DNA from: Eledone cirrhosa
Taxonomy: Eukaryota
Reading direction: 5' to 3'
Assembly (NCBI GenBank): GCA_964016885.1
Contig: OZ024741.1
Location: 166,098,001 to 166,162,000 of the forward strand
DNA: 64,000 bases
Shown: positions 1 through 64,000 of the stretch, in pieces
Position numbering within the stretch: the first letter of the stretch is position 1
Layout: every line of letters starts with the position of its first letter
Made by a program: the position numbers and the translations under genes
Notes under the pieces: model-generated
Told to the model about the DNA's origin: nothing
What the model saw: the letters and a program-made list of their open reading frames with translations, nothing else
Databases searched by the model: none

Positions 1-120
1 GAGCAACATGAAATAAAGTGTCTTGCCCAAGGACATATCAAATCATCCGGTCCGGGAATCGAACTCACAACCTCATGATTACGAATCCAATTCTCTAACC
101 ACTCAGACACGCGTCTCTAC
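1..120 (-). mobile_element. tRNA-derived SINE, 5' part (family 2), cut by window edge
   Basis: Reverse strand shows A-box-like CTGAGTGGTTAGAG and B-box GAGTTCGATTCC followed by CCTTGGGCAAGACACTTT; homologous copy at ~34505-34630. Confidence 0.75.
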
Positions 121-284
121 TACAGCAATATTAAAGATGAAAATAACTGCAATAATAAAAGTAATACCGAATGGGCAACGAAAGCAAACATTAGAATAAG
201 GTAAAATATAGAATATATAACTTAACCTACAAAAATCAAATGTATTTAGGTCAACGCTTATGAAGTGTGTATGTTTGTGTGACA

Positions 285-600
285 CAGAGGAGACTAAGGT
301 TAACTGGATATGCTTACCGATATGCAAAGTTGACACTGCACTCAGTATTCCTGTGGGAGCCCCTTCACGGACACACTGGAAGAGGGAGACCGAGCATGAC
401 ATATATTGATGCCCTATTGATGCCCACTGGTCTCTGGGAAACGCGGGACATAGCGGCGATGATGAAGGAGAGACCACTGGAGAGAACTCGTCCATGGATC
501 TCGGGAATTTTACCCGCCATATATATAGCAGTTGCAAGAGCGGGAGGGATCGTCCTGATGAGAACCAGTTCAGTTTGAAATCCATCGACGATTGACTCCC
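285..600 (+). mobile_element. RTE-clade LINE 3' fragment (decayed)
   Basis: Translation VFLWEPLHGHTGRGRPSMTYIDAL resembles the W..P.G...RGRP...YID C-terminal motif of RTE ORFs. Confidence 0.6.
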
Positions 601-799
601 CTTGCTTCTGCTGGACACCACCAGGTGGCGATAGCTGCCGTTGATTTTGCATCGTACGGCTTTCTAAATCTTTATTTATAAGCATACCGTATTTCTTTAG
701 AAATACGAAATTACAATACATCTGTATACAGCTATGCTCGAAGCTAAATTCTTATATATATTCTTTGCAAGGTTTCTTATCTGAAAACTTGTGTTATAT

Positions 800-1128
800 T
801 GTTATACTTTGGGAGGGTCATGCTGCCAATAAAAATACACGCACCTGTTGGTTTTCGCTTCAGTTTATTGTAAACTTCCAGTGGGTTAGTTAAATAATCG
901 GAAGGTTTATTTATTTATTGTCAAAGCTCTTTCTTCACACACTCTGTAACCTCCACAGTGGCTAATTTGTTATTTTGTGTCTCTCCTTTGTTCTGTCCTA
1001 CACCATATTGTTTTTGACATTTCACTACTAGGCCGTCATAAGAGCTACCCAAAATATCATAGCAGCTATTGACGGAGAAGTCAAATCTAAAACAGAACCC
1101 AATGTGTGTTGTCATAGTGGCTGTCACA
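800..1128 (-). mobile_element. Solo LTR (329 bp) with 4-bp TSD
   Basis: Termini TGTTA...TCACA (TG...CA), flanked by ATAT at 796-799 and 1129-1132; AATAAA signals on minus strand; first ~215 bp homologous to arms of 40674-41745. Confidence 0.7.
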
Positions 1129-1300
1129 ATATTGCAGCAATCAGTGGATAGCTATCAAGGTTGGCAGGAAAAATGCTAAAAATAGAGCACTTCACACACC
1201 ATGTAAGCAATCAACCGGACATATCACTTTTTCGGGAGCAAAATAAAATACGAGTTTAGATCAACATACAATGATTTTGACCTATATATGTATGTATATA

Positions 1301-1335
<35 letters not shown>

Positions 1336-1854
1336 GCGTGTGTGTGTGTGTGTGTGTTTGTATGTATGAGTGTATGTGTGTACGTGTGCACACATGTTTG
1401 TGTATCTATCGAAAGACATGACAAGACATATTAGAAAGAAGACCATACATCATTCGTCTACCATACAAGAACTATTGGTCCATTATAATTTGTCCGTTTA
1501 CTTACTGCTGCTGCCACAATTCACGGAGTTATAAAGCGTGATGAAGTTCCGAATATTCGTTCACCTGCTTAAATATATCTGATTCTGATTGGCAGATTTG
1601 AATTTTTATATAACGGTATGTTACACGCGAGACCTGACTGATTTTTAAAGTCAAATGTGATTCAGTTCCTTGATTTATGAATAGAAAATCAATGGTAAAT
1701 TTAATGTGGGTATACCTACAATGTCGAACGATACGTCTCGCTGTGAAAAGAGAGACAAATGCAAACACAAACTCATATATATATATTTATACATATGTAT
1801 ACAAACTTGTATATATATATATATATATGTGTGCGTGTATGTGTATGTGTGTGT

Positions 1855-1893
<39 letters not shown>

Positions 1894-2389
1894 TGTGTGT
1901 GTGTGTGTGTGTGTGCGAACTGAAACATTTTCTATTCCTGCGATATCTCATCTGAGGTTTGGAACGATGTTAGAGGGGGAATGGGGGCGCCGGACTAGAG
2001 AATTTTAATATTTTCAGTCAGGTTTCAAAATTTACTTAGTTTAATCCCAAACAACCGGTTCTTGTCCGTGTAACAAATCCACCCATTTTAAAGCATTCCT
2101 ATTTAAATATAAATCTTTCAATACGATTTTATATAAGAACCATCGCACCATCCTTAACAGCCGCCGCTGAAGTGACTTGAATAGGCAGATGTCACCATAC
2201 TGTTAAAGACGTATTGTTATTGAGTAGGTCATGTTTCTCTGGTGGGAAACCATTGCTTGTCCATCACTGCACTGAATGGCGAACCACTGTGGCAAGAATG
2301 ATGCACCGTAAACATGTGCAAGGGTTCTCTGTAGAAATCCCCTTGACCATCACCAGCGGTCTGGTGTCGCTTCTGGTGTGGTCTTTAAC

Positions 2390-2610
2390 CGTTTGACCCG
2401 GCAACACATTATCCAACAGTCAGTTCCCTTGTTCGATATTACTTGGAAGGGAGAGGGCCAATGTTGAGGACAAGAGGAGTTGGAGAAAGACAAGTGGCGC
2501 CACAACGCGAATTTCCTTTGTAACCACTGTGGTCGAGTCTGCCAACAACAAGCCTGCATTAGACCCTTTATAAATCAGCATTAGCGGAGCCAGGCTACAA
2601 TGATGATGTT
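2390..2610 (+). mobile_element. RTE/BovB-like LINE 3' fragment
   Basis: Frames give RANVEDKRSWRK and FLCNHCGRVC (C-terminal Zn-finger-like motif), ending in a short (TGA)n tail. Confidence 0.4.
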
Positions 2611-2644
2611 AAATTATTTACTATTTTAGTAATGGAATAATTAA

Positions 2645-2822
2645 TTCTTTCTACTTTAGGCGCAAGGCCAGCAATTACACAGTACATTACTGCTACTTTA
2701 TTTTATCGACCCCGTAAGGATGAAAGGCAAAGTTAACCTCGGCGGGATTTGAACTCAGATCATAAATGGCCGTAACTCTATGCTGTAAAGCATGACGTCC
2801 GACCCTCTACCGATACTGCCAA
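2645..2822 (-). mobile_element. tRNA-derived SINE (family 1, short form)
   Basis: Minus strand TGGCAGTATCGGTAGAG (A box), GAGTTCAAATCC (B box), core GCCTTTCATCCTTACGGGGTCGATAAAAT, tail GGCCTTGCGCCTAAAGTAGAAA. Confidence 0.85.
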
Positions 2823-3155
2823 ATAATTAATGACTCAAAATGTTCATGAATTAATTGTAATAGAAAGCATTACATTAGAACATGGTCAGGAAAGGGTAGC
2901 TTCAGACGTTGATCAGTATAAGTATGAAATAGGATATTACTGAAGTGTGTATAGATGGGGTCGTGGCAGTTATTGTTAATAATGAATGTGGAAGACTAGA
3001 AACGTAGACAAACTTGCGAGAATTGTTGTACACTCTCTACAGTTCAGTAAATATTTGAAATCATTGAATTTCAAATATTTAATAAAAATAGGATACAGTC
3101 ATATTCTGAACACGACACACACACACACACACACCTGCACATATACACAACACGC

Positions 3156-3219
<64 letters not shown>

Positions 3220-3226
3220 CTATGTA

Positions 3227-3286
<60 letters not shown>

Positions 3287-3290
<4 letters not shown>

Positions 3291-3401
3291 AAAAAGTATG
3301 ACCGCCGACGGCAGAGCTCAACCGTTTCGACGGCTATTTCTGGACTGAAATAGCCGTCGAAACGGCTTGAACTCTGCCGTCGGGGGTCATACTTTTTCCT
3401 A
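3287..3401. repeat. Foldback/hairpin element (~115 bp) next to (TA)n
   Basis: TAGGAAAAAGTATGACC...GACGGCTATTTC-TGGACT-GAAATAGCCGTC...GGTCATACTTTTTCCTA near-perfect inverted arms. Confidence 0.85.
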
Positions 3402-3524
3402 TTACCCACTCTACTACCCTAAGTATTGAGTACTCTGGTACGTTATGGTCCATCTGGTTCCTTACCACAACTCCTTCATTATATATATATATATATTATA
3501 TATATATACATATATATATATATA

Positions 3525-6995
<3,471 letters not shown>

Positions 6996-7064
6996 TCGTG
7001 TGTGTATATATATATATTTATATATATGTGTGTGTGTAGATATATATATATATATATATACACA

Positions 7065-7142
7065 CAGGGTGTCCCCCAAAATGTATATACACTTTTATTA
7101 GAATGCTATTGAAGTATGTATACATTTTTTGGGGACACCCTG
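7065..7142. mobile_element. Tc1/mariner-type MITE
   Basis: TIRs CAGGGTGTCCCCCAAAATGTATA / TATACATTTTTTGGGGACACCCTG; TA TSD not intact. Confidence 0.7.
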
Positions 7143-7209
7143 TCGAAACGGCCGGAGCTCAGCCGTCGGGCGTGGTCCTGATTCTCTTCATATATATATA
7201 TATATATAT

Positions 7210-8094
<885 letters not shown>

Positions 8095-8129
8095 AATATA
8101 TATATGTATATATATATATATATATATAA

Positions 8130-8160
<31 letters not shown>

Positions 8161-8172
8161 AATATATATATG

Positions 8173-8204
<32 letters not shown>

Positions 8205-8451
8205 TATATATATATATTGAAATCACATTATACAAATTGAGTTACCAAATTCAAATTGATAGAGCAACAAGTGAGTAGAGTTAGCGGTGCTACCAATCAA
8301 TTTTCGATTAGCTTATTCAGTATTAAAGACAGCCTCTTAGAAGTCCATGTTGTTGTTGTTGATCAATCTCGAATCGTTTTGGTATTTGATTTTATGAATT
8401 TCTGAGAAGTCAGAAGAAATAATCAACCGTTATAACTGATAGTGAGGTAAG

Positions 8452-9090
8452 GGCGGAAGATTTAGCAGAATCGTTAGAGCGTCGGGGAAAATGCTTTATT
8501 GTATTTAGTTACGGTTCTTAACCGTCTTAGTTCAAATCTGACTAGGTCAATTTTGCCTTTCATTCTTCCAGGATCGATAAACTATAGTACCGGTTAATTA
8601 CTGGATCGATTTAATCGGCTTATCCGACTCGCATTAAAAAAGAATTGCTGGCCTTCTGCCTAAATTAGAAACGTTTGGGAGTGTCGGTAGAGCGTCAGGC
8701 ACCATGCTTTGCGTCATAGAGTTATGGCCCCTTACGTTCTGAGTTCAAATCTCGCTGGGGTTAGCTTAGCCTTTCATCCTTACCGAGTCGATAAAATAAA
8801 GCACCAGTAATGCACTGGGGTCGATTTAATCGACTTTCCCCTCCCCCCAAATTTCTGGCCTTGTGCCTATAGTAGAAATCATTATTATACAGAGTTAAAG
8901 GCAGTGGATTGGCAGTATCGGTAGAGGGTCGGACGCCATGCTTTGAAGCATAGAGTTACCTCCCTGTATGATCTGAGTTCAAATCCCGCCGAGGTTAACT
9001 TAGCCTTTTATCCTTACGGGGTCGATAAAATAAAGTACCAGTAATGCACTGTGTATTTGCTGGCCTTGTGCCAAAAGTAGAAACAATTAT
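8452..9090 (+). mobile_element. Three tandem family-1 SINE copies
   Basis: Copies at ~8452-8672, ~8676-8885, ~8899-9090 with B box, GCCTT..ATCC..GATAAA core and GGCCTT(G/C)TGCC tail. Confidence 0.85.
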
Positions 9091-9304
9091 TTTACAGAGT
9101 TAATAATTTATAATTAAGTAAAACTTTATCCTGTTGTAGAGGTTTTGTATGAAAAACTTTGTTCTGTTACAGAAAGTTGACTGGTTGAATGGCGACTCTT
9201 CTTAATGTTAAGCCATTGTCAGAGATCTGGACAGCGTTTTCTGTATCACGGACATCAGAAATATGATAAGAAATATTATAAGAATTATAATATGATATAG
9301 TATA

Positions 9305-10172
9305 ATTGTTTCTACTTTAGGCACAAGGCCAGCAATCTGAAGGGAACGAGGGTAAGTCGATTGAATCGATTTCAGTGTATTACTGGTACTTTATTTTATC
9401 GACCTCCGCAAGGATGAAAGGCGGGATTTGAGCCCAGAACGTAAAGGGCCGTAACTCTATGCTACACATCATGTCCGGTGCCCTACTGCTACTGCCAATC
9501 CACCACAATAATATGATACCGTATATAATTGTTTCTACTTTAGGCACAAGGCCAGCAATTCACCAGTGCATTACTGGTACTTTATTTTATCGACCCCGTA
9601 AGGATGAAAGGCAAAGTTAACCTCGGCGGGATTTGAACTCAGAATGGCAAGGGCCGTAACTCTATGCGTCAAAGCTTGGCGTCCGACCCTCTACCGATAC
9701 TGCCATTATATAATGATTTCTGATTTAGGCACAAGTCCGGCCAACAATTTTGTGGAGTGGGGATAGTGGTTCAAATCGACCTTAGTGCATTACTGGTACT
9801 TTATTTTATCGACCCTGCAATGATAAAAGGCAAAGCTAACACAGGCGGGAATTGAACTCAGAACGTAAAGGGTCGTAACTCTATGCTGCACTGCATGTTA
9901 TCCGACGCTCTACTGATACTGCCAACCCACCGTCCTGATATGATATTGTATAATAATGGTTTCTATTATAGGCACAAGGCCAGTAATTTGGGGAGGGGAA
10001 AGGCGATTAAATCGACCCCAGTGCGTTATTGGTGCTTTATTTTATCGACCCCATAGGGATGAAAGGCAAAGTTAACCTTGGCAGGGTTTGAACTCAGACT
10101 GTAAAGGGTCGTAACTCTATGCTGCACAGCATGTTGTCGGACGTCCTAATGATACTGCCAATCCACCGCCCT
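9305..10172 (-). mobile_element. Four tandem family-1 SINE copies
   Basis: Copies at ~9305-9507, ~9527-9705, ~9715-9935, ~9957-10172, same motifs on minus strand. Confidence 0.85.
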
Positions 10173-10287
10173 AATATGATAGTGTATAATAATAAAACAA
10201 ACGTGTCTATTGATTGGAAAAAGACAAACCCTGTTGACAAACACGGTAAATAATACAAAGGTCAAACTTTTATAATTTTATTTGGGA

Positions 10288-10873
10288 CTAGCAGTGGTAC
10301 CCGGCGTTGCACGGGATAAGGTATTGTGAAATAGATAACCGCCTTATCTAAGCTTAGTATTGCCACAACCACGGCTGGCAAACAAGTAAGGGTCTGGTGG
10401 TACGTATGTAAGCAACACTGTGGCTTAAAACGTGAGGAAGAAGTTGTGTGCACTTACCAACTGTTTGGGGTATGAGTGTGAGATTTGTCTTAAGCAAGGG
10501 TGGCGGAATAACCGGAGGCAGCAGACAGCCAGATATACAGATATTATAATGGCGCGTTCTGGACGCAGAGCAAATTGTAGTAAGTGACATAATGCAGACA
10601 GCCAGACATACAGACAGATATTATAAGGGTGCAACGTTATATGTATGTATCTATCTAAAAATAGAAAGACTAAGAATTATAGAGAGAGATCGCTAAATCG
10701 CCTAATGCGGTCCCTAGGGCATTGAAAAATTGAATTTGTTTTTGCTCAGAACACTCCCTGAAACATAAGTATTACATGTGTAAAGTTTGAAAACAGTCGG
10801 TTGGGTGGTTCTCTAGTTTTAGGGATTCAAACTCACACACACGCACAGACATCGTCAGTTTTATATATATAGA
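10288..10873 (-). mobile_element. Non-autonomous Helitron
   Basis: Minus strand A|TCTATATATATAA start, 3' hairpin CCCGTGCAACGCCGGG then CTAG|T. Confidence 0.82.
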
Positions 10874-10927
10874 TAATTGTAATTAGTACAGTTTTCTGTC
10901 TCATTAGCCATTATTATTTGTTCCTTA

Positions 10928-11090
10928 TGGCGGTGGATTGGCAGTATCGGTAGAGGGTCGGACGCCATGCTTTGACGCATAGAGTTACGGCCCTTGCCTT
11001 TCTGAGTTCAAATCCCGCCGAGGTTAACTTTGCCTTTCATGTAATACACTGGGATAATTGCTGGCCTTGTGCCAAAAGTAGAAACAATTA
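10928..11090 (+). mobile_element. Family-1 SINE with internal deletion (extra tail at ~11195-11236)
   Basis: A/B boxes intact; core truncated after GCCTTTCAT. Confidence 0.8.
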
Positions 11091-11311
11091 TAATGTAAGT
11101 GACCAAGTATTTCACTGACACGTGTACCCATAACATAGTTCTTTAGGTGATGTGGCGTGACACAACAGTGTGTGACAAGTATGTTCCTTTGAATGACACT
11201 GGGTAATTGCTGGCCTTGTGCCAAAAGTAGAAACATTTGTTCCTGAACTCTGGGTAGTAAACAACAAAAAACAATAATAGTAATCTATTTATCTATCTAT
11301 CTACCCCCCTC

Positions 11312-11379
<68 letters not shown>

Positions 11380-11469
11380 ATATATTTTTCATTTTTCATT
11401 TTTTCATTTTTCATTTTTTATTTTTCATTCATATATAATTTTTCATTTTTACTTTTCATTCATATATAT

Positions 11470-11665
11470 TTTTATTTGTCTGACCCGAATTTTCTTGGTC
11501 GTATTTTCGGCTGTGCGAATGATTGTTTCAGCATCGTCTCAATGTGTTGGTATTAAACGTTAGTTATAGCTCTGGTTTATCCAAACTATTGAGCACTTTG
11601 CCACACATTTCGAAGATTGTGTTTCGTTATTTCGTGGGCCGAGGTTCCGATTCTCGATAATTTAT
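11470..11665 (+). repeat. Interspersed repeat (unclassified, possible retroelement 3' UTR)
   Basis: Reverse-complement homologs at ~14735-14850 and ~43020-43225. Confidence 0.6.
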
Positions 11666-11756
11666 TTGTATTTATATATATATATATATATATTAGAAAG
11701 TGAGGTTATTTTTACAAAATGAAAAAAGCCGGGGTGTCCTACACGAGTTAAAGTAT

Positions 11757-11874
11757 TAGGAAAAAAAGTGAAATCGAAAATGCAACTGGAGTCTTTTTTT
11801 TCTTTTAAATATATATTTATTTATTTAAAAAAAAAAGACACCAGTTGCATTTTCGATTTCATCTGTTTTTCTTA
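11757..11874. repeat. Hairpin element related to the arms at 7590-7627/7794-7835
   Basis: GAAATCGAAAATGCAACTGG...CCAGTTGCATTTTCGATTTC inverted arms. Confidence 0.8.
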
Positions 11875-11880
11875 TATATA

Positions 11881-12504
11881 TCTGTATATATATAAATCTG
11901 TAGTTTTCTGTATGTATGTGTATGTGTGACAATTTTTAATGACGGCTCATATATTCTAAACCATTCATGCGATCTCTTTGAAAATTTTTACAGAGCTTCT
12001 CCTTGCACAAAACATGTACATGATCTACAAAGGCTTTCAAAAATCGATATTGGGGCCTTTGGAGACATTAAACATTTTTTGGTTATTTGTGTGAATTTTC
12101 GTGATTAAGTAAGACAAGAGTTATCTATCGTAATCAAGAGTTATCTTTCGTAATTCGGCTCATTCGGATTTTAATTTACTCTTTGTACTTGAAACAAAGA
12201 GCCTAACAATATCATTTTGTATATTTCACAACCAGCAATTTCTAACAGATTACTAAGTTAAGTTATAGATTTGACATTGTATAATTTATCGTTTCAAGCT
12301 TGATGTTCATACATTAAGTGATGTCATAACCTTTACAATGTTATGCTTAGATTTATCTAAAATTATTTCGCTGGAATAGTGCCTAAGGTTTTCATGTTTA
12401 CATAAAGTACGTTTTTCTTCTATGTATTCAAATTTACTTTGTTTAGTTTAATGAGCTACATCGAAAGCTACTTGAACCGTCCAAAGGACGGGTAGTTTAG
12501 CTAG
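11881..12504 (+). mobile_element. Non-autonomous Helitron
   Basis: A|TC start, 3' hairpin CCGTCCAAAGGACGG, CTAG|T end; second copy inverted at 41891-42680. Confidence 0.85.
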
Positions 12505-12697
12505 TATATATATATCCATACATTACGACCAAAGAGGCCCGACGAGCCATTGATTACAGAGTCGGGCTAGATCGATACAGATCGAACCTTGAGCTGATCA
12601 ATGCGCGTCTCCAACCATTAAACGTAATGAAGGAGTAACCACGCGTGCTTGTTTTATTTTATAACATATATATATATACACACACACACACATACAT

Positions 12698-12736
<39 letters not shown>

Positions 12737-12739
<3 letters not shown>

Positions 12740-14716
12740 AAACCCCACCACTTGTTGTCACCATACCCCTAACCTCCCCCTCTCCGCACTTGAGCGCTCA
12801 CTCCTCAGTAGAGGCCTTCGCTTCATACCCCACACTCCGCACAGCGACGAGTTCCGCACCCGAACGGAAGTCGAGTGATTCGTGCGACGCACGAAGCTAC
12901 AGGCACTTTTCGGTCAAACGCCACCGGCTCCGAACGCCCCAGAGCCGTTTCTCGCCCTGGGCCGACGACCAACATCTTGGACGCATCTTGGCAATTTAGC
13001 ACCCTGGACGCGTTCGTCGATGCCAGCCGTAGCGCAGTAAATCGCTTCGACTTCCGCCACCGGTCCCAACGGAATAACATCTCACGGGGCGAACTGCTCG
13101 CTCTCCGCTCCCTCCGTAGCCGAGATGACATCGTCATCAGACCGGCGGACAAGGGAGGCGCCGTGGTGGTGTGGCGCGCTGACCTCTACCGCCTTCTACC
13201 CTCCGATCCCACACCCCTCTACCAACAACATGTTTCCTCCACCATCCAACACCTTGTCTCCTCCTCCCTCCTCCCCTCCTCCCCTCCCCCCACCGCTTCC
13301 CACCTCATCGTCCGCACCCCCCGCACCCCCACTATCTACTTCCTCCCCAAACTCCACAAACCCGACAACCGCGGCCGCCCCATCGTCTCCGCTTGCAACT
13401 AGCCCACCGAACTCATCTCCGCCTTTCTTGACTCTATCCTCCCCCCCCCCTTGTCACCACCCTCCCCTCTCACATCTCCGACACCAACCACGCCCTTCGC
13501 CTATTCGACTCCTTCACCTTCCCACCCGGCCCACAGCCCTTCCTCTTCACCCTAGATATCAAGTCGCTCTATACAGTCATCCCCCACGCCGACGGCCTAC
13601 GTGCCCTCAAGCACTACCTCGACCTTCGCCCCTCCCACATCCCCTCCACCCCCACCCTCCTTCGACTCACCGAGCTGGTCCTAACCCTCAACTGTTTCTC
13701 CTTTTCGGGTGAGTTTTACCAACAGGTCACGGGGGTAACCATGGGTACAAGAATGGGCCCAAACTATGCCAACCTTTTTGTTGGCCATGTTGAGGCCCAA
13801 ATCTTTGCCCAGTACACCGGCCCCACGCCCGAACTGTACGGTCGTTACATCGACGACTGTATCGGAGCCACGACCCTCACCCGAGAACAGCTCGACTCCT
13901 TTCTCTCCTTCTTCTGCTCCTTCCACCCCTCCCTCCACTTCACCAGATCTATCTCCACCACCCACATCCACTTCTTAGACATCTCCGTCGCCTTCGACCC
14001 CTCCCACTACTCTCTCGTCACCTCCGCCTTCTTCAAACCCACCGACTCCCACTCCTACCTCGACTTCACCTCTTCCCACCCTACAAACACTGCCAACTCC
14101 TCAGGATCCGCAGCCTCTGTAGCCGAGATGCTGACTTTGAGTCCCAGGCCCTTTCCCTAGTCAGCCATTTCATCCGCAGAGGTCCCCCCCCCTCTCGTCC
14201 ACACCGCTCTCACCTGCGCCCGTGCTGTCCACCGCTCCACCACCCTCACCCCACGCCACCGCACACCCACCAAGCGTCTCCCCTTCCCCATAACCTACCA
14301 CCCTTCCATCCTACCCCTCCACCGCACCATCCCCCGCCTCTTCCGACGCCTCCAGTCCGACCCCTCCACCTCCCACATCTTCCCAGCACCACCACTCCCC
14401 TCCTTCAAACGCGCACGCAATCTCCGCACCCTCTTCGTCCGCAGCTCCCTACCGCCCAACTCACGCTCTCCCCCCCCCGGTTCCCTTCCCTGTTCCAGGC
14501 CTCATTGCAACACCTGTCCACACATCACCAACACCACCACCTTCCAGGGTCCCAACGGCCACTCTCTTTCTGTCCGGCATGCCTTCCGCTGCACCTCCTC
14601 CTACCTAGTCTATGGACTTCGCTGCACGGAGTGCAGCTCAACCTACGTCGGACAGACTGGACGACGCCTGGCGGACCGTTTTACCGAACACCTCCGAGAT
14701 ATTCGTCTCGGCGGTA
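12737..14716 (+). pseudogene. Penelope-like element (Neptune-type) RT + GIY-YIG endonuclease, frameshifted
   Basis: LERSLLSRGLRFIP, IVIRPADKGGAVVVW, GRPIVS, MGTRMGPNYANLF, YGRYIDD, CSRPHCNTC, LVYGLRCTECSSTYVGQTGRRLADRFTEH across frames; starts at edge of (TA)n. Confidence 0.9.
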
Positions 14717-15176
14717 GTCCCCCATCCCCCATAGTGGACTAGAGCTACAATATAAGTTAAAAGGCCAAACACACCGAGACGATGGTTAAACCATTATCCG
14801 CACAGCCATAGAAACGACCAAGTAATTCGGGTCAAACAAATAAAATATGATTGAAAATTATAACCGGACCCCTGGAAGGTTGGTAAAATCCAGCATTTGG
14901 GTTTCTGAAACTCCTAAATCAAGTACTGTCTGCTTAGACAAATAATGTTAAGCTTTTGGTAAGATGATCGAACAAGGAAGTCACTTTCTCAACAGGCTTT
15001 TAGTTCAAGTGCCAAGCGAAGGACTGACCGTTATCAAAACTCACGTGGGGGATCGACAAGGCGGGAAACCCTTAGTTTTGGCGGATGAATTCAGTATGTG
15101 TGTTATTATTGCAAAATTGCAAAATATCACAAAACGAATTAAGTTCTCAACAGAATGGTTTTAAAATTAACAAAAG

Positions 15177-15208
<32 letters not shown>

Positions 15209-16240
15209 TTCTCTGTTTATCTGTCTGTGTGTATGTATGCGCGTGGACATGGAAATATTTGTTTGGTGTCTATTTGAAGGCGAGTCTCTGTTCAACTTAG
15301 TACAACTAAGTGAAAATTCCTAGGTATCAAAATTCACTGTTCGGGGTTTTTTGTATACTAACTGTATAGCAGTAATTGTTTACAGTAAGTCAGCCCTGGA
15401 ATAAATTATGGTTAAACTTTCTGTCGCATACAAAGTCTTTTTATTAGAGATCAGCATAAAGAAGACAGCTTTTCTGATCCTTTTCACATCTCAGACAGAT
15501 TCCCATTAGTAACAAGCAATAAGTTTTTATATTTGAGCTCAAATGTTACATCATTCATGTTTTAAAATGAAAACCAAAATTAATGATATGCACCCTCATT
15601 ATTTGGAAAATTTACTGAAATTTTATTCAACACGCTGACGCGTATGTGTATATGCATATGCATACATTTATATGTATGAGTATATAAATATAAACGTGCA
15701 AACACTGACCACTTACAAAAATACATTCACACAAGCACATACACAGCATAACAAATGGAACGCCAGCCACTATTTTGTTATAGCTTTTTCACCATCCCCT
15801 TCCTTCCTTTCACACACATACATTTGCGCAGGCAACACACGTAAAGAGTGCGGAATAGTATGAGGTAATGAAACTACTCCTCTCTCTCTTGACGTGTTGT
15901 GACAGAATCACAGAAATGTATATATTGAAGGGCACGGAAGAACGAACAGCTCAATGCAAAGACAAAGAATCTGAGACATGTCATCAGTACATTGGTCTAT
16001 GATTCTGTATCATGGACTATTTATTCAAGACTCAAGTAATAACCGATTTGTCTCCATCCAACACACATTCACTCACACACACACATATATATTCACTTTT
16101 CTAAAAGATATATCATTAACAAAACATCAGCACTAACAGTTTTCCAAGAGATAGCAACATGAATGGAGCTGTTATTTTTCTCTAAAAACATTTTTTCCAA
16201 TTCCACCCCGCCTGTCCCTTCAATCTTTCTAATTTCTCAT

Positions 16241-16285
16241 TCTTTCTTCTGATGAAGGACTAGCGTCCGAAACGTTAATACCCTC
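16241..16285 (+). ncRNA. Minimal hammerhead motif (Penelope pLTR type)
   Basis: CTGATGA-A-GGAC-TAGC-GTCC-GAAAC-GTT with palindromic AACGTT stem III; stem I weak. Confidence 0.6.
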
Positions 16286-16370
16286 TTCCTGCTATTTCAA
16301 GTCTTAAACTAATATATTCCTTCCATATACTGTACCGATTGTGTTGTTATTTCTGTTTACCTTTTACACA

Positions 16371-16428
<58 letters not shown>

Positions 16429-16431
<3 letters not shown>

Positions 16432-16719
16432 GTAGAACACTGGAAGGTAATATCCGTAGTGGTAGAGCACTCAGTCCATGGGACGAGTTAGGTAGAATAT
16501 ATATATATATAAGTGGTTACAGAACAGTTAGTTCACCATACTGAGAACAATTGTTTCACCTTAGCGGATCCTCAGCTGAGGATCCGCTAAGGTGAAACAA
16601 TTGTTCTCAGTATGGTGAACTAACTGTTCTGTAACCACTTATATATATATATATTCTACCTAACTCGTCCCATGGACTGAGTGCTCTACCACTACGGATA
16701 TTACCTTCCAGTGTTCTAC

Positions 16720-16722
<3 letters not shown>
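16429..16722. repeat. Perfect spacer-less palindrome (294 bp unique, ~400 bp with TA flanks) carrying two inverted hammerhead-like cores
   Basis: Centre CAG|CTG at 16575/16576; six-frame track gives the same peptide on both strands; CTGAGGA-TCCGCTAAGGT-GAAACAATTGTT on each strand. Confidence 0.92.
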
Positions 16723-16813
<91 letters not shown>

Positions 16814-17012
16814 GTATATATATATAAATAAATGTATATATATATAAATAAATGTATATATATATAAATAAATGTATATAAATGTAATCTGAGTGTTTCG
16901 AATATTAATAATAACATTCGATTCGTTTGCAATTATGCAAAAACGCCTCATTTTTAAAGCCATGTCAGTAGAATGAACCATTCATTCTTGCTCTTGTGTT
17001 GGCATGTAAACA

Positions 17013-17062
17013 GAACTGCAGACACTAATGTTTCTGGGTACTACCCTTCATCAGTACAGTTC
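17013..17062 (-). ncRNA. Canonical type I hammerhead ribozyme
   Basis: GAACTGTA-CTGATGA-AGGGTAGTACCCA-GAAACATTAGTGTC-TGCAGTTC: 8-bp stem I, GGGT/ACCC stem II, ACA/TGT stem III, GUC triplet. Confidence 0.8.
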
Positions 17063-17449
17063 ACTGTTCACCTGCCAACTGTCAGAGCTAGTGAAAATAT
17101 ATGTTATTTTCAAAAATACACAGTGACTGATTGGCCTGATTTGCATATTAGCAGACTGTCTGATCAGTCAGATCTGCATATTAGCAGATCCACTGATTAG
17201 CCGGATGTGCATATCAGCAGACTGGCCAGTCAGTTTCCTGTATACGTGCGATAAATGGCCGGCTTTGCCACATTAAAAAAAAAAAAAAAAATTCATTCTA
17301 CATGGCTGAATACAATAAATGTAATCTGAGTTTTTCGAATATTACTAATAACATTCGATTTGTTTGCAATTATGCAAACAAGCCTCATTTTTATAGCCAT
17401 GTCAGTAGAATGAACCCTTCATTCTTGCTCTTGTGTTGGCATGTGAACA

Positions 17450-17505
17450 GAACTGCAGACACTAATGTTTCTGGGTATCACCCTTCATCAATTTACATGC
17501 AGTTC
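17450..17505 (-). ncRNA. Second hammerhead copy, variant core (TTGATGA)
   Basis: GAACTGCA-TGTAAA-TTGATGA-AGGGTGATACCCA-GAAACATTAGTGTC-TGCAGTTC. Confidence 0.5.
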
Positions 17506-17794
17506 TGTTTCTCTGTCTCTCTCGTTCTCTCTCCCTCTGTATATGTTTGTCTTACTACTCACTCTCGTTCATCTTTCTCCTTCACTCTCTCCCTTCTCCC
17601 TCTTGTGGTCAGTCTGCTATTATATCCACACATTTTCTCACTTTCATCACCATCTTTTTTCTTTTCTTTCACCCACATCTTTCTTCCTCCTTACATTTAC
17701 ACCTTACACCCACATACACCCGCACCAACCTCTTCCTTCTCTCCACTCTTATTTCATCTTTTTCACCACTATCACTTCCATGTCCTCCTCCTCT

Positions 17795-18320
17795 TCCACC
17801 ACCACCACCACCACCACCGCCACCGCCACAACCACCACAAGCACCACCACGACCACCACGACGACCACCACCACCACCTCTATCACCACCACCGTCACCG
17901 CCACCACCACCACAAGCACCACCACGACCACCACGACCACCACAACCACCACCACCTCTATCACCACCACCGTCACCGCCACCACCACCACAAGCACCAC
18001 CACGACCACCACGACCACCACGACCACCACGACCACCACGACCACCACAACCACCACCTCTATCACCACCACCGTCACCGCCACCACCACCACAAGCACC
18101 ACCACGACCACCACGACCACCACGACCACCACGACCACCACGACCACCACAACCACCACCTCTATCACCACCACCGTCACCACCACCACCGCCACCACCA
18201 CCACAAGCACCACCACGACCACCACCACCACTACTACCACCACTACCACCACCACCACCACCACCACCACCACAACCACCACTACCACCACCACCACCAC
18301 CACCACCACAACACCACCAT
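17795..18320. repeat. (CAC)n degenerate microsatellite with higher-order repeats
   Basis: Direct reading; CTCTATCACC marker recurs four times. Confidence 0.95.
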
Positions 18321-18731
18321 TGTTTAACACTTCACCATCTGCATTTGTCTTGTTTATTTTTTCATACACATTTGACGTGTTTTGCGTATGTTTCCTTAGT
18401 TGCTGAAGTGATTGGTTAGTGATTGTTAGGATGGCCTAAATGTTAGATTATGGCCCTGATGATGGCATAAATGTCAAGCACTAGCAATCAGAGAAGCATC
18501 TAGAAGGTCACTAGAAAGAGTTTCTCAGCCAGCTAAAAGAATTGGGTCATCATTCGTCCATCATTTATTTGTTAATACCTCACAACATTCGTTTCTAGAA
18601 AAAAGTGTTATCGAAGGTCCAATACATGTCAGCTCGTATCGCACATATGTGTGAGTGTGTATGTATGTATGTATGTATGTATGTATGTATGTATGTATGT
18701 ATGTATGTATGTATGTATGAATGTATGTATA

Positions 18732-18763
<32 letters not shown>

Positions 18764-19066
18764 CATATATATATTTATGTGTGTGTGTGTATATATATAT
18801 ATATACATGTTTATGTGTGTGTGTTTATATATATATATGTTTAAGTGTGTGTGTGTGTGTATATATATATATGTGTTTATGTGTGTGTATATATATGTGT
18901 GTGTGTGTATATATACATATATCTGTGTGTGTGTGTATATATGTGAGTATGTGTGTATGTATGTGTATATATATATATATATGTATGTATATATACATAT
19001 ATATATACATATATATATATGTATAAATGTAAATATATATATATATACATATACATACATACACAC

Positions 19067-19139
<73 letters not shown>

Positions 19140-19234
19140 AATATATATATATATACATATTTATATATATATATATATATATAAATGTATATATATATAT
19201 ATATATAAACGGAAAAAATGAAACGAAATTTCAT

Positions 19235-20020
19235 TTGGTGGTGGTGGTGGTGGTGGTGGTGGTGGTGATGGTGATGGTGGTGGTGATGGTGGTGGTGATG
19301 GTGGTGGTGATGGTGATAGTAGTGGTGATAGTGGTGGTGATAGTGGTGATGGTGGTGGTGATGGTGGTAGTGGTGGTGGTCATGATAGTGGTGGTGGTGG
19401 TGATGGTGATACTGGTGGTGGTGGTGATGGTGATAGTAGTGGTGATAGTGGTGGTGATAGTGGTGATGGTGGTGGTGATGGTGATGGTGATGGTGATGGT
19501 GATGGTGGCATTGTTGTTATTGTTGATAGTGTTGTTAGTGATGGTGATAGTGATTGTGGTGGTGATGGTGATGGTGGTGGTGATAGTGGCGGTGATAGTG
19601 GTGGTGGTGGTTGGTGGTGGTGGTGATGGTGGTGGTGGTGATGGTGATGGTTGTGATGGTGGTGGTGATAGTGGTGGTGGTGGTTGGTGGTGGTGGTGAT
19701 GGTGGTGGTGGCGATGGTGATGGTGATGGTGATGGTGGCATTGTTATTATTGTTGATAGTGTTGTTGGTGATGGTGATAGTGATGGTGGTGGTGATGGTG
19801 GTGGTGGTGGTAGTGGTGATGATGGTGATGGTGAAGGTTGTGGTGAGAGTTGTGTTGTCGTTGTAGCTATTCTGGTCGGTATTGGTGATGTTGCTGTTGT
19901 TGACGTTGCTGTTGTTAGTGTTGTTATTATTTTTGCTGTTATTGGTGGTGGTGGTGTTTGTGTTGTTGTTGTTGTTGATGGTGCCGTTGTTGTTGGTAGT
20001 GATGGTAGTGGTGGTGTCGC
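19235..20020. repeat. (GGT/GAT)n low-complexity tract
   Basis: Direct reading. Confidence 0.95.
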
Positions 20021-20204
20021 TGTTTTTGACGGAATCTGTTTCAAGCTCGCCTATAATTCAAAGAGCTAGCCTTGTCACACACTGTTTCAAACAATGAAGG
20101 GAGTTAAGGGTACACGTGTCTTTGGAATGCTCAGTCACTTACACGTTAATCTCATGCGTAGGCTGTTCTGTTGATCTAAAAACTGGATCAATCATCGTCT
20201 AGAC

Positions 20205-20538
20205 CAGACATTCTCAAAGTGGGTACTACCATCCCCCGGGTGGCATTGTGAAGGTCCAGGGGTACTGGGGCCTAAGGAGGCACAGAGGGGTGGTAGAGAT
20301 GATATAATAGTATATTAAACATTATATATAAATATAGTAAAATAAAAAATATATAATATTAATTTATACATAGTATATATTATATTATTTATTATATATA
20401 AATTTAGGATTTTATTTATTAGGAATTATTTACAATTAGTGTGTAGACAGGTCTCTCTGGAAATAGGTTTTGGGGGCGCTGAGGGTATTGAGTGACCGTG
20501 AGGGGGGGGGGGGGCTCTAGAAAGTTTAAGAACCTCTG
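20205..20538. mobile_element. hAT (Charlie-like) MITE
   Basis: Imperfect TIRs CAGACATTCTCAAAGT / AGTTTAAGAACCTCTG and exact 8-bp TSD GTCTAGAC (20197-20204, 20539-20546). Confidence 0.88.
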
Positions 20539-20774
20539 GTCTAGACCAACGAAGGTCCGATCCAATCCCATTCAAAGGAAGCAAGATTGCATAATAGATT
20601 TCTGGTTTCTTAAACTATGAGCCGTATTTATCACAGTTATGTCCATTTTTTGTAGTTACATTTTGGTAAGGAGGTGAAGAGAATGTGTGATTTTAATCGG
20701 CTTATAAGCCGATTAAAATCACACATTCTTTAAAATGCATCTTTTTAAAGAGCTGCAACTTTTGTTTTTATTAA

Positions 20775-21380
20775 TAATTGTTTCTACTTTTGGCACAAGG
20801 CCAGCAATTATCCAGTGCATTACTGATGCCTTATTTTATCGACTCCGTAAGGATGAAAGGCAAATTTAACCTCGGACGGCGGGATTTGAACTCACACAGT
20901 AAAAGATTATAACTCTATGTTGCAAAGCATGGCGTCCGACCCTCTACCAACACTGCCAATCTACCGGCCTTTTTTAAATTTTTATTAATAATTGTTTCTA
21001 CTTTGGCATAAGGCCAGCAATTACCCAGTACATTACTGATACTTTATTTTATCGACCCCGTAAGGATGAAAGGCAAAGTTAACCTCAGCGGGATTTGAAC
21101 TCAGATCGTAAAAGGACGTAACTACGCTGGAAAGCATGTCTGACCCTCTACCAATACTGCCAATAATGGTTTCTTATATAGGCACAAGGCCAGCATTTTG
21201 GGAGGAGAGGAAAGTCGATTAAATCGACCCAGTGCGTGACTCGTACTTTATTTTACCGACCCCGTAAGGGTGAAAGGAAAATTTAACCTCTGCGGGATTT
21301 GAACTCACACAGTAAAGGACCATAACTATGTTGCAAAGCATGGTGTCCGACCCTCTACCGATACTGCCAATCTACCGCGC
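20775..21380 (-). mobile_element. Three tandem family-1 SINE copies
   Basis: ~20775-20970, ~20990-21162, ~21165-21380. Confidence 0.85.
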
Positions 21381-22266
21381 TATTTTTTTATTTTATTAAT
21401 AATCCCTGCAAATAATGGTTGTGATTCCTGTAATCAGCATTCAAAACTGCATTCGTGCAGAAATTTACAATATATTTGTAAAAAAAAAAAAATTAGTTCG
21501 TCAAACGGGAGAAATATCCGAATAATACATTAAGACGGGATTCCACTACCACCACCTCTACCTCATTACCCCTTCCACCGTTAATGCCTTCGCCACCACT
21601 ACATCCACCGCAACCATAAGACTCCATCCCGTCCATTTACACATCCGTCTGTTTGTTTTTTCAAAGCACTATCCCATCATCTTCACCGTTGTAAATATAT
21701 ATATATATATAGTGGTAGAACACTGGAAGGTAATATCTGTAGTGGTAGAGCAACAGCAACTACCTCCACCACCACCACCACCACCACCACCACCACCACC
21801 ACCATCAACACCACCACCACTACCACAAACAAAACCACCACCACCAACCACAATAATAGTAAACTTTTCAACAAATAAAGAAAATATCCTTCGGTTTTTG
21901 TTTGTTTCAGTAATGTCGGTGCTATTAATTGTTGCTGTGAGGCAGACATATTACATACTTTGTGAGAGAAGAAAAAGAGCGGAGTAAAGATTATAAAACA
22001 ACTTGGTGAAATTATCTGAAAACAAAATATTCCAAGATGGCCACCACAGACACGTTGAAAAAAAAATGGCAACATTGGTTTTTGGATTCAGTATGTCCTA
22101 AAGTTTTCGAAAATGTCCTAAAGTTTTAGAAATCTGAACGAAAGTAGCAATCGTTAGATTATGAACTTGACTAAAAGACTTATGGGGGAGAATTGGTAGA
22201 AATTGAGACATAAAGCAAGAAAACAAACAAGAGAGTAGAAGACATTTTTGTTAAACTTTTATTCTA

Positions 22267-23088
22267 CATCGTTATCATTGACATCGTCATCATTGACATC
22301 GTCATCGTTATCATTGACATCGTCATCGTTATCATTGACATCGTCATCGTTATCATTGACATCGTCATCATTGACATCGTCATAATTGACATCGTCATCA
22401 TTGACATCGTCATAATTGACATCGTCATCGTTATCATTGAAATCGTCATCATCACCATCATCATCGTTATCATTGATATCGTCATCATCATCATCATCAT
22501 CGTTATCATTGACATCGTTATCATTGACATCGTCATCATCACCATCATCATCGTTATCATTGACATCGTCATCATCACCATCATCATCGTCATCATTGAC
22601 ATCGTCATCATCACCCCCATCGTTATCATTATCATCATCATCATCATCATCATTATCATCATCGTTATTATCATCATCATCATCAACATCATCGACATCA
22701 TCGTCGTCGTCGTCGTCGCCATCGTTGTCATCGTTATCATCATCATCATCATCATCGTCATCGTCATCGTCGTCATCGTCATCGTCGTCATCATCACCAT
22801 TGTCATCATCATCATCATCATCCCATCACCATCACCATCACCATCATCATCATCATCATCCTTGTCATCACCATTGACATCATCATCGTCGTCGTCATCG
22901 TCATCATCGTTGACATAATTGTTATCATCATCATCATCATCATTATCGCCATCACCATTGTCATCACCATCGTCAACATCACCATCGTCATCACCATCGT
23001 CATCACCCTTTATCGTTATCGTCATAATCATCATCATCGATATTACTAATGTCATCGTCGTCGTCGTCATCATCGTCATCATCCTTAA
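22267..23088. repeat. (CAT/CGT)n degenerate microsatellite
   Basis: Direct reading. Confidence 0.95.
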
Positions 23089-24790
23089 CATTGTCGTGTC
23101 ATAGTCATCATCATCATAGTCATCATCCTTATCATTGTCGTGTCATAGTCATCATCATCATAGTCATCATCATAAACATTGTCGTGCCATAGTCATCATC
23201 ATCATAGTCATCATCATAAACATTGTCGTGTCATAGTCATCATCATCATAGTCATCATCCTTATCATTGTCGTGTCATAGTCATCATCATCATAGTCATC
23301 ATCATAAACATTGTCGTGTCATAGTCATCATCATCATAGTCATCATCATAAACATTGTCGTGTCATAGTCATCATCATCATAGTCATCATCATAATCATT
23401 GTCGTGTCATAGTCATCATCATCATAGTCATCATCATAAACATTGTCGTGTCATAGTCATCATCATCATAGTCATCATCATAAACATTGTCGTGTCATAG
23501 TCATCATCATCATAGTCATCATCATAAACATTGTCGTGTCATAGTCATCATCATCATAGTCATCATCATAATCAGTGTCGTGTCATAGTCATCATCATCA
23601 TAGTCATCATCATAAACATTGTCGTGTCATAGTCATCATCATCATAGTCATCATCATAAACATTGTCGTATCATAGTCATCATCATAGTCATCATCATAA
23701 TAATTGTCGTGTCATAGTCATCATCATCATAGTCATCATCATAAACATTGTCGTGTCATAGTCATCATCATCATAGTCATCATCATAAACATTGTCGTCT
23801 CATAGTCATCATCATCATAGTCATCATCATAAACATTGTCGTGTCATAGTCATCATCATCATAGTCATCATCATAATCAGTGTCGTGTCATAGTCATCAT
23901 CATCATAGTCATCATCATAAACATTGTCGTGTCATAGTCATCATCATAGTCATCATCATAATAATTGTCGTGTCATAGTCATCATCATCATAGTCATCAT
24001 CATAATCATTGTCGTGTCATAGTCATCATCATCATAGTCATCATCCTTATCATTGTCGTGTCATAGTCATTATCATCATAGTCATCATCATAAACATTGT
24101 CGTGTCATAGTCATCATCATCATAGTCATCATCATAATCATTGTCGTGTCATAGTCATCATCATCATAGTCATCATCATAAACATTGTCGTGTCATAGTC
24201 ATCATCATCATAGTCATCATCATAAACATTGTCGTGTCATAGTCATCATCATCATAGTCATCATCATAAACATTGTCGTGTCATAGTCATCATCATCATA
24301 GTCATCATCATAATCAGTGTCGTGTCATAGTCATCATCATCATAGTCATCATCATAAACATTGTCGTGTCATAGTCATCATCATAGTCATCATCATAATC
24401 AGTGTCGTGTCATAGTCATCATCATCATAGTCATCATCATAAACATTGTCGTGTCATAGTCATCATCATCATAGTCATCATCATAAACATTGTCCTGTCA
24501 TAGTCATCATCATCATAGTCATCATCATAATCAGTGTCGTGTCATAGTCATCATCATCATAGTCATCATCATAAACATTGTCGTGTCATAGTCATCATCA
24601 TCATAGTCATCATCCTTATCATTGTCGTGTCATAGTCATCATCATCATAGTCATCATCCTTATCATTGTCGTGTCATAGTCATCATCATCATAGACATCA
24701 TCATAATCATTGTCGTGTCATAGTCATCATCATCATAGTCATCATCCTTATCATTGTCGTGTCATAGTCATCATCATAATCATCATTATC
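23089..24790. repeat. 44-bp minisatellite, ~38 copies
   Basis: Unit CATTGTCGTGTCATAGTCATCATCATCATAGTCATCATCATAAA, with 41-bp variants. Confidence 0.95.
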
Positions 24791-24913
24791 AACATTGCCA
24801 TTGTCGTCAAATGTGTCTGTGTGGTTTTTTAGAGTATGTGTGTATGTGTGTATGTGTGTATGTGTGTATGTGTGTAAGTGTGTGTGTGTATGTATGTGTG
24901 TGTGTGTGTATGC

Positions 24914-24946
<33 letters not shown>

Positions 24947-24954
24947 TGTCTGTG

Positions 24955-25419
24955 TGTGTGTAAGTGGTGTGTGCGTGTGTTTGTGTGAATGTGGTGTTTA
25001 GTTGTATATATGACTATCTGTGTGTATATGTGTGTGTATGTGTGTGTGTGTGTAAGTGCTATGTGTGTGTTTGTGTGAATGTGGTGTTTAGTTGTATATA
25101 TGACTATCTGTGTGTATATGTGTGTGTATGTGTGTGCGTGTGTGTGTGTGTAAGTGGTGTGTGTGTGTTTGTGTGAATGTGGTGTTTAGTTGTATATATG
25201 ACTATCTGTGTGTATATGTGTGTGTATGTGTGTCTGTGTGTGTGTGTGTATAAGTGGTGTGTGTGTGTTTGTGTGAATGTGGTGTTTAGTTGTATATATT
25301 ACTGTCTGTGTGTATATGTGTGTGTATGTGTGTGTGTGTGTGTGTGTGTGTAAGTGCTATGTGTGTGTTTGTGTGAATGTGGTGTTTAGTTGTATATATG
25401 ACTATCCGTGTGTATGTGT

Positions 25420-25454
<35 letters not shown>

Positions 25455-25887
25455 TGGTGTGTGTGTGTTCGTGTGAATGTGGTGTTTAGTTGTATATATG
25501 ACAATCTGCGTGTATATGTGTGTGTATGTGTGTGTATGTGTGTGTGTGTAAGTGGTGTGTGTGTGTTTGTGTGAATGTGTGTTTAGTTGTATATATGACT
25601 ATCTGTGTGTATATGTGTGTGTATGTGTGTGTGTGTGTGTAAGTGGTGTGTATGTGTTTGTGTGAATGTGGTGTTTAGTTGTATATATGACTATCTGTGT
25701 GTGTATGTGTGTGTATGTGGGTGTGTGTGTAAGTGGTGTGTGTGTGTTTGTGTGAATGTGGTGTTTAGTTGTATATATGACTATCTGTGTGTATATGTGT
25801 GTGTATGTGTGTGCGTGTGTGTGTGTGTAAGTGGTGTGTGTGTGTGTGTGTGTGTGAATGTGGTGCTTAGTTGTATATATGACTATC

Positions 25888-25930
<43 letters not shown>

Positions 25931-26240
25931 GTGGTGTGTGTGTGTTTGTGTGAATGTGGTGTTTAGTTGTATATATGACTATCTGTGTGTATATGTGTCT
26001 GTATGTGTGTGTGTGTGAATGTGGTGTTTAGTTGTATATATGACTATCTGTGTGTATATGTGTGTGTATGTGTGTGTGTGTGTGTGTAAGTGGTGTGTGT
26101 GTGTTTGTGTAAATGTGGTGTTTAGTTGTATATATGAATATCTGTGTGTATATGTGTGTGTATGTATGTGTGTAAGTGGTGTGTGTGTGTTTGTGTGAAT
26201 GTGGTGTTTAGTTGTATATATGACTATCTGTGTGTATGTG
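24955..26240. repeat. ~90-100-bp (TG)-rich minisatellite, ~14 copies
   Basis: Recurring GTAAGTGG(TG)nTTTGTGTGAATGTGGTGTTTAGTTGTATATATGACTATC. Confidence 0.92.
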
Positions 26241-26384
26241 AGTGTTTGTGTATAGTATACGTGTATACGCGCACATTCCTGTGAGTTGTGTATGACAGCG
26301 TTTCAGTTTCAATACAGAGCAAATCATTTGCCAAACACATACAGCTCGGAAATCTCACTCTATCTATCTATCTACAGGACAGAT

Positions 26385-26787
26385 GCCTTTCTCTCCGGAC
26401 AACAATTGATTCCCTTCTTAAGTATCACTTTAGAAGGAGAATCAGAGTGGGGAGAGAGGCACTGCACCCCAGTAAATTTACTGAAAGGTGGGTGAATGAA
26501 GCGAAAATGGCCCGAGTGATTGGGCCTTCTCCTTATATAAGCCTGCAGGTTAAAGAAGAGAGCAAAAGGAAGAAGGGAGCACTTGCACAACACGCTTCTG
26601 AAGTTGAGCGTTGTTCTATCGACGGGGTATTAAACAACCCATTTGTGACGCCTCCCCCCTATTGGGGATTTCGATTGTTATAATTGTTTGTTTCAATATT
26701 TTTACACGACTGTATGTAAAATCCCCGGCATATGTCTTTGTATTGTCCCCTTTTCTTGTGCGCCCTTGTGGCAATATAAAGAAATAT
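26385..26787 (+). mobile_element. 5'-truncated Tx1-type LINE 3' fragment
   Basis: KYHFRRRIRVGREALHPSKFTERWVNEAKMARVIGPSPYI matches the ORF2 C-terminus at ~32400-32537; ends GTGGCAATATAAAGAAAT. Confidence 0.85.
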
Positions 26788-27369
26788 ATCTACCATATAT
26801 ATCTACTTTTCTTTGCATTCAGTGACAATTGGCAGATAGAGACTAACTCAGCTATGAGTACATCAAAATACACTCTTGACAGGTGCAATATCTCCGAATA
26901 CGGAAGAGCCGAACTCCCACCGTCATCGCCCCCATCTCTCTCGCCCTCCCATATCTCTGTATAGTGAGAAAATGGAATCCCTCGTTCTGGCCGCCCCACA
27001 GCCCCAGCGGACAAAATGGAGAAGGCGTTTCTCCGGAGGATGGTAAGGAAGATGCGCTGGAAGAGACATCTACTTACCTAAATAAAAAATAAATAAAAAA
27101 TAAAATTGTCTATCTAACTATCTACCAATCTACCAATCTATTTACCTATCTATCTATCTATCTATCTTGATAGAGTAAGACACGCTTCGCATCGGCTCCG
27201 CTATTCCATCGGGATTTACCCTTACTATTGTAAGTACCGGATAAATTTTTTAGTGCAACACATTTGGAACACTAACCCCTGTTATTTAGGGAAACATTTT
27301 TGCATTTACCCCCTTTTTAGGGGGTAAAATAAATATCTATTTTTGCCGAAAAATTTCTTTCTTGGCAGC

Positions 27370-29205
27370 ATGGCGGAAAAGATGGCAGACATGTCTGCCA
27401 TTAGCTCTGCCACGCCCCTCAAGTCTGAAGAACAAAAAATAATTACAACAAAATTAAACATTGAAACAAACAAACAAAATGAAAAAACAAATGTTAAGGA
27501 AAATGAGCAAACAGAAAACAAACAAACAGAAAATAATACAAATAACGACAGGGCAACTTTCGCCCAGAAAACAAAACAATCCATTACATACACACCAATT
27601 GACCTAACTGCCGCCAGAGAAAAACTGGCCGAAGCAAAGAAACACATTGTTTTGGGGGAGAACGGAATGTTTTCCATTAACTCCCCCCCAGAATTCAAGA
27701 AAGCCAGAGCAGAAAACACAGTTCTATACAGAACTATACTGAACCAGACAAGAAAGCCAGCACAGCCCAGCCAAATGGAAATAGAGTTAGTCCTAAAAGA
27801 CTATATGAAGAATATTCTCTTCATACGAAAGGACCGACTCTATGGCAGCATTTCGGTCCTAACAAGAGACAAAGAAACGGCGGAGAAGCTTTCCCTAAGC
27901 CCACTCTCGTCGACAACATATAGCTTCTATCCCTCCTACATGGGTAGAAGAACACAGAGAGTAAAAGTAAAAACAATGCTGCCCACAATGGACTTCTGGT
28001 GGGCTATTGCTGGCTTCATTGATATGGGCGAAGACACTATGCTGTCAATGGGGAAGGCAACTGGAGATGCGTTCCTGGGAATGGGCCTCGACATACTAGT
28101 CCAAATGAGGCCCGAAAGAATAGCACAAATCCCGGATCGCATCTGGCTGGATGACCTTACCCCAATAGACATAATTGTAGAGGGGAGAAGACCAGCATGC
28201 TATTTATGCATGGAAAGGGGACACGTTAAGGCTAACTGCCCGAAACGTATCCCCCAAAAAGGACTATTGCCCACACCCACCACAAACAGTACACCAGCAC
28301 CACCCACCTCCAAAAATACGCTAATACCACACACAGCAAACAAAATACAGACACCACCAACCACAAACACAACACAAACATCACCACCACCAGCACCAAA
28401 CACAAGCACGACACAAAAATCACCACCACCAACCACAACACAAACATCACCACCACCATCACCAACCACAAGCACGACACAAACATTACCACCACCACCA
28501 CCACAAAACCCATTCCAAACAAATAATAAAAAAAACAGTAACAAATCTACCCCTACCGCAAAAAAAAAACAACCACACAACACGTCCCTCCCACCTAGCG
28601 CTGAAGAGTTTCCCCCAACTTCTGAAGAAGAAGGAGGAGAAGCCTTCAGACAAGTTAAAAGAAAAAAAAGAAAACACACACCCAGCACACCACAAATAAC
28701 CCACACACAAACACCAACTCCAATCAAAAACACCCCACCCTCAACAAACAAAAATAAATCTGCGCCTCCCCTCTCCGAAACATTGACAGCATCACAAAAA
28801 AAGACGTTGCAATACACATATATAAATAAAGAAAACAAAAAACTGGTTAAATTAATAAACAATAACCCTATGGTGCAGACCGAAGGGCCAAACTTTATCT
28901 CAACAGAGAACTTCACCCATTTAAAAATGATAAAGGTCCCTCTGGACCTTTATCGTTCCTTAAAAGAACAATTTAGACGGGACGTGAGCCCCCCCTGTTT
29001 AAAACCGTTGAATCGCGTCCTCTTGAAAGATTTCCCCATAACCGCCCCTCTCCCTGACACAACTCCAAATACCCCAACCCCACCACACACGTGTACCCCC
29101 ACACCACCACAAAACATCCCTCCACCCAACACACCTGATGCCATGGAAATTACGCAACCCGGAGAGGTAAGTGCTTTTCTTTCTTCACTTTCAACACCAA
29201 AATAG
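27370..29205 (+). CDS. Tx1 ORF1p, gag-like CCHC zinc-knuckle protein
   Basis: First ATG 27370; VEGRRPACYLCMERGHVKANC (CX2CX4HX4C); Pro/Thr-rich tail. Confidence 0.85.
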   Translation: MAEKMADMSAISSATPLKSEEQKIITTKLNIETNKQNEKTNVKENEQTENKQTENNTNNDRATFAQKTKQSITYTPIDLTAAREKLAEAKKHIVLGENGMFSINSPPEFKKARAENTVLYRTILNQTRKPAQPSQMEIELVLKDYMKNILFIRKDRLYGSISVLTRDKETAEKLSLSPLSSTTYSFYPSYMGRRTQRVKVKTMLPTMDFWWAIAGFIDMGEDTMLSMGKATGDAFLGMGLDILVQMRPERIAQIPDRIWLDDLTPIDIIVEGRRPACYLCMERGHVKANCPKRIPQKGLLPTPTTNSTPAPPTSKNTLIPHTANKIQTPPTTNTTQTSPPPAPNTSTTQKSPPPTTTQTSPPPSPTTSTTQTLPPPPPQNPFQTNNKKNSNKSTPTAKKKQPHNTSLPPSAEEFPPTSEEEGGEAFRQVKRKKRKHTPSTPQITHTQTPTPIKNTPPSTNKNKSAPPLSETLTASQKKTLQYTYINKENKKLVKLINNNPMVQTEGPNFISTENFTHLKMIKVPLDLYRSLKEQFRRDVSPPCLKPLNRVLLKDFPITAPLPDTTPNTPTPPHTCTPTPPQNIPPPNTPDAMEITQPGEVSAFLSSLSTPK

Positions 29206-29210
29206 ATCAA

Positions 29211-32200
29211 TTGAGAGTTGGCTGTTTGAACGCGCGTGGCCTGGGCTCAGCTTGGAAGCAAGCAAAGCTTCTAAGTGACCTCAGGTCACAAAGTATAGAT
29301 GTGATGGTTGTTTGCGAGAGTCGGATCAGCAGCGTGAGACAGCTGGCGCCCGCCTTCGATGACTTTGAGATGCACGCATCTCTCTGTCAACCCGGAGGCG
29401 GGGGGGGGGGGGGAGTTGCCGTACTGCTGGATAAACGTCTGACTCTCGACGTACAGATTGTTCACTCGGACCCGGGGGGTCGATTACTGGTGCTGGACGT
29501 CGGAGGCGGTGAAGGCGGGGCTTTCAGACTGGTCGGTCTTTATGCTCCCTTCGGGGCGGAAAGAGCCGACTTCTTCCAACGTCTGGAGACTTTTCTAGGA
29601 ACGTCGCGTTCCCTGCTTTTAGTGGGGGACTGGAATGGAATCCTAGATGCGCGTTGGGACTATGCAGGGGCATGTCCCGATAGAGGGGGGTGTAGCAGCC
29701 TCAAGGGGTTACTCGATCGATTCGACCTGGTCGATAGATTTCGACTAGATTGTCCAACTGCGCCAACCTGGACCTGGGCAAACCGCAGTGGACAATCTAG
29801 ATCGTACCTAGATAGGTTTTTGGTTAGGAGTAAGGATAGGGACGTATTTAGTTGTCCAGAACTGATCATGGTTGGCTATTCAGATCACAAATTAGTGACC
29901 TGCGTGGTCAACCTTGATAGAACGCATAGACAGGGTCCCGGTTACTGGAAGATGAACTTGTCCTTACCGACAAAGAAAGATTACAGAAACCGGATTAGTA
30001 GCTTAGTTAAGATGCGGTTGACGGGAGCGATCGTCAACAGCAGGTGGTGGATATCTCTAAAGAGAGAGATTAGAGTAAGTTCGATAGGTTACAGTAAGGA
30101 ACTAGCGGCGAATAGAAATAGGAGGGAAAGGGAGTTAACAGATAAACTAGAAGAGGCGATTAGGAGCGGAGACGTAGCCAGAGTGTTAGCGACGAGAACG
30201 GCATTGAGCCAGTTCTTTGACGCGAAGCACGAAGGCTGCGTTGTCCGAAGTAAAATACGTGCTTTAGGAAACGAGGGGACCAAAGCTGTTAGCTGGGCCC
30301 GCGTGACAGAAGCCAAGAGTGGGATTAAATCCACCATTCGGTCTTTGCGAGACCAGGATGGACGGGTGATCCTTGAACCTGAGCGAATGTGCGAGACCTT
30401 TCAAAGGCACTTTGCTCGACTGTTCGGAGGTGGCGGGGGGCCGGACGGGGATGTGGACTTCGGTCCATACCTCGACGGTCTACCGCGTCTTTCGAGCGGC
30501 GAAGCGGAGTGCTGCGAAAGGCCAATCACAGCCACTGAAATCGGGGAAGCGCTCAGCCAATGCAGCAGACGCAAATCCCCGGGTCTCGATGGTCTACCAT
30601 ACGAACTTTATTTAGCTATGCCGGTCTTGTTCTCCGAACTCCTCGAGGCTGTCTATTGCAACTGGCAACAGAACGGGAGAATTCCCTGTTCTGTGACCAA
30701 GGGCGTGGTCACGCTAGTGAGGAAGGACGAGAGCAAGGGGGACGACTTAAGTAACTTTAGGCCCATAACTCTGCTGAATGCAGAGTTACAGATTTTGGCC
30801 AAGGTGTTGGCGAAGAGGTTGGCGCTTGTGGTGGGTGGTTTGGTGGGAGACGCGCAGACATGCGCTATCCCGTCCAGGTCCATTCACGACAACCTCCACC
30901 TCATGCGATACATCATAGACAGGGTTGGCTACGAACCCGGCTTTGGTGGGGCCCTGATCAACTTGGATCAATCTAAGGCGTTCGATAGGGTCGACCATGG
31001 TTACCTGGATGCGGTGCTAGCGGCGGCGGGCTTCGGACCCGTTTTCAGGGGCTGGATTTCTGCCATGCACAGTGGCAACATCTACTCTAGGATTAAAGTA
31101 AACGGCTACCTCTCGGAGCCGTTTCAAATCACCCGATCCATCAGACAGGGGTGCCCCTTCTCCTCCCTTCTGTACGTATTGACTCTCGAGCCACTGCTGC
31201 GGAAGTTGGAGTTGCTGCGGGGCATACCCCTGGAACCGGGATTGCACAAAGCGGTCTCGGCCTATGCCGACGACGTAACAGTAATGGTGGCGGACGCCTC
31301 GGAAATCGGGGCGATCGCCACCCTACTGGAGGAATACGAAAGGCTGACGGGGGCTAAGCTGAACCAGGACAAGTCAGTCGGTTTGCAACTCGGAACGTGG
31401 AGGGGCAAACCGATGCCGTTAGACGGTGTCGTCGGGCGGTGGACGGAGGGCCCGGTGAAGCTGCTCGGGGTCTGGTTCGGACCGGACCTCCAGGTGGAGA
31501 AGAATTGGGGCGAGGTGACGAGCAGGGTGTTTGCGCTGACCCAGAAGTGGGCCAAGTGCAAACTATCACTGAAAGGTCGGGCGGAGGTGACGAACGCTTA
31601 CATAGCGTCCGTCATCTACTACCGCCTGACCGTCGTGCCTTGCCCCAAGGAAAAGCTCACCATCATGGAACGCATGCTCTTCCAGTTCCTCTGGAAGAAG
31701 CGGCCTCCCATGGTGAGGAGATCCATCTGCTGCCAGCACCCTTCGAAAGGAGGGCTGGGTATGCCGTGGCTGTTGATGCGTAGGCACGCATTGAGGCTAC
31801 GGCATCTACAGGTATTCCTCAACGGTCAGCCGGTGTGGGCCCCGCTCACGGCTATCTGGCAAGCGGACCCGACTGTCAGTGGAGAATCCACCTCGACATT
31901 CTATAGAGGGTTGGTGGCTAGCAGGGGCGACGACACCCTTGGAGAGTCGCTAGGCATGGAGGAGGACGAACTGGCCAGCCTGTTCGGTAGAACTTTCGGC
32001 CCGGGACCCATGGACAACTTCCAGAGGTCCCTAGCCTGGCAGTGTTACCGGGGGGCTCTGCCCGTTCGAGAAAAGCTCTACAGACACGGGCGCCCGGGCA
32101 GGGATCCCGCGAAAAAGATCTGTCCCAGATGCGTGCGCGACGAGGAAACCGTTGCGCATGCACTGGTACACTGCCCGGGCGTTGCCGATCTGTGGGGCTA

Positions 32201-32537
32201 CGTCGAACGACTGCTGTCGCGTGTGGCGCCGATTCGATTAACCGCCGAGTCTGTGGTGAACATCAAGCCGCCTCCTCCCTTCAGAAATGAAGCAGAGGCG
32301 GTCTTTCTGTGCGTAATAGCCATGATGAAAGAGGTTGTGTGGTGGACGCGCCTGAAAGGTCTGAGGTCGGGTGACTTTCTCTCCGGCCATCACCTGGTTT
32401 ACTTCTTCCGATACCACTTCGGAAGAAGAATCAGGATGGAGAGAGAAGTGCTTGGTCCCAGACAGTTTTATGAAAGGTGGGTAAAAGAAGCGAGAATGGC
32501 CCGTGTAAATGGGCCTTCTCTCTACATTGTTCTGTAG
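29211..32537 (+). CDS. Tx1 ORF2p: APE endonuclease, RT, C-terminal CCHC
   Basis: CLNARGL, VGDWNG, SYLDRF, SDH; GPGYWKMN; KSPGLDGLP, FRPITLLN, DQSKAFDRV, RQGCP, AYADD; CPRC..ETVAHALVHC; no ATG at the homologous start. Confidence 0.92.
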   Translation: MRVGCLNARGLGSAWKQAKLLSDLRSQSIDVMVVCESRISSVRQLAPAFDDFEMHASLCQPGGGGGGGVAVLLDKRLTLDVQIVHSDPGGRLLVLDVGGGEGGAFRLVGLYAPFGAERADFFQRLETFLGTSRSLLLVGDWNGILDARWDYAGACPDRGGCSSLKGLLDRFDLVDRFRLDCPTAPTWTWANRSGQSRSYLDRFLVRSKDRDVFSCPELIMVGYSDHKLVTCVVNLDRTHRQGPGYWKMNLSLPTKKDYRNRISSLVKMRLTGAIVNSRWWISLKREIRVSSIGYSKELAANRNRRERELTDKLEEAIRSGDVARVLATRTALSQFFDAKHEGCVVRSKIRALGNEGTKAVSWARVTEAKSGIKSTIRSLRDQDGRVILEPERMCETFQRHFARLFGGGGGPDGDVDFGPYLDGLPRLSSGEAECCERPITATEIGEALSQCSRRKSPGLDGLPYELYLAMPVLFSELLEAVYCNWQQNGRIPCSVTKGVVTLVRKDESKGDDLSNFRPITLLNAELQILAKVLAKRLALVVGGLVGDAQTCAIPSRSIHDNLHLMRYIIDRVGYEPGFGGALINLDQSKAFDRVDHGYLDAVLAAAGFGPVFRGWISAMHSGNIYSRIKVNGYLSEPFQITRSIRQGCPFSSLLYVLTLEPLLRKLELLRGIPLEPGLHKAVSAYADDVTVMVADASEIGAIATLLEEYERLTGAKLNQDKSVGLQLGTWRGKPMPLDGVVGRWTEGPVKLLGVWFGPDLQVEKNWGEVTSRVFALTQKWAKCKLSLKGRAEVTNAYIASVIYYRLTVVPCPKEKLTIMERMLFQFLWKKRPPMVRRSICCQHPSKGGLGMPWLLMRRHALRLRHLQVFLNGQPVWAPLTAIWQADPTVSGESTSTFYRGLVASRGDDTLGESLGMEEDELASLFGRTFGPGPMDNFQRSLAWQCYRGALPVREKLYRHGRPGRDPAKKICPRCVRDEETVAHALVHCPGVADLWGYVERLLSRVAPIRLTAESVVNIKPPPPFRNEAEAVFLCVIAMMKEVVWWTRLKGLRSGDFLSGHHLVYFFRYHFGRRIRMEREVLGPRQFYERWVKEARMARVNGPSLYIVL

Positions 32538-32782
32538 GTGAAGAAGTGAAGAGGAAAGGGGGAGCGCCTCCTCTCTGGGCTTCCCCCGCGAAAAGAGTTG
32601 CACACTTTTTGGGGGTATGTGCAATCCCCAACACGCCCCCTCCCTTTTGAGGACTTTTTATTGTTATATTATTATTGTTATTCCTTTTTTTCTTTACTCG
32701 ATTTATGTAAACTCCCCCACTGTGTAAATGTCCCCTTCTTTTGTGCCCTCGTGGCAAATAAATAGAAATTTATCTATCTATC

Positions 32783-33037
32783 TCTATATCAGCCTGTAGG
32801 TTGAGGAAAAGGAGGAGGAGAGGAAAGGAGTACAAACTCTTCGTACTCCTGGAGATGAGGGTTGCACATTTTTTTTCGGGGGTATGTGTTACCCATATAA
32901 ACTGTCTCCTCCTATTGGGGAAATCGACTAACTTTTTAAATTCCATTTGTGATAACATTTTACACGTTTTTATTGTATGTAAACTTTCCCCCTTTGTATT
33001 TGTCCCCTTCTTTTGTGCCCCTGTGGCTAATAAAGAA

Positions 33038-33039
<2 letters not shown>
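32783..33039 (+). mobile_element. Tx1-type 3' UTR fragment followed by (TATC)n
   Basis: Homologous to 32525-32769; ends GTGGCTAATAAAGAAAT|CTATC. Confidence 0.8.
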
Positions 33040-33092
<53 letters not shown>

Positions 33093-33302
33093 CATCTATA
33101 TAACAACAATGCCACCATCACTACCTCAATCACCATCACCATCACCACCACTATCACTATCACCATCACCATCACCACCACCATCACCATCACCACCACT
33201 ATCACTATCACCATCACCACCACCATCACCATCACCACCACCACCACCACCATCATCATCACTATCACCACCACCATCACTATCACTATCACCACCACCT
33301 TT

Positions 33303-33510
33303 ATTTAGGCACAAGGCTAACAATTTTGGGTAGAGGGGAAAGTCGATTAAATCGACCTCAGTTCGTTACTGGTACTTTATTTTATCGACCCTGTAAGGAT
33401 GAAAGGCAAAGTTAAAAGTGGCTCGATTTGAACTTAGAACATAAAGGAGCGTAACTTTATGCTGCAAAGCGTATTGTCCAACGTTCTACCGATACTGTCA
33501 ATTCACCATA
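33303..33510 (-). mobile_element. Family-1 SINE (long form)
   Basis: Same core and tail motifs. Confidence 0.8.
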
Positions 33511-34504
33511 ATGTATTTATGTATGTAAGAATGTATGTTCTTCTGGTTTTATAATTTCACAAATGTTTACCAATAGAGAGAGAGTCGGTTTCTAACATAG
33601 ACACAAGACTCTCTCATTGGAATTTAAACAACATCAACTAGGTAGATATGTCTGCATGCCTGCATGCATGCATGTGTGCAGGTATGGATGTTATTGTATG
33701 TGTGGATGTGGATGTTTTGAGTTGTATGTGTGCGTGTGTATATGTTTGTATCTGTACAAGTGTATGTTTCGGTATGATATTAAAGAGAGTGGGGCCAGTT
33801 GAGGTGAAGTAGTTATGTCGTATGGTTGCTGAGATGCGAGTTTGATTTTAATAGTGAGTGGATAGCATGGGAACCAAGCCATGGGTGGTATGTATGTATG
33901 TATGTATGTATGTATGTATGTATGTATGTATGTATGTATGTATGTATGTATGTATGTATGTATGTATTGTTCTTCTTTTTGGTAAATATCATCTTGGTTA
34001 AGAGAGTGGGACTGGCTTTGTGCAGTGCCTTTGCTCACTATAAAAGCTTCATGACACAGGCATTGCTTTATATTTGGAGATCTCTCTGCACTTGTCCTCA
34101 CATGGTACCATGGGCCCAGCACTATGTGTCAATGATTGTCACAAGTGTAGTGTTTGTACCAGAGCTTTCAAGTCGCTGGCTGGACTAAAAAGTCATACTC
34201 GTTCAGCGCATCGGTAGGGGTTCTCCTACATGGATATAAAGTAGTGGTGGTACTCGAAAACGAGTTGGCAGCCACCATGTATGTATGTATAGAGATAGAT
34301 AGATGAATGGATATATTCTAGCGAACCATCTAGTTAGATAGATATGTACATTTGTACCCGAATATGGGTACATATGTACATTGCAACGTCAATATATATG
34401 TATGTATAAAAGGATCGATCGACTTTCGTCAAATCGGACCGCAGAAACAATGTTTCCGTCGGTCTTTCCAGTTGCTAGTACTATCTATCGGTCGCAACTC
34501 CAGG

Positions 34505-34630
34505 TAGAAGGAGCAACGTGAAATAAAGTGTCTTGCTCAAGGACATAACGCCACGCCCGGTCCAGGAATCGAACTCACAACCTCAAGATTGTGAATCCAA
34601 TTCTCTAACCACTCAGCCACATGCCTTCAC
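34505..34630 (-). mobile_element. Family-2 tRNA-derived SINE head
   Basis: TGGCTGAGTGG A box, GAGTTCGATTCC B box; homologous to 1-120. Confidence 0.78.
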
Positions 34631-34825
34631 TATATGTATGTATATAGCTATATAAATTAATGTATACATGTATATATGTATGTGTGCCCTCTTAAAATAT
34701 ATGTCCTTGACACAAAAAGTGGTTGGAAACAAAAATAACAAGACTGACCTTTAGTCAATATATTACTGGAAACACACACACAAATCTCCCCCCACCCCTC
34801 TCTCTCTTCTCTCTCTCTCTCTCTC

Positions 34826-34857
<32 letters not shown>

Positions 34858-34860
<3 letters not shown>

Positions 34861-34933
34861 TGTGACCCCAAAAATATATACACACGTCATCAGCATTCGA
34901 ATAAATATGAGTATACCTTTTTTGGACATCCTG
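34858..34933. mobile_element. Tc1/mariner-type MITE
   Basis: TA|CAGTGTGACCCCAAAAA...TTTTTGGACATCCTG|TA; related to 7065-7142. Confidence 0.68.
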
Positions 34934-34986
34934 TATATATATAAATACATATATATACATATACATACATATTTATACACACAGAT

Positions 34987-35091
<105 letters not shown>

Positions 35092-35144
35092 TATATATAT
35101 ATACGATATTAAACAAATGGAAACTATATTTATAAGACCATATT

Positions 35145-35210
35145 TATTTCATTATACATATTTCAGGGATACCATATTAAAAATATGGCATGCCTTCGTC
35201 AGATAAAATA
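35145..35210 (-). ncRNA. Type I hammerhead motif
   Basis: Mirror of 35588-35653 with one difference in stem II. Confidence 0.72.
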
Positions 35211-35249
35211 CAATATATAAACAGTTTTATAAATAATTTTGACGATATA

Positions 35250-35285
<36 letters not shown>

Positions 35286-35514
35286 AATATATACATATAT
35301 ATACATATATATTAACTTACTGGTAATAAGGTAGTAATATATTACTGCCTACCACTATTTAGGGTTTATAAAAATATAGATAACTGCAAAAGGTTTTTGT
35401 ATTTGCATAACCATAGATAGTATAATCAATACTACATATATATATAAATATTATATATATATATACTACCTTATTACCAGTAAGTTAATATATATGTATA
35501 TATATGTATATATT

Positions 35515-35550
<36 letters not shown>

Positions 35551-35587
35551 TATCGTCAAAATTATTTATAAAACTGTTTATATATTG

Positions 35588-35653
35588 TATTTTATCTGAC
35601 GAAGGCATGCCATATTTTTAATATGGTATACCTGAAATATGTATAATGAAATA
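35588..35653 (+). ncRNA. Type I hammerhead motif
   Basis: TATTTTAT-CTGACGA-AGGCATGCCATATT-TTT-AATATGGTATACCT-GAAA-TATGTA-TA-ATGAAATA. Confidence 0.75.
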
Positions 35654-35727
35654 AATATGGTCTTATAAATATAGTTTCCATTTGTTTAATATCGTATATA
35701 TATATATAATTATATATATATATATAA

Positions 35728-38700
35728 TTCACCCATTTACCTAGGACAAAACGATCTATCCCCACAAACAGCCACCACCATAATACATACTCTAATTTAA
35801 CACCAACACAACCACCAATAACTCAAACAAGGAATCCACAAATCTGCCGTTTTTCCCTGCGAGACATATTGTGTTTAGACCGGGATTGTCCCTTTACCCA
35901 TCTCCCGGGGACCCGTCGGATAAATGAAAATAAAATTAAAAATAAAAGCAAAAACAAAAACCATAACCTACATAAAAATAACCACTACCACAGTCACCAA
36001 CAGTCTTCTAAACAGGAAACTTCTTCCTCTTTTTTAGCCATAATGAATCTGGCAAAAGAACTGGAAAAAAACATTCGAGCTATCACCCAGCACCACCCTC
36101 CACTATCACCCCACTGCACAAACTCCCATTGCTGCCATTAACAAACAAACAAATTAACAACACACCAAAACAATTAAAACCATCCACTCTCGCCTCTACA
36201 TTTTTGCTTAACGCCCAAGGCATCAGCCCTTCCACCAATACTCAAAAATGGAAGATCAAATTCCTGGAGGACTGGATTGATGTCCATCCAAACCACATCC
36301 CTTTCTTCGTCCTCACTGAAACCCATCTCAGTAACCTCCACTTGGAAGCCGAGGTGAAAGTGAAAAATTTCAAAGCCATCCGTGCTGATCGCGCTGGCAG
36401 AAGAAAGGGCAGAACTGCCATTTATGTCCATAATTCTTTCTCAACAGAGGCTATGAACATATTCACTAATGGATACTGTGAGGCAGTCACTGTATTCAGT
36501 CAAACCAACAACCTATTAGTAGTTGGGCTCTATAGGCCACCCCAAACGCCTGTACCATGCTTCAAGGAATGCCTCAACAGCATAAAGTGTTTCATCCAAG
36601 AGTGTCACCCTGACAACATCTTAATGATGGGGGACTTCAACCTCCCCGGAGTTGACTGGTCCACAAACACCCTGCCACCAGGTTCTTCTGCCTCAACCTC
36701 TGACAGGGAAGCTGTGGAATCGCTTCTTGACTTCATGGATGATTTCTTCCTATCCCAACTAGTGCTCGAACCAACGAGGTGCCACAAAAACGTCCTAGAC
36801 TTAATTTTCAGCAATCACACTGACAATATCCACAATATTGCAGTGGAGAAAACTCTACTCTCTGATCATGACATGGTTCTCTGTGATCTGAGATTCCACC
36901 GTCCAATATACAAACCCAATGTCATCTCTCCTGTCCATCCGTTTGACGCTATGGATTTCCACAATGCAAACTGGGAAGCGATCAGTCATGATCTTGCAGA
37001 TGTCGACTGGTCCTTCACGCACACTCATACACCCACTAACATCAAAAAGTCCTGGCAGACATTTGTGGACACTGTTACAAACATATGTGCTAAACACACC
37101 CCATTAAGAACTATAAACAAATCTAAGAGCAGAATCCCTAGAAATAGAAAAACGCTCATCAGAAAAATTAAGAGAACGAACAAAAAAATCAACAAGCTGA
37201 AATACTGTCAGCAGCAACACATCAACTTGACTGCCATTTCATCACTAGAGATTAAAAAACATAACCTCCAAAACAACATAATGTCCCTCATCAACAATCA
37301 GAGAAGAGCTGAAGAGGCCTGGGCCATTGAGAAGATCAAACTCAATCCCAAAGTGTTCTTTTCATTTGCAAAAAAACACAAAATCACTGGCTCTACTGTT
37401 GGCCCTCTAATTGATGAAAATGGCACTCTTCAAGACAATGCTAAAACCATGGGTGAGATACTGCAGAAACAATACTGCTCTGTTTTCAGCAATCCTGATA
37501 TGGCCGATCTGGGCTGTATCGGCGATGTTACTCCCCATTACACCTTATCGGACATAACGTTTGGCGCCCCTGATGTCTTGGCGGCAATAAAGGAAATCAA
37601 GCATAATTCAGCAGTAGGTCCCGATAGGTTCCCTGCTTGTGTCTTGAAGGCGTGTCAACACCAACTTGCTTTTCCTCTTGCCAATCTGTGGCGGAACTCA
37701 CTGGATGCTGGATATGTGCCAGAAAACCTTCTATCCCAGTCTGTTGTCCCAGTTTTCAAAAAGGGAAACAAATCCCTTGCCGTGAATTACCGTCCAATCT
37801 CACTCACCTCTCATATCATTAAGGTATTTGAGCGAGTGGTGAGATCGCGAATGACCCACTTCCTTGAGAGTAACAATATGCTGAACTCCAACCAGCATGG
37901 ATTCCGTAATGGAAGGGATTGCCTGACGCAACTACTGCATCACTTTGATGACATTTTGAGAGCCTTGGGAGAGGGTTCCAACACTGATGTTATCTACCTT
38001 GATTTCAGCAAGGCCTTTGACAGGGTTGGTCATAACATTCTACTGAGAAAGCTGTCCAATATTGGTGTCACTGGAAAGCTGCTGCAGTGGATCAAGAGCT
38101 TCCTGTCAAACAGAACCCAACATGTTGTATTTGAGGGAGTCAAATCAAGCCCAGCCAAAGTCAGTAGTGGAGTCCCACAAGGCACTGTGTTGGGCCCACT
38201 TCTCTTCATCATCTATATTAATGACATCACTGACATCATCAAACATAGCAACATTAAAATTTTCGCTGATGATTCCAAGCTCCAAAAGGTCATCAATGGC
38301 GTGGATGACCGGATAAGCCTTCAGTCAGACCTACTGGCTGTTACCCAATGGGCAGAAAAGAACAACATGTTACTGAACGAAGACAAATTCGAACTGATCC
38401 ACTTTGGAAAAGAGGATGCTCTGAAACTCCCGTACTCCCTTCCCTCCGGGGAAACTCTCGTGGCATCTAACAACATCAGAGACTTGGGAGTAACCGTGGA
38501 CAGCAACATAAGCTGGACCACGCATATAAGCAGCAAAGTTGACATGGCCCGCAGAATGTGTTCCTGGATCCTCAGAACCTTCCAGTCGAGAGATTCCCGC
38601 ACCATTATCTTTCTCTTCTCTACTTTCGCCCGACCACACCTTGAATACTGTTGTCCACTGTGGTCTCCCCACACGAAACAAAGTATCATGAAACTTGAAG

Positions 38701-39233
38701 CTCCTCAAAGGGCAATCACGAAAAAGATAGATGGCATGTCAGACCTTGACTACTGGGGTCGATTGGAAAACCTGAAACTTTACTCACTCCAACGTCGCCG
38801 TGAGCGTTATATTATCTGCATGATGTGGAAAATGTTCCATCATCACTGCCCAAATGATGTTGGCATCGCCTTCAAGATACACCCAAGGCTTGGGCCCCGT
38901 GCTATCCGTCCCATTCAAAAATCTAAATCGCAACTCATAACAACAATACGGCACAATTATTTCACCTCAATCGGCCCTGCTCTCTTCAACATCACACCAG
39001 GACACGTCAAAACAGAAACTGACCACACAAAATTCAAGAAGTCTTTGGACAAATTCCTCCAAGTAATCCCGGACAAACCACCGACACCCGGATATGTCTC
39101 CGCAAACAGTAATTCTCTTCTCGAATGGGCCATGGTGCCCAAATCCTGAATTGAAAGACTTCGCCAGGTGGTGCTATTAAGTTAGACATGGCCTGGGCCA
39201 ATACTGGCCAAAACATTTCAAAGTTATTCAAAG

Positions 39234-39236
<3 letters not shown>
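35728..39236 (+). mobile_element. CR1-group LINE, 5'-truncated in ORF1, inserted in (TA)n
   Basis: ORF1 remnant with C..C..C..H motif (CRF..ILCLDRDCPFTH), intact ORF2, tail repeat (TTCAAAGTTA)x2. Confidence 0.85.
36129..39149 (+). CDS. CR1-type ORF2p, APE endonuclease + RT
   Basis: LTETHL, GLYRPP, MGDFNLP, LDLIF, SDH; YRPISLTS, QHGFR, YLDFSKAFDRV, GVPQGTVLGPLLF, FADD; RPHLEYCCPLWSP; start codon uncertain. Confidence 0.93.
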   Translation: MLPLTNKQINNTPKQLKPSTLASTFLLNAQGISPSTNTQKWKIKFLEDWIDVHPNHIPFFVLTETHLSNLHLEAEVKVKNFKAIRADRAGRRKGRTAIYVHNSFSTEAMNIFTNGYCEAVTVFSQTNNLLVVGLYRPPQTPVPCFKECLNSIKCFIQECHPDNILMMGDFNLPGVDWSTNTLPPGSSASTSDREAVESLLDFMDDFFLSQLVLEPTRCHKNVLDLIFSNHTDNIHNIAVEKTLLSDHDMVLCDLRFHRPIYKPNVISPVHPFDAMDFHNANWEAISHDLADVDWSFTHTHTPTNIKKSWQTFVDTVTNICAKHTPLRTINKSKSRIPRNRKTLIRKIKRTNKKINKLKYCQQQHINLTAISSLEIKKHNLQNNIMSLINNQRRAEEAWAIEKIKLNPKVFFSFAKKHKITGSTVGPLIDENGTLQDNAKTMGEILQKQYCSVFSNPDMADLGCIGDVTPHYTLSDITFGAPDVLAAIKEIKHNSAVGPDRFPACVLKACQHQLAFPLANLWRNSLDAGYVPENLLSQSVVPVFKKGNKSLAVNYRPISLTSHIIKVFERVVRSRMTHFLESNNMLNSNQHGFRNGRDCLTQLLHHFDDILRALGEGSNTDVIYLDFSKAFDRVGHNILLRKLSNIGVTGKLLQWIKSFLSNRTQHVVFEGVKSSPAKVSSGVPQGTVLGPLLFIIYINDITDIIKHSNIKIFADDSKLQKVINGVDDRISLQSDLLAVTQWAEKNNMLLNEDKFELIHFGKEDALKLPYSLPSGETLVASNNIRDLGVTVDSNISWTTHISSKVDMARRMCSWILRTFQSRDSRTIIFLFSTFARPHLEYCCPLWSPHTKQSIMKLEAPQRAITKKIDGMSDLDYWGRLENLKLYSLQRRRERYIICMMWKMFHHHCPNDVGIAFKIHPRLGPRAIRPIQKSKSQLITTIRHNYFTSIGPALFNITPGHVKTETDHTKFKKSLDKFLQVIPDKPPTPGYVSANSNSLLEWAMVPKS

Positions 39237-39302
<66 letters not shown>

Positions 39303-39330
39303 TGTGTGTGTGTGTGTGCATATATACACA

Positions 39331-40463
39331 TCTCTATATATAAAACAGAGGATATCCGACCGAATTTTACAGACACCTGCGTTACTTATATTTCTTGAAG
39401 TTCAATGGGCTTTAACATTTTAACTTTTTCCCTAGGGCCCCCATTAGGCGAAAAACCTCATTTTAAAGGCACTTTAAAGATTTTTTGAGGCGTAACTTAA
39501 AGATAATCCAGCCGATTTCCTCGAAATTTGCAGCACACATTAGTTAGTCCGCTCGCATTGCTGTGGACAAAAGAATTTCCGATTCCATTAATGGTTTCTA
39601 GGAAATACACGAATTAACATTTTAAATATAAACGCTACTTAAACATCGTAAGTAGCGTATAATATTTCGTTAAAATTTGGTTTATTTAACAGAGGACACA
39701 ATACTTACTTACTTTTAAGCAGGACCATTTTCGGGGGATTGAGGAAATGGGGAGGACCTTAACATTTTTGTCGGCGCCCTGTTGACGCTTCATGCTTTCA
39801 TCACGCGAAAATCCGGGCCCTGTGTACGTTGCCGTGTTATTGACACAGTAAAACTCACGTCTGTGCTACTTTTACTAAGACCCTTTTTGTTGCACCTACA
39901 CTGCAGTATAAACGCCCTGCGCAAGTACGCCGAACAGCGGTTGTGCTAATACCGTGGTGATCCCTTTTGTTGCACCTTTGTTGCTCTGTAAACGCAGTGC
40001 AACCAGTGCCGCCCAGCGTTTGTGCTAATTGCACTATGACCTCCTTCTGCTGCAGCTGCGTTGCCACGCTGATTTCGTCATCTCAATACAACGTACATCC
40101 CTACTTGGTTTTCACACAATTGACTACGTTGCTCCTTCAGACTGATATGTGTTCCCCATCCGTGACATACATCGCCCCACAACACTTACTCCTTTCACAT
40201 ACAGGATTTCAGCAATCAGCCCACTAACACTGCTACTACTGGTATCCCTGCTCGAGATCAATCCTCCACTCATCCAGATTTTGCACATGCGTGCGGATGT
40301 TTCACGATTCGGGTCTTCTGGTGTTCTACGTTTCCAGTAGATGAGCAACGTTTCTTTGAGAATAAAGGAATTCAAAAAGTACACAGCTACATTCCTCAAT
40401 CTTTGCATATCCGTATTGCTATTTCACGTTTCCTACCCAGTGCAACGCCAGGTCCTGCTGCTA

Positions 40464-40464
<1 letters not shown>
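39331..40464 (+). mobile_element. Non-autonomous Helitron
   Basis: A|TCTCTATATATAAAA start; CCCAGTGCAACGCCAGG + CTGCTAG|T end, like the 10288 element. Confidence 0.78.
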
Positions 40465-40501
<37 letters not shown>

Positions 40502-40597
40502 CGTTGCGCCCTTATAATATATGTCTGTATGTCTGCCTGTCTGCATTATGACATTATGACGTCGCTATCTGTGTATGTGTGTATATATCTATATATA

Positions 40598-40673
<76 letters not shown>

Positions 40674-40677
<4 letters not shown>

Positions 40678-41745
40678 ATACTTTGGGAGGGTCATGTTGC
40701 CAATAAGAAACACACGCACCAGTTGCTTTCACCTCAATTTATTATAATACATTTATAAATTTAGGAATTTATAAATTTCCGGTTGGTTGGTTGGTTCCAC
40801 AACCAGATGATTGTTTATATATTGTCAAAGCTCTTTTGTCACACATTCTGTGACCTCTTCAGTGACTGGGGATTCTTTTCTTTGTTTTTGTGCCTCTCCT
40901 TTGTTCTGTCCTACGCCATCTTGTTTTTGTGTGTGTTGTGTGCTTAGTTTGCGCATGTGTTACATCCGGGTGTCTGTGTGTGTTTATATTTGTTTATTTA
41001 TTTGTTTATTTACATGTTACTGGTTGGTTGTTTGTTCTATGTGTGTGTGTGTTTTGACCTTAATTGTAAGTTGTGATGTTGCTGTTCCATTCATGTTTTC
41101 TATTTAATTTTGGTTGGAGTTCAATCTGTGATTTGTCTAAACATTGCGTCTTTTCTCTGTGTAGATTCTATTTTTATTTCCATGTTCTCTAATTTACCCT
41201 TATGTTCTATTTTAGCATGTTGGTAGAGTACAGATGATTCTTTACTATCTTAAAGGTCTCGGCAGTGTTCATTTATCTGTTTTCTATAAATGAACTCCAA
41301 CCAAAATTAAATGGAAAACATGAATGGAACAGCAACATCACAACTTACAATTAAGGACAAAATGAAAACACACACGCACATAGAACAAACAACCAACCAG
41401 TAACATGTAAATAAACAAATAAATAAACAAATATAAACACACTCAGACACCCGGATGTAACACATGCGCAAACTAAGCACACAACACACACAAAAACAAG
41501 ATGGCGTAGGACAGAACAAAGGAGAGGCACAAAAACAAAGAAAAGAATCCCAGTCACTGAAGAGGTCACAGAATGTGTGACGAAAGAACTTTGACAATAT
41601 ATAAACAATCATCTGGTTGTGGAACCAACCAACAAACCGGAAATTTATAAATTCCTAAATTTATATATTTATTATAATAAATTGAAGTGAAAGCAACTGG
41701 TGCGTGTGTTTCTTATTGGCAACATGACCCCCCCAAAGTATAACA
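40674..41745. mobile_element. Foldback element with ~450-bp TIRs, TGT...ACA ends, ATAT TSD
   Basis: 40674-41122 is the reverse complement of ~41291-41745; ATAT at 40670-40673 and 41746-41749. Confidence 0.88.
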
Positions 41746-41815
41746 ATATCGGTTTCAACACACGTTTTCAGATAAAGAATCTTGCTAAACAAATTCAGAA
41801 ACGAAATATATATAT

Positions 41816-41890
<75 letters not shown>

Positions 41891-41893
<3 letters not shown>

Positions 41894-42680
41894 GTTTTCG
41901 ATGTAGCTCATTAAACTAAACAAAGTAAATTTGAATACGTAGAAGAAAAACATACTTTATGTAAACATGAAAACTTTAGGCACTATTCCAGCGAAATAAT
42001 TAATATGTGAGCTCGGTGTCATCCGTTATACCATGTAACAACACAAATCCAGTCTAGGTATAAATTTTTTTGACAACAGTAAAAGCGCATCATGATATAG
42101 GGAAGTGAATAATAGACAAAGCATAATATTGTAAAAGTTATGACATCACTTAATGTATGAACATCAAGCTTGAAACGATAAATTATACAATGTCAAATCT
42201 ATAACTTAACTTAGTAATCTGTGAGAAATTGGTTGTGAAATATACAGAATGATATTGTTAGTCTCAAGGAAGCTTACCTTTTGTTTCAAGTACAAAGAGT
42301 AAATTAAAATCTGAATGAGCCGAATTACGAAAGATAACTCTTGTCTTACTTAAAGATAATTCTTGTCTTACTTAAAGATAACTCTTGTCTTACTTAAAGA
42401 TAACTCTTGTCTTACTTAAAGATAACTCTTGTCTTACTTAAAGGTAACTCTTGTCTTACTTAATCACGAAAATTGACACAAATAACCGAAACTTTTTTAA
42501 TGTCTCCAAAGGCCCCAATATCGATTTTTGAAAGCCTTTGTAGATCATGTACAGGCTTTGTGCAAGGAGAAGCTCTGTAAAATATTTCAAAGAAATCGCA
42601 TGATTGGTTTATGAACCCTCATTAAAAATTGTTCACACACATACACACACATACAGAAAACTTCGTCTTTATATATATAC
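41891..42680 (-). mobile_element. Non-autonomous Helitron (family of 11881-12504), 3' end lost, internal 22-bp tandem expansion
   Basis: Reverse-complement homology; AAAGATAACTCTTGTCTTACTT tandem at ~42330-42462. Confidence 0.82.
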
Positions 42681-43445
42681 ATACACATATATATTCTTGT
42701 GTGTGTGTGTGTGTGTGTGTGCGTGCGCGCGTGTGTGTATTTGTACCTATACACGAACCCAATGACTGTGTATATGTTCTAGCACATTCCAGGGGCGGTG
42801 GAAGCATTTCTGAATGGGGAAGGCGGGGGCGGCAAGTTGGGTCAATTTAGTTACAGTGATTATTTTAGCTCTTTGCACTCTAAAATGATCAGAAAATTCC
42901 GATATGCGATAAACATAACATGTACATAAATTGTAGCGATATCCAAATGCATGTGTGTTTTGGTAGTTTATAAATACAATTCCCAGTTCTACCGCCACTT
43001 TATATATATATATATATAGTAGAATGATCGAGAATCGGAATATCGGCCCAGAAAATCACGATAAACAATATCCGACATGTGTGGCAGAGGGCTCAATAGT
43101 TTGGATAAACCAGAGCTATAACTATCGTTAAAATACCAACACACAGAGATCATGCCTAAAATCACCCGTGCAGCCGAAAAAGAACGACCAGGAAGATTCG
43201 GGTCACTCAAATAAAATATCAATAAATTAATAAATTAAATGAATGTAAAAAACTCACTCGGACCCGCTAGAAAGATGTTAAAATCTAGCTTCTTGGGTTT
43301 CTGCAATTCCTTAATCAAATCACTATCAGCCCACAATCCTAAGCGGTTAATATATCGAGCTTCTTCGCATTTGGTAAGAAACTGGTATTATACCCAATTT
43401 ATTCACCTCCTATATAAACACACATTAATTTATTATGGCTATTGG

Positions 43446-43549
43446 TGAGATTTGTTACTCTAAAGTTTCACCTGCGCACTCACAGGATCACCAGTCTTGT
43501 CTGATGATCCTGTGTGTACCCACATGAGACTCCAGAGTAACATATCTCA
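43446..43549. repeat. Imperfect hairpin of two inverted hammerhead-like cores
   Basis: Plus CTGATGA-TCCTGTG..GAGACTCCAGAGTAAC; minus CTGGTGA-TCCTG..CAGGT-GAAACTTTAGAGTAAC. Confidence 0.6.
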
Positions 43550-43599
43550 TTACTTAGCTATGATAAATGAATATTTAAATTGCTTAGGTATTGGGACCC

Positions 43600-44430
43600 T
43601 AGAGTACTACCAAACTCTCCTCTTCTCTATGTCTATCACAAAAGCGCTCTTTTAATCCCCCTCTCTGTATCTACTAAAACCAACTCTCTCCTCTCTATAT
43701 CTACCACGACACCGACGCTCTTATCCCCCTCTCTATCTAACACTAATACGCTCATCCCTCTCAATTAATACCTACACTCATCTCTCCCAATACTCCTCTC
43801 TATACCAATCACCGCTAAACTCTCCCCTTTCTATATCTACTACATGACATTTTCCCATTATCCCTCTTTATATATCTACAACCACCCTCTCTATATCTAA
43901 CATACAAAATACTCTCCCAATCTCCCTTTTTATATCAATCATCTACAAAATCTCTCCCACCCCCCGCAATCTCTTTCACAACCTGTCCTAATCATTCTCT
44001 CTCTATCCATCACGACAATGCCTCATCCAGTCCCCTCTATGTATTTAGCAATATGCATCTCTTCTAACTCCCGCATTATATCTACAAGCTTTGAAATCTA
44101 CCTCTCTCTATGTCAATTACCACCAAACTATCCCCCTCTCTATATCTACCATACAACACTCTCTCATTCGCTCTCACTCTATTCATTACCACCAAACTCT
44201 CGCCCCTCTTCATCAACTATACAAAACTCTCTCCCAATCCCCCTCTCCATATCAATTAACACCAAACTCTCCCCTCTCTATATCTACTACGCGGAATTCT
44301 CTTCCAAAACACCTCTCTATATCAATTAACTCCCCTTCTCTATATCCATCACTACCAAACTCCCCCCCTCTCTATATCAATTAACTCTAAACTCTCCCCC
44401 TCTCTATATCTATATCGATCTTTCTCATCT
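43600..44430. repeat. Degenerate C/T-rich tandem repeat (CTCTATATCTAC / AAACTCTCCC motifs)
   Basis: Motifs recur about every 35-45 bp. Confidence 0.7.
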
Positions 44431-44439
44431 ATTTCTTCA

Positions 44440-47560
<3,121 letters not shown>

Positions 47561-47893
47561 ATACCCAATGGCTGTGTATGTGTTCTAGAACATTCAGATG
47601 GAGGGAACTACAGCGTATAGTTGACTGACTGGTTGAGGTTGAGATTGAGAAAGAAATAGCGCAGCCCGCGCCTTTTCTGTTCTTTTTTGACCGCTCTCAC
47701 GCTAGCTTTTCCATCTCGCTACATAAATCTTTTGTTACACCCTTCAATGCACCTGCGACCATGAATATAAACGAGAATTTCTAGACAGAATACAAAAGAT
47801 GTAGCACTTGCAACGGATGATGCTCTCTCTTTTATTTTACACCCTATGAGAAAGTAGCGTTTCACATAATTAGATAGATACCTGATCTCACCA

Positions 47894-47954
<61 letters not shown>

Positions 47955-48016
47955 ACGTGTACACATATATACGTAAATGTATATAAATATAAATATGTAT
48001 ATATATGTATATATAT

Positions 48017-48053
<37 letters not shown>

Positions 48054-48055
48054 TG

Positions 48056-48184
<129 letters not shown>

Positions 48185-48600
48185 ATATCAACATCATTCT
48201 AAAAAATATTGCCTGTACAGGTAATCAAACTGCGTATACATTTTGGGGGGAATATACTGTATATATACATACACACGCACGCACGCACACTCATTAATGT
48301 AATGTATATATATATATGTGTATATCTCTCTCACTATATATATATATATATTACTATGTTAATGTTATTATTATTATTATTATTATTGAATGCCATGGTT
48401 GACGGAGGCTCGGCTCTGTAAGGTATAGTAATTTTTAACCGTTAAAACAATTGTAAATTGTTTAAAACTTGAACCAAATTGTTGATAAAGACACCCTCCT
48501 CCTCGTGAGAGGGGTCTTTCTGTCCGTTATTTGGCCCTTCGGGGTTAAATAACCAGTTATTGGGGTTTTGTACCCAAAATTTCATTTTAAACAAAAAAAC

Positions 48601-50706
48601 ATGGCTACCAAAAAGAAATTTCATACGTCACTCCCACTCATTCCGTCTTCTTCTTCCTCAATCATCACTACAGCAGAGAGAAGATTGTCTCTCTCCCTCC
48701 CTTCTTTAAATGTGTCTCTCTCCCTCCCTTCTCTTTCGCAAGCGACGAAAGAAAAGAAAAGTCTCGTGCAAAGCGTGCAAGGTTTCTCCACGACGACGAC
48801 GACAGCGACGAAACAGGTGTGCGGGAAATACGAAAACCCAGTTCATTCGTCTGACGTCAGGAATAATAGCAGTAGCAGCCGTAATAACAACAGCAACAGT
48901 GACAATGAAAACAACAGTAGCAGCCGCAACAGCATCACCAGCAGCATAAACAACAACAGCATAAACAACAACAGCATTAGCAGCAACACCAACAACAACC
49001 ACAGCAACAGCGGCGGAGGCAGTAGTCGTAGTACCTGCAGCAACAAAAGTACCAGCAGCTCTGACGACAACAACAACAGCAGAGAAAAACCAATCTCATT
49101 TGCAGGTATTGCGAAAAACTTGGAAACAATCCTCATAACAAATGAGGAATTAGAGGAAGCGAAGAAGATGGTGACAAAGAACGGACACCGAGCAATCTGC
49201 AAGGCAGCGAAAAATTTTTTCGAAACCCAAGAGCACTGTACGGTCACGTACCGTACAGTAAGTACAAAATCCCGTAGGGTGGAAAGAGCCACAGAGGCCC
49301 AAATACAAAAAGCCTTGGGGTCTGTGTGGCAGAGGAAAACGCACATCACCCGAGGCAAAAAATACGCCACCGTAGACGTACTTTTTGCCACACCCCAGGA
49401 GGCAAAGGCCCAATCAGTAGTGACCCTAAGGAGCGAGGAAATGGTGTTGGTGCCCTCCTACTGCGGGCAAAAAATTGTGAGGGTCAAACTGACCCACGTC
49501 CCCCCCGGAATGACCCCTTCTTGGCTGGCCGCGTCTGTCCTCGTCGGAATCGAGGACAAAACAACTGTACTGCAAGTACAGAAAAAAGTAAGAGAAGATT
49601 GGGTCGGCTCCTCCATTGAGATGCTAATCCAAACCAACCAGGAGTGCATCGAAGCTATCCCGGATGTGATAGACTTCGATAACGGCACTCAACTGCCCAT
49701 AAGTGTTGAGGGCAAACGCCCGAAATGCTTTCGCTGTGGATCGAAGACTCACCTCAGGGCCTTCTGCAACGAGAAGACCCTGAGAAAGGAGAAAACCCCC
49801 CTCCTTCCGAATCCGGCTCCACGGCTACCAGCAACAGGACAAGCGGCAACCAGGAACGATAGGTCCGTGGCACCCATACCCACTCCACGGAAATCAAAGA
49901 CAGCAGCAGCAGTGGAAATATTAACAACAACAACAGCAATACCAAATGCAGCTGCAACAGAGACTCCAGTGCAAACATCACCAACAACAACAAGTGAAAG
50001 AGTGGAGCTGGTACCCCTCCCCGACCTTACAGAATCAGACATGGAGTGTGAGGTGGGAGAGGGATGGCAAAAGGTCGCAAGAAGGCACAAACGCAGAAGC
50101 AGCGCATCGTCGCCTTTGAAAAGGGAGGAAAGAAATGAGAAAAGGGTAAAGTCTACTGCAAAGAGACCCACAGCAGCAACACCACCAACACCATCACCAC
50201 CCACACCAGCACCACCATCACCACCGGCGACAACCCCACCGCCAACAATACCTTCAACACCACCACCACAAGCACCAACATCGCAAACACAACAACAAAA
50301 CACACACACCCAGCAACAACGACAAGAAAATAGCAGAACCACACCCCACCCCCAGAAAAACAAATGCACGGCAATAAACACACACAACAAGAAACTAATG
50401 ACTTACATAATTGAACACACAGACATTTCACAACAGGACTACATAATACCAGCACCAATCAAAACGCCTACTAACATAAGACTGCTAAAAATAGCACAGA
50501 AACAATACACAAACATTAAAACGAAATTCCCCAACGCAGTTGGTGATTTCAGGGACCTAGGAGGAACCATCAATCGAAGAGTATATTCAGACATTCTCTT
50601 AGAAGAGCCGACGACCAGCCGAAGGGACGATTCAACGGTCCCTTCACCAGACGATCAAGTGAAAAGGGATGTAAAAACCATCCCTCCTCTACCAAAAGTA
50701 CGGTAA
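48601..50706 (+). CDS. Tx1 family B ORF1p (intact), CCHC knuckle
   Basis: ATG 48601; VEGKRPKCFRCGSKTHLRAFC; homologous to family A ORF1. Confidence 0.87.
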   Translation: MATKKKFHTSLPLIPSSSSSIITTAERRLSLSLPSLNVSLSLPSLSQATKEKKSLVQSVQGFSTTTTTATKQVCGKYENPVHSSDVRNNSSSSRNNNSNSDNENNSSSRNSITSSINNNSINNNSISSNTNNNHSNSGGGSSRSTCSNKSTSSSDDNNNSREKPISFAGIAKNLETILITNEELEEAKKMVTKNGHRAICKAAKNFFETQEHCTVTYRTVSTKSRRVERATEAQIQKALGSVWQRKTHITRGKKYATVDVLFATPQEAKAQSVVTLRSEEMVLVPSYCGQKIVRVKLTHVPPGMTPSWLAASVLVGIEDKTTVLQVQKKVREDWVGSSIEMLIQTNQECIEAIPDVIDFDNGTQLPISVEGKRPKCFRCGSKTHLRAFCNEKTLRKEKTPLLPNPAPRLPATGQAATRNDRSVAPIPTPRKSKTAAAVEILTTTTAIPNAAATETPVQTSPTTTSERVELVPLPDLTESDMECEVGEGWQKVARRHKRRSSASSPLKREERNEKRVKSTAKRPTAATPPTPSPPTPAPPSPPATTPPPTIPSTPPPQAPTSQTQQQNTHTQQQRQENSRTTPHPQKNKCTAINTHNKKLMTYIIEHTDISQQDYIIPAPIKTPTNIRLLKIAQKQYTNIKTKFPNAVGDFRDLGGTINRRVYSDILLEEPTTSRRDDSTVPSPDDQVKRDVKTIPPLPKVR

Positions 50707-50741
50707 GTGGTCTTTCCCATCTTTTCCACTCTATTTTAAAC

Positions 50742-53700
50742 ATGACCTCACTCAGAATAGGCAGCATAAATGCGCGTGGCTTGGGGTCGTCATGGAAGCA
50801 GGGTCACCTGCTCAACGACCTCAGGTCACTAAACATAGATGTAGTGGCCATCAGCGAGACCAGAATCTCCGAAGCACGGGCCTTCGCACCGATCTTCGGC
50901 GGCTACGATGTGTACGCATCTCCCAGCCGTCCTGGATCCGGTGGAGGAGTTGCTGTACTTTTTCGGAGAGGTTTGGATCTCGCCATACGGGCCATCTTCC
51001 TGGACCCAGTGGGTAAGCTGGTGGTGCTGGACGTGACCAGCGGAGACGGGCAAGCTTTCAGGCTAGTGGCCGTCTATGCCCCGACAGGAGCAGGGCGGCC
51101 TGATTTCTTCCGGCGTCTGGAGACCTTTCTTGGAACGTCCCGCTCTTTAGTGTTAGTGGGCGACTGGAACGGGATCTTAGATGCACGCTGGGACTGTGTG
51201 GGATTAGCGGATAGGGGTGGAGGGTGCAAGAGCCTCACCAACCTGCTCAGGCGTTTTGAACTGTCTGACAGGTACCGATTGGATTTCCCGAATGTGCCAA
51301 TGTGGACTTGGACAAACCGCATAGGGTCATCCAGATCATATCTAGATAGAGTATTTTGTAGGGAAATAGATAGGTCTAGCATAGGCTGTCCACAATTCAA
51401 GATAGTCAGCTACACGGACCACAAATTCGTGACCTGTGTGCTTGACTTAGATAGGCTTCATAGACGAGGACCCGGCTACTGGAAGCTAAACGCGTCCTTA
51501 CCAGCGCGCAAGGCCTACAGAGACCGGATTAGCGAACTAGTTAAGCGGGCGTTGACGGGGGCCATCGTCAACAACAAGTGGTGGTTTGCTCTGAAAAGAG
51601 CGATTAGAATAGAATCGATTAGGTTTAGTAAGGCTTTAGCAATAGAGAAAAATAGAGCAGAGGGAGAACTAGTTAGAAAATTAGACGAGGCGCTTAGCAA
51701 AGGCATTGCGACCGACGTGCTTGCGGCGAAATTGGCCCTTGACCAATTCTTCAATGCAAAGCACGAAGGCTGCGTTGTCAGAGCTAGGGTGCGTGCTCTC
51801 AGACACGAGGGGACGAAAGCCGTTCAATGGGCCCGAGTGGCGGAGGCGCGTCGTGGCAACAAAGCCACGATCCGGTCTTTGGTGGACCACGACGGGCGCA
51901 TGCTACTCGATCCCGGGCAAATGTGTGAAGCTTTTCAGCGACACTTCGCTCAGCTGTTCGGGGGCAGCGGGGGGCCGGGTAGAGGGATGGACTTTAGTGT
52001 CTACCTCGACGGACTGCCGCGGCTCTCGGCCACTGAGGCGAAGTGTTGCGAAAAGCCGATAACAGCCGCTGAAGTACGGGAGGCAATGACTGTCTGCACA
52101 AGGGGTAAATCGCCTGGTTTGGATGGTCTGCCCTATGAACTTTACGTACAGATGCCAGACTTGTTCGGAGGCCTCTTGGCGGACGTCTACTGCAACTGGC
52201 AACAGAACGGGAGAATTCCCAGTTCTGTGAGCCGAGGAGCGGTGGCACTGCTGAGAAAGGATCCGAACAAGGGGGATAACATAGACAATTTCCGGCCCAT
52301 AACTCTGCTAAACACAGAGTTTAAGATTTTGGCCAAGGTGCTAGCAAAGAGGTTGGCGCTTGTCGTTGGTGGTCTGGTGGGAGAGGCGCAGACATGCGCC
52401 ATTCCCGACAGATCCATCCACGACAACCTCCACCTCATGCGATACATCGTAGAGAGGGTAGCTAGGGAACCTGGCACGGGTGGGTCCTTGATCAATTTAG
52501 ATCAGTCGAAAGCTTTCGATAGGGTCGACCATCGTTACCTAGCGGCAGTCCTGAGGGCGGCTGGCTTTGGGCCCGTCTTCAGAGGCTGGATCGCTGCCAT
52601 GCACAGCGACATCTGCTCTGTGGTGAGAGTGAACGGTCACCTGTCGGAACCGTTCAACATCATGCGCTCGGTCCGCCAAGGATGTCCCCTCTCGTCCCTC
52701 TTGTACGTATTGACTCTCGAGCCATTACTGCACAAACTGGAGACGTTGAGGGGAGTCCCGCGCGAACTAGGATGCGGAAGATCCGTGTCAGCATATGCGG
52801 ACGATGTCACCGTAGTGGTGTCGAACGCCAAACACATCGAGGCGATCGGCACTACACTAAGAGAATACGAAGCGGTGACAGGAGCAATGATCAACCAGGA
52901 AAAGTCAGTGGGCCTGCAGCTCGGCACCTGGAGAGGCAGGTCCATGCCGTCCAACAGCGTCGTCGGGCGCTGGACGGACGGACCGGTTAAATTGCTAGGG
53001 GTCTGGTTCGGTCCGGACCTCCAGACGGACAAAAACTGGGACGAGGTGACGAGCAGGGTGGCTTCTCTCACCCAGAAATGGGCGGAGAGGAAGCTATCCC
53101 TGAAAGGTCGAGCGGAGGTGGCTAACGCGTACATCGCGTCTGTCATCTGCTACCGCCTAACCGTCGTACCTTGTCCTAAGCCTCGCCTGACTGCGCTGGA
53201 GCGTTTGCTCTTTCGCTTTTTGTGGAAGGGACGCGCTCCGATGGTCAGGCGGTCCATCTGTTGTCAACACCCGCTACGTGGAGGGCTGGGCATGCCGTGG
53301 CTGATGATGCGCAGGCACGCGCTCAGGCTACGACATCTCCACCTCTTCCTCGACGGTGATCAGGTGTGGTCGCCGTTTGCTAGACGCGTTTTTCCCCAGC
53401 TCGTTTCCTTGACGGAGCTGCAGTCCTGGGTCAAGCGAAGACCGAGAGGGAGCGCCTGGAGACTGGAATGTCTTCAGGCGCTCACAGCCCTCGACCAATC
53501 GGGCAATGTGATCGGTGGAAACTCCACCTCGGCGTTCTATAGAGGATTAGTGGAGGGGAAGAGCGACGACGTACTTGGGGAAACTCTAGGCGTCGACGAA
53601 AATCAACTAGCCAATCTCTTCGGAAGAACTTTCGGGCCAGGGCCTATGGACAACTTCCAGAAATCTCTGGCCTGGCAGTGCTACCGAGGAGCCTTGCCAG

Positions 53701-54047
53701 TTCGGGATAAACTCTACAGGCATGGAGGTGCCGTCAGCCGGGCATGTCCGAGATGCGCGCTGGGCGACGAAACCGTCCTGCACGCACTCGTCCAGTGTCC
53801 GAAAATTGCTGACTTGTGGGTTTATGTCGAACACCTGCTGTCGCGTTTAGGACGGATCCAGCTATCATCTGAGTCTATCGTGAGGATTGCCCCGCCCTCC
53901 TCCTTTAGCCGGGAAGGGCAGGCAGTTTTTATCTGTCTGGTGGCCATGGCGAAAGAGATAGTATGGTGGACACGTTTGAAAGGGCTGAAGACGAGCACTT
54001 ACCTCTTCGGTGATGCTCTGATTGACTTTTTTTCAAATTTCATTTGA
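50742..54047 (+). CDS. Tx1 family B ORF2p (APE-RT-CCHC); last ~43 aa out of frame
   Basis: INARGL, SETR, GDWNG, YLDRV, TDH, AYADD, CPRC..HALVQC; conserved C-terminus continues in another frame to TAA 54161-54163. Confidence 0.92.
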   Translation: MTSLRIGSINARGLGSSWKQGHLLNDLRSLNIDVVAISETRISEARAFAPIFGGYDVYASPSRPGSGGGVAVLFRRGLDLAIRAIFLDPVGKLVVLDVTSGDGQAFRLVAVYAPTGAGRPDFFRRLETFLGTSRSLVLVGDWNGILDARWDCVGLADRGGGCKSLTNLLRRFELSDRYRLDFPNVPMWTWTNRIGSSRSYLDRVFCREIDRSSIGCPQFKIVSYTDHKFVTCVLDLDRLHRRGPGYWKLNASLPARKAYRDRISELVKRALTGAIVNNKWWFALKRAIRIESIRFSKALAIEKNRAEGELVRKLDEALSKGIATDVLAAKLALDQFFNAKHEGCVVRARVRALRHEGTKAVQWARVAEARRGNKATIRSLVDHDGRMLLDPGQMCEAFQRHFAQLFGGSGGPGRGMDFSVYLDGLPRLSATEAKCCEKPITAAEVREAMTVCTRGKSPGLDGLPYELYVQMPDLFGGLLADVYCNWQQNGRIPSSVSRGAVALLRKDPNKGDNIDNFRPITLLNTEFKILAKVLAKRLALVVGGLVGEAQTCAIPDRSIHDNLHLMRYIVERVAREPGTGGSLINLDQSKAFDRVDHRYLAAVLRAAGFGPVFRGWIAAMHSDICSVVRVNGHLSEPFNIMRSVRQGCPLSSLLYVLTLEPLLHKLETLRGVPRELGCGRSVSAYADDVTVVVSNAKHIEAIGTTLREYEAVTGAMINQEKSVGLQLGTWRGRSMPSNSVVGRWTDGPVKLLGVWFGPDLQTDKNWDEVTSRVASLTQKWAERKLSLKGRAEVANAYIASVICYRLTVVPCPKPRLTALERLLFRFLWKGRAPMVRRSICCQHPLRGGLGMPWLMMRRHALRLRHLHLFLDGDQVWSPFARRVFPQLVSLTELQSWVKRRPRGSAWRLECLQALTALDQSGNVIGGNSTSAFYRGLVEGKSDDVLGETLGVDENQLANLFGRTFGPGPMDNFQKSLAWQCYRGALPVRDKLYRHGGAVSRACPRCALGDETVLHALVQCPKIADLWVYVEHLLSRLGRIQLSSESIVRIAPPSSFSREGQAVFICLVAMAKEIVWWTRLKGLKTSTYLFGDALIDFFSNFI

Positions 54048-54663
54048 AAAGGAAAATCAGAGTAGAGAAGGAAGTGCTCTCTTCCCAGCATTTTGTTGAA
54101 AGATGGGTGAGAGAAGCAAGAATGGCCCGAGTGAATGGGCCGACTCTGAGTATATATCTGTAAACTAAAGGTGGAAAACTGGGAGAGGGCACTTGCCTTG
54201 GTGGTCAGGGTCATTGTGGCTTTTTACTGGGCTTTCTCCACAAATGTCCCTCCGAAGTCTCCCCCCTATTGGGGAATTTTTCATTGTTATTTTCATTGTT
54301 ATTTTTGTTACATCCTCTGTTTTTGTTTTCTTTACACGCAGAAATGCCCATTTGTACCGTCCTGCATTGTCCTGCACTGTCCTTAATGTCTACTTTATGT
54401 AAACCCTTGTGGTTAATAAAGAAATCATTATTATTATTATTATTATTATTGAATGCCATGGTTGACGGAGGCTCGGCTCTGTAAGGTATAGTAATTTTTA
54501 ACCGTTAAAACAATTGTAAATTGTTTAAAACTTGAACCAAATTGTTGATAAAGACACCCTCCTCCTCGTGAGAGGGGTCTTTCTGTCCGTTATTTGGCCC
54601 TTCGGGGTTAAATAACCAGTTATTGGGGTTTTGTACCCAAAATTTCATTTTAAACAAAAAAAC

Positions 54664-56758
54664 ATGGCTACCAAAAAGAAATTTCATACGTCACTCCCAC
54701 TCATTCCGTCTTCTTCTTCCTCAATCATCACTACAGCAGAGAGAAGATTGTCTCTCTCCCTCCCTTCTTTAAATGTGTCTCTCTCCCTCCCTTCTCTTTC
54801 GCAAGCGACGAAAGAAAAGAAAAGTCTCGTGCAAAGCGTGCAAGGTTTCTCCACGACGACGACGACAGCGACGAAACAGGTGTGCGGGAAATACGAAAAC
54901 CCAGTTCATTCGTCTGACGTCAGGAATAATAGCAGTAGCAGCCGTAAAAACAACAGCAACAGTGACAATGAAAACAACAGTAGCAGCCGCAACAGCATCA
55001 CCAGCAGCATAAACAACAACAGCATTAGCAGCAGCAACACCAACAACAACCACAGCAACAGCGGCGGAGGCAGTAGTCGTAGTACCTGCAGCAACAAAAG
55101 TACCAGCAGCTCTGACGACAACAACAACAGCAGAGAAAAACCAATCTCATTTGCAGGTATTGCGAAAAACTTGGAAACAATCCTCATAACAAATGAGGAA
55201 TTAGAGGAAGCGAAGAAGATGGTGACAAAGAACGGACACCGAGCAATCTGCAAGGCAGCGAAAAATTTTTTCGAAACCCAAGAGCACTGTACGGTCACGT
55301 ACCGTACAGTAAGTACAAAATCCCGTAGGGTGGAAAGAGCCACAGAGGCCCAAATACAAAAAGCCTTGGGGTCTGTGTGGCAGAGGAAAACGCACATCAC
55401 CCGAGGCAAAAAATACGCCACCGTAGACGTACTTTTTGCCACACCCCAGGAGGCAAAGGCCCAATCAGTAGTGACCCTAAGGAGCGAGGAAATGGTGTTG
55501 GTGCCCTCCTACTGCGGGCAAAAAATTGTGAGGGTCAAACTGACCCACGTCCCCCCCGGAATGACCCCTTCTTGGCTGGCCGCGTCTGTCCTCGTCGGAA
55601 TCGAGGACAAAACAACTGTACTGCAAGTACAGAAAAAAAGTAAGAGAAGATTGGGTCGGCTCCTCCATTGAGATGCTAATCCAAACCAACCAGGAGTGCA
55701 TCGAAGCTATCCCGGATGTGATAGACTTCGATAACGGCACTCAACTGCCCATAAGTGTTTAGGGCAAACGCCCGAAATGCTTTCGCTGTGGATCGAAGAC
55801 TCACCTCAGGGCCTTCTGCAACGAGAAGACCCTGAGAAAGGAGAAAACCCCCCTCCTTCCGAATCCGGCTCCACGGCTACCAGCAACAGGACAAGCGGCA
55901 ACCAGGAACGATAGGTCCGTGGCACCCATACCCACTCCACGGAAATCAAAGACAGCAGCAGCAGTGGAAATATTAACAACAACAACAGCAATACCAAATG
56001 CAGCTGCAACAGAGACTCCAGTGCAAACATCACCAACAACAACAAGTGAAAGAGTGGAGCTGGTACCCCTCCCCGACCTTACAGAATCAGACATGGAGTG
56101 TGAGGTGGGAGAGGGATGGCAAAAGGTCGTAAGAAGGCACAAACGCAGAAGCAGCGCATCGTGGCCTTTGAAAAGGGAGGAAAGAAATGAGAAAAGGGTA
56201 AAGTCTACTGCAAAGAGACCCACAGCAGCAACACCACCAACACCATCACCACCCACACCAGCACCACCATCACCACCGGCGACAACCCCACCGCCAACAA
56301 CACGTTCAACACCACCACCACAAGCACCAACATCGCAAACACAACAACAAAACACACACACCCAGCAACAACGACAAGAAAATAGCAGAACCACACCCCA
56401 CCCCCAGAAAAACAAATGCACGGCAATAAATACACACAACAAGAAACTAATGACTTACATAATTGAACACACAGACATTTCACAACAGGACTACATAATA
56501 CCAGCACCAATCAAAACGCCAACTAACATAAGACTGCTAAAAATAGCACAGAAACAATACACAAACATTAAAACGAAATTCCCCAACGCAGTTGGTGATT
56601 TCAGGGACCTAGGAGGAACCATCAATCGAAGAGTATACTCAGACATTCTCTTAGAAGAGCCGACGACCAGCCGAAGGGACGATTCAACGGTCCCTTCACC
56701 AGACGATCAAGTGAAAAGGGATGTAAAAACCATCCCTCCTCTACCAAAAGTACGGTAA
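54664..56758 (+). pseudogene. ORF1 copy 2, disrupted
   Basis: A7 vs A6 frameshift at 55633-55639 and GAG>TAG at 55760. Confidence 0.88.
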
Positions 56759-56793
56759 GTGGTCTTTCCCATCTTTTCCACTCTATTTTAAAC

Positions 56794-59700
56794 ATGACCT
56801 CACTCAGAATAGGCAGCATAAATGCGCGTGGCTTGGGGTCGTCATGGAAGCAGGGTCACCTGCTCAACGACCTCAGGTCACTAAACATAGATGTAGTGGC
56901 CATCAGCGAGACCAGAATCTCCGAAGCACGGGCCTTCGCACCGATCTTCGGCGGCTACGACGTGTACGCATCTCCCAGCCGTCCTGGATCGGGTGGAGGA
57001 GTTGCTGTGCTTTTTCGGAGAGGTTTGGATCTCGCCATACGGGCCATCTTCCTGGACCCAGAGGGTAAGCTGGTGGTGCTGGACGTAACCAGCGGAGACG
57101 GGCAAGCTTTCAGGCTAGTGGCCGTCTATGCCCCGACAGGAGCAGGGCGGCCTGATTTCTTCCGGCGTCTGGAGACCTTTCTTGGAACGTCCCGCTCTTT
57201 AGTGTTAGTGGGCGACTGGAACGGGATCTTAGATGCACGCTGGGACTGTGTGGGATTAGCGGATAGGGGTGGAGGGTGCAAGAGCCTCACCAACCTGCTC
57301 AGGCGTTTTGAACTGTCTGACAGGTACCGATTGGATTTCCCGAATGTGCCAATGTGGACTTGGACAAACCGCATAGGGTCATCCAGATCATATCTAGATA
57401 GAGTATTTTGTAGGGAAATAGATAGGTCTAGCATAGGCTGTCCACAATTCAAGATAGTCAGCTACACGGACCACAAATTCGTGACCTGTGTGCTTGACTT
57501 AGATAGGCTTCATAGACGAGGACCCGGCTACTGGAAGCTAAACGCGTCCTTACCAGCGCGCAAGGCCTACAGAGACCGGATTAGCGAACTAGTTAAGCGG
57601 GCGTTGACGGGGGCCATCGTCAACAACAAGTGGTGGTTTGCTCTGAAAAGAGCGATTAGAATAGAATCGATTAGGTTTAGTAAGGCTTTAGCAATAGAGA
57701 AAAATAGAGCAGAGGGAGAACTAGTTAGAAAATTAGACGAGGCGCTTAGCAAAGGCATTGCGACCGACGTGCTTGCGGCGAAATTGGCCCTTGACCAATT
57801 CTTCAATGCAAAGCACGAAGGCTGCGTTGTCAGAGCTAGGGTGCGTGCTCTCAGACACGAGGGGACGAAAGCCGTTCAATGGGCCCGAGTGGCGGAGGCG
57901 CGTCGTGGCAACAAAGCCACGATCCGGTCTTTGGTGGACCACGACGGGCGCATGCTACTCGATCCCGGGCAAATGTGTGAAGCTTTTCAGCGACACTTCG
58001 CTCAGCTGTTCGGGGGCAGCGGGGGGCCGGGTAGAGGGATGGACTTTAGTGTCTACCTCGACGGACTGCCGCGGCTCTCGGCCACTGAGGCGAAGTGTTG
58101 CGAAAAGCCGATAACAGCCGCTGAAGTACGGGAGGCAATGACTGTCTGCACAAGGGGTAAATCGCCTGGTTTGGATGGTCTGCCCTATGAACTTTACGTA
58201 CAGATGCCAGACTTGTTCGGAGGCCTCTTGGCGGACGTCTACTGCAACTGGCAACAGAACGGGAGAATTCCCAGTTCTGTGAGCCGAGGAGCGGTGGCAC
58301 TGCTGAGAAAGGATCCGAACAAGGGGGATAACATAGACAATTTCCGGCCCATAACTCTGCTAAACACAGAGTTTAAGATTTTGGCCAAGGTGCTAGCAAA
58401 GAGGTTGGCGCTTGTCGTTGGTGGTCTGGTGGGAGAGGCGCAGACATGCGCCATTCCCGACAGATCCATCCACGACAACCTCCACCTCATGCGATACATC
58501 GTAGAGAGGGTAGCTAGGGAACCTGGCACGGGTGGGTCCTTGATCAATTTAGATCAGTCGAAAGCTTTCGATAGGGTCGACCATCGTTACCTAGCGGCAG
58601 TCCTGAGGGCGGCTGGCTTTGGGCCCGTCTTCAGAGGCTGGATCGCTGCCATGCACAGCGACATCTGCTCTGTGGTGAGAGTGAACGGTCACCTGTCGGA
58701 ACCGTTCAACATCATGCGCTCGGTCCGCCAAGGATGTCCCCTCTCGTCCCTCTTGTACGTATTGACTCTCGAGCCATTACTGCACAAACTGGAGACGTTG
58801 AGGGGAGTCCCGCGCGAACTAGGATGCGGAAGATCCGTGTCAGCATATGCGGACGATGTCACCGTAGTGGTGTCGAACGCCAAACACATCGAGGCGATCG
58901 GCACTACACTAAGAGAATACGAAGCGGTGACAGGAGCAATGATCAACCAGGAAAAGTCAGTGGGCCTGCAGCTCGGCACCTGGAGAGGCAGGTCCATGCC
59001 GTCCAACAGCGTCGTCGGGCGCTGGACGGACGGACCGGTTAAATTGCTAGGGGTCTGGTTCGGTCCGGACCTCCAGACGGACAAAAACTGGGACGAGGTG
59101 ACGAGCAGGGTGGCTTCTCTCACCCAGAAATGGGCGGAGAGGAAGCTATCCCTGAAAGGTCGAGCGGAGGTGGCTAACGCGTACATCGCGTCTGTCATCT
59201 GCTACCGCCTAACCGTCGTACCTTGTCCTAAGCCTCGCCTGACTGCGCTGGAGCGTTTGCTCTTTCGCTTTTTGTGGAAGGGACGCGCTCCGATGGTCAG
59301 GCGGTCCATCTGTTGTCAACACCCGCTACGTGGAGGGCTGGGCATGCCGTGGCTGATGATGCGCAGGCACGCGCTCAGGCTACGACATCTCCACCTCTTC
59401 CTCGACGGTGATCAGGTGTGGTCGCCGTTTGCTAGACGCGTTTTTCCCCAGCTCGTTTCCTTGACGGAGCTGCAGTCCTGGGTCAAGCGAAGACCGAGAG
59501 GGAGCGCCTGGAGACTGGAATGTCTTCAGGCGCTCACAGCCCTCGACCAATCGGGCAATGTGATCGGTGGAAACTCCACCTCGGCGTTCTATAGAGGATT
59601 AGTGGAGGGGAAGAGCGACGACGTACTTGGGGAAACTCTAGGCGTCGACGAAAATCAACTAGCCAATCTCTTCGGAAGAACTTTCGGGCCAGGGCCTATG

Positions 59701-60099
59701 GACAACTTCCAGAAATCTCTGGCCTGGCAGTGCTACCGAGGAGCCTTGCCAGTTCGGGATAAACTCTACAGGCATGGAGGTGCCGTCAGCCGGGCATGTC
59801 CGAGATGCGCGCTGGGCGACGAAACCGTCCTGCACGCACTCGTCCAGTGTCCGAAAATTGCTGACTTGTGGGTTTATGTCGAACACCTGCTGTCGCGTTT
59901 AGGACGGATCCAGCTATCATCTGAGTCTATCGTGAGGATTGCCCCGCCCTCCTCCTTTAGCCGGGAAGGGCAGGCAGTTTTTATCTGTCTGGTGGCCATG
60001 GCGAAAGAGATAGTATGGTGGACACGTTTGAAAGGGCTGAAGACGAGCACTTACCTCTTCGGTGATGCTCTGATTGACTTTTTTTCAAATTTCATTTGA
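56794..60099 (+). CDS. Tx1 family B ORF2p copy 2
   Basis: 1101 aa, near-identical to copy 1 (DPVG vs DPEG); same C-terminal frameshift. Confidence 0.92.
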   Translation: MTSLRIGSINARGLGSSWKQGHLLNDLRSLNIDVVAISETRISEARAFAPIFGGYDVYASPSRPGSGGGVAVLFRRGLDLAIRAIFLDPEGKLVVLDVTSGDGQAFRLVAVYAPTGAGRPDFFRRLETFLGTSRSLVLVGDWNGILDARWDCVGLADRGGGCKSLTNLLRRFELSDRYRLDFPNVPMWTWTNRIGSSRSYLDRVFCREIDRSSIGCPQFKIVSYTDHKFVTCVLDLDRLHRRGPGYWKLNASLPARKAYRDRISELVKRALTGAIVNNKWWFALKRAIRIESIRFSKALAIEKNRAEGELVRKLDEALSKGIATDVLAAKLALDQFFNAKHEGCVVRARVRALRHEGTKAVQWARVAEARRGNKATIRSLVDHDGRMLLDPGQMCEAFQRHFAQLFGGSGGPGRGMDFSVYLDGLPRLSATEAKCCEKPITAAEVREAMTVCTRGKSPGLDGLPYELYVQMPDLFGGLLADVYCNWQQNGRIPSSVSRGAVALLRKDPNKGDNIDNFRPITLLNTEFKILAKVLAKRLALVVGGLVGEAQTCAIPDRSIHDNLHLMRYIVERVAREPGTGGSLINLDQSKAFDRVDHRYLAAVLRAAGFGPVFRGWIAAMHSDICSVVRVNGHLSEPFNIMRSVRQGCPLSSLLYVLTLEPLLHKLETLRGVPRELGCGRSVSAYADDVTVVVSNAKHIEAIGTTLREYEAVTGAMINQEKSVGLQLGTWRGRSMPSNSVVGRWTDGPVKLLGVWFGPDLQTDKNWDEVTSRVASLTQKWAERKLSLKGRAEVANAYIASVICYRLTVVPCPKPRLTALERLLFRFLWKGRAPMVRRSICCQHPLRGGLGMPWLMMRRHALRLRHLHLFLDGDQVWSPFARRVFPQLVSLTELQSWVKRRPRGSAWRLECLQALTALDQSGNVIGGNSTSAFYRGLVEGKSDDVLGETLGVDENQLANLFGRTFGPGPMDNFQKSLAWQCYRGALPVRDKLYRHGGAVSRACPRCALGDETVLHALVQCPKIADLWVYVEHLLSRLGRIQLSSESIVRIAPPSSFSREGQAVFICLVAMAKEIVWWTRLKGLKTSTYLFGDALIDFFSNFI

Positions 60100-60715
60100 A
60101 AAGGAAAATCAGAGTAGAGAAGGAAGTGCTCTCTTCCCAGCATTTTGTTGAAAGATGGGTGAGAGAAGCAAGAATGGCCCGAGTGAATGGGCCGACTCTG
60201 AGTATATATCTGTAAACTAAAGGTGGAAAACTGGGAGAGGGCACTTGCCTTGGTGGTCAGGGTCATTGTGGCTTTTTACTGGGCTTTCTCCACAAATGTC
60301 CCTCCGAAGTCTCCCCCCTATTGGGGAATTTTTCATTGTTATTTTCATTGTTATTTTTGTTACATCCTCTGTTTTTGTTTTCTTTACACGCAGAAATGCC
60401 CATTTGTACCGTCCTGCATTGTCCTGCACTGTCCTTAATGTCTACTTTATGTAAACCCTTGTGGTTAATAAAGAAATCATTATTATTATTATTATTATTA
60501 TTGAATGCCATGGTTGACGGAGGCTCGGCTCTGTAAGGTATAGTAATTTTTAACCGTTAAAACAATTGTAAATTGTTTAAAACTTGAACCAAATTGTTGA
60601 TAAAGACACCCTCCTCCTCGTGAGAGGGGTCTTTCTGTCCGTTATTTGGCCCTTCGGGGTTAAATAACCAGTTATTGGGGTTTTGTACCCAAAATTTCAT
60701 TTTAAACAAAAAAAC

Positions 60716-62810
60716 ATGGCTACCAAAAAGAAATTTCATACGTCACTCCCACTCATTCCGTCTTCTTCTTCCTCAATCATCACTACAGCAGAGAGAAGAT
60801 TGTCTCTCTCCCTCCCTTCTTTAAATGTGTCTCTCTCCCTCCCTTCTCTTTCGCAAGCGACGAAAGAAAAGAAAAGTCTCGTGCAAAGCGTGCAAGGTTT
60901 CTCCACGACGACGACGACAGCGACGAAACAGGTGTGCGGGAAATACGAAAACCCAGTTCATTCGTCTGACGTCAGGAATAATAGCAGTAGCAGCCGTAAA
61001 AACAACAGCAACAGTGACAATGAAAACAACAGTAGCAGCCGCAACAGCATCACCAGCAGCATAAACAACAACAGCATTAGCAGCAGCAACACCAACAACA
61101 ACCACAGCAACAGCGGCGGAGGCAGTAGTCGTAGTACCTGCAGCAACAAAAGTACCAGCAGCTCTGACGACAACAACAACAGCAGAGAAAAACCAATCTC
61201 ATTTGCAGGTATTGCGAAAAACTTGGAAACAATCCTCATAACAAATGAGGAATTAGAGGAAGCGAAGAAGATGGTGACAAAGAACGGACACCGAGCAATC
61301 TGCAAGGCAGCGAAAAATTTTTTCGAAACCCAAGAGCACTGTACGGTCACGTACCGTACAGTAAGTACAAAATCCCGTAGGGTGGAAAGAGCCACAGAGG
61401 CCCAAATACAAAAAGCCTTGGGGTCTGTGTGGCAGAGGAAAACGCACATCACCCGAGGCAAAAAATACGCCACCGTAGACGTACTTTTTGCCACACCCCA
61501 GGAGGCAAAGGCCCAATCAGTAGTGACCCTAAGGAGCGAGGAAATGGTGTTGGTGCCCTCCTACTGCGGGCAAAAAATTGTGAGGGTCAAACTGACCCAC
61601 GTCCCCCCCGGAATGACCCCTTCTTGGCTGGCCGCGTCTGTCCTCGTCGGAATCGAGGACAAAACAACTGTACTGCAAGTACAGAAAAAAAGTAAGAGAA
61701 GATTGGGTCGGCTCCTCCATTGAGATGCTAATCCAAACCAACCAGGAGTGCATCGAAGCTATCCCGGATGTGATAGACTTCGATAACGGCACTCAACTGC
61801 CCATAAGTGTTTAGGGCAAACGCCCGAAATGCTTTCGCTGTGGATCGAAGACTCACCTCAGGGCCTTCTGCAACGAGAAGACCCTGAGAAAGGAGAAAAC
61901 CCCCCTCCTTCCGAATCCGGCTCCACGGCTACCAGCAACAGGACAAGCGGCAACCAGGAACGATAGGTCCGTGGCACCCATACCCACTCCACGGAAATCA
62001 AAGACAGCAGCAGCAGTGGAAATATTAACAACAACAACAGCAATACCAAATGCAGCTGCAACAGAGACTCCAGTGCAAACATCACCAACAACAACAAGTG
62101 AAAGAGTGGAGCTGGTACCCCTCCCCGACCTTACAGAATCAGACATGGAGTGTGAGGTGGGAGAGGGATGGCAAAAGGTCGTAAGAAGGCACAAACGCAG
62201 AAGCAGCGCATCGTGGCCTTTGAAAAGGGAGGAAAGAAATGAGAAAAGGGTAAAGTCTACTGCAAAGAGACCCACAGCAGCAACACCACCAACACCATCA
62301 CCACCCACACCAGCACCACCATCACCACCGGCGACAACCCCACCGCCAACAACACGTTCAACACCACCACCACAAGCACCAACATCGCAAACACAACAAC
62401 AAAACACACACACCCAGCAACAACGACAAGAAAATAGCAGAACCACACCCCACCCCCAGAAAAACAAATGCACGGCAATAAATACACACAACAAGAAACT
62501 AATGACTTACATAATTGAACACACAGACATTTCACAACAGGACTACATAATACCAGCACCAATCAAAACGCCAACTAACATAAGACTGCTAAAAATAGCA
62601 CAGAAACAATACACAAACATTAAAACGAAATTCCCCAACGCAGTTGGTGATTTCAGGGACCTAGGAGGAACCATCAATCGAAGAGTATACTCAGACATTC
62701 TCTTAGAAGAGCCGACGACCAGCCGAAGGGACGATTCAACGGTCCCTTCACCAGACGATCAAGTGAAAAGGGATGTAAAAACCATCCCTCCTCTACCAAA
62801 AGTACGGTAA
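60716..62810 (+). pseudogene. ORF1 copy 3, disrupted as in copy 2
   Basis: Same A7 frameshift and TAG (61812). Confidence 0.88.
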
Positions 62811-62845
62811 GTGGTCTTTCCCATCTTTTCCACTCTATTTTAAAC

Positions 62846-64000
62846 ATGACCTCACTCAGAATAGGCAGCATAAATGCGCGTGGCTTGGGGTCGTCATGGA
62901 AGCAGGGTCACCTGCTCAACGACCTCAGGTCACTAAACATAGATGTAGTGGCCATCAGCGAGACCAGAATCTCCGAAGCACGGGCCTTCGCACCGATCTT
63001 CGGCGGCTACGACGTGTACGCATCTCCCAGCCGTCCTGGATCGGGTGGAGGAGTTGCTGTGCTTTTTCGGAGAGGTTTGGATCTCGCCATACGGGCCATC
63101 TTCCTGGACCCAGAGGGTAAGCTGGTGGTGCTGGACGTAACCAGCGGAGACGGGCAAGCTTTCAGGCTAGTGGCCGTCTATGCCCCGACAGGAGCAGGGC
63201 GGCCTGATTTCTTCCGGCGTCTGGAGACCTTTCTTGGAACGTCCCGCTCTTTAGTGTTAGTGGGCGACTGGAACGGGATCTTAGATGCACGCTGGGACTG
63301 TGTGGGATTAGCGGATAGGGGTGGAGGGTGCAAGAGCCTCACCAACCTGCTCAGGCGTTTTGAACTGTCTGACAGGTACCGATTGGATTTCCCGAATGTG
63401 CCAATGTGGACTTGGACAAACCGCATAGGGTCATCCAGATCATATCTAGATAGAGTATTTTGTAGGGAAATAGATAGGTCTAGCATAGGCTGTCCACAAT
63501 TCAAGATAGTCAGCTACACGGACCACAAATTCGTGACCTGTGTGCTTGACTTAGATAGGCTTCATAGACGAGGACCCGGCTACTGGAAGCTAAACGCGTC
63601 CTTACCAGCGCGCAAGGCCTACAGAGACCGGATTAGCGAACTAGTTAAGCGGGCGTTGACGGGGGCCATCGTCAACAACAAGTGGTGGTTTGCTCTGAAA
63701 AGAGCGATTAGAATAGAATCGATTAGGTTTAGTAAGGCTTTAGCAATAGAGAAAAATAGAGCAGAGGGAGAACTAGTTAGAAAATTAGACGAGGCGCTTA
63801 GCAAAGGCATTGCGACCGACGTGCTTGCGGCGAAATTGGCCCTTGACCAATTCTTCAATGCAAAGCACGAAGGCTGCGTTGTCAGAGCTAGGGTGCGTGC
63901 TCTCAGACACGAGGGGACGAAAGCCGTTCAATGGGCCCGAGTGGCGGAGGCGCGTCGTGGCAACAAAGCCACGATCCGGTCTTTGGTGGACCACGACGGG
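62846..64000 (+). CDS. Tx1 family B ORF2p copy 3, N-terminal part
   Basis: ATGACCTCACTCAGA start, open to window edge. Confidence 0.88.
   Translation, partial: MTSLRIGSINARGLGSSWKQGHLLNDLRSLNIDVVAISETRISEARAFAPIFGGYDVYASPSRPGSGGGVAVLFRRGLDLAIRAIFLDPEGKLVVLDVTSGDGQAFRLVAVYAPTGAGRPDFFRRLETFLGTSRSLVLVGDWNGILDARWDCVGLADRGGGCKSLTNLLRRFELSDRYRLDFPNVPMWTWTNRIGSSRSYLDRVFCREIDRSSIGCPQFKIVSYTDHKFVTCVLDLDRLHRRGPGYWKLNASLPARKAYRDRISELVKRALTGAIVNNKWWFALKRAIRIESIRFSKALAIEKNRAEGELVRKLDEALSKGIATDVLAAKLALDQFFNAKHEGCVVRARVRALRHEGTKAVQWARVAEARRGNKATIRSLVDHDG

Follow-up and report, generated by a model that had tools for sequence, protein, structure and literature searches.

LINEs are regarded as intron-less elements, in which the excess of ORF1p is ascribed to inefficient reinitiation at ORF2 and splicing is an accident that yields dead copies. 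In an array of LINE copies from Eledone cirrhosa the stop codon of ORF1 lies inside a 5' splice-site motif, which raises the question of whether this motif serves the element and by which partner site it acts. The window, i.e. the whole stretch of DNA analysed, comprises 64,000 nucleotides of contig OZ024741.1. The initial annotation had proposed a splice from this donor to an acceptor just past ORF2, by which ORF1p might acquire a membrane anchor. The reading we prefer, at about even odds (roughly 0.5), is that this Tx1-like LINE possesses a copia-like switch to an ORF1-only mRNA, with the ORF1-end donor gated by a long-range RNA helix.

The first array copy of the element, which we call family B, occupies positions 48388..54450 of the forward strand, on which all features below are located. 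The copies are arranged head to tail with a period of about 6,052, and the array extends past the window edge. (ATT)n flanks the element on both sides; the copy is inserted in and ends in this repeat, a microsatellite preference seen qualitatively. ORF1 (48601..50706, 701 aa) has a CCHC-type knuckle visible in its translation. CX2CX4HX4C is readable in ORF1 of both family B and a second family of the window, family A; the zf-CCHC profile stays below the cut-off in A and is absent in B, and ORF1 has no PDB match. ORF2 (50742..54163, with the family stop at 54161-54163) encodes an APE endonuclease, a reverse transcriptase (RT) and a C-terminal zf-RVT (Pfam PF03372, PF00078 and PF13966), and its best PDB match is human L1 ORF2p (E about 1e-51). 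In copies 1 and 2 of the window, 2 extra bases near 54027 cause a premature ORF2 stop (54047 in copy 1). A poly(A) signal lies at 54415..54420, and an Rfam search returned microsatellite noise only. We call the element Tx1-like on account of its architecture. Kibi and Koshi, described as Tx1-clade (L1 group) LINEs targeting microsatellites, likewise have two ORFs, the second encoding APE, RT and zf-RVT, insert into microsatellites and occur in tandem (PMC4494074). Octopus vulgaris has L1-Tx1 families listed as active (PMC13282606).

The donor motif spans 50701..50708 in phase 2, with GT at 50703-50704 and the ORF1 TAA (50704-50706) inside it. It recurs in array copy 2 (56753..56760, GT at 56755), whose junction and 3' end are identical to copy 1, and in copy 3 (62805..62812, GT at 62807), at the coordinates originally given. 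The annotation had also described the same donor and acceptor bracket around ORF2 in both families. Donor and pyrimidine tract do recur in family A (29165..29172, GT at 29167); the acceptor differs between A and B. The similar distance to ORF2 holds as well, GT lying 39 nt upstream of the ORF2 ATG in B and 36 nt upstream of the corresponding start position in A, where there is no ATG. The ORF1 stop inside the donor does not extend to family A, since the donor is there located within ORF1 in phase 0 and ORF1 continues for 12 codons.

Comparison of lineages supports the claim of a conserved splice-type signal where ORF1 ends. The donor is kept in all 23 lineage representatives and is found in phases 0, 1 and 2, so that it is not merely stop-codon context. 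It scores at least 8/9 in 22/23 representatives, against a background of 18 such sites per 122,745 antisense bases. Across these lineages, whose ORF2s have diverged by up to about 33%, no change occurs at positions -1, +1, +2 and +6, and 22 of the 23 have G at +5; of fourfold sites only 11/65 are invariant in the same comparison. Variation at +3/+4 is mostly A/G, and conservation drops outside -2..+6. Strong donor sites elsewhere on the sense strand number 36 (18 on the antisense strand), i.e. there is no sense-strand depletion. Judged from these alignments, the ORF1-end donor is more than chance. Among 28 distant metagenome relatives only one carries a donor at the ORF1 stop; the other 27, unlike this element, lack it.

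The partner suggested by RNA folding is the start of the 3' UTR. A predicted helix pairs the donor and its pyrimidine spacer (50702..50730) with 54170..54203, about 3.5 kb away, and thereby would loop out ORF2. A lineage's own ORF2-stop window is the best pairing partner of the donor region in 19/23 lineages, and the pairing reaches z below -2 against dinucleotide shuffles in 18/23. Complementarity is clade-specific, the own clade being the best in 7/9. The helix appears in the whole-region fold of families B and F and is absent from that of family A. Folded alone, the 3' UTR is not unusually structured (z 0.46).

Candidate acceptors are less uniform. The AG of the initial annotation (54169..54170) lies 7 nt past the family ORF2 stop as described, but it is weak (rank 37 of 260 AGs) and therefore not credible as an acceptor, while rank 1 of the 260 is held by the AG at 54340..54341. 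The proposed link between the donor and the end of ORF2 is thus supported, though at 54170, the base of the helix 3' strand, it consists of predicted RNA pairing. Nor do both families share one acceptor: in a family-A copy the best-scoring AG (rank 1/258) is the ORF2 TAG stop itself (the stop, together with the beginning of the sequence predicted to pair in the helix, occupies 32535..32580), and B-type 3' ends read TAA there. Among about 255 AGs, the one at the ORF2 stop holds a rank of 1-5 in 11/20 TAG lineages and is weak (6-41) in the other nine; in the three TAA lineages the top-ranked acceptor lies within the 3' UTR. A phase-matched stop after the acceptor, predicted beforehand, was found in only 5/11 new lineages and in 13/20 overall. 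Splicing to 54341 would add 20 non-hydrophobic residues up to a stop at 54400-54402; this soluble tail keeps its stop in 28/29 B-type copies. The high score of 54341 may reflect only a T-rich UTR.

From donor, helix and acceptors we propose the following course of events. As the helix could not close before the 3' UTR is transcribed, U1 would probably occupy the exposed donor during transcription. Once closed, the predicted helix would mask the donor, and these molecules would remain full length and act as ORF2 message and template. From an unmasked donor ORF2 would likely be spliced out, giving an ORF1-only mRNA; such remaining molecules would be spliced to the ORF2 stop codon in TAG families and to 54341 in family B, where a soluble ORF1p with the 20 additional residues would result. 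The ORF1-only mRNA would provide excess ORF1p, as the GAG-only RNA of copia does for its element.

Genomic copies of such spliced RNA were searched for. Among 12 variant family-B junctions none was an ORF1-to-3' UTR spliced copy, compared with 1,194 intact junctions, and none was found without ORF2 in families A, D, G, E/H, C and L. A protein search with ORF1 for spliced C-termini gave no match. Assembled contigs aligned to family B (four sets) and to families G and C (two of these sets) contained no GT..AG joint at a donor; one set, of conjectural RNA origin, did not reach the donors, and this result weighs neither for nor against splicing. One apparently intron-less copy (L229) is an ordinary deletion of an older family whose relatives mostly retain the donor. 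Two others (L293, L392) are deletions that begin at the donor, one base off a clean splice; the search patterns force breaks at this place, and they were not counted. Cis-preference could be the reason why spliced copies are absent.

Their absence is also what one would expect if the donor bound U1 snRNP and were seldom spliced. U1 would then guard the nascent RNA against premature polyadenylation until the 3' UTR helix displaces it, and the full-length RNA would be completed and exported unspliced. Conservation of the donor far above that of any acceptor agrees with this, as does an AATAAA in the 500 nt preceding the donor in 18/23 lineages, and in EVD donor-bound U1 is described as suppressing premature termination (PMC5580714). 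The upstream AATAAA may, however, merely reflect an A-rich ORF1, and within ORF2 there are few AATAAA that would need protection. This reading also leaves unexplained why the acceptor at the ORF2 stop ranks first in several lineages and why a chimeric joint, treated below, falls at a donor. We consider it unlikely, if a serious competitor.

A role of the helix in translation is more doubtful. By covering the ORF1 stop and spacer, the helix would set the ORF2 start beside the ORF2 stop for termination-reinitiation, the donor consensus being secondary. The duplex predicted for lineages N, O, O2 and D does continue far enough to bring the ORF2 start codon into pairing with the region of the ORF2 stop, and an ORF2 AUG is missing from families A and R. 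Termination-reinitiation is described for SART1 and mammalian L1, with a short spacer from ORF1 stop to ORF2 start, RNA structure implicated and a looping mechanism suggested (PMC5972666). In the present element, by contrast, the second strand is located downstream of the ORF2 stop at a distance of 3.5 kb, and what the helix covers is a splice consensus. A helix needed for translation would tolerate compensatory change, yet the U1 footprint is fixed while adjacent paired bases vary.

The membrane-anchored ORF1p of the initial annotation is very improbable. Joining 50702 to 54171 does open 77 codons that end at 54402 and include the hydrophobic stretch quoted for it (19-residue hydropathy maximum 2.96), and the stretch itself is present in 21/29 B-type copies. 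Of the B-type copies, just 5/29 have the 77-aa form with the stretch, and in 14/29 the frame runs on into the tail with no stop ahead of the poly(A) signal. Most of the hydrophobicity is lost in the five copies whose 3' end is of B' type (maximum 1.5-1.9). All three frames of the T-rich UTR are hydrophobic (19-residue scores 1.7-3.0), so the annotation's own caveat that the tail reflects a T-rich UTR was right. In other families the equivalent splice would append between 1 and 79 residues of unrelated sequence, and the poor rank of 54170 and its position at the helix base speak against it too. A 53-nt mini-intron (50703-50755) that joins ORF1 to ORF2 is likewise very improbable: family B does allow an in-frame join and some in-frame AG lies near the ORF2 start in most lineages, but family A has no in-frame AG, the intron would measure only 39 nt in family D, the AG is a conserved Arg codon, and intronless copies, expected as the RNA would copy itself in cis, number 0 against the 1,194 intact junctions.

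Concerning the origin of family B, its sequence identifies it as a chimera, in which the ORF1 of an older family, T, ending at its own donor (50659), is joined to a further family, B'. Family-B ORF1 is T-type (87-93% identity) up to 50659 and then B'-type (92-96%), and the switch is located exactly at the T donor, with 2 letters shared to the left of the joint and 0 to the right. The joint 50659/50660 (50658..50660) unites the end of the T donor exon with B' sequence that begins just after an AG. The following 43 nt (50660..50702) are the end of the B' ORF1 and were brought in together with the B' donor. This segment carries an extra base. The family headed by the joint has over 2,000 copies. 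Either a fossil splice or a template switch could have left this joint. Because its AG is a very poor acceptor (rank 16/19 here; in five B' copies it holds ranks 16-23 among 18-24 AGs nearby), a template switch accounts for it about equally well. Under the copia-like switch, family B may itself have arisen because the donor was occasionally used across a head-to-tail array. The fuller proposal is tentative: the 3' UTR would be a delayed antisense clamp on the ORF1-stop donor that sets ORF1-only messages apart from full-length templates, and splicing from the same donor across arrays would have grafted promoter and ORF1 of one family onto the ORF2 of another, giving birth to family B by spliceosomal exon shuffling, which would then be a way in which new autonomous LINE families arise.

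The closest parallels are the GAG-only RNA of Drosophila copia and the shGAG RNA of Arabidopsis EVD, in which a 5' splice site ends the structural gene and splicing removes or disables the enzyme gene (PMC5580714). The element would work like these without being a member of their group: copia and EVD are described as LTR elements in which a single ORF encodes GAG-POL and spliced RNA has been demonstrated (PMC5580714), whereas here a non-LTR element already ends ORF1 with a separate stop, the 3' UTR would mask the donor, and splicing is a proposal. In human L1, SpIREs arise by splicing within the 5' UTR or into ORF1, are retrotransposed copies of spliced LINE RNA and are considered evolutionary dead ends (PMC5860796). 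The joint 50659/50660 resembles them in its position exactly at a donor exon end; unlike SpIREs, it connects two families where ORF1 ends and stands at the head of a large family, and its splice origin is uncertain. Our literature search on Tx1-clade LINEs found no ORF1-stop splice donor and no ORF2-closing helix.

New here is the recognition of family B as a chimera of two older families. If the proposed switch is true, a fixed, structure-gated donor would represent a LINE converging on the strategy of copia, and it would offer a concrete mechanism for the replacement of ORF1 and 5' UTR between LINE families.

The splice donor at the end of ORF1 in family B (48388..54450, forward strand; donor GT at 50703) may act as a helix-gated switch between a full-length RNA and an ORF1-only mRNA, a reading to which we give a probability of about one half. 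The donor, its conservation, its complementarity to the 3' UTR and a chimeric joint shortly upstream, at 50659, are established parts, and the helix between donor and 3' UTR is predicted from folding. Three copies of a two-ORF non-LTR retrotransposon follow one another head to tail (period ~6,052), and the site belongs to the first of them; ORF2 of the element carries APE, RT and zf-RVT domains and has human L1 ORF2p as its best match among solved structures. We take the element to be Tx1-like, a label based on architecture. (ATT)n is both the insertion site and the terminal sequence of the copies. The genome of 3.0 Gb contains 1,194 exact donor junctions of family B. Past the window, two or more further copies extend the array (L361). 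Copies 1 and 2 have in common two extra bases (54027-54047, 60079-60099) that shorten ORF2 by 38 aa, and copies 2 and 3 an ORF1 frameshift (55633 region). At the 5' end of family B (48390-48430) are a pair of upstream ATGs and, at 48422/48423, a site resembling a donor. Elsewhere in the window are found an unrelated LINE ORF2 (36012-39149, forward strand; RVT_1, Exo_endo_phos_2), a Helitron-like fragment (3683-5458, reverse strand) and, directly behind the tail of family A, a short family C 3' end (32785-33040) starting ~15 nt before the ORF2 stop of C.

The coordinates quoted in the initial annotation were all confirmed in the window. Its claim of one donor/acceptor bracket in both families needs correction: family A differs in donor phase, ORF2 start and acceptor. 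The A donor is in phase 0 within ORF1, no ATG is present at its ORF2, and the TAG that stops ORF2 is itself the candidate acceptor of A, a place occupied by TAA in B-type 3' ends. The identical A junction recurs in at least 40 copies. In families A and R, ATA or ACA replaces AUG at the start of an otherwise intact ORF2 (29203-29205; L234-L239, L338-L340 outside the window), which suggests AUG-independent reinitiation.

ORF2-start patterns blind to the donor yielded 3,798, 2,262 and 876 additional junctions. The junction was present in 81 of the 85 stretches examined, 76 of these 81 with an ORF1-end donor of at least 7/9; the five others (L229, L247, L337, L345, L353) are each a single decayed, deleted or truncated copy. 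Among 23 lineages, represented by one copy each with ORF2 identity down to ~67%, donor positions -1, +1, +2 and +6 never vary, G stands at +5 in 22 and A at -2 in 21, and +3 is A or G. Conservation falls beyond the donor footprint, and only 11/65 fourfold-degenerate ORF2 sites are invariant. Judged from these comparisons, the donor is under constraint, and since it occurs in phases 2, 1 and 0 it is a nucleotide signal rather than the context of a stop codon. Of 28 distant metagenome relatives, L147 alone (ORF2 identity 28%, ORF2 stop TAA) has a donor where ORF1 stops; there, a donor-like site at 1925-1940 contains the stop. The conserved donor might also serve U1 binding with little splicing, a possible but less probable explanation.

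The stretch 50702-50730 is predicted to pair with a strand beginning at 54170. Across the 23 lineages, own pairs averaged -41.8 kcal/mol versus -33.2 for cross pairs, the best partner was the own ORF2-stop window in 19, and z was below -2 against dinucleotide shuffles in 18. The own clade was the best partner in 7/9 clades (permutation p 3e-6, relatedness ignored). Whole-region folds form the helix in B (32 pairs) and F (39 pairs); that of family A does not. Mosaic elements with crossovers inside ORF2 were observed (L218, L230, L346, L350, L352), and mosaics with a foreign 3' end have a weaker predicted helix (family I, -30 with a B-type versus -37 with a TAG-type end). A small hairpin at 54124-54141 within the final ORF2 codons, in a stretch conserved at the nucleotide level across families, may be part of a 3' recognition element. 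That the helix serves to control translation is unlikely.

On the acceptor side, 54170 had been proposed as acceptor; generic acceptor weights rank it 37th of 260 AGs downstream of the family B donor, and 54341 first. On the folding model, 54170 would be the base of the predicted helix strand rather than an acceptor. The membrane-anchored ORF1p derived from this acceptor is very improbable: among 29 copies scored (of 30 loci with near-intact ORF2), the 77-aa hydrophobic form occurs in 5, and 14 enter the tail without a stop. The hydrophobic stretch is retained in 21/29, and in the five B'-type ends most of the hydrophobicity is lost. Hydrophobicity is common to all three tail frames (1.73, 2.16, 2.96), the result expected from a T-rich UTR, which bears out the caveat originally attached to the claim. 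Read on from 54341, 28/29 copies have 20 polar residues followed by a stop. In the 20 TAG lineages, the ORF2-stop AG is among the top five in 11 and stands at rank 6-41 in the other 9. It was predicted in advance that the nearest stop downstream of this AG would match the donor phase; this was true in 5/11 new lineages, and these five are closely related to the families that prompted the prediction (13/20 lineages overall, with J taken as phase 2). With mixed ranks and a half-failed phase rule, the acceptor side is only suggestive.

Screens of variant junctions in families B (12 variants), A (2), D (2), G (8), E/H (12), C (20) and L (35, 30 of them read as loci), with patterns mostly detecting about three quarters of arbitrary joins, revealed neither an ORF1-to-3' UTR join nor loss of a mini-intron. 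A mini-intron fusing ORF1 to ORF2 is hardly credible, since its RNA would copy itself and intronless copies should be seen. Given the cis-preference of LINE retrotransposition (PMC5860796), absent copies count only weakly against ORF2 skipping. Two single copies (L392, L293) have a deletion that runs from the donor into the first part of ORF2, with junctions near position 1520; each is one base away from a clean splice and was rejected as a spliced copy.

Family B is, by sequence comparison, a chimera joined at a donor. Upstream of 50659 it is 87-93% identical to T-family ORF1 (30 of 54 T loci examined) and ~60% to B'; from 50658 onward it is 92-96% identical to B' and ~80% to T. The F/T exon-end pattern gave 2,417 matches, and each of the 30 loci inspected belonged to family B. 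The switch point is exactly the T donor exon end and directly follows an AG in the tail of the B' ORF1; two letters are common to both sequences there. F, F3 and T carry their donor at the homologous position, which makes B the derived form. As first joined, ORF1 would have stopped one base upstream of the B' donor, leaving a usable protein. By a rough estimate, a break falling at random within the final 100-300 nt would hit the donor 1-3% of the time. The joint is a single event, for which splicing and a template switch of the reverse transcriptase at the edge of the helix stand nearly even: switching would be expected to give the same joint, and the very poor rank of the AG there (16/19) counts against splicing.

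In the full texts covered, outside which lie most subscription papers and Repbase reports, no such donor or helix is reported for a Tx1/L1-type element. Splicing of TART is reportedly the topic of one paper. The nearest LINE precedent is the SpIREs, which are dead ends (PMC5860796). The element would work like copia GAG-only RNA and EVD shGAG (PMC5580714), without belonging to that group. In the helix-gated switch, U1 would occupy the donor while it is exposed; a 3' UTR that clamps the donor in time would give full-length RNA, and one that loses the race would give an ORF1-only mRNA via the ORF2-stop AG, or in family B via 54341.
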